From positions 6,386,001 through 6,450,000 of the forward strand of contig CM022665.1 in the NCBI GenBank assembly GCA_012295275.1: a stretch of DNA of 64,000 bases. Direction: 5' to 3'. Below are positions 1-64,000 of the stretch, one piece after another. Within the stretch, counting starts at the first letter, position 1. Every line of letters begins with the position of its first letter. The notes beneath the pieces are model-generated. The model did no database searches, was not told the origin of the DNA, and saw nothing but the letters and a program-made list of their open reading frames with translations. The stretch comes from Chrysomallon squamiferum (Eukaryota; Animalia; Mollusca). A program made the translations under genes and the position numbers.

Positions 1-185
1 CCACTAAAAACTTTTCTTAAAGTTATCTATTGTCTGCTGGTTCATGAATTCATTTGATATGCAAAAACAAAAAAGAACGGTCAAAACCAATGAAAAACTG
101 TATGAATAAAAACTATTTAAATTTCTCTACTTTCCAAAATGTATATAGCAAATAAAGCTTTACAATTTTCCTTAAATAATTTTAG

Positions 186-418
186 ACATTCCAATAGATG
201 TAATAGGTAAAGAAGAAAGTATCAAAAAGATTGGAGAAGTAGTGAAATCTCATAATGTAAAAGAGGTTGTACTAGTGTGTCGTCGTGGAAATGATTCTCA
301 GATTGCAGTGAGAACTCTTCAGGAGAAATTAAAAGATTTCAGTATTGTTCTGAAGGACATTTCTGGTGGTTTGACTGCTTGGACCAAACAAGTGGACCCT
401 AAGTTTCCAGTGTACTGA
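186..418 (+). CDS. MOCS3: Last coding exon of adenylyltransferase/sulfurtransferase MOCS3 (UBA4), C-terminal rhodanese domain; gene is 5'-truncated by the window edge
   Basis: After acceptor tttag (184-185) the frame reads IPIDVIGKEESIKKIGEVVKSHNVKEVVLVCRRGNDSQIAVRTLQEKLKDFSIVLKDISGGLTAWTKQVDPKFPVY*. The CRxGNDSQ active-site loop and the GGL.AW...VDP.FP.Y terminus are diagnostic of MOCS3/Uba4. TGA at 416-418; AATAAA at 565-570 and 571-576. Confidence 0.93.
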
Positions 419-841
419 ATTTTTTACAGTGGAATTACAAATGTAGCTTTTTAATAAATTTATATTCTGAATCTGTAGCCAGCTCTTTTTTGTTACTACC
501 AAGGACTTTTGACCACTCCCAAAATGTCACAAAAATACATAATTATTATTACTGTGTTTTTTTAAATAAAAATAAAGAAAACTGCAATTTGCAAAACATT
601 TATTTATAAATATTTATAACCAAATATTTTTCTTTACATCAGCTAGGCATCATATTCAAAAAAAAAAAAAAAAAAATTATTTTAAACATTAATAAAGGAA
701 AATAATATAACCAGAAGATCATTAATAACGTATAATCAAAAGTAGTTAGAATGAATTCTGTAAATAGTCATAATACTCTACGATATTCATCACACATTTT
801 ATTTTAGTTTTAAACTATTACCAAACATTTGAATGCAATAT

Positions 842-3800
842 TTATACATACGTAATTTCTTTGTAGCTTTTCTTTTCTATTTTCTTCGGTTTGTATGTCC
901 TCTTCCTCCTTTAAAACAGCAAAGAAAAATGAATGTGACATACATATTTAACTGAGCAAAAAAAACCCCAGATTTACAAAATAAGATTTTAAAAAGAATG
1001 AGAAATGCATAGAAAATTCAAAAGAAACTGATGAACTTCAGTATTTTCACAGAGGGATTGCTAAGCAATTCCCATAAAAAAAATGTAATAGTTTTATCTT
1101 AATTTTTATTAATACATTAATAACTTACTTGGCCCTGACTCTGGGTTCAATGATATTTCTCTTCTGGAGACTTTTAAATCTATCTTCCAAAAGATGACCT
1201 TCGGGCTGCAATAAAGAGAAACAAATTGGATTTGTTTTATTACATAGCATGTATCCTATTTCTTTTTCCACCATTTAAAATAAAAAATAATTTAAAAAAG
1301 TTCAAATTCATCTAACAAGAAGATACATACAATGTTTCCTCAATGTTTTTAAATTCAACTTTTTACAAAATTTACAAAGCACTATCTTAGAATAAAGAAT
1401 GAAAATAAGTGAGTCAAAATATTTAAATATGTTACCTTCAGCAATCTGAGTGAACCTACAAGTTCATCTGTGAGCTTCAACTCCAACTCTGGTTCCTCAA
1501 ATCTGTTCTAGTTAAGGATAACATTTGTGACAGAATGGCATTCCATGAATGCCAGTTTAAATGGAATAAGAACTAATCGTGTTTTGAGCTTTAGAGAACA
1601 AAATACTGAATGCTAATATTAAAAATATGATACTGATGTAAAAATTGACCTCTGAATCAATGATTGGATTATCTATCAGACAATATGTGTAATTGTGAAA
1701 CTTATAAATTGTGATTTGGATTAGTTTACCCGTACTCTTCATGTATAAAGAAAAAAAAGGCAAAATCTAATATGCACAAACTGTTTCCATTTTTTAAAAC
1801 TGAAGTTGGATAACAAAATTAAGGATACTTGTGTTTTCCAAGTCTTTTAGGCTGTAATTTGCTTTTTTCTTTAATTTCTTCTTTTTTCATCAGCCTCTGT
1901 TGGTATTCTCTTGTTTTCTTTTCTATTTCTTTCTTCAGTGATTTAACCCTAAACATGGAGAGAATATTTTAAATAAAACTTATCTGTATATGGCTCTGTT
2001 CAGACATTTTAACAACCAGGAATTAAATTAAGAAACATAAAAAGTTTCAAATCTAGAATAAGATACATTATTGATTAAACATCCTAATTAAAAAGAAAAC
2101 ATTCAAACAAAGGAAATAAAATAACGTTTCATTACTTTACATTACTGAAAATACTGCACCCTAAACTGTATTCTCCCAAATTTTCCTAAGCATTATAGAA
2201 ACTATATAAAATAAACTATGAACATTTCACTAACCGGTAAACTTCATTTTCTATCTTCTTTTTAATTTTTAACTTTTTTATCTCATTTAACTGAAATAAA
2301 ACAAATAAAAAAACATACAAAATGTTTTTTGACAAAATCAGTAGGAAAACACAAAGTTTTTTTTATTCTTCTTACTACTTTTTCATTACAAGTGTTCTGA
2401 CATGAGATTAGTAAGAAACATGAAAAATAAATATTAAAAGAATATTTCAGTTAGATTATTTATCCCGTCTCTAACAAATATTAAATTTATTTGGCATAAC
2501 TTACATAAATCTTATTATTAAAAAAATAATAATAAAATAAGTTGTATGAAATTAATATTAAAATCAGGAATTGTTACTTTTCTTAAAAATATATTTTGCT
2601 TGGTATAATTGTACCTTTAGTTTTTCTTCTTTTTCCTTTCTCTTCTGTTTCTTGGTCTTGAAATTTTCTCGTCTGACAGGAGGATTGACCGATATTTTAT
2701 CAGGATCTTCTTCAACATCGTCATTACCATCATCTTTTTTCTTTGTGTCTAATAACCCAGCTGTCATTTCTTCCAACCAGATTTTCTGTATATGACATTC
2801 AAAGATGATTATTTCTAACAGTAGTTTCATCTGATCATGAAAATACTTATTAAATACATTACAGTTCCAAATTTTCACTTAAAATAATACTGCATATTTA
2901 TGCTTAAACCTTAGAATATAGACCATAATAATAGTTTTATGAGTATGAACAGGCCAATAGAAAACGAAATACAAAAATGCTTTACTTTCATCTTAGCCAG
3001 TTGAAATAAAATAAATGTGGAGTAATTTATAATCATACATCCAAACATATATTCCTCTCTGGAAACTTCCCCTCCAGTGCATTGTACAGTTTTTTTTCTT
3101 CTTTCAGCTTTTTCTCTTCTACTTCATTAGCTTTCAGTATTAAGTCCTAAACAAAATTTTGTAAAATATTTTTTTTTTTTTTTTACATAACAACTTGGAA
3201 TGTCAAGTATTAAGGTTTTATATATTATACCTTACAAGTTATGACATTGTAAAATCTCAAGTATTTAATCATTAAAATTATTGCTCAAGAAATATTAAAA
3301 AAATAATAATAAAATTATATGCCTACTCTATACAATTAATTTATTCATCTTTTATTATCTACAGAATACTAATTTCTTTAATGTAACATACAATTCATTA
3401 TTAGTTAAAAATGAAGGCAAATTAAAAAAAAACATCCTAAGAAGAAATTCTCATTTTAAAAGACATTTTGACAAAACATTAAATTTATTTTCAATAATAA
3501 TTTTAGCTTTTACCTCATAATCCTCTAAAGCTGGATTATATGAAGCACCAGGGTGGGGCACTTCGACAGCTGGCACTACAGATGTAGACTGCTGGTATCT
3601 TGGAGGAACCTGTGAAATGCAAAAATGATCTTGTTTTCAGAATGTTTATGTAAGATTTATTTCATAAAAATAACATAAAATCTAATACAATTTATTTAAG
3701 ATGGAATAATGCAACATGAACACAAAACATTTTCAGTACCATTTCATAAAATATATATTACATACTTCAAAGATGAGGAACTTACTTTAACTCTTCTTTT

Positions 3801-6503
3801 CTTTGTAACTGCTAAACAATGATCTAACTCTTCTGGCAGTCTAGTAGTCTCGGAAGATTCTAGTTAAAAAATTAAAAATTAAAAATTTATTAAAACAAAA
3901 ATTAAACAAGTCTTTTTATAATGAATTGAGAAAAGAAATATCTAGCTCTGCATATATTTAGAGAATGTATATAAAAGTAATTATATAATCGTAATGGTAA
4001 TTTTTAACAGAAAACCAAACTGTCTGTTACAAACAACTTTAATAAGGAAAATATTAGCATCTTGGTTGATATTTTTAAGCAAAAATTCTTCACCTTTTAT
4101 TCTTTGTGGCAGCAAAGTTTTTTCTGGTTGTGGTGGGGGTCAGTGGTTTGTTTGGCTTTTTTTTAATTATTTTGACCATTTCTAATTATATAAAATAATG
4201 GATTGTCTTGCTATTTTCATTCAGACAGGAATCCATTTCAGTTATTAAGGTAATTAGTTTTTCTAATACCTTTTTTTACTCCATAAAATTATCAGTTAAA
4301 ACCAAATTTTTAACTTACATGTTTTAATGGTGAATTATTTTAATATGGTAAGGATATAAAATATTTAATTTTACCATTTTTAGCATTACCCGACCACATA
4401 TCAAAAGTTGCAATTGGCAGTTTGTTCTTTGATCTGATTCTTTTAAGTCTCTCTCTCCTAGCTTCTTGTTGTTGTTTCCTAATCTGGATCAGTTTAACTG
4501 ATTTTGCCTTTTTCTCCAGTTGTTTCTGAACCTTTGCAGAAACACCAGATTTTTTCACATTATGAGCTCTGAACAAAAAAACAACATAAAACAAATATAG
4601 ATCCATACCTGTGTGCGTGGGGGGGTATGTGTGTACACACTGAAAATATTAATAAAAATAATAAATCCATCATGTTTCATGTACTTGTATGACAAAAAGA
4701 TAACAAAATAATTACTGCTATTTAGAAATATAGTCCATCAATTGTAAATACAAGTCTTTAGGTATTCTGTCCCCTTTTTCTTATTAAACAAATTCAATCA
4801 AATATAATTATTATTTTTTCAAAATATTTCTCTTTAGTATTTGTTTAATAATATCTGTAATTAATATTTATTTTCAGACAGTAAGTTAAAAACAAACTTA
4901 CACTCTAGCTGGTTTTATAAGAGGATCTGGTTCCAAATTGGCATAACATTTAAAAATTGTTGGTCCTTTCTTTCTTTTCTGAACCGGTTCTGAAAATTCC
5001 ACAAATTAGTTACCAATGAGTCATTCTTATTTTCTTAACAAATAATGCTTACAATCGAGTGTTAATTATAAAGCTAGTCTTTATTGAAATATTTGAAATA
5101 TTACAAATTATAAACACATTCACATACATCAAAAGACTCATAAAAACTAATTTAATGTTGTACTGATGTAGTTTGTGATAGTACAAATTCTTTTCGATAT
5201 AACAGTGTTATGTTCTTGCAATCTCACCCTGAAGCCACCGTCAAGATCAATCAGAAATCATAGAACAGTTTGAAAAAACTGTGCATTAACATAAAACAGA
5301 CTTAATTTGCAGTATTCCAGTGTACGAGACTTGTATGTAAAACTGAGTTATTTGTAATCAAATACACTTACTTCTAGCCAAGTCTTCAGCATCTTTATCC
5401 ACAAAGAAAAGTTGCTCATTTTTTTTATCAGCAACTAACCCCCTGTTAAAAATAAAATAAAAGATAAAATAAAATAGTGTGTGAATGTTTTATAGTAATT
5501 AGCTTCAAGTTCAAAAGTTTTAAAATAAATGGAACACACAAAAGGAACATACATCCTTACATTTTTCTTTGTTATATAACAAACATTACTGCATGTTAAG
5601 TAAAGAGATTTGATTTTGTCGATAGTCCAAAGTCTTTCTTAACTTTATAGCAGTATTCTAATATTCTTTATAAAGCAATTACCAAAAATACACAATACAA
5701 ATATGTTGTTGTCACTTCAAAATAATCACTGAGAATAAAATATATTTTCTAGGATATTAAAAATATTTACACCCTTCGATTATGAACATAAAGATTTTTC
5801 AGAATTAAATTTTAATGAGTTAAAAACTGTAATGTAGGTACATATTAATTCTATCATGTTTTTCATCAATTTAACCTACTTTTAAGTCCTAGACATTTTA
5901 TTTTTTTTACTGATAAATATTTTAACTATTTAAAATAGTTAAAATACTGGATAAAATATTTTAATATCCCTTTTTAAAACAGCCCATACTGAGATACTCA
6001 TAAGAATATTAAAAATCATAAAATATTTAGTGCATTCACTGATGATCATTTATGTTCGACTTGTATGTTACAATAGCTTGAACAAGTTGAATTTATTAAA
6101 AACAACAACAAAACAACATAAAATGATAAACATACGCGTACAAGCAGATGATTTATAAACTTAAAAACATAACAACAACTGTCAACAGGAAATCTTCAGA
6201 TATCAATGTTTAAACAAGTGTAATTAAAAAAAAAAAAAGCAACAAAGTATGTAAATTAGCCCCGAATAGAATAATTTTGACATTTTGTGATCTTTGCGTT
6301 ACGCAGACTACAACTGGCATGGAGAAATAATGCAAGAAAACATTTTATTTGTGACAGTTCAGAATATACCCTGTTCTTTCTTGTAATCTCTCATCTTCTA
6401 AGAATTCTTCAACTTGTGAAACATCTATGTTTTTCCATGATTTCTTTCTGCTTTTAGCAATCTTTCTACGTTTTGGGCCCACACGTGTTGTTGCTACCGC
6501 CAT
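842..6503 (-). CDS. NOP53: Ribosome biogenesis protein NOP53 (GLTSCR2/PICT1), about 440 aa, 13 coding exons
   Basis: Exons (minus): 6503-6370, 5442-5372, 4989-4902, 4568-4375 (alternative donor 4390), 3859-3786, 3609-3514, 3146-3039, 2785-2615, 2290-2235, 1948-1829, 1502-1436, 1205-1129, 908-842; phases are consistent. Motifs: [32 protein letters not shown] (Nop53 arch-interacting motif LFx-phi-D), [64 protein letters not shown]. The extreme 3' end is ambiguous because a GTATGT donor at 851 could splice to a tiny terminal exon near 735-778. Confidence 0.93.
1503..1828 (-). other. U12-type (minor spliceosome) GT-AG intron in NOP53
   Basis: 5' splice site GTATCCTT (1828-1821), branch site TATCCTTAAC (1520-1511), 8 nt to the terminal AG (1504-1503), and no polypyrimidine tract. 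Splicing restores conserved KHK|FEEP. Confidence 0.92.
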
Positions 6504-7106
6504 ATTTAATTTTCTGTGGTAATTTCCTCCATTTGACTTGAAATTAAAAAAAGAAATATCAACATGTTTTTGTTGTAAATACGAAGGGAAAAAGAAAAAC
6601 AGATATAAAATTGTTGAAATTTTATATAACTGTACACTATTTCAAGATTAACGTTTTCAAAATTAATAAATTACTCATTATATTGTGTTTATAACATTTT
6701 GAATTAGAAAAAAAGAAAAGAAAACAAAGTTAGTTAAAAAAGATACTATTAGATAATCTTTATTATAATTGTTTTACCATTACATGGTAGTAGAATTTTT
6801 TATTTATAATTTAAGATTAATAATTAACTTTAATATAAACTATTATTTTTTAAAAATGATATCCGTAATCTCCCAAAAACTTCATATGTGATATCTTAAA
6901 GTATTTATTTATTTTACCCAGTATTTCGAATTTCTTGACATAATTGCAGACTGAAAGAATAATATACACAATGAAATTCAATTACCCATGATCAAGTAAA
7001 ATATAGAACATATATATATCCTTACATTTGTCTTGGAATCACTGTTCAGCATATGCTTACCTAACATTTTCAAAGGGAAATATGTTAATAAATACAAATA
7101 ATAATA

Positions 7107-7139
<33 letters not shown>

Positions 7140-7240
7140 GTTATTATAAATGTTATGGAAAACTGGATATTTTCTTATATTTGATCAATATCTTTTTTCT
7201 TTCTTTTTTAAGTTACCAAAAACATTTTGACAAGCATATT

Positions 7241-7276
<36 letters not shown>

Positions 7277-7799
7277 TATTATTTTATCTGTAATTTCCAT
7301 TCATTTTATTATCAAATTTTTGATCTGTTATCTTCATTCATACTTTAGTTAAACAAAAAATGTAATTTTAATGAGAGGAATCAATTGTAGCTAATTTCTT
7401 TAAACAAGGAGTGACCACTTCTTTTTAATACTAGCATAGACATCGTAACTAAAGACAAAAAAGGTACTTTCAGCATTTTAAACAATAATCTACATTTACA
7501 CTAATATAAATATACTAAGAAAATACTGTAATGTATCAGTTTTGTTAGAATATACCGTAATTATATCTACATAATTAATAATTGCCTCCTAGAGGATTAA
7601 TTAAATTGTGCCCACATTAGTCTATTTATTCAATAGCTAAAGATTCTTTTATTCTTTTTTGGGGCCAATTTTATACTTTTTTGTTTTAATTATCTTCTAT
7701 TTTCAAACTTTACATTATGCCATATGTCAAAGATTTTCCCATTACAGCTGGTTTTCCACTTCTGGGGTCAAAAGCCTTCATTTCTAAACATCTATATGG

Positions 7800-7946
7800 C
7801 AGAACCAGATTTTGATGTGTTGAAGCCCTCAGCAATGGAAAGCCTTAGTCTCTGTTTAATAATAATGTTGTATAATAACAGATGCCCTCTCTGACAGTAG
7901 TGGTCTTAATATTAGCATTTTTGACCCATATTTAAATCCAGCCCTG
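7800..7946. mobile_element. Degenerate non-autonomous DNA transposon (MITE) with the same CAGGGCTGGATTT-type TIR as 27329-27607
   Basis: Left end CAGAACCAGATTT (7800-7812). Right end AAATCCAGCCCTG (7934-7946; reverse complement CAGGGCTGGATTT). Flanks ctatatgg/ctagttag match 5 of 8, consistent with an old 8-bp TSD. Confidence 0.5.
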
Positions 7947-9467
7947 CTAGTTAGTTTTTAGAATAATAAGAAAATTGTATTAATGTTCTGAAATATTTTT
8001 ATTCAAATATTTTTTACAATGTATCAAATAAAACATAAATTTTAACAATCATTTTGAAACCATTAATTGTGTTTACAGTCACACATCTTCTCATTACATA
8101 TCTGTAATAAGGCTTTGGTTTCATAATTTGTATGAAATATCATACGTTACATTATTTTCTAAGAATACTTTCTTAGTTTCATTTTACAGTAATCACTGAC
8201 GTGTGTGTGCATACGTAAAAGAAAAACAAAACTATAAACAAATATTTTTCATTGATTTTGTAACATTTAAATCAGTCAGTGAAAATTATAACATTACTTT
8301 ACACACGAACACACAAATAACATGTATCATGTTCATGAATATACTAAAACATTACTGAACATTTTGTACCCTGAATTTTAATATGTTTTGAGACAAGTCA
8401 TCAAAACACATGTAATGTCCCCAAAAAATAGTTTTAAACAAATATATAATTCTTAAATTAAACACATGAAGAAATATTTTGATCCATACAAGTTTTAATG
8501 GGTCTCTATGGGACAGACTAATATAAAATAAAATAGAAATTGCTTCTTCTTCTTTCTTTTTCTTTTTTTCCCTTTAAACAAATGTATTTAGATCAAAAAT
8601 ATTAATAGTAGACACTGTATGTTTTTAAATAATAATCACAATCTGTTATGTCTGCACAAATGACAAAAAGAATGAAATACTGAGTTAAGCATGGTTTTAA
8701 AAAAATACCATCACATTATATTGCACTCGTATATAAGCAAGAAACTAAACAAAATAATAAATATATTGCAAACAAAGCATACAAAGACAGCATGGATAAT
8801 TTAACAAATTCAAAGTGAAGATGTAGTTATTGCTTCTGATCTACTAAAATTTTTAATATAAAAATAAAATTTGTATTTTTAAGAAATTCTATTGTGATGC
8901 ATCTGATGTGGCTTGAATATCAAGCTACAAAATAAAATGAATTACAAATGAAATCCAGAATGTTAACAACTGCTGTTATAATCCATTTGAAACTGCTAGA
9001 ATTACAGATCAGACTGTAAAATAAAACAAATCTTCAAAGGAATATACACTGACAAATCAAAGATACAAAACATAAAAGTCTAATTCATAAGTTGATATGA
9101 TGACAGCATGGTTCACACAAAAACACAGTCTTAATTTTTTATCATTTTTTCTTTATTGGCACATCAGAATATTATATTACTTTACACCCCATATAATCAG
9201 TGTATTAAACACTGATAACAGCATCAGATAAATTCTTAATCATTTTTATTATTTAATATCAGGGATAATGCCTTTTCACTTCAAAAAATTTTTTTACTGG
9301 ATATGTGGAATCTGCTGTGCTTTCTGAATAATATGAAATTTTAATTTATAAACAAATGTAAAACTAGAAGGCTTGCTTATTCTGAACACTTTTAAAATTT
9401 ACATGTAATAAATAAATATAAAACAGATGTATGATCTTGATGACAGAGGAGTATGAAACGGTCTGGG

Positions 9468-12400
9468 TTAAGACTGAGGTGTGGGTTTGCTCTTTTTAAT
9501 AGTGCTTGATACACTCTGTTTTAAAGACTGTAGACAGGTAGAAAGGTTTTCCTCTGTTAATTTGAGTTTCTGCTCCTGTTGTAATAGACAATCCTTCAGG
9601 TTTCCATTCTGACTGCCTACATCTTGTGCTGCAGAAACTGAAACAAAAATATCCACTAAACACTTACTCTTCAAAAATAACAAAACCATAGACAATAGTC
9701 AAATATATACATGTACTGAATGGCTGTTGTGATATCTTCATTAATAATATTATTATCATAAATTTTACTGATGCTCTTTCACTATTTATTATTTTTTAAT
9801 AATATATTACACCTTATATATATTTGAATATTAATCAGATGTATTTTAAATGAATCCTTGAATTACTTTTATTAATTATTTTATTTATACTTTTATTTTA
9901 TTTATTTATTTATTTATTTATTTATTAATAATGATAACTATGTATTCACAAACATATTGTGAACATATGGTTATCATTATTATTTTTTAAACATATTTGA
10001 CAGCAATTATTGTAAAATTTGTAACAATAATATTATTTAATCATCATTCTCACCAGTATCTCTCATTTCTTTAAGTTGTTGCTGAATACTGCGCATGTCA
10101 CGAAAGAACACTTTGATGGCCTTAGCAAGATCAACATCAAGTCCAGGACTGGTATGTTCAACAGGATTTTTGTTATTTGTCTGAACACCTTTCATATTAT
10201 GTGGATCTGTAGTGCTGTTTCCTAAATATATATAATAACAGTTCATTTCAGATACACTGTTATGCCACAAAGCAGCAATTTTGATATACATTAACAAAAA
10301 ATGACTTTCACTATCAGGATACTAAAAAGAAAGTGTTCTGTGACCCTGAAATTTATATTTCACGTGGTTATTTGTCATAAAACATTCATATCTATTTTTA
10401 CTGAAAGAAAATAAAAGTAAGGACAAAAATTAGGCAAATCAGATATATACACCAATATGTGTTTGTGTGTGTGTGTGTGTGTTGTTATTGTTGTTGTTGT
10501 TGTTGTTTGTTAGTTAATATTATATGATAATAAAATATTTACTTCTTCTTGATTTGGAGTTAACTTGAGCTTCCTTTTGCATCTCAAGATCATTTCTGAG
10601 TTTAAAATTCTCCTTGTGGATCTGACTTTTTTCATCCTGTACATGTTTCAAGTCAGATTTCTACAAGAAAAGAAAGTTTGGAATTAATTACAAGAAAAGC
10701 TACACAGATGTACAAATTTGGTAACATATTCTGGAATGATGTATTTCAAAATGTAAAAAAATGATGTACAGAAAAATTGCACAATTTAATAAAAGGAAAT
10801 ATAATTATTTTTTTAATTTATTTTTGTTTCTATTCATTTATAATTTTGTGAAATGTTACTGGATATGCCAATTATTTAACCCATTATTTCATTTTTAAAA
10901 ATATAGTTTCATTAAATAATAATACATGTCCTAATTAAATGGAAGTAAATGGTCCAACATAACATTAAATTTGTTGTGCAAGCAAAAATTAATAGAAGTA
11001 TTACAACAGCAAAAATCTGAAATTAAATAATTTAAAAATATTGTAAATGTTCTGCACATATATATTTTTATATTTTTATGTTTCAAAATCAAATCTTGAA
11101 GATTAAAATGACAAAAATATGTTATTATTTTGTGCTAGTTAAAATGCTCAGTTAATCAAGATTAATATAAGCTGCCACTGCAAATATAAAACAATCAATG
11201 TGTTGATCAAAACATAAACTGATGGTGAAAAGTGGAAGAAGACACTAACATTAAATTGTATATGTAAAAGCCCTTAATACTTTTATAGTCATAGCTAGTT
11301 ATCTTACGTAACTTTATTATTAGCAAAGACACAAATAAATTAATAAACTGAAAACAGACAAAAAGTATTTAGGCCACTTACCACCAAAAGTTCAACATTA
11401 AACAAAAAAGATATTGTGAAGTATCATCTCCAGTTTTCAGTTTGAAAGATTTTTAAATTATGGCTCATTAAAATAAAATAAAGGAATTCAGTGGTGACCA
11501 GAAAAGTAAACAAAACAGTAAGATCTGTTATTTTTGAACTATCAATTACATTTCAAATAATCAAACTTCACTTATTATGTATTTCAATAGAGCATTCTTA
11601 CACCATTAACCCACATTAGTTTTTATAATGTAGTGTTATTATTCAGAGCTCACCAGTGATACCAGTTTACTAATAATATCCTCTTGTGGATTCTGTGAGA
11701 TTAGGAAAGTGAAACAAAATGATAAAACTAGTGAAAATCACACACAAACAAAATAGCATGTTAAAAAAAAATAAAAGTGCAGGCAAAAAGCAACAAATAA
11801 TGATTTAACTACATACATATATATATATATATTGTTTTATTTTATTTTATTTTATTTTTTTGCTATTTATTTAAAAAATAACAAAAATAATTCTCAATAA
11901 CTTTCTACATTAAAACTGTAATTGAACATTATTTAAGTACATTAAAGAATTTTACATCATTAATAAAACAGACCTCAAAAAATAATTAAATTAATTTTGT
12001 ACAGTTACATTTTGTGAAAACAAATAATAAAATGAGAAATCCATGAATTGAAATATTACTAAAAATTGTTATTAATTCAGTAATGCATATATACATATTG
12101 CTGAATATGTGATAAAATTATTTCAAATTTTATTCAAAATTTTTGTTGTCTGTTTTTGGTTAAATGTTAGCTAAAAAAAGAAAAACATGATATGTAATGC
12201 TGAAACGTGGCATTACAAATTAAAAATATTGGTTTATTTAATAAAATCATTAGTGTTAGCATCACACTAAAGCAAATTATTTAATAGTGTTTAATCAGTT
12301 TTTCAGATGTTACGTTTAACTTACATAAGAAATTGCAACACTAGAATCTATGGAAGATCGTTTAGGGTGAAGAAGTTCTCTTTCAGCTGCAAAATAATAC

Positions 12401-12517
12401 ATTAGTTATTTTTATTACTGTAATATAAAACTGGTAAGAAAATATTCTGTTTGTAAATGTGAGATTAATTGTTAATTCTGTTTGATATTTAAAACAGTCA
12501 TTCTCACCCATTCATTC

Positions 12518-12551
<34 letters not shown>

Positions 12552-15075
12552 TATGCATAAATATACCCATATTCACATACACCCATATCCACATATACAT
12601 ACTTGTATGATGAAAAGCAAGGACAAAGATGGATGACTTACACTGTGCACCCCACAATTCAATGACAAGAGAATCAGTCAGTATGAAATTAAGCAATGTC
12701 TTTGTCATCATTAGTGAAAACTGTTTGTGATAGTTGAAGTTCACAGTAGTTTTTCCCCACTTTGTGTCTGATGTCAGAGGTGTTGATTCAGCAAAGGCTC
12801 TGATTCTGAAATTTTTTTTAAATTTACATTTTTATTTTTATAAATTGACAGATAAACCGTCAGTTCATTGATTTCATTATTTTCATTTAAAATAACTGTA
12901 GGCTAATTTTAAAAAATATATATTTTAAAGTAAAGAATATATATTTAAAACAAATGTTTCTGTAATAAACTGGAATATTCAGAGTAAGTAATTTTGACTT
13001 TGTTGGTGACAAAGAAAGTTAAAACATTAAAAAAGTCTCTCTCTCCCACTCCCTCTCTCTCTTCCCCCTCCCTCCCTCTCTTTCTCCCCCTCACTCCCTC
13101 CCTCTCTCTCTCTCTCTCTCTCTGTTTTTCCCTCTCAGCTATATATAGATGGATAGATGGATAGTTGAACAGATAAAATAGATGGACAGATACACAGATA
13201 AGATATATAGACATAGAGACTGATATACAGTGAAACCTGTCAATGTAGATGCCCACTAACCTGGGATCTTACAGTATCTTCCTCTAAAATAAACACACTA
13301 TAATTCAGTCCCAGTGTGTTGGTTTAGTGTAAATTTAATTACATTATGGATGTTGTTTAAGGTCTACATGTACTTTCACAAAATGTCTTGTGATGAGTGT
13401 GGGTATGGGGGATGGGGAGTATGTAAAGTTATCCAGTCAAATAAGCTAAATTACCATTAAACAGTAAATGCTTCCTAAATTGGCACATGCACATCTTTAA
13501 TCTCTGTAGTCAGTGTTTACAGGTGTACATGCCTATAACCAAATTATACACAACAGCAACTCTGCTGATTTAAGATATAATTTAGTACTCTTCACTGATA
13601 TAGATCTCAGTAATGTAAATAGCATTTTATGTTAAACTGCCTCCTACTCATCTGCACAGTTTTAAAAACATACTACTTTACAAACATTTAATTATAAAAC
13701 AGGAGAAAAACAATTTTCATTTACCACAAAGACAAATATGTCTACGAAATAACTTTAGTGAAAAGAATGAACTTACTTGAGCAAGACCCCTCTGGATGCA
13801 TCTTCCATGACCCATCGCAGGCCCCTGCATTCAGACAGAGTCAAAATAAAGTCAAAAGGTTTGCCTAAGATATTCTCTGGGTCCATCATGTGATCTTCTC
13901 CAAAAGGTTTGCCCTTACTGTCACATGGAACCAACTGAACATAGAGGACAGCCTCTTCCTTGCCATGATAGTTATACAGAGGAAAATGTCCATCAGTGTC
14001 CAGGTTGTATGGCAGACCCTGCAGTTTGACATGGCAGCTGTAGTAAGTAAATAAAAAATTAGATGTTTAGATTTTCCTTTACATACTCAATAAAATACTA
14101 CATTTAAAATGTACAGAAAGAAATTAGGCACATATATCCTTAAATTTCTTATGATGGCTTGTACATAAAATTAAATTTTAATGAAGAGTAATAAACAGTT
14201 TATTACAACAGAATGAAAAAAAAAAATAATAAAATGAATGCTAGATGTCAATCAGTTGCAAGTATTAAAATTAATTAATAGCCAGTAATATAAATACTAT
14301 TATATATAATACTAAACATTACGCATCATTAAATTAAGTATGACATAAATGAAATTCCATTAATTAGTACCTGCTTATATTAAAACTAAATTGCTGTTAA
14401 AGTATTAATAAACAGTTTATTATAAATACATCTTACTGAAAACCATAAATAAGTAACAAAATATTTTTCAAATTTCTGCCAGTGAACATCAGTCAGAACC
14501 TAATAATAATAAAATAAAACTGCATACCTGGCCAAATAAATATCTTCAACTGGATCCCAGAAAGGATCTTTGTCACGTGACATGTGAACATGCTCTCCTC
14601 CAGTGTGCTTCTCATAAAGTTCATCCATCAGCATTTTCCTGTGTAAGAATTTGTCTTTGTCCCACACCCACACCTACAAAACAACATCTGTGATTAGATA
14701 TAAAATGGTTTAAATTAAGACACATTAAAATGTTTATTATGTTTTCCCATGCTATAAATAAGAAATAAACACAGCAGAAGGTATGGCTGATTCAATATGT
14801 TACCTTTTTAGTGTTTGTGTTAGTGACCTTCACAATGATCTCTTTTTCTTTGCCTTTGACTGATGTATCATGACTGATGAGACTTTTAATTTCTGGTTCA
14901 AACGTGACAAACTGAAAAAAAAAAAACCCATTAAATTAGTTCAAGTTAGCAACACCTTGGAGACATTAATATTTTCTTATTTAAAAAATATTGTTTAAAA
15001 ACTAAAATTAATTAATATTTTTAAACTAATTTAAATGTGTTTATCTTAGTATTATTAAACTTTTTATATTATTTT

Positions 15076-15106
<31 letters not shown>

Positions 15107-18100
15107 TTTATTTATTTATTTTATTTTTATTTATTTATATATCATTTTTGGGGTGTTTTTTTTGCCATAGATATCTACATTAATCAAAATAACAAAAATA
15201 TTATTATTATTTCCTCAACATCCCATTTTAAAATTACTCTAAATATTCAAATTTATTACAGAGAATATATACATGTTTTCTTCACTCCCATCATACATCT
15301 GTTTTTAATTAATTAGCCTACAGTTATTTTAAAAGAAAATCAATGAAATCAATGAACTGAATGAAGATGAAACGTCAAAATATTTAGAACTGTATAAAAT
15401 TGTGTCCACCTTCTTGAACTCTTCACTAATGGAATTTGCTTCAGAAATGAGAGGTTTGAGATCAACATATTCTTGAAAAATAATGTGAGTAATCTGATCC
15501 ATCACCATTCCCCCACTGCCAGAATCACCTCGTGGAGTCTGTAACTCAGCAGCCACACATTCATGTTCTGTCAGTTCCATCATGAAGTAATCAAACGTGT
15601 AACTCTCTATATTGTCCTTGCTCTCTCTTTCTTCTGGGAAACCCAGATACAAAAATAAATTGTTGGAACCAAACCTCAAACGATCCTGTGAATACAAAAA
15701 AAATATATAAATGTGTACTTTTTTAACCATAAATAACCATAAATTTAATCAGTTGATTGAGATAACCATAAATTTAATCAGTCTGTACAATTTTGTGTTC
15801 TTTACACAGTTAAATCAAAATGAATATTTTTTTATCAAAACTTCAAGATATTGTACAGCTATGTTTGTTTAGGTATCAAACATGGTGGATGTTTTAATTT
15901 TTTTTTTTTACATTGAATATAGAAACATTAGTATTATTAATTTTGTCTAAATATTTGCTTTAATTAAAAGCAAGATAATTTTTTTTTGATTGTTACATAT
16001 AGTTCCCTAAACATCTGTATATATTGTGTGATAACAAATAAAATGCATAACAAGAACTGTTTGTGTATTTCAATAAAATATTTTTAAATTTTTATACCAA
16101 ATGTTGTAGTTTTCTTTTAGTGAAAATGTGTTCTCCATTCACATAGACAAAACTTTCAGCACTGCATGGCCTAATGACAACTGATTTTCCATCATTCTCA
16201 GCTCGAGCATGCTGCTTTTGTATTCTGAAACCAACATCAAGCAAAAACATTTCTTTTATTCAATGTGAATAGAAATTTGAAGAAATGCTATTAAATTTGA
16301 ATTAAAACATGTTAGAAGTGAATATTTTGAATATAATTATGTTAAATTCCAGTGTATGTTGTTCAATATTAAGCTAGCAGTTTATGTAACAAAACAAAAA
16401 CAAATATTTGGGTGCTCTTATTTTTTTATTATAACTATCTTTTTGAAATAAACCCTCAAACTGTCCCCAAAAATAACAAAATAATAATAATAAAACAAAT
16501 AAATAAATAAATAAATAAATAACAAAATAAACTAACATAATGATGGACAAATCAACTTATTATTATTTTCATATAATATACTTGTAGACATGGTAGTGTA
16601 TAAATATAAATATTCTTTGCAACTCTGTTATTGTGTAACATAATCTTGTATTATTTTCTTTGCTCCTTTATTCATCCATGATGACCTGTGTCAATATAAA
16701 TTAAAGTTAACTCACCCAAATCCTTTGATACCTATTGTAACCTGATAACTGCCTGGTCTTCCAATGAGATTTTGACCTTAAAAACAAACAAATTAAATGC
16801 CTAAACAAATAACCCATTGAGTAATTGAATTCTAAACATATTGTTCATGTTCATGTTCAAATACATTAAGGAGTCTTATAAATAATGTCAAAACAGCAAG
16901 TTACTAATGTTATATTCAATTGTTTTGTATCATATTAACCAACTAACTAAACTAAATTGTCTTAGGACATAAAACATAAACTAGCTGTGTTCAGAGAACA
17001 GAAAACAGATTGTAAATCTCTTGCTAGGATTCATTTAACATGAGAAACTGACATATAACCTGAAAAATAGTCAAGTAACAAATATTTAAATTTCAGATTT
17101 GAAAAGATTTAATGTTTAAAGAGCTTAAAGAGCTACCATGAAGACTGGTTAATTTTATTACATGATTCTGTACCAGAAAATGATATGCTAAAGTACTGGA
17201 AAAAACATGATAAAACAAAGTTATCTCAGCGTAAAAGAAAATCCAAATTGTCGGATGTCTATTTTCAGTATCTATATCCATGAATGTATGATTAAGAACA
17301 GTGGGTGGGTAACTGCCCTACCAAAACTGGGCAAAGCAAAATGAAGCTAATGTCTGTATTTTAATCTTTGTAAAATTTTGGGCTAATCAGCCATTATGCC
17401 TCCTTTAACCAAAAAGTTCCCAAGGACCACTACCTATTCTTCTAAATGAATTATAAACAAACAAAATCTAATACAGAAGTGCAAGCCACACAGCTTGATA
17501 ATGCTAGTTCAATAATAAGAATTATAAATAAGCAAGATAAGCTACATTTCTGTACCTTTTGAAAAGCAGTGTTTGATTACACCTGTCAGCTGTGAGTCTT
17601 CATTGATGTTCATTATGTATGGTAAACGATCCCAGCAATGATGTCTGTCTGTACTGTTTCGAAACTCTTTTTCCCATTCCAGTCTGAAATAATAATCATT
17701 AGACTCTGCTTTTTAGAATACATTTCTTAAAACTTAAAAGATCATTTTAAAATACCAGTAATAATAGTAGGTTACAGCATTTTAATTTAGTGTGTTTTTT
17801 AACCATTACCTCCAAACTGTTCCACAGTCAAGTAAAAAACTTTGTTAATATTTTTGTCTATTACCTAGCCTCCTCTAGTCTCTGTTCCCATGTTTTCTGC
17901 ATTTCTTCCATACGTTTCTTGTTTTCTTCCAGCATTCTTTCAGCTAGTTCTCGGTCTGGGAAAGATGATATAGAGCTACATTCAGTTTCATAAAACAATT
18001 CATTTAAATGTTCTATTTAAGATCAGAGATATGAAGAAAAAATACAAGAAATATTTATTTATTTAATTTCAATTTTAATTTTAATTATTATAAACTGTCC

Positions 18101-21100
18101 CACTCAATCAACTGATTAGTCATTCACCTACTTTTCTTACTTTCTCAGTTGTCACATTCCCTTCTCAATATTTCAGTATAATTATGTTGACAAATGAAAT
18201 AAAACAAGATGTACCTTCTGCTATAGCTGGACTCTTAGTTCCTTGTGTTCCCTGCAACATACTAAGTAATCTGGCATTCTCCTCTTTCAGCTCTCGAATC
18301 AGTCGCTCTGTTGGACTCTCATTTATCACAGCCTTGTTTTGGATTTTCTTAGCTCTGAAAAAACATATTAATTATTACTTATAAAATATATAAGCTTAAA
18401 AAAAAGCTAAATGTAAAGGTTATTATATATTTGCAATAATGTAACCATTTTTCATTTGATTAAAACTTGTTTTAAATTATTGTAATTTACTGCTAAATTA
18501 AATTTCATATTCTGTCACATGATAAAATTAAATTACAAATACAAAATAACAAGGTATGAATAAATAATAATATACGATAGAAAATATCTACTTATTTCCT
18601 AATCTTATTTAATAAAATCAAAAAAGAAAGAATTAACAAGTAAAAGAATAATCTATTACGTACCTGCATTAGGGACTACTGAAATTACAAATATCATATT
18701 ACAATCTGATTTAACTAAATGTTACCTGTCAGCATATCTAAGAGTTGACAAGGTTTCGTCATAATTCATATCTGCTGGACTCAATGCAGCAATCTACAAG
18801 AAAGAAAAATGATATGAAATACTTTATGTAGTTTATGTAGTTTTGAATTAGAGCAGTGTATGTTACTTCATGAGATATTAAAACAGTTTTGAGTACATTC
18901 ATTACTACTCTTTTTGTAAAAGCATGAAAAGTGTTGTGTAATTTTATCTGTGTGGTTCGGCAATGGTTTTGTTTAGCAGACACTCTCCCTGAAGCTTGAC
19001 TTTTCAGATTTTTTGGTGTGATGCAATGCACACATAGTTCTGTTTTTTCAGTATCTTATATTATACTGCATTCTAATTTATCTTGAAATGATAAAATCTA
19101 TCTATATTGTCTTACAGTATTAAAGTATCTTGTTGCAATTGTTGGTTCTTTTTGTTGCTTTTTTATTTTAGATCCAAAAAAAGTTAACAATGAGTCTTTA
19201 CAATAAAAAAATATATACTAAAAAGGGAAAATTAATGTGGGATTTATTATTCCTGTAACAGAACTTACCATGATGGTTCTGCTGTTACCCCCAAGAGCTG
19301 ACTGTAGAAGTTTTGTCAGAACTGAGTCTCTGTATGGAACCATTATTTTCTTTTTTCCCATTGCAACATCTGCTAGAGCACTGAAATATTATAACCTTTA
19401 ACATTTACATATTTTTTTAACTATAATATATTAACTGAAGATGGATTTCTGTAATTTAATTTAAGTGAAAAAGGAAATGTCCACCAAAGCAGATAATACA
19501 GTTTTATTCTGTATATTTTTCATATTAACATTTTAATATGCTGTAGAAAACCTGGTAAAGATATAACAATAAATATCTATTTTTGCAAAATATATAAAAT
19601 TAATATGTATTATTTATCAGCATATTTAATATTAGTCATAACTTCTCCTTTTTACAGTAAAAAGTTGAATTAATTAACTAAGATATTTTTAAACACAACT
19701 GAAATATTTTTATTTCTGTAATTATTACATGACATTCTTCTGTAACAGTGGTATGAGAGTACATATATTTACTTATTTCTTTCTTTGTTTAATGCCATCT
19801 GACCACAAAAATATAAATAAAGCGTAATTATTTTAAAATAAGTCAGTGTACATATTTGCAACACACACACACACACGCACTATAATATATGATATACTGA
19901 AAAATAAATACAATTATCACAGATACTTTTACAATTGGATTCTTATAAAATACAAAATTTAAAAAGAGATGTGGATGAAATGTAAATGGCAATATCACAT
20001 TCTTGTTACAAAATACATTGTCACTGGCTGGTTTTAAGTTCAGACAAGCCACCAAAATGTAACACACCACCAACAAACATGAACAGCTGTCACACTGAGG
20101 TTAGAGGCCTTTTACAAAAATAAAAATGTGTGTTGAGTGAGTATGACCAATACGAGAGTGGTGATATGAAAGAGAAAATCTAGTACAGTCAGATACAGCA
20201 GATTTTTTATTTCATTTTTCCTCAAACCACATGGTCATCTTATATGGATACATCACATTATAGCCCAAAACATGCACTAAACAGTATTGATCCTGGAACC
20301 ATCATGGCTCAGGTTTAATCACACAGAATGCTATGAAATTTTATTCAGTTGTGTGGAATGTTCACAGTCTGTTTATCAATGGTTCTGATCTATTAATGTA
20401 AGTGTGTTTCTAGCACATACCTGATAACATTGCCCAGAGTGGACAAACTCTGATTAATGGCCGAACCCTCCTTAAGTCGATCTCCTGTTGCACCTGTGGA
20501 ATTTGCACGTTCACTTCCAGCTAAATCCACCAGATTTATTTCAGAACTTTTTGTTGTACTTTCACCCGACACATTTATGAAAATCTAGTGGCAATAAAGT
20601 TTTTTTTTATCAATATATCACTCCCAAAACTTAAAAATATACAATTTATGTTTTAAATTTTTAATTATTGCTACAGTCAATATAAGAAAACTATAAAGTA
20701 CATCCATTAACAATTTTATATTCTGAAATAGATTTATTTTGCTTTTTAAATATTTATTTTCAAGACTCAGTTGTCTGTTCCAATACCCAGAAAGAATTGT
20801 AATTATAATAAGACTGATATAAAAGTGACACTGACCTGTTCAAATTTGATTGTAATGACCATGTGAGAGCGGCTGCTTGTGGCATTCATATTGGTTGAAG
20901 CAGTGGTTCTGTTGTATGTTCCCTGTTCCATTAGTTTTTCAATGGCATTGTAATTTTTGACTGGCACTTGCTGCAAAATAAGTATCATCAACTTTAGTTA
21001 TCTTCAACAGAAGTTCAGTAAATGCAAACACATTCAAAATGATATATTACTTTATTTGTAGTTAAATAATGCTACTAATAATTCTGTAATTTGTAGCACA

Positions 21101-21161
21101 TTTACTTTGTAAGCCTTTATTGTTGTGCCTCTATTCTTTGAACATAAAGTTATTTTTAATG

Positions 21162-21214
<53 letters not shown>

Positions 21215-21688
21215 AATATGTATTATTATTATTATATATTTATGAAATTTATGAAGCAATAACCAATATTATATATGTATTAAGCTTAACTGTATGTGTA
21301 TACATTGTATACTGGTGAATTTATCTTCTAATTAAATATGAACAGATTATAGTTTTCTATTTAAATCATTTTTCTTTTCTTTTTCCAAGCACAATTATGT
21401 TGAAACAAAAATTCATTAAGTTCAACATTAATAATTCATATATATTTAGGAAAACTGTAGTAAATTATAGTTTTAGTTTTCATACCTTGAGTCCTTCAAC
21501 ATAAAATCCACTTCTGGGGTTCTGTCTAACTTTAAGCCCACCAACTTTTTGTTTGGCTTTTGACAACAAATCCCTGACTTGTTCATTGTAGATTTCTAAC
21601 ATGCTGAATGAAACCTGGAGTAATGAACAAATAAATGATTTTTATAACTTTTATTTGTGCGCATGTGCACACAAGCATGTGTGTGTGT

Positions 21689-21730
<42 letters not shown>

Positions 21731-24700
21731 ATATAATTATAAAGCTGTGTTCAACTACTACAAATATATTAATCTATTAATCAATTAAATAGCTAAAAAC
21801 AAGTAAGACAAAAATGTCCTAATGTTACTTGTATTGTGTGTGTGTGTGTGTGTGTGTGTGTTTATATAATTATAAAGCTGTGTTCAACTACTACAAATAT
21901 ATTAATCTATTAATCAATTAAATAGCTAAAAACAAGTAAGACAAAAATGTCCTAATGTTACTGGTATTGTGTGTGTGTGTGTGTGTGTTTGTGTGTGTGC
22001 ATTTGTAGTGATATATATATAACTTTTTTAATGATAAATGTCCTAAAATCATCAAATAAACAATTACTAAAAGCCTTTAACTTATTCTTTTCAATAAATC
22101 TTCTACCGATTTATTTTCATCTCTTCACCCAAGTATAAAGGTTTTTTTTATTATCGATGTTACACTTGATTTCACTTCATTACTGATAATACTGTGAATT
22201 CAGTTTATTTGCTTTGTGTCTGTACAAACTACATACAAAGAATAAACCAAACACCAAACCCCATGTCAGTCATGTTAATGTACTCAGAAACAAAACAAAA
22301 TCCTCACCCAACTTCTATATTTTGCTAATATTAATTATTATTATTAATAAAATTTGTACAATATGTTAATAATATTAAAATAAACATTTTATAATAGCTG
22401 TTTTGATTATAATTAATGGATAGCTATTTATGTAGGTTTGTATGTATGTATGTCAGTGTGTGCAACTGTAATTGTATCATGCATATATATTGTATTTCTA
22501 TAGTGATTTGATTATTAGCGATTTGTAATAATAATAATAGTATTAGTAATGTAAACAATAATAATAATAATAATGAAAAATAATAATAGCAATAATAATG
22601 ATGTAAAAAATATAATAATAACAATAATATAATAATAATGATGTAAAAAATATAATAACAATAATATAATAATAAAAGTAGTAATAATAATAATAATAAT
22701 AAATTATTAGCTGCATTACAAATGAAAATTCCAGAGTCAGTGTTAAACATGTGCCAAGAATGAAAACAAGGTCAGAAATGTAATAAAAATCTAAATTACA
22801 GTTAACATGCAAACATAAAATTTTGTTACAACCATTGTGTTTTTCAATTAGTATGTTAGTGTTACAAAACATATGTGTACAATCCCTTGAATATGTCAAA
22901 ACAAAAACCACAACCATGTATAAATAGTGAAAAATACAACAAAAATGCAAAAAAAATTAAATAAACAAACAAACAAACAACAACAATATTAATGATTAAA
23001 AAAAAGAATATGAAAATGAAGGTTAAAAAAGGATCAGTTCAAAGCTATTATTTCACAGTTAATTAATAAACAAAACTATTTAAGGTTTATTAAAATCATG
23101 CAGGTCTTAACTATCCAAAAACAGTAAATATTAATGCCTCATTTTCTTACAAAAAAACAGTTATCTCTCAATAACCACATGCATGGATAAATAACTGAAA
23201 ATAAAATCTTTATTAATTTTCAGAATTATTAATTTCATTATCACTTAAGTATGAACACTTGAAGCAGAAGCTATTGGATTACAGAAACATTTCACTTGGC
23301 CTGTGAGAGAAACAACATGTAAATAATTTTAAACAATGAACAAGTAAGTGGGGAAAGGGAACTTATTCATCCTCATAGGATAACAAGTTAACAAACATTT
23401 ATAACTTTTCTGACAGACACCTCAGACAAAACAGCAGTCTTGATTTAATAAAGACATCTAATTCATGCTGCTTCAAAAGGTTTCTCAGTTATGCAATTTC
23501 TCATTATGTCCCAAAGCATTCATTGTGGTTGAGGGTAACATGCAAAAGTTTAAAGCTCTGTATGTTTATTTCTCAAATGAAAATTCAAAACCTTCAAACC
23601 AGTTAACACAGAAATCATGTTAAAGTTGTTTTTTTTCTTTTTAAAGAAAACAAAGATAACTTAAAAATAATAATACTGTTTTGAACTGATCCTAGTTACT
23701 AAAATAGATAAATAAATATTTATATAGAAATAAAATATAAATATAATAAAAATATATGTGTGTACTTATGTAAATTGCTTATGAGTCACATTCAGGATAT
23801 TTAATACTAGCCTGCATTTCACTCTTGCATTCATTTTCCCCATTTTGTGAATTTTCCTAGTAAGTTAATAAAATAATTTAAAGATCAAACTTCTAGAGTT
23901 CATGCCTTATTATTTATCAGTTCATCTTTAATGTTTATAACTAGATACATTTGTGAACATATTCAAATTTTGTTCCGATCCATAACTAATTTTTATTTTG
24001 ACATTAGGCTGGGAAAGTAGATCACAGTGTTACATACAAATAGATAAATATTTTCAGTATTACATTTTTCTTAAAGATAAAAACCTAATATTCCAAATCA
24101 GATTTGTCTGTACAATACTGTCATCAATACAGAAGCAAAGAGATACTGTATGTATATATGTTTACATTAATTACTTTAAAAATACTGGTAACTAAATAAA
24201 AGTAAAACAGTATCTGGAAGAATACAAAATGTATCAAGTCTGTTCATGTGATCATGATATGCTAAGTAATGTTTTGAAGGATACAAACACTTAAGTAAAA
24301 AAAAATTTAAAATCTTTGAAAATAATCATTTCTCTTTTTCTTTTTCTCAGATTTGTTTGTTTGTTGTTATATATATATATATTTTTTTTTTTTCTTCTTC
24401 TTTTTTTTATTGTCCTCCCTTATATTTAATTTGACTTGTAATACATTTTTATATTTTACCAATTTTGGAGATGTCTTCACATATTTTTACAAAGTCACAT
24501 AAAAATTACTGTAAACAGTGATATAAAGTTTGTACCAGTAATCATTCTAAACATATATATGAAACAATAAATGGAAACCCGAACTGAATTTAAAATGATA
24601 TGATAATTAATTCTGGTTAATTATTATTTTCTTGAATCTACAGTTATATTGATATATGTATGAGTGAGCAAGTTAACTGTTGTCAACAGTCATTTGGTTT

Positions 24701-27700
24701 GATATATTGCTGTCTCACATGCAACAGCATTAATAAGCAAAGCACTTGTATTTCATTTCCAAATTTAAATACATTTATTGAGACATTAAATTTAGCAAGT
24801 AATCAGTTAAGCACTTGAAAGCTCATAAACTGAAATTGACATCTGCATTTAATTTTTTTCATACATTCTCATGTGAGCAGATTTTTCTGCAGTACATATA
24901 TAATTCGATGGAGAAAATTCATAACAGATATATTGTTGTAAATAACCCGGGAATTATTAAAACAATATTAAAATTTATAAAAATAACATACAGTGTAGAT
25001 GTTTCAAAGCATCTCACAGTGAGAGCTACTTCAATTATTAAGTTTCTGAACTTTTAGCTGTATGTACACTTCAAGAAAAATAAGTAAAATACATTATGGA
25101 AGGTTATATAATTATACTGAGAAATGTATTTGTCTCTCCAACAAGTAATTGTGCTATATTTTAAATGTCCTGGACTACACCATCACACCAGACTTTAAAT
25201 TATCAGCAATTTCAACTTTCCGCATAACAAAGCATCATGTTATATTTAAAACAAATAACATACCCGAAGTTGTTTTTCTTTCTCATTGTTGTTGTCAATG
25301 GCTTTGAAGAGTTCACCACATGTGATTGGAACAATTCCTTTATTAGCATTGTAACCAATCATAGAGTAACTCTTTCCAGACCCTGTTTGGCCATATGCAA
25401 ACAGGGCTGCATTATAACCTTGCCAGGCATTATCCAAAACTCCTTGGCCCAAGTCTTTGAAAACATTTTGCTGTGGAAGAAATATTTTAAATAAGCTTAG
25501 TCAGTTAAGTGATTGTTAGATCAAATTTATGTGTTGTTACAAGCGAGATAAAAAAAAAAAAAAAAAAAAAAAAATCCTGATATTTGAAGAAACCTCAGTG
25601 GCTTTGTACAAATCGGTCAACCCTGTTTGTGTTCAGAAACGTGTACGCATTCAATGTGATCCTAATTTTTTTTTTTTTTTTTTTTTTTTTTTCGCTTTTG
25701 TTCTTTGATGATAAGATTTTTTAAAATTGAAATAATAAATAAATAAAATCACCTGATCTGAGTAGTTGGATCCAGGATCTGCTTGGTATACGCCATTTGC
25801 GTCTTCCGTAAAACCGTCATGTGACCAATAGGAATAGTCGAAGGAAAATGTCTTAGTGTCACCATTTTCAGGATTTTTAATGGTGGTCGATTTTCCATCC
25901 ATAGAAATAATACATTTTGCGCCGGCATTTTTCTCTCTCTGCAATAAATTGTGTTATATAGTGTTTATTATTATTATTTTCTAATATACAATAAAAATTT
26001 CATTAAAACAGTTATAAAATTAATAAAATGGTATGTATTATTGCCAAATGGAATTAATTATTATATCAATTCGGATTTAAATTCACGCAGTTATCATTTT
26101 CATAGTGTTTGCAGATATGTAAGTTAAAGAAATCGTGTTACAGGTTAGAATCGTAGGCCGGCCAGACATTCTTTTTTAAACAAGACAAACCTGCTTTTGA
26201 AAACTCAAACTGTCCTCCGTCTTACGGCACCTCAGACGGGACGTTAATTTGTCCCATTTTCTTTCTTTCTTTCTTTCTTTTCTTTTTTATAAGTAGATGG
26301 AGGAGGAGCCTGTTGTTCCAGCAGGTGTAAAAATGAATATTAATATATTTTATTTCTTTATTTGTACTGTATGAATGCCTGTATCATGTATGTAACATAC
26401 AGAGTGGTTTATATAATAATAAAAAAAAATAGAGGAAAAAAGTTTAAAATTCAAAAGAAAAACACCTCAAGTTTTGATAACCCTTCCAAGTATATTTTGT
26501 ATATTTTATAAAACTTTTAAGAATATATTTAAGCTCATAATAAAAATGCTTAATTTAGGTCAGAAATAAGCATCAATTTTTTTAATATATATAAATTTTT
26601 AAATATTTTTTTTTTATATATATTTTGCTTATTAAGTAGACAGTGAAAAGACAGTAGGGAAATGTAGCATAATATTTGCCATATTCCAAATTAGTTCTTT
26701 GATTTAACAAGGTTTGTCAGATCTAAATCGCTGAAAATAGTGAGCAAATTACTGATAATAGTAGACGTTTTTTTGTTGTTTTTTTACGGACTGATACACT
26801 TTTCAGAGGAGTAAACTTCATATATATATATATATATATATAAATAATCATTTATTAACCTTCTTGTCATTAGATTAACCCAGTTTATTTTTAAAGTTTC
26901 CCCCCGAAAATAGCAGTAGCAAAATGTCAAAATGAGCCAAATTCACAGTGTATATCCCAATATGGAAAACCTGCACTTGACACTGTTACATTTAACAAGC
27001 TAGCATAATACTTATTTATGTTCGATAAACTGCCATTTTTATAAAGTAGGAGAGATATACTAATACACATTGGAAAATAAATTAGATACGGTAAGCGTGT
27101 TGCAGACGACAAAGGAAGATCACGATAATTAAATATCTGGAAATTTTCTAATAATACTTAAGTAATTATCTATATAACATGAAAAAAAAATATATATATT
27201 AATGAATTCTTCCTCTTATAACAGAATGACCAAGATACAGATTTATAAGTTAAAAATAGATCATGTAATATATACTTTTGTTATCCGAATTGATAAATAT
27301 GAAACATTTATACATACAGATACATATACAGGGTTGGATTTAATGTGCTTGCCGCCCATAGGCTAAAGAAATTTTACCGCCCCTGCTCAAGCTCAAGTCC
27401 CCCTCACCGTTCCCACTTAGTTTATATAATATGAATGGTTATAACTTATGATCTAGTTGAAAGCAAAAACATGGTTTTACATTTACATAATGATTTATTT
27501 ATAAATAAAATGTGAAAATACGAATTTATGTAACATAAACTGCCGCCCCTATCATCCTGCCGCCCTAGGCACTAGCCTGGAAAGCCTACATGGGAAATCC
27601 GGCTCTGTACATATACGCCCATATAGACACACTACAGCTATATATATGCATGTATACGCGCACGCACTCACGCGCACGCACACACACACACACACACACG

Positions 27701-30700
27701 TATAATATAACACTCGTCCATCTGTCTAATGTAAACGAGTATTCGTAGTATTTGCCTTTAAACTGATAGGTGTGTATTTGTTCCGCCATCTACCACGGTG
27801 AATACAGGACAAACAGTGTAACCATAGTGGTTTCAACACATATAAATAAACTGTTAAATTATAGACTCAAAAAATAAAATCTACGCAATGAATAGAAAAT
27901 TGCTAACGTGTTAAGGCCTAGACATCTAATTACCGCATCGTGTTGGAACATGCAAGTCAGCGACTCGTTATAAATAACACAAACTAAATCTCCTATCAAA
28001 GAATTCTTTATATCCTGTTACCTGCAACATGAAACAACTCATCGTTTTAATCTTTATAATCAGCGTTGTTTTTATTCTGTTTTTGTATGTTTAACATGGT
28101 GAAGCTTTAATATTTTTTTAAGGGTTCAGTGTAGTGTTTATTTGTATTTATCAGACACTGCAAGCATGTATTAATTCAGAAAATCAATAACACGACTAAA
28201 CAACCCCCCAACAAACTAATAACCACGTAAAAAAAAAAAAAAAAAAAAAAAAAAAACTAACAAGAAAGTAATTCCAAAAAGCAGTGAACCAGATAAAATG
28301 ATTTTGTCATAACCTCATTAGAATGTATTATTACAAAGCAGGCAGTATGTTAAATGCAACAGAGGTTCGATAAACACTTTGTTTAAGCAGCTTAACTGGC
28401 TAATATATTCGTGTAAGCTATCTGACCTGTCGAATTTCTTAACGTGTTACCATATTATGCCACATTATATAAAACAAGTTTACGATTTACGTTATATGTA
28501 TTCAGCTTTGTTTTAAAGAAACAGAAGCTGTTTCTTGAAGGAAAAAAAATAACTGCAACTATATTCGTATTAGTGGATTAATAACCGTATTCCTAATTGA
28601 CTACCATCATATGTTTTCATGAAATTCGTTTCATCACTACATTATGGGGAAACATTTTTTTAATGAAAACCTGGGTATGTGTTCTTGGTACAGCCGCAGT
28701 AAAAATGTTGAAATATTATTGGAACTTAAAACCGATTTTGAAGCAAGAATGAATCCGATTATATTTAAATTGCTCGTTATTCTACTAGCCGACTGCACGT
28801 TTGCTAACTGAAAATCACATACAGTTGTTCCATTTAATATTACTGTAATCGTAGACATTAAAAGAAGGTCGAGCCTTGTTTTTTTTCTTTCTTTCTTTCT
28901 TTCTTATTTCTTTCTCTATTTATAATTTGGAAACATTTATAATGGAAATGATTCGATGTAGCTAAAGATATGTTTCTGTCAAAATATATTCTTTTTTTAT
29001 ATCTCTGATATAAAGGTAACTGCCAATTTATTATACAGAAAAATATTATTATGTAAATATCAGTTCAATATATTATGTATCGATATTCGTGTCGTAATAT
29101 ACCTTATTTCCATAATGTATTACATGGCTCTTTTCCCGCTGGTAACAAAGTATTTAATAAACGTTATTTATTTTTATTTTCTTCTGTCTACCCCACCCCT
29201 ACCTTTTGTAGTTATTTGTGGTGAATGAATCCCAATCCAGGACCTAACTTTTTTCGAGAAAATAGCCAACTGACATTATCTTTTGTTAAACGGTAAAAAA
29301 AAATATTCGGAACTATGGATCCGATTATAATTATGAAAAAGTAAATGAATCGTTATTATTAATTCAGGGTCTAAACGCTTCAGCAGACACGCTTACGAAT
29401 GGAACAGCAAAATTAGATGGTTACTGTGCACGTTTCACATGACACAAAAGTGAATACAAAATTAGTTGATTATTCAGAACTTTATCAACAGCTACTCACC
29501 ACCCCTGTCCGAAGTGTTTGCACAGCAAGTTTCAAAACGTAACAGTCAAAATTGATTAGCTGGTTATTCAGATCTTATCTTACACAAGAAAAGAGCTAAT
29601 GAGCTTTAAAGATCCGTGTTTCACTTAGAGCTTGACACTGCCTGAGTTATTAAACGTGAAATTTTGTGATCACCCAACGCGTTGGGTTTCAACAGAAGAT
29701 TTAAAAATAAATAAATAAATAATAATAATAATAATAATAATAACGATATTTGTCAATAGAACTTTAAAGAAATCAGAGCGGTTTTCATAAAAGGCTTTGT
29801 CGTATTTTATGACAGAAGAAAGATTTTAAAATAATAATAATAATAATAATAAATAATAATAATAATAATAATAGTAATAATAGTAATAATAATAATAATT
29901 ACCAACCTGTACATAGAGAACATTTTCTAGAATTAATCTGACAAACTGCAATACCGTTTACTTCACTGAATACACGAAATTCCAAATAAAATACAATTTA
30001 CAATAGTTATATTCTACTATAATATATAAAAAAAAAAAAAATAATAATAAAAATAAAATTATATAGAAGGAGAAGAAGAAAATAAAGTGGCGAAAAGAAA
30101 TACTTTAAAAAATAAAAAAATAAAATAAATAAATAAGAGATCCAGATAAAAGTTCAGAGGTAAAGATATACATCATAATAGACAGTCTACTATAGGTAAC
30201 AAATTAAGATATGGATCTTTTGGTAAATGTAATGACATCATCACTTTGAGTATAATTATTATTATTATTATTATTACTGACAAGAAGTGGAAGAAAAGGT
30301 TTGTGTTGGGGATTTGTTGTGTGTTTTAAATTATGACGGGTACTGTTCATTAGTAAAATAATACCAATTCCCGTTGTTTGTTACAGTAAGCTTAAATAAA
30401 ATACGTCATATTATGCTTAAAGGATTAATGATTTAAAATAGAAGGTACAAGCATGGACATTTATATCGTTCTAATAATCTTTTCTATTTATAAGTATTTT
30501 ACTGACGAAATCGTGTCCTGCGTAATAATTATTTTTGCTACAATACACTTTATACATATTTGTCTCTACATACACAAACATATCCAAACACACAGACATT
30601 TCTGAATTTTAGTTAACCATATAGTTATTTGCAAAGGATAAAATGAAACGATTTAAAAATCTTTTTAACTGTCAGCTCACCTGGTTGAACGGTCGCACAC

Positions 30701-30740
30701 GAACAGCGACTTTCACGCTGTCTCCACTGCACGCAGGCAT
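9468..30740 (-). CDS. KIF28: Kinesin-3 family motor, KIF28-like (motor domain, neck coil, FHA domain, KIF1B/KIF28-type tail), about 1039 aa, 23 coding exons
   Basis: Exons (minus): 30740-30681, 25938-25753, 25470-25264, 21614-21486, 20970-20836, 20584-20421, 19380-19269, 18793-18726, 18354-18215, 17955-17865, 17683-17556, 16776-16716, 16224-16098, 15685-15410, 14911-14804, 14673-14528, 14037-13777, 12805-12642, 12386-12325, 11692-11654, 10660-10543, 10221-10054, 9637-9468; total 3120 nt, all GT-AG and in phase. Motifs: [30 protein letters not shown]-loop [52 protein letters not shown]-like IGR...IQKQHA...VYVNGE...DRLRFG, DPFWDP. Kinesin-3 assignment is firm; KIF28 orthology is likely but not proven. 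Confidence 0.88.
13228..13531. mobile_element. Possible decayed Tc1/mariner-pogo-type MITE in a kinesin intron
   Basis: Left end TA|CAGTGAAACCTGTC and a degenerate inverted right end TACAGGTGTACATG (13518-13531). Confidence 0.3.
21728..21968. repeat. Tandem duplication of a 108-bp intronic segment bounded by (TG)n tracts
   Basis: 21728-21835 and 21861-21968 are identical except ttacTtg versus ttacTgg near the 3' end. (TG)n lies before, between and after the copies. Confidence 0.9.
26150..26340 (+). mobile_element. Possible SINE-like fragment in kinesin intron 1
   Basis: GC-enriched island containing CTCCGTC...GACGGGACGTTAA...GTCCC followed by (TTTC)n. It resembles core-SINE segments from memory only and is unverified. 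Confidence 0.25.
27329..27607. mobile_element. hAT-type MITE (279 bp) with perfect 8-bp target-site duplication
   Basis: TIRs CAGGGTTGGATTT and AAATCCGGCTCTG; TSD TACATATA at 27321-27328 and 27608-27615; repeated GCCGCCC subterminal motifs. Confidence 0.85.
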
Positions 30741-31023
30741 TTGCGATTTCAAACTCTGATTTAAAATAAAAGTATGTAAAAACAAAAGGTCGACAATGAC
30801 TGTAATAATAAAGACTGTGTACAATAAATACTGGCGTTTCCTTCAAGCGTCAGTCTCTGTGCTGTGACAGAGTAGAACTAACCGATAACGAGAGCCGTGG
30901 AGCAGACTGGTTACGTTCGATTTTGAATGAGTCAATAGCTCACTGATTGAGCTAGGCTGCTAACAAACAACCACTCCGCATATCACTGCGTCTATCTTGC
31001 CATGTGATCAAATAAATAAAAAG

Positions 31024-31057
<34 letters not shown>

Positions 31058-32682
31058 CTTTCTCTCTCTCTTTTTTTTTTTTTTCTCTCTCTCTCGGTGT
31101 CAAAATGGCAAAAAGTTTCAAAAAAAAAAAAAGAAGAAAAAGTAAGTAAATAAAATAAAATAAAATTAAATAAAATTAAATTAAATTAAAACAACCGAAA
31201 TGTAAATAATTGTGATAGAGATCTGAGTAGTTCATTTTTCAGTATTACAAAATAACAAAGTATTTATGTGACTAAATGATAATATATAATTTTAAAAATT
31301 ATTTTAAAATGTAATAAATATTCAGGTATTTTATTTATTATTGTTGTTGCTGCTGCTGCTGTTGATGTTGTTCCTTATTTATATAAATAATTAAAAAAAA
31401 AAAAATTCGAAGTTTAGATTCACTGATATAATGTTTTAGACGTTACTATGAAACTGTATCCCTTTTCAAAAATTAAATTCAAATAGGCTAATAAATAAAC
31501 ATTTTAACTTTTTTAATTCACTGATAACTCTTTTCAGAGTTTATCAAAAGAGTCACGTATTTACTGAGTTATAAAAGAAAAGGAAAAGAAAATTAGGGAT
31601 ACTAAAAATACTAGTAACGGAATGAACATTCTTCAAATCATAATGGGTAAATATTTGTCTAAAATTGCATTTTGTTTGTTTTCCCAAATAGCTCTATCTC
31701 TCTCTCTTTCTCGTTCTCTGAACTTCACTTTTTCTCTCTTTCATTATATCTGGGTTTTTTTTACTCTGTAACGCATAGGTAATAAAATATTTTGTCCTGA
31801 AATAGGTTAGTCATACATTTTTTTTTTTTTTTTTCTGGATATCAATCACAAATTATCCGAAATCTGAAAAGCTTTTTTATAGTTGTTTTGTGGTTGTTGC
31901 TGTTATTTATATATATATATATATATTATTTATTTTATTTTATTTTAATTACTTACTAACTTATTTTGTAAAGCTATATTTAATTTCATATGTTTTCCTT
32001 ACAAACCAAACCTGTTATTTATTTATGATCTGTCGCCGAGTGTTTGGGATAAGGGATAGTTGACCTGTATATTTATTTTCTATTTCGAAAGCATGTTAAT
32101 CATAATTTCCGCTATCATAAATTGCGATAGCAGCTGGGCAGAATGTTACATACTAATTCTAAAAGATTTTCGGCTTAGACGATTATTTTTACAAACTAAG
32201 TTGACCGAACCCTATAATATATAAGTCGGTTTATTTTTCATTCTTTCGTGTGTTTCACTGCTTGTTAAAGCGTCCATAGTTACGGAAATACAGCTCAAAC
32301 AAAGCGTACTTTTAGTATGACCTGTAACTGACAATCCTTTGTTCAGTTACGTAAATTGAAACCCACATCCCAATAGGTAAACAGTAGGTAGCGTACATTC
32401 CTATTATCTCTGTCAATAAAGGAATAATAAAAGATTACTGACGAAGGCTTGAATCTATCTATTTCCTTTACCGACATTTAGGCCAAATAGTTTATTGTTA
32501 GTCGTAGCAGCACTGCTGGTAATAGTAAAACAAGTGGTAGTGGTGGTGCTAGTGGCAGAAGTAAAAGTAGTAGTAGTAGTAGTAGTGGTAGTTGTAGTAT
32601 CATATCTGTAGTCGATGTACCTTTCGTGTTACAAAAATATAAATAATTATATAAAATAAAAGAAATACCGAATATAATTTAA

Positions 32683-32713
<31 letters not shown>

Positions 32714-33588
32714 TTTTTTTTTTTTTACGATTACAATATTTTTAAGACAGATCGTGCATGTGAAGCAAAAAATAATTAAATTCAGTCAACATATATATAT
32801 ATGAATTAGAAAATCATATTAAGACGATTGATAAATATTATTACGGTTGGAATCGTATACACAGATATGGTTTAAATACAGTTTACTTTATAAACAGAAC
32901 ATTCTTTCCCAATGATAGTGCATGACCTGGGCGCAATCTGTGTTCGCTGGCTAATACATAAGATAAACAACTAGTGTTTCATCCATTTTATGGTCTAATC
33001 TACGAACATAAGAAGGAATACTGTACTTCAAAAAAAAAAAAAAAATAAAAAAAAAAAAAATAAATAAATAAATAAATAATAATAATAATATAATAATAAT
33101 GTATTAGTTAATTCAAAAATAAAACATTTCACAGTTTTGTTCGTTAATTCATATTAAATATGTTAAAAATCGTAGTTTTTATGTCACCAGTTAACGCACT
33201 GTAAGTTTCATTTGGTTTTCCTATAAATTATCTACTCTGAGCTGTCAAGGACCATTTCTCTCCAGGTCTATCCTTTCAAACAACTGTCAGGACGTTTCTA
33301 CATTTTTTCAAACATAAGTCTCGGTTCTACTACGTTATCACAAAAACATTTCTGTTTCCCATTTCTCATTCGAAAATTGTTTCATTTTTCCTGTCTATGT
33401 CTGTCTGTCTCTTTGATTCAAGTTGTTAGCTTTTTCATTTCTCGTTCCATCTCTAGTTATATCACAGACCGTATTTTTGACTGTGAGTTGTGCACTGGTT
33501 CTATGTAACTTAGAAAATATACAATTGTTGTTTTCGGTTGTTGTTTTTCATGCACCTAATTTTGCGGGATTTATTATTATTATTATTA

Positions 33589-33621
<33 letters not shown>

Positions 33622-34328
33622 TTATTTCCATATTTAATTTTCCCAGGCATATGTATCAATCAGTCTATCAGTCTTTTTGGTTCTCTTTCTGAAGTTACTT
33701 GCTGAAAAGAGTGCGTACATGTGAAATAAGGCTACAAGATTGCGATTCACTGATGTGGTAAACCAACTGAAAGTCGTCATTTTGTTTCTTCTTTTCAATA
33801 CCGCTTAAACATAATCTAGGTACTTAATTTAATACCATTACAGCAGTTTTTAGCATCAAAGTTTATAAATGTGTGAATTTAGAGATATTTCAGTTTATTA
33901 CAGTTCGTTCGAGTATTTTTGTAATAAAGTACTTTTATCACATGATAAATAATTGTTCTCATCCCTAAATCACTGTTTGCATGGCCTATATATGTCACAG
34001 GAAGGAATAATTACAAAGCAGTGACCTGCTCTGTTATTAGCATGGACTAACAGGAACGATAACTCGTAACGGCACAAATACGTCAGCGGAAAAAATGCCT
34101 CCAGAATTACGCCGATATAATGGGTACAAACTACACCTGAATGTTATTTTCTGTTGTGTTCTGACACGGAAAACATTGCCAACTTGAAAAGTTAATACAT
34201 TAATCTTATAAAACATTATAAGTTTAATTTATTATGCACGCATTTTCATAATCAATGCCTCGTATACATAGATGTTTATTATTGAGTAGAAATTGCTGCA
34301 AAGGTTGTAACTTTTTTTTTTGTAACTT

Positions 34329-34336
34329 TGACGTCA
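34329..34336. promoter_or_regulatory. Perfect CRE palindrome upstream of AMD1
   Basis: TGACGTCA about 1.2 kb upstream of the AMD1 ATG, with a half-site TACGTCA near 34079. Function is not shown. Confidence 0.3.
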
Positions 34337-35339
34337 TACCATCTGATACCCATTTCGTACTATATATTTCTTTTCAGATATTATTACAACTTCGCCAGCC
34401 AATCCCCCCCCCAAAAAAAAAAAACAACAATAAAATAAAATAAAATAAATAATTTTCACAGACACTGGCGCGTGAATATGAAGATAACTATTCTCATTAG
34501 GTACCATAATGTGGACATGTTACTCTGCTAAAACTGCACAGCGGACAGTTCTGAGTACGTAGTTGCAAAACAATTCTTGAAACCATTGTAATTCTTATCT
34601 TTTTTTAATTTTTAATTTTATGTATGTATATATATATATTTTTAATAATATCTATTTCCATTTTCTTTGCATTAGAAATGGTGTTTACGTGTAAAACGCA
34701 AACTGATCACGTTATTTGAATGATTGCCTTGACACATTCATTATAATGCTTGACACCAGTTTTACAACAGAAAATTGAAAACAAATTTTAAAATTTAAAG
34801 GTCCGTCAACCGGCAAAAAAAAAAAAAAAAAAAGTTAAAAATTAATTTTTCACTCTTTTTCGTTAAAACAACAAGTATTCAACTCCTAGAACATATATTA
34901 TTATATATGCAAACAATGAGTTTCCTGTTTCAATTTTTTTTTAAAAAATCATTGGTCCATGCTACCTTTATATTAGCCTATTTCCATCTTAGTTTATCTT
35001 AATTAATAAAATTGCAAAATAACAAAATAAATACTGTAAGCATTATGAAGCATGAATTTATAATTCTCTGTGCGTGCGCGCGCGTGTTTGTGTGTGCGAT
35101 TATTTAGGCATAAGTCGGCCATACAATTTTAGTGTGCCATTATTCACCAACAATTATTTAAAACAAAATAAATAAATAAAAATAAAAAGATTAAAATAAT
35201 CTAAAAAACCTTCATCCGAACTATTTGCACTTAAATTAAAAATATAATTTGAATTATGGATATTCTGAGTTTGTATTCTACAAAAAATACCAAAAGTATA
35301 CAAATAATATAGTATGGCAATCCGAAACCGATACATTTT

Positions 35340-35504
35340 TAGATCGTTTCACGTGAGGTGTTGCCTCTAGACTTCGGCGCATGCTCATTATGAAAATAAT
35401 ATTCTGAACCAGTGACACCGGGGCTTACGCCGAACGAGGGAATTTGTAAAACGTAAATTGCCGAGGAGTACCGATTAAATTTCGAGAACATTAGTGTTTT
35501 TACT
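35340..35504 (+). promoter_or_regulatory. AMD1 proximal promoter and 5' leader (CpG-enriched)
   Basis: E-box CACGTG at 35350-35355, NRF1-like GCGCATGCTC at about 35377-35386, and local CpG enrichment directly upstream of the ATG at 35505. Confidence 0.5.
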
Positions 35505-38500
35505 ATGGCGGCAAGTGAAAATGATTTCTTTGAAGGCACCGAAAAATTATTGGAGGTTTGGTTTGCCTCTTCTACAAATGAAGAATGTGATTTACGCACC
35601 ATTGAAAGGTATGCATGACAAAAACCTCCTTCTTCCTTATGTTTAGATGTTATATTAATATGTAACGTATTATCGATAGTACGATTATTTCAATACAAGA
35701 CCGAAGACGTGAAATTGACATGTCATCTAAAGGTATCTTTTACACAAATCGTTTTGACAGTTCTTCATATGCAGTCGTTGAAAAGGAAAAACTAATTTGA
35801 AAATGTAACGGATAATCTGTGAACATATAATAATCACAGGACAAAATATAATTTAACCTTTGACCATCATCGTGTCACCTTGTCACGGCATGTATCAGAG
35901 AACAAGAAATAACTGACCACTATGATTACAACTTACAGTCAGCCCCCGTTTTGCGACGATTCATACTTATGCCGGTTTTGAAATTAATTAAGAATAAGGA
36001 CAAATATATTTAAAAAAAAAAAAGAAGAAGAAATAATAATTATAATAATTGCATTTTTATGGCAAAAAGGCAAACATAAACTGTGAACAGCGAATTTTAA
36101 CTGTTATATTTAAGCTCCGCCCATGCCTAAAAAGAATTTTTTTTTGTAAATTTTATTTTTATTTATTTTGTGTGTGTGCACATGCTAATGCTCTAACTGA
36201 AGAGTGTGTTGGGATTTTAAGAAATAGTATTAGTTATTTATTATCAAATTCTTAAAGGCATGACAAACAACTCTAATTCCTTCAGGAAGGCAGCCAGGTC
36301 TTCGTGTCTTTCTGTGTTTTCTGACAGCCTCTCTTTTCATTATGAGATGACCAGCCTAGTTCCTTATCGAAGAATGAGCCTCAGCAAGGCCTGTCTTGGC
36401 AACAGTAAATTCACATGCAGTGACATTATTGATTAACACCTTCAGTAAGGTTAAATCAGTTTGCGCCTATCTTTGGACACTGTTTTCTTAATGCATACCC
36501 TGACAAACTACTCTGTATGCATGTAATATTTATTATTTGTCATTTCATGTTAATTTAATATTAAAAAACTTACATTAACCTGGCTTAATTAAATAAAAGC
36601 AGTGTTGTTTTGGATGTATGGAACACAATCTTGAGCCCAAACTCTTTCAGGTATAGTGGTATTTTGAAGATCAGAATAAGCTGAGGTGCACACTTTGTCG
36701 TAGGATCAGCTCTCTTCAGGGCATGTTTTTAGTCATAAACTATTCCAGCTTTTGTTCCATGACTGGTTTATCACAATGTGTTCTTTTCTGTCTATTAGAA
36801 GATGCATGTAAAATATCTCTTTCTGCTAATATAAACAACAGAGAAGCCCACCATTTGGCACTTGCAGCAGTTGGTTTCCATTTAAAAAGTATCATGTGCA
36901 TCATTAAATATTATAATTATTATCATTTCACTTGTACTTTTAAATTATTAAAGAGAATTATTGCAAAAAAATAAATCAGTAAATAACTAAAGACACAACC
37001 ATACAGATTATATATGAACAGTTAAGTTTAATAAATGGAAAGGATGTATTTTATTAAAAACAGAAGCAAATCTAGATAGTACAGATACCATATTATAGAT
37101 TAAATATAATGCAGAAAATTCCACAATTCATGTTGATAATAAAAAATTAGTAGCATGAAACTTGAGCATATCAAGTATTATTTACAGAATTCATTTTTGA
37201 TTTTTTTTTTTTCCAGTACAATCATTAGGTTCAAGGAAATCCACTTAAAACTAAAATATTAAACTTGTGCTACATCCTTAACTTTCTCTTGAAGAAAGCA
37301 GTATTTTATCAGTAGTCAGTGTATCACTTCAAAGACATAGCTAATTAGAATTAGCAGTATTTTTCTAGCCATGAAATGTACATAGATCCTTTTATGTTGT
37401 CACAGGAATAGCATTTTAGTGTCTTCTGTGACAGTCGCAGATCAAGTGAAGAACCTATAGTTTTATAATTTAATAGGAAGCAATCTGGTGTCTAGTTATC
37501 TTTCAACAATGCAGTATGTATATGCAAAAAGCCTAAATAAACAGTTCAGTAATATTAATAACGTAAATACTTTTGAAGGGAATAATATTAATAATAATGT
37601 TCATATTTTCATATTATACATATTCAAAATTGTCTTGTTTATTATTTAAGGTTGGAATGGGAAAAATTACTTACCTTGGTGAAATGTGAGATAATCAGTT
37701 GTATCTCTGATGACGACATGGATGCTTACGTCCTTAGGTAAATTTTAAATGAAGTACTTTGATAATCATCATATTGTTTTACTGTATTTTCTTTTTATTC
37801 TTCATTTGAACGTTTTCAGATTAAAGTGATGGTATAATACAAATAAATATTTAAAAAATGTATTTCAGACTGGTTGCTGACATGGTCACTGAATATTTTC
37901 CTTGTTCAATAATTATAATGTGAATTTGCAAAAAGGGTGAAAAATTAACAAACAATTTTAATTACATCAGACAATTACAGTAGACGGGAAGGCTATATTA
38001 AATTATTAATTACTTTTTTCCGATTTGTGCTTATTGTATTCATATAGATGAGTTATTAAACATTTATTAATTCACTGACAGATTTATTTATGTGTTTTTA
38101 GTGAGAGCAGTATGTTTGTCACTCAGAAGAGGTTCATTTTGAAAACCTGTGGTCGTACAACTCTCTTGTTTGCTGTTACTCCACTCATCAAGCTGGTCAG
38201 AGAGAAATGTGGCTTTGATAAAGTTGTGGTATGTATGCATTATACAAGGCTTATATTTGCTGAAAAAGTTTAGCTGAATAAGATTTTAATTTGCCCAGAA
38301 TACAAAATGTTCAGTTAATCCAAAGTCTAAATATAAGTGTTGTGTTTTACAATTTTTAGATATTTGTATTTGTTGATTACTATTTTTTTTTCCAGGATTT
38401 TTTGTACAGAAATTAAAACCAAAAATGTAATTATCAGTTGTACACCATAAAAAATGCAGAACTGAACAAATGTATTTGGGAATTATCAGGTACAGTTAAA

Positions 38501-41306
38501 AATGGGCATGTCCATTATATTAGCAGTCTACAGATTTGATTAGCCTTTTTAGTAAGAAAAATGAACTACAGTAACTTTGGCTTTTTATACCATGAACCCT
38601 CACTTTTCTTAAATATCTGGACTAGAAAACAATCCTAGTATTGTTAACAAGTATATATGCTAGTAGCACTGATTTCATAGCCCAAAAGTGATGTTTCAAA
38701 ACCCAAACCAAAAATGCTAATTCCTGGACAGTGCATCACACCCAGTTCAAACAAAATTTTCTCTGGATTGCCTTGTGTGTGTAATTCTGTCTTGTCTCTC
38801 AGTATAGTTTTGCTTGACTAATAAGCCTTCAGCATCAGTTATGAGTAATTTGCATATACAGTTCCTTTTTGTAAAAGGATCAATTTTATTGATCTTATTC
38901 AAACAAATTTTCAGTTTTTCTGCTAAAGAACCTTGGAATTTCACCTAAAGATATGTATCAAAATTATCAGGATCCAGTAAGTCTGAATTTGTATTTGTAA
39001 TCCCTATAGTATGTAGCTGTTACTTGCTTTTAAAATACAGCAAATTTCTTTCATGGTTTTCTTCAGGATATATTCTACTCAAGAAAGAACTTCTCACGTC
39101 CAGATCTACAGTTTGGGATACACAGAACCTTTGAAAATGAGGTATACTTTGTTTTTGTATGTTCATTCAACAGTTTAGAATATCTGAAACCTAAAAGATG
39201 TAAGAAACATATAAAATAAAAACTTTCGAATTTCATTTTTAAGTTCTATTGATTTTACATTATGATAAACAGAATTTGTGACACCATTTTTACAAAATAA
39301 TATTTCTGTTATATTTTTAATGTGTTTAGAAATCATTTCCATTTTCATCAGATGATCAATGTTAAATTAAAATGAAATTATTTTCTCTTTTTCAGGTTAG
39401 ACATTTGGATGAACTTTTCCCAAGTGAGTGTATTTTTATGTACAGTCAAACTTAAATAATTTGAATGTGAAGGTGTCAGCAAAATAGTTTTTTATAAAAT
39501 AGAATTTTTATAAAACAACAAAACCAGAAAACATAACCAGAAATAAACCCCAAGTATTTTTGGATTTCCAGACTTGGTGGAACATAATCAACAGAATTTC
39601 CATTTAATACATTTCTGCTAGATGTCTAATAATTTTGAAAATATGTGGACTGTGATAGTTAATATAGTTTTGTTTATATCGATTCTGATATTGTCACATT
39701 GTATTTCATTTGATTTTTGTTTATTGCTATACTGATTGATATTTATGAATTTTCTTCAGTATGACAATTTTGCTGTATTTTGTGCTGAGATGTCATTAAA
39801 TCTTAATTAATTAATTAAACCATTTTCAGCTAAATGGAGTAAAATCTAAGTCCAAAATGTAGTTGCTTCCGATCACTTGGCTGATTACTGTATGTTTAGA
39901 CTTGGAAAGTTTTGGGCTACTAATTTAAGATTTTAAGTTCAGCATTCTCTTTTCACAATAGATGGAGCTGCATATACATTGGGGCGTGTCAATCGTGATT
40001 GCTGGTAAGTTTCTTTTTTCTTCAACAAACTCTGTTCTCTATCAAATACACATTTGGCTGCTTTGTAAAATAAAAAATCTTAAATGTTATTATAGTTACA
40101 GTTTTATTAACAGCAACAACTTTAAATTACAAACTTTTACAAGTTAAATTCCCCCATCTTTTCATCTGTATGCTTTTGTGTTTAAACTGGAATCTGTATA
40201 ATAGATGTTTTTTCTGTTTTGTTATTTTTTTGCTTGGTGTGTGCAAATAAAAGTTGACAGTGTGAAAATTAATTTGTAGGTATCTTTATACTCTGGACCA
40301 GGAAGGAGTATTAATGCCTGACCAAACATTTGAAATATCCTTTTGACTGCTCTAAATGTGATGACATACATTTCATAACAATGTAATTTAAGAAAAACAT
40401 TTAAAATACAGTTTCAGTAACTTTTCAGCTGAAAGTTAAATTTATATAAAAAATGCAGAAGTAATTTTATATAGTTAATTTTGTTTCAATAAAATAACCA
40501 AAAAAAACCCGAGAGAAATAAGGAAAACAACATTATTTTTATTCTGCACATTTGTTATAAAAATAAGTAATGTTTTCTTGACAATGTGTACATTTTGATG
40601 TGGGACATGTGTCGAGACCGAATGAATATTTTCTCCAAGGAGGCGTGCAGCAGTGGATCTGAAGCAACAAAGGTTAGTTCAGATCTTGCATCTGGTAATT
40701 TACTTTAGTTTGTTGTTAATATGGTCATATCTGTTATCTGAACTGTTAAGTTTGATCTTAGCTGTCAGAGAGGTGAACTTGTCAGTTGAATGGTTTGATA
40801 ATGATCACATTTCAGTAACATTATACTTGTGTAAACACTGTACTTACAAAAAAGTCATAGTCACGTTGTTTCACAAAGCATTCATTATTTTTGTCATTCC
40901 ACATACTTCGGTTTTAATTTTAATTTTTTTTTTTTTTTTTATTATTTTTTTTTTTTTTAGACCCTTTATAATTATTACTTTTGTTTCTTACATTCAGTAG
41001 TTTACACAGGAGAGATACCTTCAGTTATTTATTGAAATTAACAGAAATAGTTCAAATATATGTTTTAGATATCGGGTATTGGTGACATCATTCCTGGTGC
41101 CAAGATTGATGACTTTATCTTTGATCCATGTGGATATTCTATGAATGGTCTTCTGCCTGGAGTAAGCCACTTTATCATTTTGTAATTTCAAGTCCTGAAT
41201 ATCTAAACAGATACTAACATACGGTTATTACATGTATTATCAGATAACACTGTTGCTTAAATCTGATGCAAGTGCTTGTTAAATGAACAGGATGTAAAAG
41301 ATAAAA

Positions 41307-41337
<31 letters not shown>

Positions 41338-43023
41338 CAGTCATTGTTGAAATTGTAATTTTAACATATATGTAAAATACTGAATTTTAATAAGAGCTTT
41401 TAAATCACTTAATAAACACATTTTATTTTGTTCCATTGTCAGGGTTACTACATCACAATTCATGTGACACCTGAACCTCAGTGCAGCTATGTCAGCTTTG
41501 AAAGCAATGTTCCAACAGTAAGTTCATTTTTATTTTTATATTTTATATTTTTTTTTTCTCCCACTAAAATAACATCTGCCATCAACTCTTTAGTACCGGT
41601 AGGTTTATACATGGGGAGTCTATCTGGTTTCAGAATTTTTTCCTTATTATATTTTTTATTTCTAGAATAATTTTAAATTTAGTTATTTAATTATAAATGC
41701 ACATATTTTTATTATTTTATTTTTATTTTTATTTTTATTTTTATTTTTATTTTTATTTTTATTTTTATTTTTATTTTTATTTTTTCAGGAATCCTATCAA
41801 GACCTGATGAAGAAAGTTCTTGATGTCTTTAGACCTGGAAAGTTTCTCATGACTGTGTTTGCAAATGAGGTGGGTTTATTATATAATTATACTTGTAAAG
41901 TGGTACAAAAAATAATTATAATAATAATAATTAAAAGAATCTATTGCTTTGTTGTACTGAGAAATATTTAGAAATACCTCATTTAATGAAAATTATTCAT
42001 TTCCATTTGTTATGTTGACGTTGTTTTTGTTTTTTCACAGTATATCTGATATCAGTTTATCACATTAATAGTTGTGGCCTTGTTATTGTTATAATTATTA
42101 TTTTTTTAATTTAAGCAATGTGGTATTTTTGTCTGTTAAACAAGTTTTAAATATCTGTATTAAAAGTTAATATTTTGAAATGGAGTTTTGTATGTAACTA
42201 TCAAACAATTACTTACAGTCTTTATTGTTAAAACTAAATAGCCAAAAAGACTCGTGCATGATACATTTATTTTATGTGGATGATATATCTGTGAACAGTA
42301 GCAGCACGCAAAGTAGTGTTTAACTTTAAATTGTTTTTGTGAAGTGATAAATATTCTGTATGATGAACAGTGGTTGTGAAATATCAGGTTGTAAAATTTA
42401 ATAGCTAAATTTACAGCAGCTAGAATAACAGTGCAACAAATTTCAGACATGAATAGAAATATATCCAAGTGTGTTTTAAATGATTCAGATTTAATGTCAG
42501 AATGTATGTCTTACAGTTTATAAACAAATGATTCTGTGTTAAGAACAACTAAAAAATAAAGGAAATAGTAAGTTAATGTGACTGGCCATTCTGTAAGTTC
42601 AGCTGGGTGACACAGTATTTGCATTTATTTACTTACTTACATGTTGTGTAGTACTATGGTTCTGGTCCTAGGAATGGCATATACATCAAGATTATACATT
42701 AGTTTACTGTTTACTGTATTAAACATAAAAAAATGTATCAAGTGACATTATTGAAAATTGAAATTATCATATTCTTTTTTAATCTGTTAAATTAGAACAA
42801 AACCAAATCGTTAGTAATGTAATCAGAAGTCTGTGCACCAGCATAATTAGTGTTCTCAACATATTGTTCCATTTTACAGGAATCAGTCGCTAGGGAGACT
42901 CATCGACAGCTGGAAAAGGAGAACAACTTCCTGAAAAAGGAATACGTGTGTCAGGATCACCAGTACTGCAACTTCAAGAACTACAAACTCACCTACATGT
43001 ACTTCTCCCGCCCAATCATTTAG
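35505..43023 (+). CDS. AMD1: S-adenosylmethionine decarboxylase proenzyme (AdoMetDC), 330 aa, 12 coding exons
   Basis: Exons: 35505-35608, 37651-37737, 38102-38228, 39067-39141, 39396-39423, 39962-40004, 40280-40334, 40592-40672, 41069-41161, 41443-41517, 41789-41869, 42880-43023 (993 nt). Motifs: [24 protein letters not shown] (pyruvoyl autocleavage E-S site), [64 protein letters not shown]. Confidence 0.97.
40335..40591 (+). other. U12-type AT-AC intron in AMD1
   Basis: 5' splice site ATATCCTTTT at 40335, branch-like TTTTCTTGAC at 40573-40582, terminal AC at 40590-40591. Removing it joins conserved PDQTFE|ILM in phase 0. Confidence 0.93.
41705..41785 (+). repeat. (TTTTTA)n hexamer tract abutting the AMD1 exon 11 acceptor
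   Basis: Visible run of ATTTTT units ending at tttttcag (41788). Confidence 0.85.
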
Positions 43024-43236
43024 GAGATAGTGTGCAGGGGTCCTACACAGTGTGGGTGCACCTGTAACAGGTTGCCACCCCTAGGACTTATCTGCACACC
43101 ATTGAGTTTGTTTTCAGTTTTGCTACAGTTATTGTCTTCTCTTTTTTGTCATGCTTACATCTTTTTATGGAAATCTCCTAAATCTAGAAAGAAATATCAG
43201 ATTGCTTGTGGATATGTTACCCGCACTCCTCGATAA
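43024..43236 (+). other. In-frame 70-codon ORF after the AMD1 stop (candidate readthrough extension)
   Basis: TAG (43021-43023) is followed by GAG ATA GTG TGC..., open to TAA at 43234-43236: EIVCRGPTQCGCTCNRLPPLGLICTPLSLFSVLLQLLSSLFCHAYIFLWKSPKSRKKYQIACGYVTRTPR*. Confidence 0.55.
43030..43099 (+). promoter_or_regulatory. GC-rich RNA stem-loop immediately 3' of the AMD1 stop codon
   Basis: GTGTGCAG (43030-37) pairs with CTGCACAC (43092-99); GGTCCTA (43039-45) with TAGGACT (43082-88); GGGTG (43054-58) with CACCC (43076-80); ACCTG (43060-64) with CAGGT (43068-72); TAA apical loop. Confidence 0.8.
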
Positions 43237-45952
43237 AATTCTGCTTTGGACAGTTTTTTTTTTTTTTTTTTTTTTACCGCTCTTTCTTCCTGAGAGGATA
43301 CAGTACCAAATACCAGACTGTTATTAAATTAACCTTTAGATTTTGTTACTAAATGTTCTTATTAATGAGAACTTTTTCAGTATTTGAAATAGAATATAAT
43401 CGTGATATGCCATTGGGTTTGACACTGGACTATTTATATTTTGTTTTTAGTCTGGAGTCCATTGTATAATTAGTGTTTATCTGGTTTTTATTGTTAACAC
43501 ACAATCTTACAAACTTCAGTGTTGTTTGTCAGCTCTTTTATTGGTTGAACTGTCATGTTTGTCAGTTTTATTTTAGCATAGAGGCTGTTATCTGTTGTTG
43601 CTAATAATTTTTGTGACTGTGCTGGTTAATTTTGGATTATGTGTATTTTATTTTAATTTTGTTAATGGATAAATTTCTTTAGTCAGCTCTGTAACCAATT
43701 TTGGGCATTTTATGATTTACATTTTCCTTTTTTATATGTTTATATGATAAATACATGTCCTTAGTGCTTTTTTTTTTTTTTTTAATTATTCCCAATGGTG
43801 TTTTATATCAAGTGCACCTAAATCTGACTTAACTGTCCTCAGGTAAAATAAGACATTTAAGACTTCAGCAATTTCTTCTACATTAGTACTTAGATTGCCT
43901 GCCTCCATTAGACAATAAAATACGTTACATACATATACAGTTACTACAATATTTATTAACAAATATAAAAATTATATGTAAATAAATAAATCATATTCTC
44001 CTAGCTTTACTGCTTAAACAATCTGATTTGCACATACAAACCATTTTTTTTAAATATCTATAATTATGTGATGCAGCAGCTTTAACTAAAACTTTAGTCA
44101 GTTATATTAATGGTCTAGATACTGTGAAAAATTTCTAAATGGTGTTTTGTAATTGGCAACCAATCTTTGCAAATAACAAAGTCTTAATACATTGAAAATT
44201 GTTATATCCTCAGTTGACATGTTGGATTTGTTCAACCTACTATTGATCTAATGAAACAAAGGACAGTTATGGCCTTTATACATCCCCCATGAATTTGTTA
44301 TAACAATGTCATATTCCACTATTAGCAGAAGTTGGTGTTTAGAAGCTAACAAAACAATAACTTGCAAATATGTGAAATATATTTTAAGATTATTTCATTA
44401 TTTACCAGACGTACCTTAATTATTAGGTACAGGTATAAAATTCTACATGCTTTCTGAGAATGAAGCATTCCAAGATGAGAAAAAGTGACTTAAAAGCTGA
44501 GTAATAAATTACTAGATACAGTGGGGTTTTTTTTGGGGGGGGGGGTTGTTTGGATTTTTTTTTTTGTTTTTACCTCTTGGAATTTGGACAGCTAAACCAA
44601 CCTTTTGCCTTAAAGCCATTCCATAGTACATGTATTTTGTAATATCATGACTAAAAAACTGTATAGAAAGGGGTATTATGTTTTTGAGTATTATTGATTT
44701 AACCTAATAATTCATTTCAAATTAGCTATAAACAAGTATTTTAGTATTCCTAGATTAATGATAATAATAGAAAGAAAAAAAAAAATAGTCATGGCTGAAT
44801 AAAGATTGTTGTAGATTTATATCTTCAGAGTTGAACATTTTGATAAAATTGCTATGAAAAATGCTGTATGTATTATGTATTACATAGTATCATTGGTATA
44901 CTTTAACATGAATGGCAAAAGTACTGTGGAATGGCTTGATATATGGAGAAATAATAACAAAAATGTACTTGGGGGTTATTTTCATGATGATTTTTTGCTA
45001 ACAACTTTGAGATTAGAATGCCAAGTCAGTTTGTGGTTGATTTTTATAAAATGTAATTAATTAAATTATTAAAATAAAATTTTAATAATGTAAAAAATTA
45101 CACTTTGTTAATCGGTTGTTATATTTTTATTAATATATATATTTAATGGAAGCTGTGTGGCAATACATTTGATTATGTAATTAATTCAGTTGTTACTGTG
45201 TAACAAAAGGTAATGTAGGTGATATATGATGAAACATTTATGTGATCATTACCAATTCATTATTCTGGAATGTGTTAACAGTCTAGATTATGTCATGCAC
45301 TCATATGTCAACACATTTGTACAAATGCGAAAACACAAAACAAGACAATCTAAAGTACTATTAACATTTATGTTTAATTAAAAAAGGTTTTATACACATA
45401 TTTGTTAACAACGACTGCAGTAACAATCTAAAATACCAGAAACTAGAAAGTATAAATTTAAATTAAAAAAAAAAGAATTTCAAAACTTTTCTGTTTAATG
45501 TTTTAACACACAGCATACATATACACCTTCATCTTATAAAAAGAGCTAATATCAAAATTGTAATAATATATTTTCATAAAATATTATCATAATGTGTTGG
45601 GACACTACTGTCACATCATTTGATATCATGTAAATTCTATGCTTGGCCTCTAACATAGATTGAGAAATCAGTGTCCTGTAACATTCAGTATTTTAACAAC
45701 ATTCTGGGCTTACAATTGTACATTTCTTACTTTTTTTTTTTTTAGATTTGTCCTGTTTTAAAACTGTCAAAATAAATCTCAAAAGCTCATTTTCATATTT
45801 TTGAACATACTGCTATCAGTCAGTAATTTATAAAATGGCATCAATATTCTTTTATATATATATATATATATATATTATAAAGAATATTTCTTAAGTATTA
45901 TTTCAAGACATTTGGAAGAATTAATCTGGAAATTTTTTATTATTATTATTGT

Positions 45953-45990
<38 letters not shown>

Positions 45991-48900
45991 CTCACAATAT
46001 TTTGAGTTCATTTTCTGCAACAATTCCTACTTGGGAGTGATGAAGTAATCATTGTTTCTCGTGTAATTCATAAACTGTTCTTTTGACAGTTTTCATTAAT
46101 GGTTCTTGTAGTAAGATTCAGTTCACTTCATATCCATGTATTCTCTTCATTACTGATCAGGACACCAGATTCATTATTATTCAAACATCACTTTAAATAT
46201 GCAAAATAAAATAAAAGTGGGGGTGTTTATTTTATTATATTTATTATTATCAGTTTTTAGAAATCATTGGGAATGAGGAGCACTTTACAGAATATTCGTA
46301 CACTGAAACATTTAAGATTTTCTATTCCGAGCCAATGAATGTGTAAAATAGTGAAAATTATAAATTACATTCAAATAATAACGTTCTGTTTGCATAATAC
46401 TGAAGAAAATGTTATGATTTTAGTATCCATGAATTCCCCAAACCCCAGTAATACCTATTTTTTACATAACCCTTTTTGACTGTTTATATCTTTAGGAATA
46501 AGAATTTAAAATAATGAGGTTTTTTTTAGGTATAATAATTAAATAATTGTTATACAAGGAGGATAAATTATATTTAATGTACATAAGCTGGATAATTTGT
46601 GTTAGATATAGATTTGATAAGATTTACCTATGAAAAAGAATATGGAGGGAAAAAAAAATGAATTGAAATTTGCAATTGTTTGAAGTAAAACAGAAAATAT
46701 AAATTTTTAAAATTTTATTATATAACGAGATATGTTCCTTTATACAGCAAATAGAAAAATATTGGCTGTTTTTATAACATTTATCTAAAAATAATTTTTT
46801 ATTTGGATCTTGTTTTTTCCTCATTGCACAATGAAATAATTGTAATCATTGCATGAATGTGTATTTAATTGTGATGATAAATTTAAATCTGCAGATGCTG
46901 TGAATTTACTCCACTAACACATCAAAAATAATAATAATAATAATTCCAAGAAAAAAAATGCCTTATACAGGAGATAGAAAAACACCATTGTTTTCACTTT
47001 TTAAAATATTTTATGCATGTTGATCTGTTAAATTTTGTATTTATTTTTACATTTATTCAAAAAACTAAAAATTATAAAAAAAATTATGGAGATACAGAAT
47101 TTTTATAGCTACGAATGGTAAAACAATACCATGTTCAATTTGTAATCTTTTCATAATGCTGTTTAATCACTGTGTTGTTATACAACGTGTGGCTAATAAA
47201 ATATACTGGTTTAAAATGTATTTGTTTTCTTGAACAGTATAAAAAGATTATTTAAAAGATTACATTTGTAACCTTTACCTAACGAATACTAACATTTGCA
47301 GTTACACTAGTTAGCACTATGTAGAAAGTAATTTTGATTAAGTGCTATTTGATCTTACCTTTTGATAGAATTTTTTTATTATTAAACTAATTTATTGTAG
47401 ATTATATAACTCAAAGCATTTTAATTTTAGCAAACATTTATGATCCTTATTGACTTTTCCAAATTTCTAAATAAATTAAGCTGACACTTTTATTTCTATT
47501 TATTACCTTATTTCAGTTTGTGTTTTTGTTCGTTTTGTTTTGTGGGGGTTTTTGTGTTTTTGTTTTGTTTTGTGGGGTTTTTTCTATGTTTTTGTTGCAG
47601 GTTTTTGTTTTTGTTGTTGTTGTTGTTGTTTATTTTTACTCTTCCCACACCCCTTTTTAATGTTTTATTTTAATATAAGAATAACGTTTTTGTGGAACTT
47701 ATTTTAACAAATCTCATAATATATGGCTTGGTAAAGACGATAAATAACATTACAATAAGTAGTTTCATAAACTGGTTTAAAATCATTCTCTGGAAGGTAA
47801 TGGTTGCAGTATACGTGTTATTATGTATCTAAATTTGATCTTTGCTTTATGTTTTCCGTGAGCTGATTTTGAATAAACACTAACACTATAGTCTTTCTTA
47901 TTTATTTATGCAGATATAATAAACATAATTCTGTTATCACAGATGTGATAGAACAAAAATGTTTTTGAAAAGAGAGCTATAGCTGGAAGATAAGAGTTCT
48001 GACTTCAGGCATTGTAAGTCACTTTATCAACTCTGTTCGGTGCTTGTATGTATTTGCCACCGCAGCCTTACCCCAAAAGCAGGATCACAAAAGAACTTTG
48101 CACGTTCATCCCCCCCACCCCATCGATAGAAACGTGCACAATTCGGATTCAAAGCGAAACCTATAGCATTTTTATATAACTCCGTTTAAACCGTAGATAT
48201 AAAATCTTGAATACGTCTTTAAATGAAACGTAATGAATAATATATATTCTTTCTCAAACAAATTTTTAAATTGAAATAAATTGGGGTGGGGTTAAAATTA
48301 TTATAATTATTTTAATTTTTTATCTTCTAGTTTATTTCCTACAAATGTATTTATATAATTATTTACGTCGCGGAACGATAAAAATTGGTTCGTGATTTTC
48401 ACAATTTTAATTGCATGACACGACCATTGCTAATATTTGTAGCCATCAAAACAGTAAATCAGCTTGGCAGACTGATACGAACAAAACTTTGATGTATGAC
48501 TTTTACTGACAGAAACAACAAAACAAAATTTAATGAGGAGTACATGAATATTTATTTCTCGAACACTACATTAGGAAATGAAAACATATGCTAAGCCTTG
48601 TTTTGAACGTTAAAAGCAGAGACTGTAATATGACACTTTTTTTCAATTTACGTTCCTATCGTTTTACATATCGATTTCTTGTGAAATTTAAAGAAACCTG
48701 CAGTATAGCTACTGGGATTAAATCTTTGTGATTAACCCATTACAAAAAATACACCAACCATTGTTAGCTGTACAAATAAATAATGACATATGTTTTTTTT
48801 AATGAATTTTGTTTATGTTGTGTTTTTTTTGTTGTTGTATGTTGTTGTTTGCTAAATATGGTAACAGGAGACAAAACAGTTAATTACCTAATCAATTTCT

Positions 48901-49833
48901 GCCATTTTTTTTTTTTTTTTTTTTCAATTCCAGTTGAAAAAACAATAATTTCAATGCCTAAAACAGCATTAACAAAAATGTGAATAACAAATATGTATAA
49001 ATACACACACATTTACATTCTAATAAATAGTCAAAAGGACTGACAGAATAATATAAATGACAATGTTATTTCACAGGACATATTCACAATGACGAAAATA
49101 AGAAATTCGAAATATTAATTTCTGTTTAGTACATTTGAACAACACATCAAAAATAATATAGAAAGAAAAATGATAAATTAATAATAATCAAAATGCCAGC
49201 ATTATCTGTAACAACAGCTTTGAAACAAAACGTATGAAAATATATTAAAAGCAATATTGAAAATCAGACAATGTAATATTTTAAATCGTTGATTCCGATT
49301 TTTCTTATTGATGATAACAAAAATTATTTATTAAAAAAAAAAAAAAAAAAAAATTGCCAAACTAATTTTATTCCACTCGCTATGTTGCAATAAAGAGAAC
49401 TAAAATTTAAAGTGCTGTATTAAATCCTGAACCATACAAACAACAAAAAAAAAAAATATATATATATATATAATGCACAGTAACATGTTGATATATATAT
49501 ATAAAGCTTGGTCTACGGTACAAGAAAATCTTTAACAACAAGACTGAATTCAGATTACCTCTGGCCATACGAGGTGAATCTGAAATTGTGCAATGTGCAG
49601 TATTTACACATTACGTTTCCACAACCAAAATATCTTTCTCTTTAGAAAGTCAAAATGACTTTGATCAAGCGCTACTGAAAACATTTTTGTTTGTCTGCAC
49701 AACTTGAGATGGTCAATACCCACTGCTGACTTGAGACTGGTGAAAACAGCACCTTCGAGCTTTCATATCTCAGACAGAACAAATCCGGCAAAAATGCCAT
49801 ACAAAGTGAAGCCGAAGTATCTTAATTAGGCGT

Positions 49834-52800
49834 TCACTTTCCCCACAGGGCTTCAACAGAAAACAAAATGTCTGCTATATTTCCGTCCAACAGCTTATCG
49901 TTAAGAAAATTACTTCCGTTTTCCAAAGTTGGAAATTCCGTTTCTTCATCTGGTTGATTGTCGACGTATTCGTAACCATTCCCGCGAGCTTTTTCTGGTG
50001 GACATAAGTTTAACAAACTTACGCTTTTTCTTCTTGAATTTAAATAAATCTGATTTTCTGTCGGTGGGATTTCAATACGATCCAGTTCTCCCAAACTTGA
50101 GCTGTAGGAAAACTGCTTTGGTTTGCTAAGAAAAGCTTTAAATCCACTGCAGTTACCATTCTTCGCATCGAAGGAAGATAACGTATCAAATTCCATATCC
50201 CGATCAGTTTCACTGTACAGACTCTCCATTGAAGCATTCTTCAAGTCATCGTGTTCTTCATCCAGATCATCGCTGAATGTTCCCTGTCGACTGTTCTTTG
50301 TTTGACGGAATATTGACCTCGGGTCCAGACTGTTATCGTCTGCAGAACGCGAGGATTTGGTGTACCTTTGTGATCCAGAACTTGCATGAGATTCACAAGA
50401 TGCTGAATTCTGTCGTACTGGCTGTCCTCTGACATTGTTCTTGGAATCGTCACAAACCTTGCTCAGCTGTCTTACAAAGCTAGACGTATCCAATTCAACG
50501 TTATCGTTTTCTGCCATTTCTGCTAACCAGGCGATTAGTTTGTCATAAGAATCTACAGAAGGTCCTCGTAACTTCTCGATTTTATTCAACGTGCGAGCTG
50601 GAAAATAAAAAAATCTTGTGTTAAGAATTTATTTAAAATTAATAATACATATTTCAGAATCTCTAATACGGATTTCTTCATTTCTGATGTGTATCCGTGT
50701 AGAAACTCTGCAAGTTTTATTAAGTCTGTATAAAGATAATTTAGTTATTTACAGAAAGCAAGCATCTTACTGACTTCGTTCGATAGTGGACATACAAATA
50801 CTAATTCTTTGATCACCCTGAGTTAAAAAGCTTGATTTCTTTACCATCACACACACACACACACACACACACACCCAAAACACAAATATTTCGAATTTAG
50901 TGCATGCATATTGTTGTTTTGAAAGATTATTTCTAGGTGGGTTTTTTTATGTTCTATTAAATCACCTCGTATATAATGAATGTTTCCATTAATTTTCATT
51001 AGTAATTTTTTTTTTTTTAAATTATTATTATTATTATTATTATGTTTATTATGTTTATTATGTTTATTATTACTTTTATCTTTCCTGCTACATCTTTATC
51101 AACATTCGTTTAATAAAAAAAAAAAAAGTTCCTCTGAATACTGATTACTTTGTTAATCTGTGTGTGTGTGTGTGTTGTTGTTTTTTTGTGCGCGCGCGTA
51201 TATGTGTAAAATAAAAATAGAAGCATGCAAAAAAAGCAGGACACTGACTTCTACATTTCACTACAGGGAACATAGCATGAAAAAAACGTCTTTATTAAGA
51301 TGGCAGTTTAATGAAGTCTGGTAACAGTTTTGCAGCCCTGTTAACAAATGAAAAACTCTGTAAGATTAATTTCATTTAGAGCTGCACTTTAACGTACATG
51401 TATTTTTCATTCTGTTACTGCGGTCACTCCTTGGCAGTCAATTAGTATGAAAAACGACGAAATCAGTTTAGAACAGGTAATATTAAAACTAAGCGGGGTA
51501 ACAACTGCTTACGTTCAATATGGCCCGCGTTTAACGAGAGATAAAACCAATAGTGGAGAAACGTGCGGCGAACTGATGTAATTAGGAACGGAATGTTTCC
51601 GATATACCTTTGAGCAGATAACGCTTTGAAATTAAACGAAAATGGCACACAGTTCATGAAGTACTAAAGGATAGTGTTGTTAATTAACAAGCTTTTACAT
51701 TATGAGATAAACCAGTGTAACTAAGTAATTACAACTTTAAAACCTCACGGGACTGGTCGAAAAGAATTAAAATTGAAATAGTTTTTTTTTTTTTTTTTTT
51801 GTAGTACAATGGTCATTTTGATAAATACGTTAGCGAGTTCATTTTCCACAGACACTTTTACCCCAGTGGTCTAACTAAAATAACTTAAAATATTAAAACT
51901 AAATCTGTGTTTTGTAGGTGTATACTGTTCTAATTTTTAAAGTGACTATACCGGTGTTGGTTATTATTTATTACATGGCCGTAAGTACAAGTAGGCAAAT
52001 GAGGTAAATGCCTCGAACTGAAATTGCCGATATGTATATATTTTTTTATTATTATTTTTTTAAATACAAAGATGTTCTTTAAAAATATATAAAATATAAA
52101 TGGCTAGACTCGAGGATTTTGGACCTTTTAAGTTGGAGCTTCTGAGGGACCTCAGTCGACCCCCAGACCCTTTCGCCCAAATTAAAGTATTTTTGCCTCA
52201 TTTCAAAAAGAGTCTAGTTACGGCCATGTATTATATTTGTTAAAGACACAGTTGTTAAAATGATTCGACCTGTTTTTTATATTGTTCTGTTTGTTTGTTA
52301 CTGTTTGTATATTGTTATAATTGTTAAAATGATTCTGTTTGTATAGTTACTGTTTGTATATTGTTATAATTGTTAAAATGATTCTACCTTCTTTGTATAC
52401 ACTGCCTGTGTTTTGTTTCAAGTTCTATTTCTAAAAGTAACTGTTCCTGTTTTGAATATTGTTCTATCTGTAAAAGTGATCTTTGATGTATACTGCTGTA
52501 TTTCTTAAAGTGATTCTGTTCTGTTTGTAAAAGTGACTCTACCTGTGTTGTATATTGTTCTGTTTTAAAAGTGACTATATCTGTGATACCAAATTAGTTT
52601 CTTTTCTACAATTTCTACATTTAAAAGTAATTTTCTCGACTCGGCTTTACGTTACAGTGTGTTACTATATCAATACAGCATGTTTGTCTGCAAGTTCCTT
52701 CACGTAAACGAATCGCAAAATGAACTGAACCCAAACTGAAATGAAAAGATTTGTTTTTCTTTTTCTATTTTTTTGTTATTCAAAACAAAGTTATTACAAA

Positions 52801-52911
52801 AAAATCAAAATGTAAAGCTTTCGCACATTGTTCTCTTTTTATTGCTGCAGAAGTTTTTGCTGAACTCAAGAAATAACATTTGTATCCGTTTGAAAAGTAG
52901 CACTTAACAAA

Positions 52912-52942
<31 letters not shown>

Positions 52943-55537
52943 ATTTCTTGGGTAAAAAAAAAATTTTTGGGTATTTCAAATTATCCCAGAATAAATTTGT
53001 ACATAAAGTAAATTTAACTTTAATTAAATTTATAATTACAGTAAGTTACTGATGGAAAAAAAAAAAAAAGGCTGACAACTGTATACAATTTGGCTACGAT
53101 TGTTACAGCCGAAGTAGATTTCGTTGTAAAAACGTGAACCGTTCTAAGTTTAGTTTCTTCCGACGGTTAAAACGTAACAAAGCAATAAATTACGTCTGCT
53201 AAATCACTAGAGGTCTGCTTTTTGAAAAATACATCGGTTTCTCGTGGATCCTGCCTAAATCAGAATATTGCTCCGTAAATAACAACAATACCAGAGGTTA
53301 TCGCGTACTTTTAGCGTTTATCAGCAACATAACTGTGAACACCAGTATGACACAAAAATGTTAGAATGTAAGAAAACATCAGAAAAATTAACATACAATA
53401 ATAACCGTCTGTTTCAGAGACCTAGAGGCTTCAACATATTACTGTAGAGTTCATGACAAATACAAATAACATCTTTGTTTTGTATTATATTAAAAGGAAC
53501 GTAAAAAAAAAAAAAAAAAAAAGGAAAGATAACTAAATTGTGCGTAAATCAAGAAAAAATACCTTTTGTGAGTACTGACACTGGTTTGAAAAATAAATAA
53601 AAAAGAGATAAACTGAATGTCCATGGACGTTATCTGTGCTTACTACACATATTTATGGATTCAGATACTGTCGGGCAGAAGAGACAATTTAAAATCAAAA
53701 TATAAATAAGTGCTATAATTATACATTAATCTTTTATCTGTAGCTGTAGTAAATATTCTGAACATTATCGTAAAATTATCATTTTTTCTTTTTTTAAATA
53801 ATACATTTTGTTTTTAATGCGCTTTGAAATTTGGCGAAAAAGCGATTTTTTTTTTCTTTGTTTTTTTTTTATAGTTTTTTTAGCTTTTACTCATAATTTT
53901 GTTCGCTGTGTTCATCTAACAAAGCTTTCACCGGTAACTATTTTTACTTATCATATGTTTCATGGCTAGAAGTGATCTGATATAAACTGCTCGACACAGA
54001 TAATATTAATAATATAGAACCCTTAATGTTAAGACTTAAAGAAATCCTTCATTATTCATTTATTTATTTATTTATTTATTTTTTTATTTTTTTATTTTAT
54101 TTTATTTTATTTTTTTTTTTTCAGAAATCTTCTAAGGAATGGCTTTTGAACATTTTTACTGTAATTTAAAACATTTCATCTTGAAAGTAGTATCTTCAAA
54201 CTTCCCATTCATGAATCATCTTCACTCACGCACAACACACACACACACACACACACACTTCTAAGTTACCAATTTCTCTTCAGCTGCGTTCCCGATAAAC
54301 AGGAAAAAGTTTTTTCAGTACATCTATGGCTGCTTTATTACTGTCTGTTCCATTGTTGAACTACGGTTCTGAGTTTAAAACGCGGCTGACCTATCATACT
54401 GGAAGCAGGTGTTTCGTGTTGTGCTAATGGAGTATGTTATATACTATAAGTTTGAAACAGACAGGTAGCTTGCTAAATTTAGTCACGCACAAGATATTGC
54501 TTCAGTATAGAGCAAATATTATTACTGAAAACAAAACATTTTAAACCTATTATTATCGTTTGTAATAGTCCTCTTGAAATATAAATAAGCCTTAATGTAC
54601 TGAATTAACAACAACAACAGAAATAATAACAGTAAGTACAAGTAGGAGCAAGAATAATAGTAGTGGTAGAAGAGGAGGAATAGAAACAGTACAAAGTATT
54701 AGCAATCGTAATTTACAAGTTATATTTGTCCGCTTTGCATCTAGACCGACACAACTCTGTCTTCTTTCCACACAAAGAAATAAATAGTGAAGCCACTCAT
54801 GAACATGAGTATGATTATTTTTGTCTTTGTTATTTTCTGCTACAGTTGTTTTTTTTGGGTTTTTTTTTTCTTTTTCTCACTTTTATAATTATTTCGACAG
54901 CGAAGAAGAAAATGAGAAAAAAGAAGTCACAAATAAAAGAACACACTAAAAGACATGAATAGTAAACCTTTCTTAGAAAAGAGAATCTGTTAGAATGAAA
55001 AGCTAACACTTTCTTGTTCTGTAGAACTGCTGATAACGTTTTTGGAAAAAAAAAACCCATTCAAGTAAAAACAAATGTGTTTGCTAAAGAAAACGAGTTC
55101 AATACGTTACTGTTAAATTAATAATGAGTTTGAGGGGGTAATTACTGTAACAGAAAAAAAGCCAACAAAAAACACGCCAGTTTTTATGTTTCAAAACAAA
55201 TGCAAATCATTTACGACTTCAAAAACAATACACATTCCTATGTCTGCAACAACTAAACAATTATCTCTTTTTTTTTTTTCTTTTTTTTTTTGCATGGATT
55301 TATTATTTCTTTCATCTCAATTAACTTTGGCAACAACATGAAATCGAAAATAGTACAATATATATATATATATATATTAAATAAAAATACTAGCTCTTGT
55401 TTACATAGAAAAGGCCGAATTAAAGATTATTTTCAAAAGTAAACTTAGTACTAGCAATAAAAGCTGTAGAGTTTATAGTACTAATGGTAGTAGTAATAGT
55501 GGTAGTACTAGTAGTAGTAGTAGTAGTAGTAATAGTG

Positions 55538-55579
<42 letters not shown>

Positions 55580-56381
55580 AGTAAAAGTAATATTTGTTGC
55601 AGTGGTAGTAGTAGAAGTAGTGGTGGTGACGGTAGCAGAAGCAGGAGCAGTAGACGTAGTAGTAGTAAATAATAGAACTTTTAATTGATATTTTAGTAAA
55701 TTTGTCACTATTTTTGAGTCTCTAAGGTCTCTTTAGTTGCAAGACTTTAAATTAATATATCTATATTTATTAAGCATTAAATAAAAAATTTTAGTCACTT
55801 TTGTGAATGCAATTTCTGTCTCACAACACTTATTGATTTGGTTTAAAAATCGATGATATTAGAAAGCATATATTTTCAGTAAATATAATCTGATAGAACA
55901 CATATTTTGGAAAATAATTCATACTAAATTTCACTGATTGTGAAAACATTGGGATATTTTCGTCATTAAGGTCTTAACATCAGTCTTCATTATTTATTGT
56001 AATCAATTCTAATCAGTTTTTTAATGCCATTTATAGAAGAATGCAATAAATATTTTTATACCCTTATAAATAAATCATTATTAATCTTGTCTACTGCGTA
56101 TTCTATTACGGCAAACAATAAAATCGTCGTTACAGGATTTAACTCTAGATTATTTTGATCTGCTGATTTATTTTGTGACGTTTTTCATGCATTAATAAAA
56201 CTGACAACGTAATAGAGCTGAACTAATTGCTTCTAATAACGTTAAAACGAAGTAACCATTTTCTTGTCAAAATGCTTACGTTAAATGGAAAGAGTTTTGT
56301 TATCAAAATAATTATATATAAAAGAAAATTGTTCTGGTGTCAGAATAATTATAGGTAATTGATTTTGTGTGTGTGTGTATG

Positions 56382-56412
<31 letters not shown>

Positions 56413-56875
56413 TCAAAATGATCATACTAAGTACTAGAAGAATTAGCTTTTTTTCTGTCTCCCTCAAAAATAAGCTAACGAACTTGAAACAAATTTCTTT
56501 TAATCGTATAATTTTTAACCAAAAACAATATGTTAAGACAACTAATTCCAAACAGTTGAGGTAATTATGACTTAAGTGGCAGCTGCTTAAAGCAAAAGAA
56601 CTTTAACGAGAAACTGAAAAGAGCGTCTATGGTTTATAACCTAATCACCGAAGTGGTTTTGAAAAATCTGCACTAATTACAAATGAAATATGGGAGTTTC
56701 TAAAATTCGTATTAAAATTGTACAGTATGTTGAACTGAGTTCTTGGTGAGTGTATTTTTTTTACTGTTTTTATTTTTTTTTTGGACGTGTGTGTGGATGT
56801 GGATGTGGATATTTTGCAATAAAGCCCAAAACTAAACTAGTATCTATTTTAACAAACGACCACATATTTATAAAA

Positions 56876-56936
<61 letters not shown>

Positions 56937-58844
56937 GTGACAAGAACTTCGTCATATCTACCATGAATCAGTTTAACATTCTTATTTTTTTTATTATTAT
57001 TTTTTTTAATCTTCTCTCTCTTCTTTATTCCGTTACTTGACGAACTACATAAATGTATCGTATCGATCAAAATCAGCAAATCAGGAGTTTGACATCTCGT
57101 GTTTCTTTTCGTGCGTTATAAGGCTGAGATGGGTTCAGCCAATATGTCACAGTAATTGGACAGCCTGTCTCACATTCCCTTAGGTTACAATCACGGTGCT
57201 AATTTTTACGTTCGAAACCCTCAAACCAGACAATCTGTAGGTCGTCAGAACAAAGGGAGACCTACAAGCACGGTTGCCATTAATGCCGAAGCCATCATCT
57301 TGTTTGTAACGGTGACTGGGTCGATTAATGAACACTGAAGTTTGTCTAATACGAGATATATATAGAATATATTTATATTAAATCTTTGTAGAACGTTTTT
57401 ACAATTCAGTGTCGCAAACGAACTGCATATAAATTAAGAAAGAAAGAATGAAAGAAAGAAAGAAAGAAAGAAAGAAAGAAAATTCCAAATTATTCGTTTG
57501 ACATTTAGAGCATTGAAGAAAAACCAGAATTTTAATTTGTTAACGGTTTGATGATCTGATACGTTGATATTAAATTTTATTAATGTTTTTCTTCTTGTAA
57601 CTTGTAGTCGTCACAAACACTTTGCTTCCTCTACACTGATAACTTCATCATGTTCAACAACAACAAAACATGATCAGTTTAAGTATATATAATATATATA
57701 TATATATATAAAGATATTTTAAGTATCTTTCAGAGATACATTTTATTTAAAAATAACTTTAATAATAAATATATCAACGATTTAATGAAATTTTTACCAA
57801 AATATGTGAATAGTTTTATAAATAATCTTTACGAAAGTATATAAACGGTTTTATCGTTTATATATTAACGATTTAAAGTGACTTTTACAAAAAAAAATAT
57901 ATCACTTTGTCTGGCTTTTGACGTATGTGCTATAGTTTCCTCGTTATTCTGAAATGAATTCACGTAGAATCCTATAATATCAAGAGGTTTTCATACATAA
58001 TCCTGTTATTCAGCTATTGTGGCATTCATTATATATGTATATTTTTTTTTTACAACTATTAGTATTGTCTCTTTGTAATAACACACATCAACAGAGTATG
58101 TCTCTTCACACTTGTGCAGATAGTTACATTAAAAGGTAAACATCAGATTATAACAAATGGAAAATTCGTGTTTTTTATTAGGCTGTTAAAAGGCTTTGAG
58201 TTATCAGCGAGTTAGCGAATATTGTGTTCAGAGCCAACGCACACTCTTGACTAATACAGAATGCGATCAATATGGCATGTTTTATTAATTTACTGAATAA
58301 CTGAAATAATGTTCTTTGTTTTTCTATTAATAAAAAAATATATATATTTATAATAGTTATAGAAATAGTAGAAATAAAGATGATGATGATGATGATAATC
58401 ATGATAACTGTAACGAAAATTTTCGAAAATTTGTGACTTTTTTCATCATTTGATAAAGACAGTGTTAACAATAATCATAGCACGTTTCCATATATAATTA
58501 AGAAATTAACGAAATGCTAGATGTTTTTTATGGGGTTTTTTGGGGTCACATTAAGCAGAACGTAGGCCTATAAATTACTACTCATTATAAAGAAGCATAA
58601 AGCTTTACATTTTACTCTTATTCAGTATCAGACCAAAGAAACAAGGGTGAAAAAATGTTAAAAGAAGAAAATTATAATTAAGAAAAAAATGTTAAATCAT
58701 GATACATAATACAACATCATAAAAGAAACACACTGAACACTGTGTAAAGAGGGAAAAGAAACCAAAAAGAACAATGTTTTTGTTACCTGCTTGGCCTGCT
58801 TGAACTGGTCTTCTTTGATTTTTTCTACTGCTGTTATTTCCCAT
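49834..58844 (-). CDS. Uncharacterised 273-aa protein, predicted N-myristoylated, Ser/Asp-rich and largely disordered; two coding exons
   Basis: Exon 1 58844-58787 (MGNNSSRKNQRRPVQAGQA G|gtaaca, phase 1) joins exon 2 50597-49834 (ttccag|CT CGC ACG..., phase 1, the 251-aa ORF of the track). Total 822 nt in frame. Minus-strand AATAAA at 48551-48556. Extra internal exons cannot be excluded. Confidence 0.72.
51974..52228. mobile_element. MITE (about 255 bp) in the intron of the uncharacterised gene
   Basis: TIRs CATGGCCGTAAGTA (51974-51987) and TAGTTACGGCCATG (52215-52228), 13 of 14 matching; subterminal AGGCAAA/TTTGCCT; flanked by TATTA on both sides. Confidence 0.8.
52250..52600. repeat. Degenerate minisatellite
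   Basis: Recurrent units like TTGTTAAAATGATTCT..TGTTTGTATATTGTT and TAAAAGTGACT.., about 35-50 bp long. Confidence 0.6.
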
Positions 58845-59308
58845 AATACGGCACTCTGGTGAGTGGATTTCTGCTAAATAGTTTCACATGGTTCGTCATC
58901 GGCAACAGAGCTTAACCCCACGCAAACGCACGCACACCCACAAACACACATGCACACCCAAGGTAGCCTGTGTATTTCGGAAGCAGCGTGCGTCTGTCCG
59001 ATTCCGCCTCTTCTTTATTAACACCAGTATTTATTCGATCGTCTGGCAGGCAGGTATTTTGGATTTTAGTGCGATTAGTCAGCGCACATGTTCTTGTAGG
59101 GTTTCCCCTCTCCTGCTCTAGCAGACCGGCAGCACAATAAATCAATACTGCTGTCAGCATTAGCGAGATGCCGAGATGATTCGCGGTGTATTTGTTCTGA
59201 CATCTAAGTGAGCAGGAGCGAACGTGAGAAAAAGTTTCCAAAGCAACCAATCAGAACGGTTTCTTTGGTTTCCCCCAGATACGTTAGCAATAGGTTGTTA
59301 TGGTGTCT

Positions 59309-59349
<41 letters not shown>

Positions 59350-59419
59350 TCTGTTTTTTTATATTTATATACTTTCAAAGTTTATTAGTTAATCCGAAAA
59401 AACAGATACATACATACAC

Positions 59420-59499
<80 letters not shown>

Positions 59500-59680
59500 A
59501 TACTAAAATTATTTGGCTTCCTGGTGGTCTGTGTTAGTTTGTTCGTTTCTGTGGTTTTTTTTTTTTTGGGGGGGGGTTGTTTGGTTTTATTTTTTTGGGG
59601 GGTGAGGAGGTCATTTTTTCAAGAAAAAAATTTATTTTATATTTTGTTAACAAAATATTTATTTAAATAATATTATACAG

Positions 59681-59726
<46 letters not shown>

Positions 59727-59864
59727 TCTTTTGAAAAAGGTATCTTTCACGACAAAAATTATTTTGGGATAGTCGTCCTATAAACTTTATAATGCATACT
59801 TATTACAAGCAATAACTGCAGATAGGAAAATTGAAACCATTTTTGTGAGTTTTCTTTAGTAATC

Positions 59865-59964
<100 letters not shown>

Positions 59965-60949
59965 TCTTTACCACAGTCAGCAATAAATTTTCATTTCTAC
60001 CGATGTGCTGCAAGAATACCGCAGTGATAACAGCAACAAAAAAACAGGGAAGCAGATATATTAAACTGGGAAGTTATTTAAATATAAAAATCGATAAGAC
60101 AAAAGAGCATTATTGACGTCACAGCAGTGCAGACTAATTACTTAACAGAGCAAAAGCAGATGGCCACAATGTTTGTTATTATGCGACTAAGATACAGCTG
60201 CCTAAAGCTCTTTGTTCGGGATCTAATTGGTTATCGCTCAAATGAGTCGATGTTTACGTTTTTCTTGATCCTAGCAAATGTGATTCGAAACCCGTACAAA
60301 ACGACGATAGGTTTAATTTTGCCGAAAGATACAATCCTTCAAATATTGATTTTCAGGAATACCGCCATTAAGTCGTATTATTAAAGATCATACCATTTGA
60401 CGTCATCCGCTAATGTTGGAACTAAATCCAATGCGTTACGACCTGAAACCGGTGTTTTGCAATTTTTATAATAAATATAAAATAACTAATTCTTCAGGTC
60501 AGAATGAGTTAACAGATACATAAATGGGGCACTTTTGCTCACGATGGTTAATAACTGAAGTTATTATTTTAAAACTATTTAAATTTTTGTACTTCTGGTT
60601 AACATATACTTTTTTTTTATATATCAGTGACTATTAATCATGACGTTTAATATAAGACAGGAAAACCACTGTTAGCTACTTGTAGCATCTCGTAGCAAAA
60701 GATCGTTTATAATTACTGGTTGGCACGGAAACTAACAAAACAGGAAGTAACCCAGTAGGAAACAACCATATGTTACATATTAATCTTTTTATTATTAATG
60801 CCTTATTGTAGTGTTTGTTTTATTTTTATATTTTAGTTCTTATTTTATTTATGTATTTTTAACAATTGATTTTTATATATTTATTATTATTTTTATTATC
60901 TTAAGATCAGTTTACTGTTAGAAATTTGTTTTTGTTCGATAAACATAAT

Positions 60950-62294
60950 AAGAATGGTTAATAATACACATCCTGTAGAAATAATAAATGTAAATAAGCG
61001 TACAAAACCGCATCATGGAAGATGTTTGCGACATCGCAGCAATGCAGTGACGTAACTTCGTTATCTAGAAGCAGGAAAGAAATGTAGAAAAGAGGAGAGA
61101 CACGAAGCTTTAATCTTAGATATCTACACTTGATTTTAAAGCACATCCGGTTCTGTCAGTATCAAAAACAGAGATCGTCGAAGTTAATGAGCAGTGAGTT
61201 CAGTTGGTACATGAACGGGTGAACGCCTGGAAATACCGAGTCTGAAGATATTCACCTTTTTCTCTTTCTTTAGATTTCTCACGTGATTTTGTTGTTTTTT
61301 CACAGTTTTTGAATTATATTTTAGCGTGTATTTTCTTTACCTAGTAATATTGTATTATTTTAAATGTTTATTTTGAATCTTTCATGTCTATCTTAATTTG
61401 ATAAACATACGAAGAATGTATAATAATACATACCTGTCGAGTTATTTCTGTATGAAGTCATGAACAGAAGTCCTTACGACGTCAGAACAATGAAATGAAG
61501 TAAGTGAACAAAAGTACTTACGACGTCAGAACAATCAAATGACGTAAAATTATTATCTCGAAGCAGGACAGAAATATCGAATAAAATGGATAGTCACCAA
61601 AGTTATCTCTCAGATAATGGTGGATATATAGAGGTATACATATGTATGTAATTTGTCATTGTTTTTGTTCTTGTTGTCTACGTTGATACCGCTTTGAAAA
61701 CATCTGTTATTTTCTGTTCACAGGACTTAAACAACGCTGGACTTGGATAGTACTTGGATGATTTCCGTCTGAAAACACCGAATATTGTATACATTACCTT
61801 TTCCTGTTTCGTCTATTTTGTTCACTTGATTTTGCTTTCATTTGAACGTTTTTAAATTATGTTTTTACATATCAATATTTATTTGGTTCAGATGTTTATT
61901 TCGATCAGTTTTTTCTTAGGAATCTGTTTTTATTTCATAAACATAAAAAAACAGCATATAATAATACATCTGTTAATTTGTTCTATTTCTCGTAGAACTA
62001 ATGTATATAAACAATGTCATGGGAAACGCTTAAGACGTCACAACAGTGTGAAGAAGCAGAAAGATAGAAAATGGAAAGATGTCAAGCTTTGCTTTTGTTC
62101 ATGTTTGCTTTTCGTTTTTTGAGGCACGCCCGATTCTGTAAACTTAAACGTTTGCATATGTCTGTAATTTATGGTTGTTGTTGTCAACTTTCCCGTCCGA
62201 TTGATTATCTAAGTTAAGCAACATAGAGAGCTCAGTCAAAACGTTAACGAATAACTAACTGGAAATATCTAATCCTTTAGCCATTATTATTAGC

Positions 62295-62334
<40 letters not shown>

Positions 62335-64000
62335 TTTTTTTTTTTTTTTTATCAGCTAATACTTGCGTGGATGACCACCTAGAAACAGCAAGTCCTCTAA
62401 ACATCATTTTTTTTTTCTTTCTCCTTTCAGTTTTGTTCACTTGATTTGATTACTGTTTGACAGCTTTCAAATTATCTTTTTACATATTCTCTCTTTACAT
62501 ATTAATTTATTTCTACAAATCATTTCGATACTACGATAAACATACTAAAAATGCATAGTAATATTATACCTGTTGATATGCGACAGACATAATAAATATA
62601 AACAAAATGGTATACATCCGCATCGTAGAAATTGTTTACGACGTCACAACAGTGCAATGACAAGACGTCATTATGCGCTAGAGAACAGAAAAGGGGGTCA
62701 ATGACTACGTCTCAGTCTTATATGAAGTTGACTGGTTTTGAGGCACATCGATTTGTGAAGATGAAAAAGGTAGAGATATACGTGTACATATTTCTATAAT
62801 TTATATTAATTCAGTCAAAAATCAAAATCAAATGAACAAAACTAAAGAAAGTGAAAAAATTAATGTTTACGGAACTCGGTGGTACCATCCACTTACAAAC
62901 TAGCCCTATGTTGCATTTCTTCGACGATCGGACTTGAACCTGTGTTTTCAAGATTGTTTGTACACAGACGACAAAGATCAGGTAAATTAAATATAAACAT
63001 GTGTATATCTGACTTTAGAATTCACAGAACAGGATGTGCCTAAAAATGAATAGCAGATATGTCAAATCAAAAGTTTGGCGACTCTCCGCTTTTCTGTATT
63101 TCTTTCCTGCTTATGACTTTTTGTCAGTTCCTGTTATAACGTCACTTATATTTACCATTTCTCTCGGAAACAAAACTAAATTAAGGTATGTATTATAATA
63201 CATTTTGTTGTTTGGGTTGTACATTCTTTTTCTTCTTCTTCTTTTTTTTTTTTTTTTTTTTTTAATTAATTAATTTTTTTTAAATAAAACCAAATTAACA
63301 AAACTGAAGAGAGGAAAAAGTGAACATCTGTAGAACATTTGGTGTTCATAGGGCGGAAATAACCCAAGTACTAACCGATTCGTATGTTGTTGAATTTTGA
63401 TGATCCAACTAGAAACACTGTCTTCTGCGTAGTATGGACAACAGATGTAAGATGCAGATATATTTACATATACATATAATTATACCTTTTCAAACTTACA
63501 GAATCAGGTGTACCTAAAAATGAAGAGCCAATACGAAAAACTGAAACTTTAACATCTTTTGGCTCTTCTGTTTCTTCTGCTTCCTGTCTGCATTGTTGTG
63601 AAATCGTAAGCGGCTCTCACGATGCGACTGTATACATTAACATTTATATTTATTATTTTTATCGGAATTAGAAGTAACTTAACGAGTATGTATTATTATG
63701 AGTTGTCTTTACGTTTATCAAATAAAAACAAATTTGTAAGAAATTTTTATTTTATTTTATTTTATTTTTTATTTTTTTTTTTTTTTAAATAAACATTTAA
63801 AATAAACTAATATAATATGTAAAAATGTAATTAGAAAATTGTCAGGCAAAAACAAAAATCAAATGAACAAAACTAAAGAAACAGACAAATTAATTCCTAC
63901 AGAAATCTGTAATTTCATGTAATCATTCATTAAAGTAACGAGACCTATGTCGTTTAACTGCGGTGATCAAAAGAAACGCGATACTTCCAACGTTGTGTGG
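60950..64000. repeat. Array of diverged ~0.55-kb units: about four direct copies followed by at least two inverted copies
   Basis: The shared block CCGCATC..GAA..TGTTT(A/G)CGAC(G/A)TC(A/G)CA.CA.TGCA.TGAC...GAAGCAG.A.AGA...TTTT(G/A)A(G/A)GCAC...G.TTCTGT occurs near 61005, 61515, 62030 and 62617, with reverse-complement copies near 63025 and 63498. The spacer TTTTGTTCACTTGATTT (61816, 62431) appears inverted as AATCAAATGAACAAAACTAAAGAAA (62826, 63857). Confidence 0.7.

Follow-up and report, generated by a model that had tools for sequence, protein, structure and literature searches.

The AMD1 gene of a peltospirid-like snail, contained in a stretch of 64,000 nucleotides (the window, i.e. the whole DNA analysed), probably undergoes programmed readthrough of its stop codon aided by an RNA stem, with a probable ribosome stall at the end of the in-frame tail behind it. 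This reading is built on sequence comparison. The element would add a lophotrochozoan version to the AMD1 readthrough tails known so far, one in which a covarying RNA stem serves as stimulator and the candidate arrest peptide is a different one. The coordinates of all features are collected in Table 1. Two of its entries, the conserved last 25 codons and the 11-nt complement of the stop region, were both absent from the first-pass annotation of this DNA.

Table 1. Features of AMD1 and its 3' region in the window; L001 denotes the AMD1 mRNA of a heterobranch mollusc used for comparison.
Feature	Position	Strand	Remarks
AMD1 (S-adenosylmethionine decarboxylase) CDS	35505..43023	+	12 exons, 330 aa, intact; PF01536 on exon 3
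Last four sense codons, R-P-I-I	43009..43020	+	motif [RP]-P-[IVY]-[IL] flush with the stop across molluscs
First stop, UAG followed by G (+4); candidate for readthrough	43021..43024	+	same UAG-G in L001
In-frame tail, 70 codons	43024..43233	+	no in-frame AUG; hydrophobic stretch at about 43081-43137
Spacer GAGATA between stop and stem, 6 nt	43024..43029	+	equal length in L001
Conserved basal stem, 5' arm; stem predicted to stimulate readthrough	43030..43045	+	16 pairs compared with L001
Apical part of the hairpin, 36 nt	43046..43081	+	not conserved; 258 nt in its place in L001
3' arm of the basal stem, with 2-nt bulge	43082..43099	+	folding and comparison with L001
Last 25 codons and second stop UAA, candidate arrest peptide	43159..43236	+	12/25 identical to L001
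Perfect 11-nt complement of 43018-43028 (stop included)	43173..43183	+	no equivalent at the corresponding site of L001

The gene and its transcript

The window carries an intact AMD1 (SAM decarboxylase) gene of a peltospirid-like snail. Its closest relative is AMD1 of the peltospirid snail Gigantopelta aegis with 93% identity, which also appears as its sister in a quick tree (support 100). Addition of the tail to the coding sequence would result in an extended form of 401 aa. Exon 11 ends in phase 0, and its junction with exon 12 is found in RNA contigs of two of the four runs, X1 and X2. Contigs of these runs match positions 42878-43244 without differences and carry the tail region in spliced form; X4 and X5 have no cover there and are hence uninformative. 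RNA contigs extend to at least position 45600.

The motif in front of the first stop forms the C-terminus in 36/37 mollusc-type proteins, even behind insertions of up to 27 aa. Non-mollusc-type AMD1 proteins end in Pro-Ser in 62 of the 83 among those listed. A tail-like C-terminal extension was found in none of the 120 AMD1 proteins listed, and no MAGDIS-like uORF was seen in the leader of the window gene or in the animal leaders examined.

The stop codon, the spacer and the stem

The first-pass annotation had described a TAG at 43021-43023 followed by GAGATA and a four-helix hairpin at 43030-43099, as well as a frame staying open for 70 codons up to a TAA at 43234-43236. Re-reading of the sequence confirmed these elements, and also that the hairpin is GC-rich within an AT-rich 3' UTR, with 57% GC compared to 27% in the UTR behind the tail. 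The hairpin exhibits a folding energy of -35.0 kcal/mol (z -3.15). Of 500 dinucleotide shuffles, 3 were as stable, and none of the 6,393 70-nt segments sampled on the + strand over the whole 64 kb folds more stably. A search of 42500-46000 against Rfam gave no match over the hairpin at E values up to 5. A selenocysteine site was rejected on this ground and because the stop is UAG, not UGA.

For comparison, metagenome contigs were scanned with an alignment of 27 mollusc proteins. The scan matched 359 stretches, 307 of which encode relatives, and the best 80 were kept. Among these best 80 of 307, L001 is the sole other mollusc AMD1 mRNA. In the tree it falls among heterobranchs, Aplysia included (support 99). 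The heterobranch lineage and that of the window split more than 400 million years ago. Arms and codons of the two sequences were compared by anchoring on the stops, because MAFFT misplaces the tail end owing to the long insertion in L001.

The coding sequence of L001 ends in the same way as that of the window, with a spacer sharing the first four bases and an in-frame tail of 175 codons. Of the first 22 nt behind the stop, 16 are identical. Both basal helices and the 2-nt bulge are kept at equal distance from the stop (+7), and 11 of the 16 base pairs of the basal stem are unchanged, two are altered on both sides in a compensatory manner, two on one side, and one is broken. Pair probabilities of the basal stem in L001 are mostly above 0.9. 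The enclosed loop has grown from 36 nt in the window to 258 nt in L001, including a 30-nt tandem repeat that keeps the frame. Judged from the two mollusc sequences compared, the basal stem is conserved and covarying and the loop is variable. The four-helix structure described earlier stands in its two basal helices; the two apical ones are replaced in L001 and are not conserved. Frame breaks and a lack of covariation in orthologues had been named beforehand as evidence against a readthrough signal. L001 shows neither: its frame stays open, its UAG-G and spacer length are those of the window, and its basal stem covaries. At the level of sequence, the earlier interpretation of the snail AMD1 cassette as a readthrough signal is supported.

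The open frame behind the stop

On its own, the open frame of the window is only modestly unusual: at least 70 codons were reached in 353 of 20,000 shuffles (1.8%), and 80 of the 8,830 stop-to-stop segments in the window attain this length. Frame statistics were calculated from 52 of the best 80 loci and the window, leaving out five loci without a stop, nine near-duplicates and 14 unclassified non-animal loci. In the bilaterian rows an in-frame tail of at least 40 codons occurs in 17/21, compared to 6/21 and 3/21 in the two other frames. The median lengths are 70 codons in frame, and 14 and 13 off frame (Wilcoxon p=6e-5, with rows that are related and not independent). Two bilaterian rows, L039 and L052, have tails of just 7 and 5 codons. 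Among the fungal-type rows, a class assigned from the C-termini, 6, 5 and 4 of 27 reach 40 codons in frame and in the two other frames, and among the unplaced animal-like rows 1, 0 and 0 of 5. By this frame comparison the open frame behind the AMD1 stop is conserved.

The tail end

Likeness of the window and L001 tails is located at their ends. BLASTP gave an ungapped alignment of the last 25 residues that runs as far as the second stop in each tail (E=1e-7). The stop-anchored score of this pair amounts to 74. A null set of 14,579 further stop-anchored 25-mers, drawn from every locus and frame, reaches 27 at most, a value that belongs to the tail of the annelid-like L003. Only the reading frame itself yields 12 identities, the two other frames giving 5 and 3 of 24, stops included. 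At the nucleotide level, 38/75 positions are identical before the second stop and 13/40 after it. Within the last 26 codons, 6 are identical, 7 differ synonymously and 13 non-synonymously. The pS/pN contrast of 0.63 vs 0.45 in the tail end is weak in comparison to 0.82 vs 0.31 at the end of the coding sequence, pointing to selection that is looser than on the enzyme.

These two tail ends feature a Trp at -22, a basic cluster and the terminal pattern G-Y-x-x-R-x-P-[RK]-stop. The pattern W-x-S-x-[KQ]-x-[RK]-[RK]-K is common to the tails of the window, L001 and the annelid-like L003 and L004. Despite differing tail lengths (70, 175, 250 and 126 codons, respectively), the Trp is located 22 residues before the second stop in the first three and 23 residues in L004. 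A penultimate Pro is present in the window, L001 and L004 tails and missing in L003. The stop-anchored score of L004 against the window tail end is 0, a value reached by 1.7% of the null. The maximum 19-residue hydropathy is 1.88 in the window, 1.91 in L003 and 1.93 in L004, and only 1.24 in L001. In the window, L003 and L004 there are 19-32 residues between the end of the hydrophobic stretch and the stop, and the basic cluster comes after the stretch. As far as the compared tails tell, selection acts on the final ~25 residues of the tail, whose spacing to the second stop is fixed.

As a separately called protein the tail has no match in a set of 5.8 billion proteins and none in the Atlas. Two matches among 1.84 billion representatives were rejected as repetitive proteins matching the hydrophobic stretch. 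None of the four tails searched (4/4) belongs to a Pfam family. A search of the last exon with the tail against longer proteins gave one match, Gigantopelta AMD1 without tail. In the PDB, the last exon found no match, and the single match of the tail alone was rejected as chance, as was ribosomal protein eS26 (best E=0.011) obtained with a profile of the tail ends. An AMD1 tail chain did not turn up with this profile, built from four tail ends, in the PDB copy used, from which the chain is possibly absent. Contigs of prokaryote genomes and viral contigs contained no further mollusc DNA, and one bacterial pattern match was rejected as chance.

Annelid-like, arthropod-like and fungal-type sequences

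Four annelid-like mRNAs (L003-L006) each possess a stem and an in-frame tail, the stem starting at about +5 to +13. In three related annelid-like rows a long stem begins at about +10, and 10 of 58 consensus pairs are changed on both sides. In L003, +5..+24 pairs with bases about 590 nt away. A uniform stem test was applied, in which pairing of the arm +5..+30 with the rest of the UTR passes if it beats 95% of 100 shuffles. The lophotrochozoan-type rows pass in 6/6 cases, although these represent four lineages and include the window, which was chosen for its hairpin. Arthropod-type rows pass in 1/13, others in 2/5 and fungal-type rows in 1/25; the test is blind to the short local hairpins of crustacean-like rows. 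Six such rows share a hairpin of this kind, conserved without compensatory changes.

A terminal motif occurs in arthropod-like tails as well. W-x(2-3)-[KRE]-I-S-stop ends 7 of 11 closed tails and differs from the snail motif. In the last 15 codons of four arthropod-like rows, 30 synonymous changes face 4 non-synonymous ones, summed over six non-independent pairs.

Relation to known systems

The human AMD1 tail stalls the ribosome by a clamp formed of K117, R121 and F124 and a hook, Arg125, according to a 2026 structure paper that calls the trigger of the vertebrate tail an open question (PMC13025110). In the available text of two further papers, the queueing model of vertebrate AMD1 is contested (PMC8831848) and no ribosome queues were seen on it (PMC7089771). 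The human tail is described as a BAG6 degron, and deletion of the 21-codon pause did not rescue the loss of the reporter, as far as the accessible portion of 10.1101/2022.07.20.500724 goes. The hydrophobic stretch preceding the snail motif would fit this degron role.

Similar to the vertebrate tail, the snail tail lies in frame behind the same gene, is conserved in its last 20-25 residues, and has hydrophobic stretches and a penultimate Pro before the second stop. Differences are found in the UAG-G of the snails and in the tail length, 70-175 codons compared to 127. The snails also have a covarying 3' RNA stem, and the word 'stem' is absent from PMC13025110. A comparison by eye shows that the snails lack the clamp residues of vertebrates: in the places of Lys -11, Arg -7 and Phe -4 they have Ile/Val, Tyr and Arg, and their Tyr -7 and Arg -4 thereby invert the human pair. 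At the hook position, -3, L001 carries Arg and the window Thr, with Pro at -2 in both snails. Overall, the sequence likeness seen by eye amounts to few residues. By its anatomy the snail tail may work like the vertebrate one, though not necessarily as a member of the same peptide family.

The first-pass annotation had likened the cassette to the gammaretroviral architecture, and the UAG-G and the short purine-rich spacer are indeed those of MuLV; the spacer has 6 nt in the snails and 8 nt in MuLV. The stem does not follow this model. Gag-pol readthrough of MuLV uses a compact pseudoknot (available text of PMC3159437), unlike the snail structure, which, judged from arm spacing and loop, is an extended stem-loop of the alphavirus/kelch/headcase type, its arms 36 or 258 nt apart and its loop not conserved. 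Stems of the latter type, with spacers of 7-12 nt and free loops, raise readthrough 3- to 14-fold in the same source, as available. Like the stem-loops of alphaviruses, furoviruses, Drosophila kelch and headcase and SEPN1 described there, the snail element combines a short spacer with a bulged basal stem of 10-16 pairs and a loop of tens to hundreds of nucleotides. In contrast to this class, it belongs to a cellular gene outside Pancrustacea, uses UAG-G in place of UGA-C, and has a spacer of 6 nt (as SEPN1) rather than 7-12 nt (PMC3159437, in the part available). Moreover, it leads into a candidate arrest tail rather than a folded domain.

Polyamine-responsive uORFs of AdoMetDC and antizyme inhibitor act in the same pathway and share with the snail tail a short conserved C-terminus flush with the stop and a penultimate Pro or Pro-Ser; regulatory AdoMetDC uORFs have this Pro in second-to-last place except in vertebrates and sea squirts (PMC2811004, available text). 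They are, however, located upstream and block scanning, whereas the snail tail lies downstream and needs readthrough first (ibid.). Any link of the snail tail ends to polyamines would be indirect, by way of the penultimate Pro.

Our first reading knew of no description of readthrough in an invertebrate AMD1. For molluscs and annelids this holds: in the literature on AMD1/SamDC/AdoMetDC readthrough in invertebrates and molluscs, with supplements covered in part, no description of such a tail was found. The word 'invertebrate' is absent from the text of PMC13025110, and no mention of AMD1 was found in the available part of PMC5009743. Invertebrate AMD1 readthrough has, however, been predicted once, in a supplementary table: Jungreis et al. 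2016 (PMC5100048) give AGAP009619, the SamDC orthologue of Anopheles gambiae, as a candidate for readthrough of UGA-G into a tail of 268 codons (Supplemental Data S1, row 270). In the accessible portions of that work, the row has no RNAz structure entered, no mechanism and no mention in the main text, and Drosophila SamDC is listed as non-readthrough. The Anopheles gene resembles the snail AMD1 as an invertebrate gene with a long in-frame tail and a stop followed by G, and differs in being an insect gene with UGA-G. The vertebrate AMD1 tail is already known, and the mollusc version is new with respect to the literature found.

Proposed mechanism and alternative explanations

A fraction of ribosomes would very probably decode the UAG as sense and translate the tail. 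The basal stem, placed at the mRNA entry site, is likely to raise this fraction, by analogy with alphavirus stems. The last ~25 residues may well act in the exit tunnel, so that release at the second stop is delayed, a step we favour by a smaller measure of confidence; conservation limited to these residues and their fixed stop distance suggest a nascent-chain arrest sequence. The hydrophobic stretch would send the 401-aa product to BAG6-type decay, and readthrough would lower AMD1 output without making a useful isoform. As a more tentative last step, polyamines could be sensed via the Pro-containing ends at both stops. Of the ~401-aa isoform proposed earlier, the length stands; a stable isoform is less favoured, as the selected last residues point to stall or decay.

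Readthrough could alternatively produce a functional isoform that is relocated, either membrane tail-anchored or nuclear via the basic cluster, and does not stall. The order of hydrophobic stretch and basic cluster, with the high hydropathy of the window, L003 and L004, and the absent vertebrate clamp would suit such a product. We consider it improbable, since L001 lacks comparable hydropathy, the tails vary from 70 to 250 codons with conservation that is only stop-proximal and at a fixed distance, and the human tail is a degron (10.1101/2022.07.20.500724, as available). Less probable still is that no recoding takes place and the stem serves as a 3' UTR element for stability, localisation or protein binding, frame and peptide likeness being by-products. 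The frequency of 70-codon frames in shuffles and the single mollusc orthologue compared would leave room for this, but it is only in frame that the translations resemble each other, part of the codon differences are synonymous, the resemblance ends at the second stop, and lineage-specific tail motifs recur in annelid-like and arthropod-like rows.

Recoding of the stop by A-to-I editing (UAG to UIG, Trp) is suggested by the perfect complement, which is located 144 nt from the stop region and spans the stop; the rate of such matches in shuffles is 0.08 per window. The resulting helix, 43018-43028 : 43173-43183, can stack on the hairpin. Nevertheless, we regard editing as very unlikely. In L001 the best duplex of the stop region reaches only -9.3 kcal/mol in comparison to -12.9 kcal/mol in the window, in a longer mRNA context local pairing outcompetes the 11-bp helix and leaves the A of the stop mostly unpaired, and the conserved stem begins downstream of the stop and does not span it. 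At 43022, no A>G appears in the contigs of X1 (depth 116) or X2 (depth 26.5), in which rare variants are dropped. Splicing of exon 11, in its phase 0, to an in-frame acceptor at 43128|43129 (a CAG ending at 43128 behind 70% pyrimidines), which would turn the tail end into an alternative last exon and skip the stop without recoding, is hardly credible: the L001 tail has no acceptor of at least 65% pyrimidines, no joint or piece starting at 43129 is seen among the X1 and X2 contigs listed (contigs drop rare forms), the open frame from stop to motif (70-309 codons) and the +7 stem are left unexplained, and the enzyme would presumably lose its last strands. Reinitiation was rejected as the window tail has no in-frame AUG, and frameshifting as the conserved peptide is in frame 0.

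Significance

The purpose of the vertebrate tail is disputed between queueing, decay of the product and decay of the mRNA. In the proposed stem-aided readthrough of the snail AMD1, the covarying stimulator could be disabled by point mutations, a handle not described for vertebrate AMD1 in the papers covered. With this site, structure-stimulated readthrough would occur in a cellular gene beyond Pancrustacea, a range in which no abundant readthrough was detected, and the tail end is a candidate new eukaryotic arrest peptide. In a bolder and rather doubtful reading, AMD1 readthrough-and-stall would be an ancestral bilaterian polyamine switch that predates the split of protostomes and deuterostomes, retained by molluscs, annelids, arthropods and vertebrates with the arrest peptide rebuilt in each lineage, the rate set by the stem in lophotrochozoans and polyamines sensed by the Pro ends. 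Snails, annelid-like worms and arthropods all retain the tail, with end peptides that differ, which speaks for a design that is selected and old, and the natural tail variants allow testing what is invariant in it.

Intron 7 of the AMD1 (S-adenosylmethionine decarboxylase) gene of Chrysomallon squamiferum is likely removed by the minor spliceosome, as judged from its sequence (see table). Only with splicing at its AT⋅⋅⋅AC ends are the reading frame and the agreement with Gigantopelta AMD1 retained. A donor of the U12 type and, immediately 5′ of the acceptor, a branch-point-like motif were found; both were assigned by consensus. On the opposite strand lies a kinesin gene, KIF28-like by its motifs, and a 264-codon open frame is probably a large exon of an adjoining gene.

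Features in and around AMD1 genes (positions in the window or in the named AMD1 locus from metagenome contigs)
Feature	Position	Strand	Remark
AMD1 intron 7	window 40335–40591	+	AT⋅⋅⋅AC ends
Short uORF	window 35381–35407	+	8 or 5 codons, ~100 nt 5′ of AMD1 start
Kinesin gene	window about 3450–30850	−	multi-exon, head-to-head with AMD1
Open frame	window 49837–50628	−	264 codons
uORFs of unplaced animal-like AMD1 mRNAs	L002:63–104, L012:118–162, L028:115–165		
AMD1 3′ region	L010:1076–1397		UAG-G, hairpin, 106-codon tail
Spermidine-synthase-like frame behind AMD1	L041:2111–3073		in frame, past UGA

At the AMD1 stop codon a perfect 11-nt inverted repeat was observed, with one arm (43018–43028) spanning the stop and the other (43173–43183) formed by codons of the conserved motif in the in-frame tail. 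This repeat is not conserved at the corresponding position in L001, a heterobranch mollusc mRNA.

Arthropod-like AMD1 mRNAs (L007, L018, L021–L024, L026, L029) end their coding sequence with Pro-Ser-UGA-G, followed by tails of 43–309 codons terminating in Ile-Ser-stop, which resembles the end of the uORF peptide MAGDIS. Crustacean-like members share a short hairpin ~12–17 nt 3′ of the stop, and the copepod-like L008 and L014 a short G+C-rich one at about +10 to +35. In L010, a divergent, unplaced AMD1, a strong hairpin starts from about +7 (z −5.25) and the tail has an unrelated end. The eukaryote-type AMD1 of L041 is followed by a frame that is spermidine-synthase-like by its motifs; either the two are paired as in an operon, or this is another instance of readthrough.

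The window uORF shows no likeness to MAGDIS. Tails are short in L002, L012 and L028, and their uORFs have the common end F-x(0–1)-G-[YH]-x(3–4)-P-P-stop, loosely resembling the snail AMD1 tail end. The position of the stall peptide may differ between lineages, being upstream in some and downstream in the rest.
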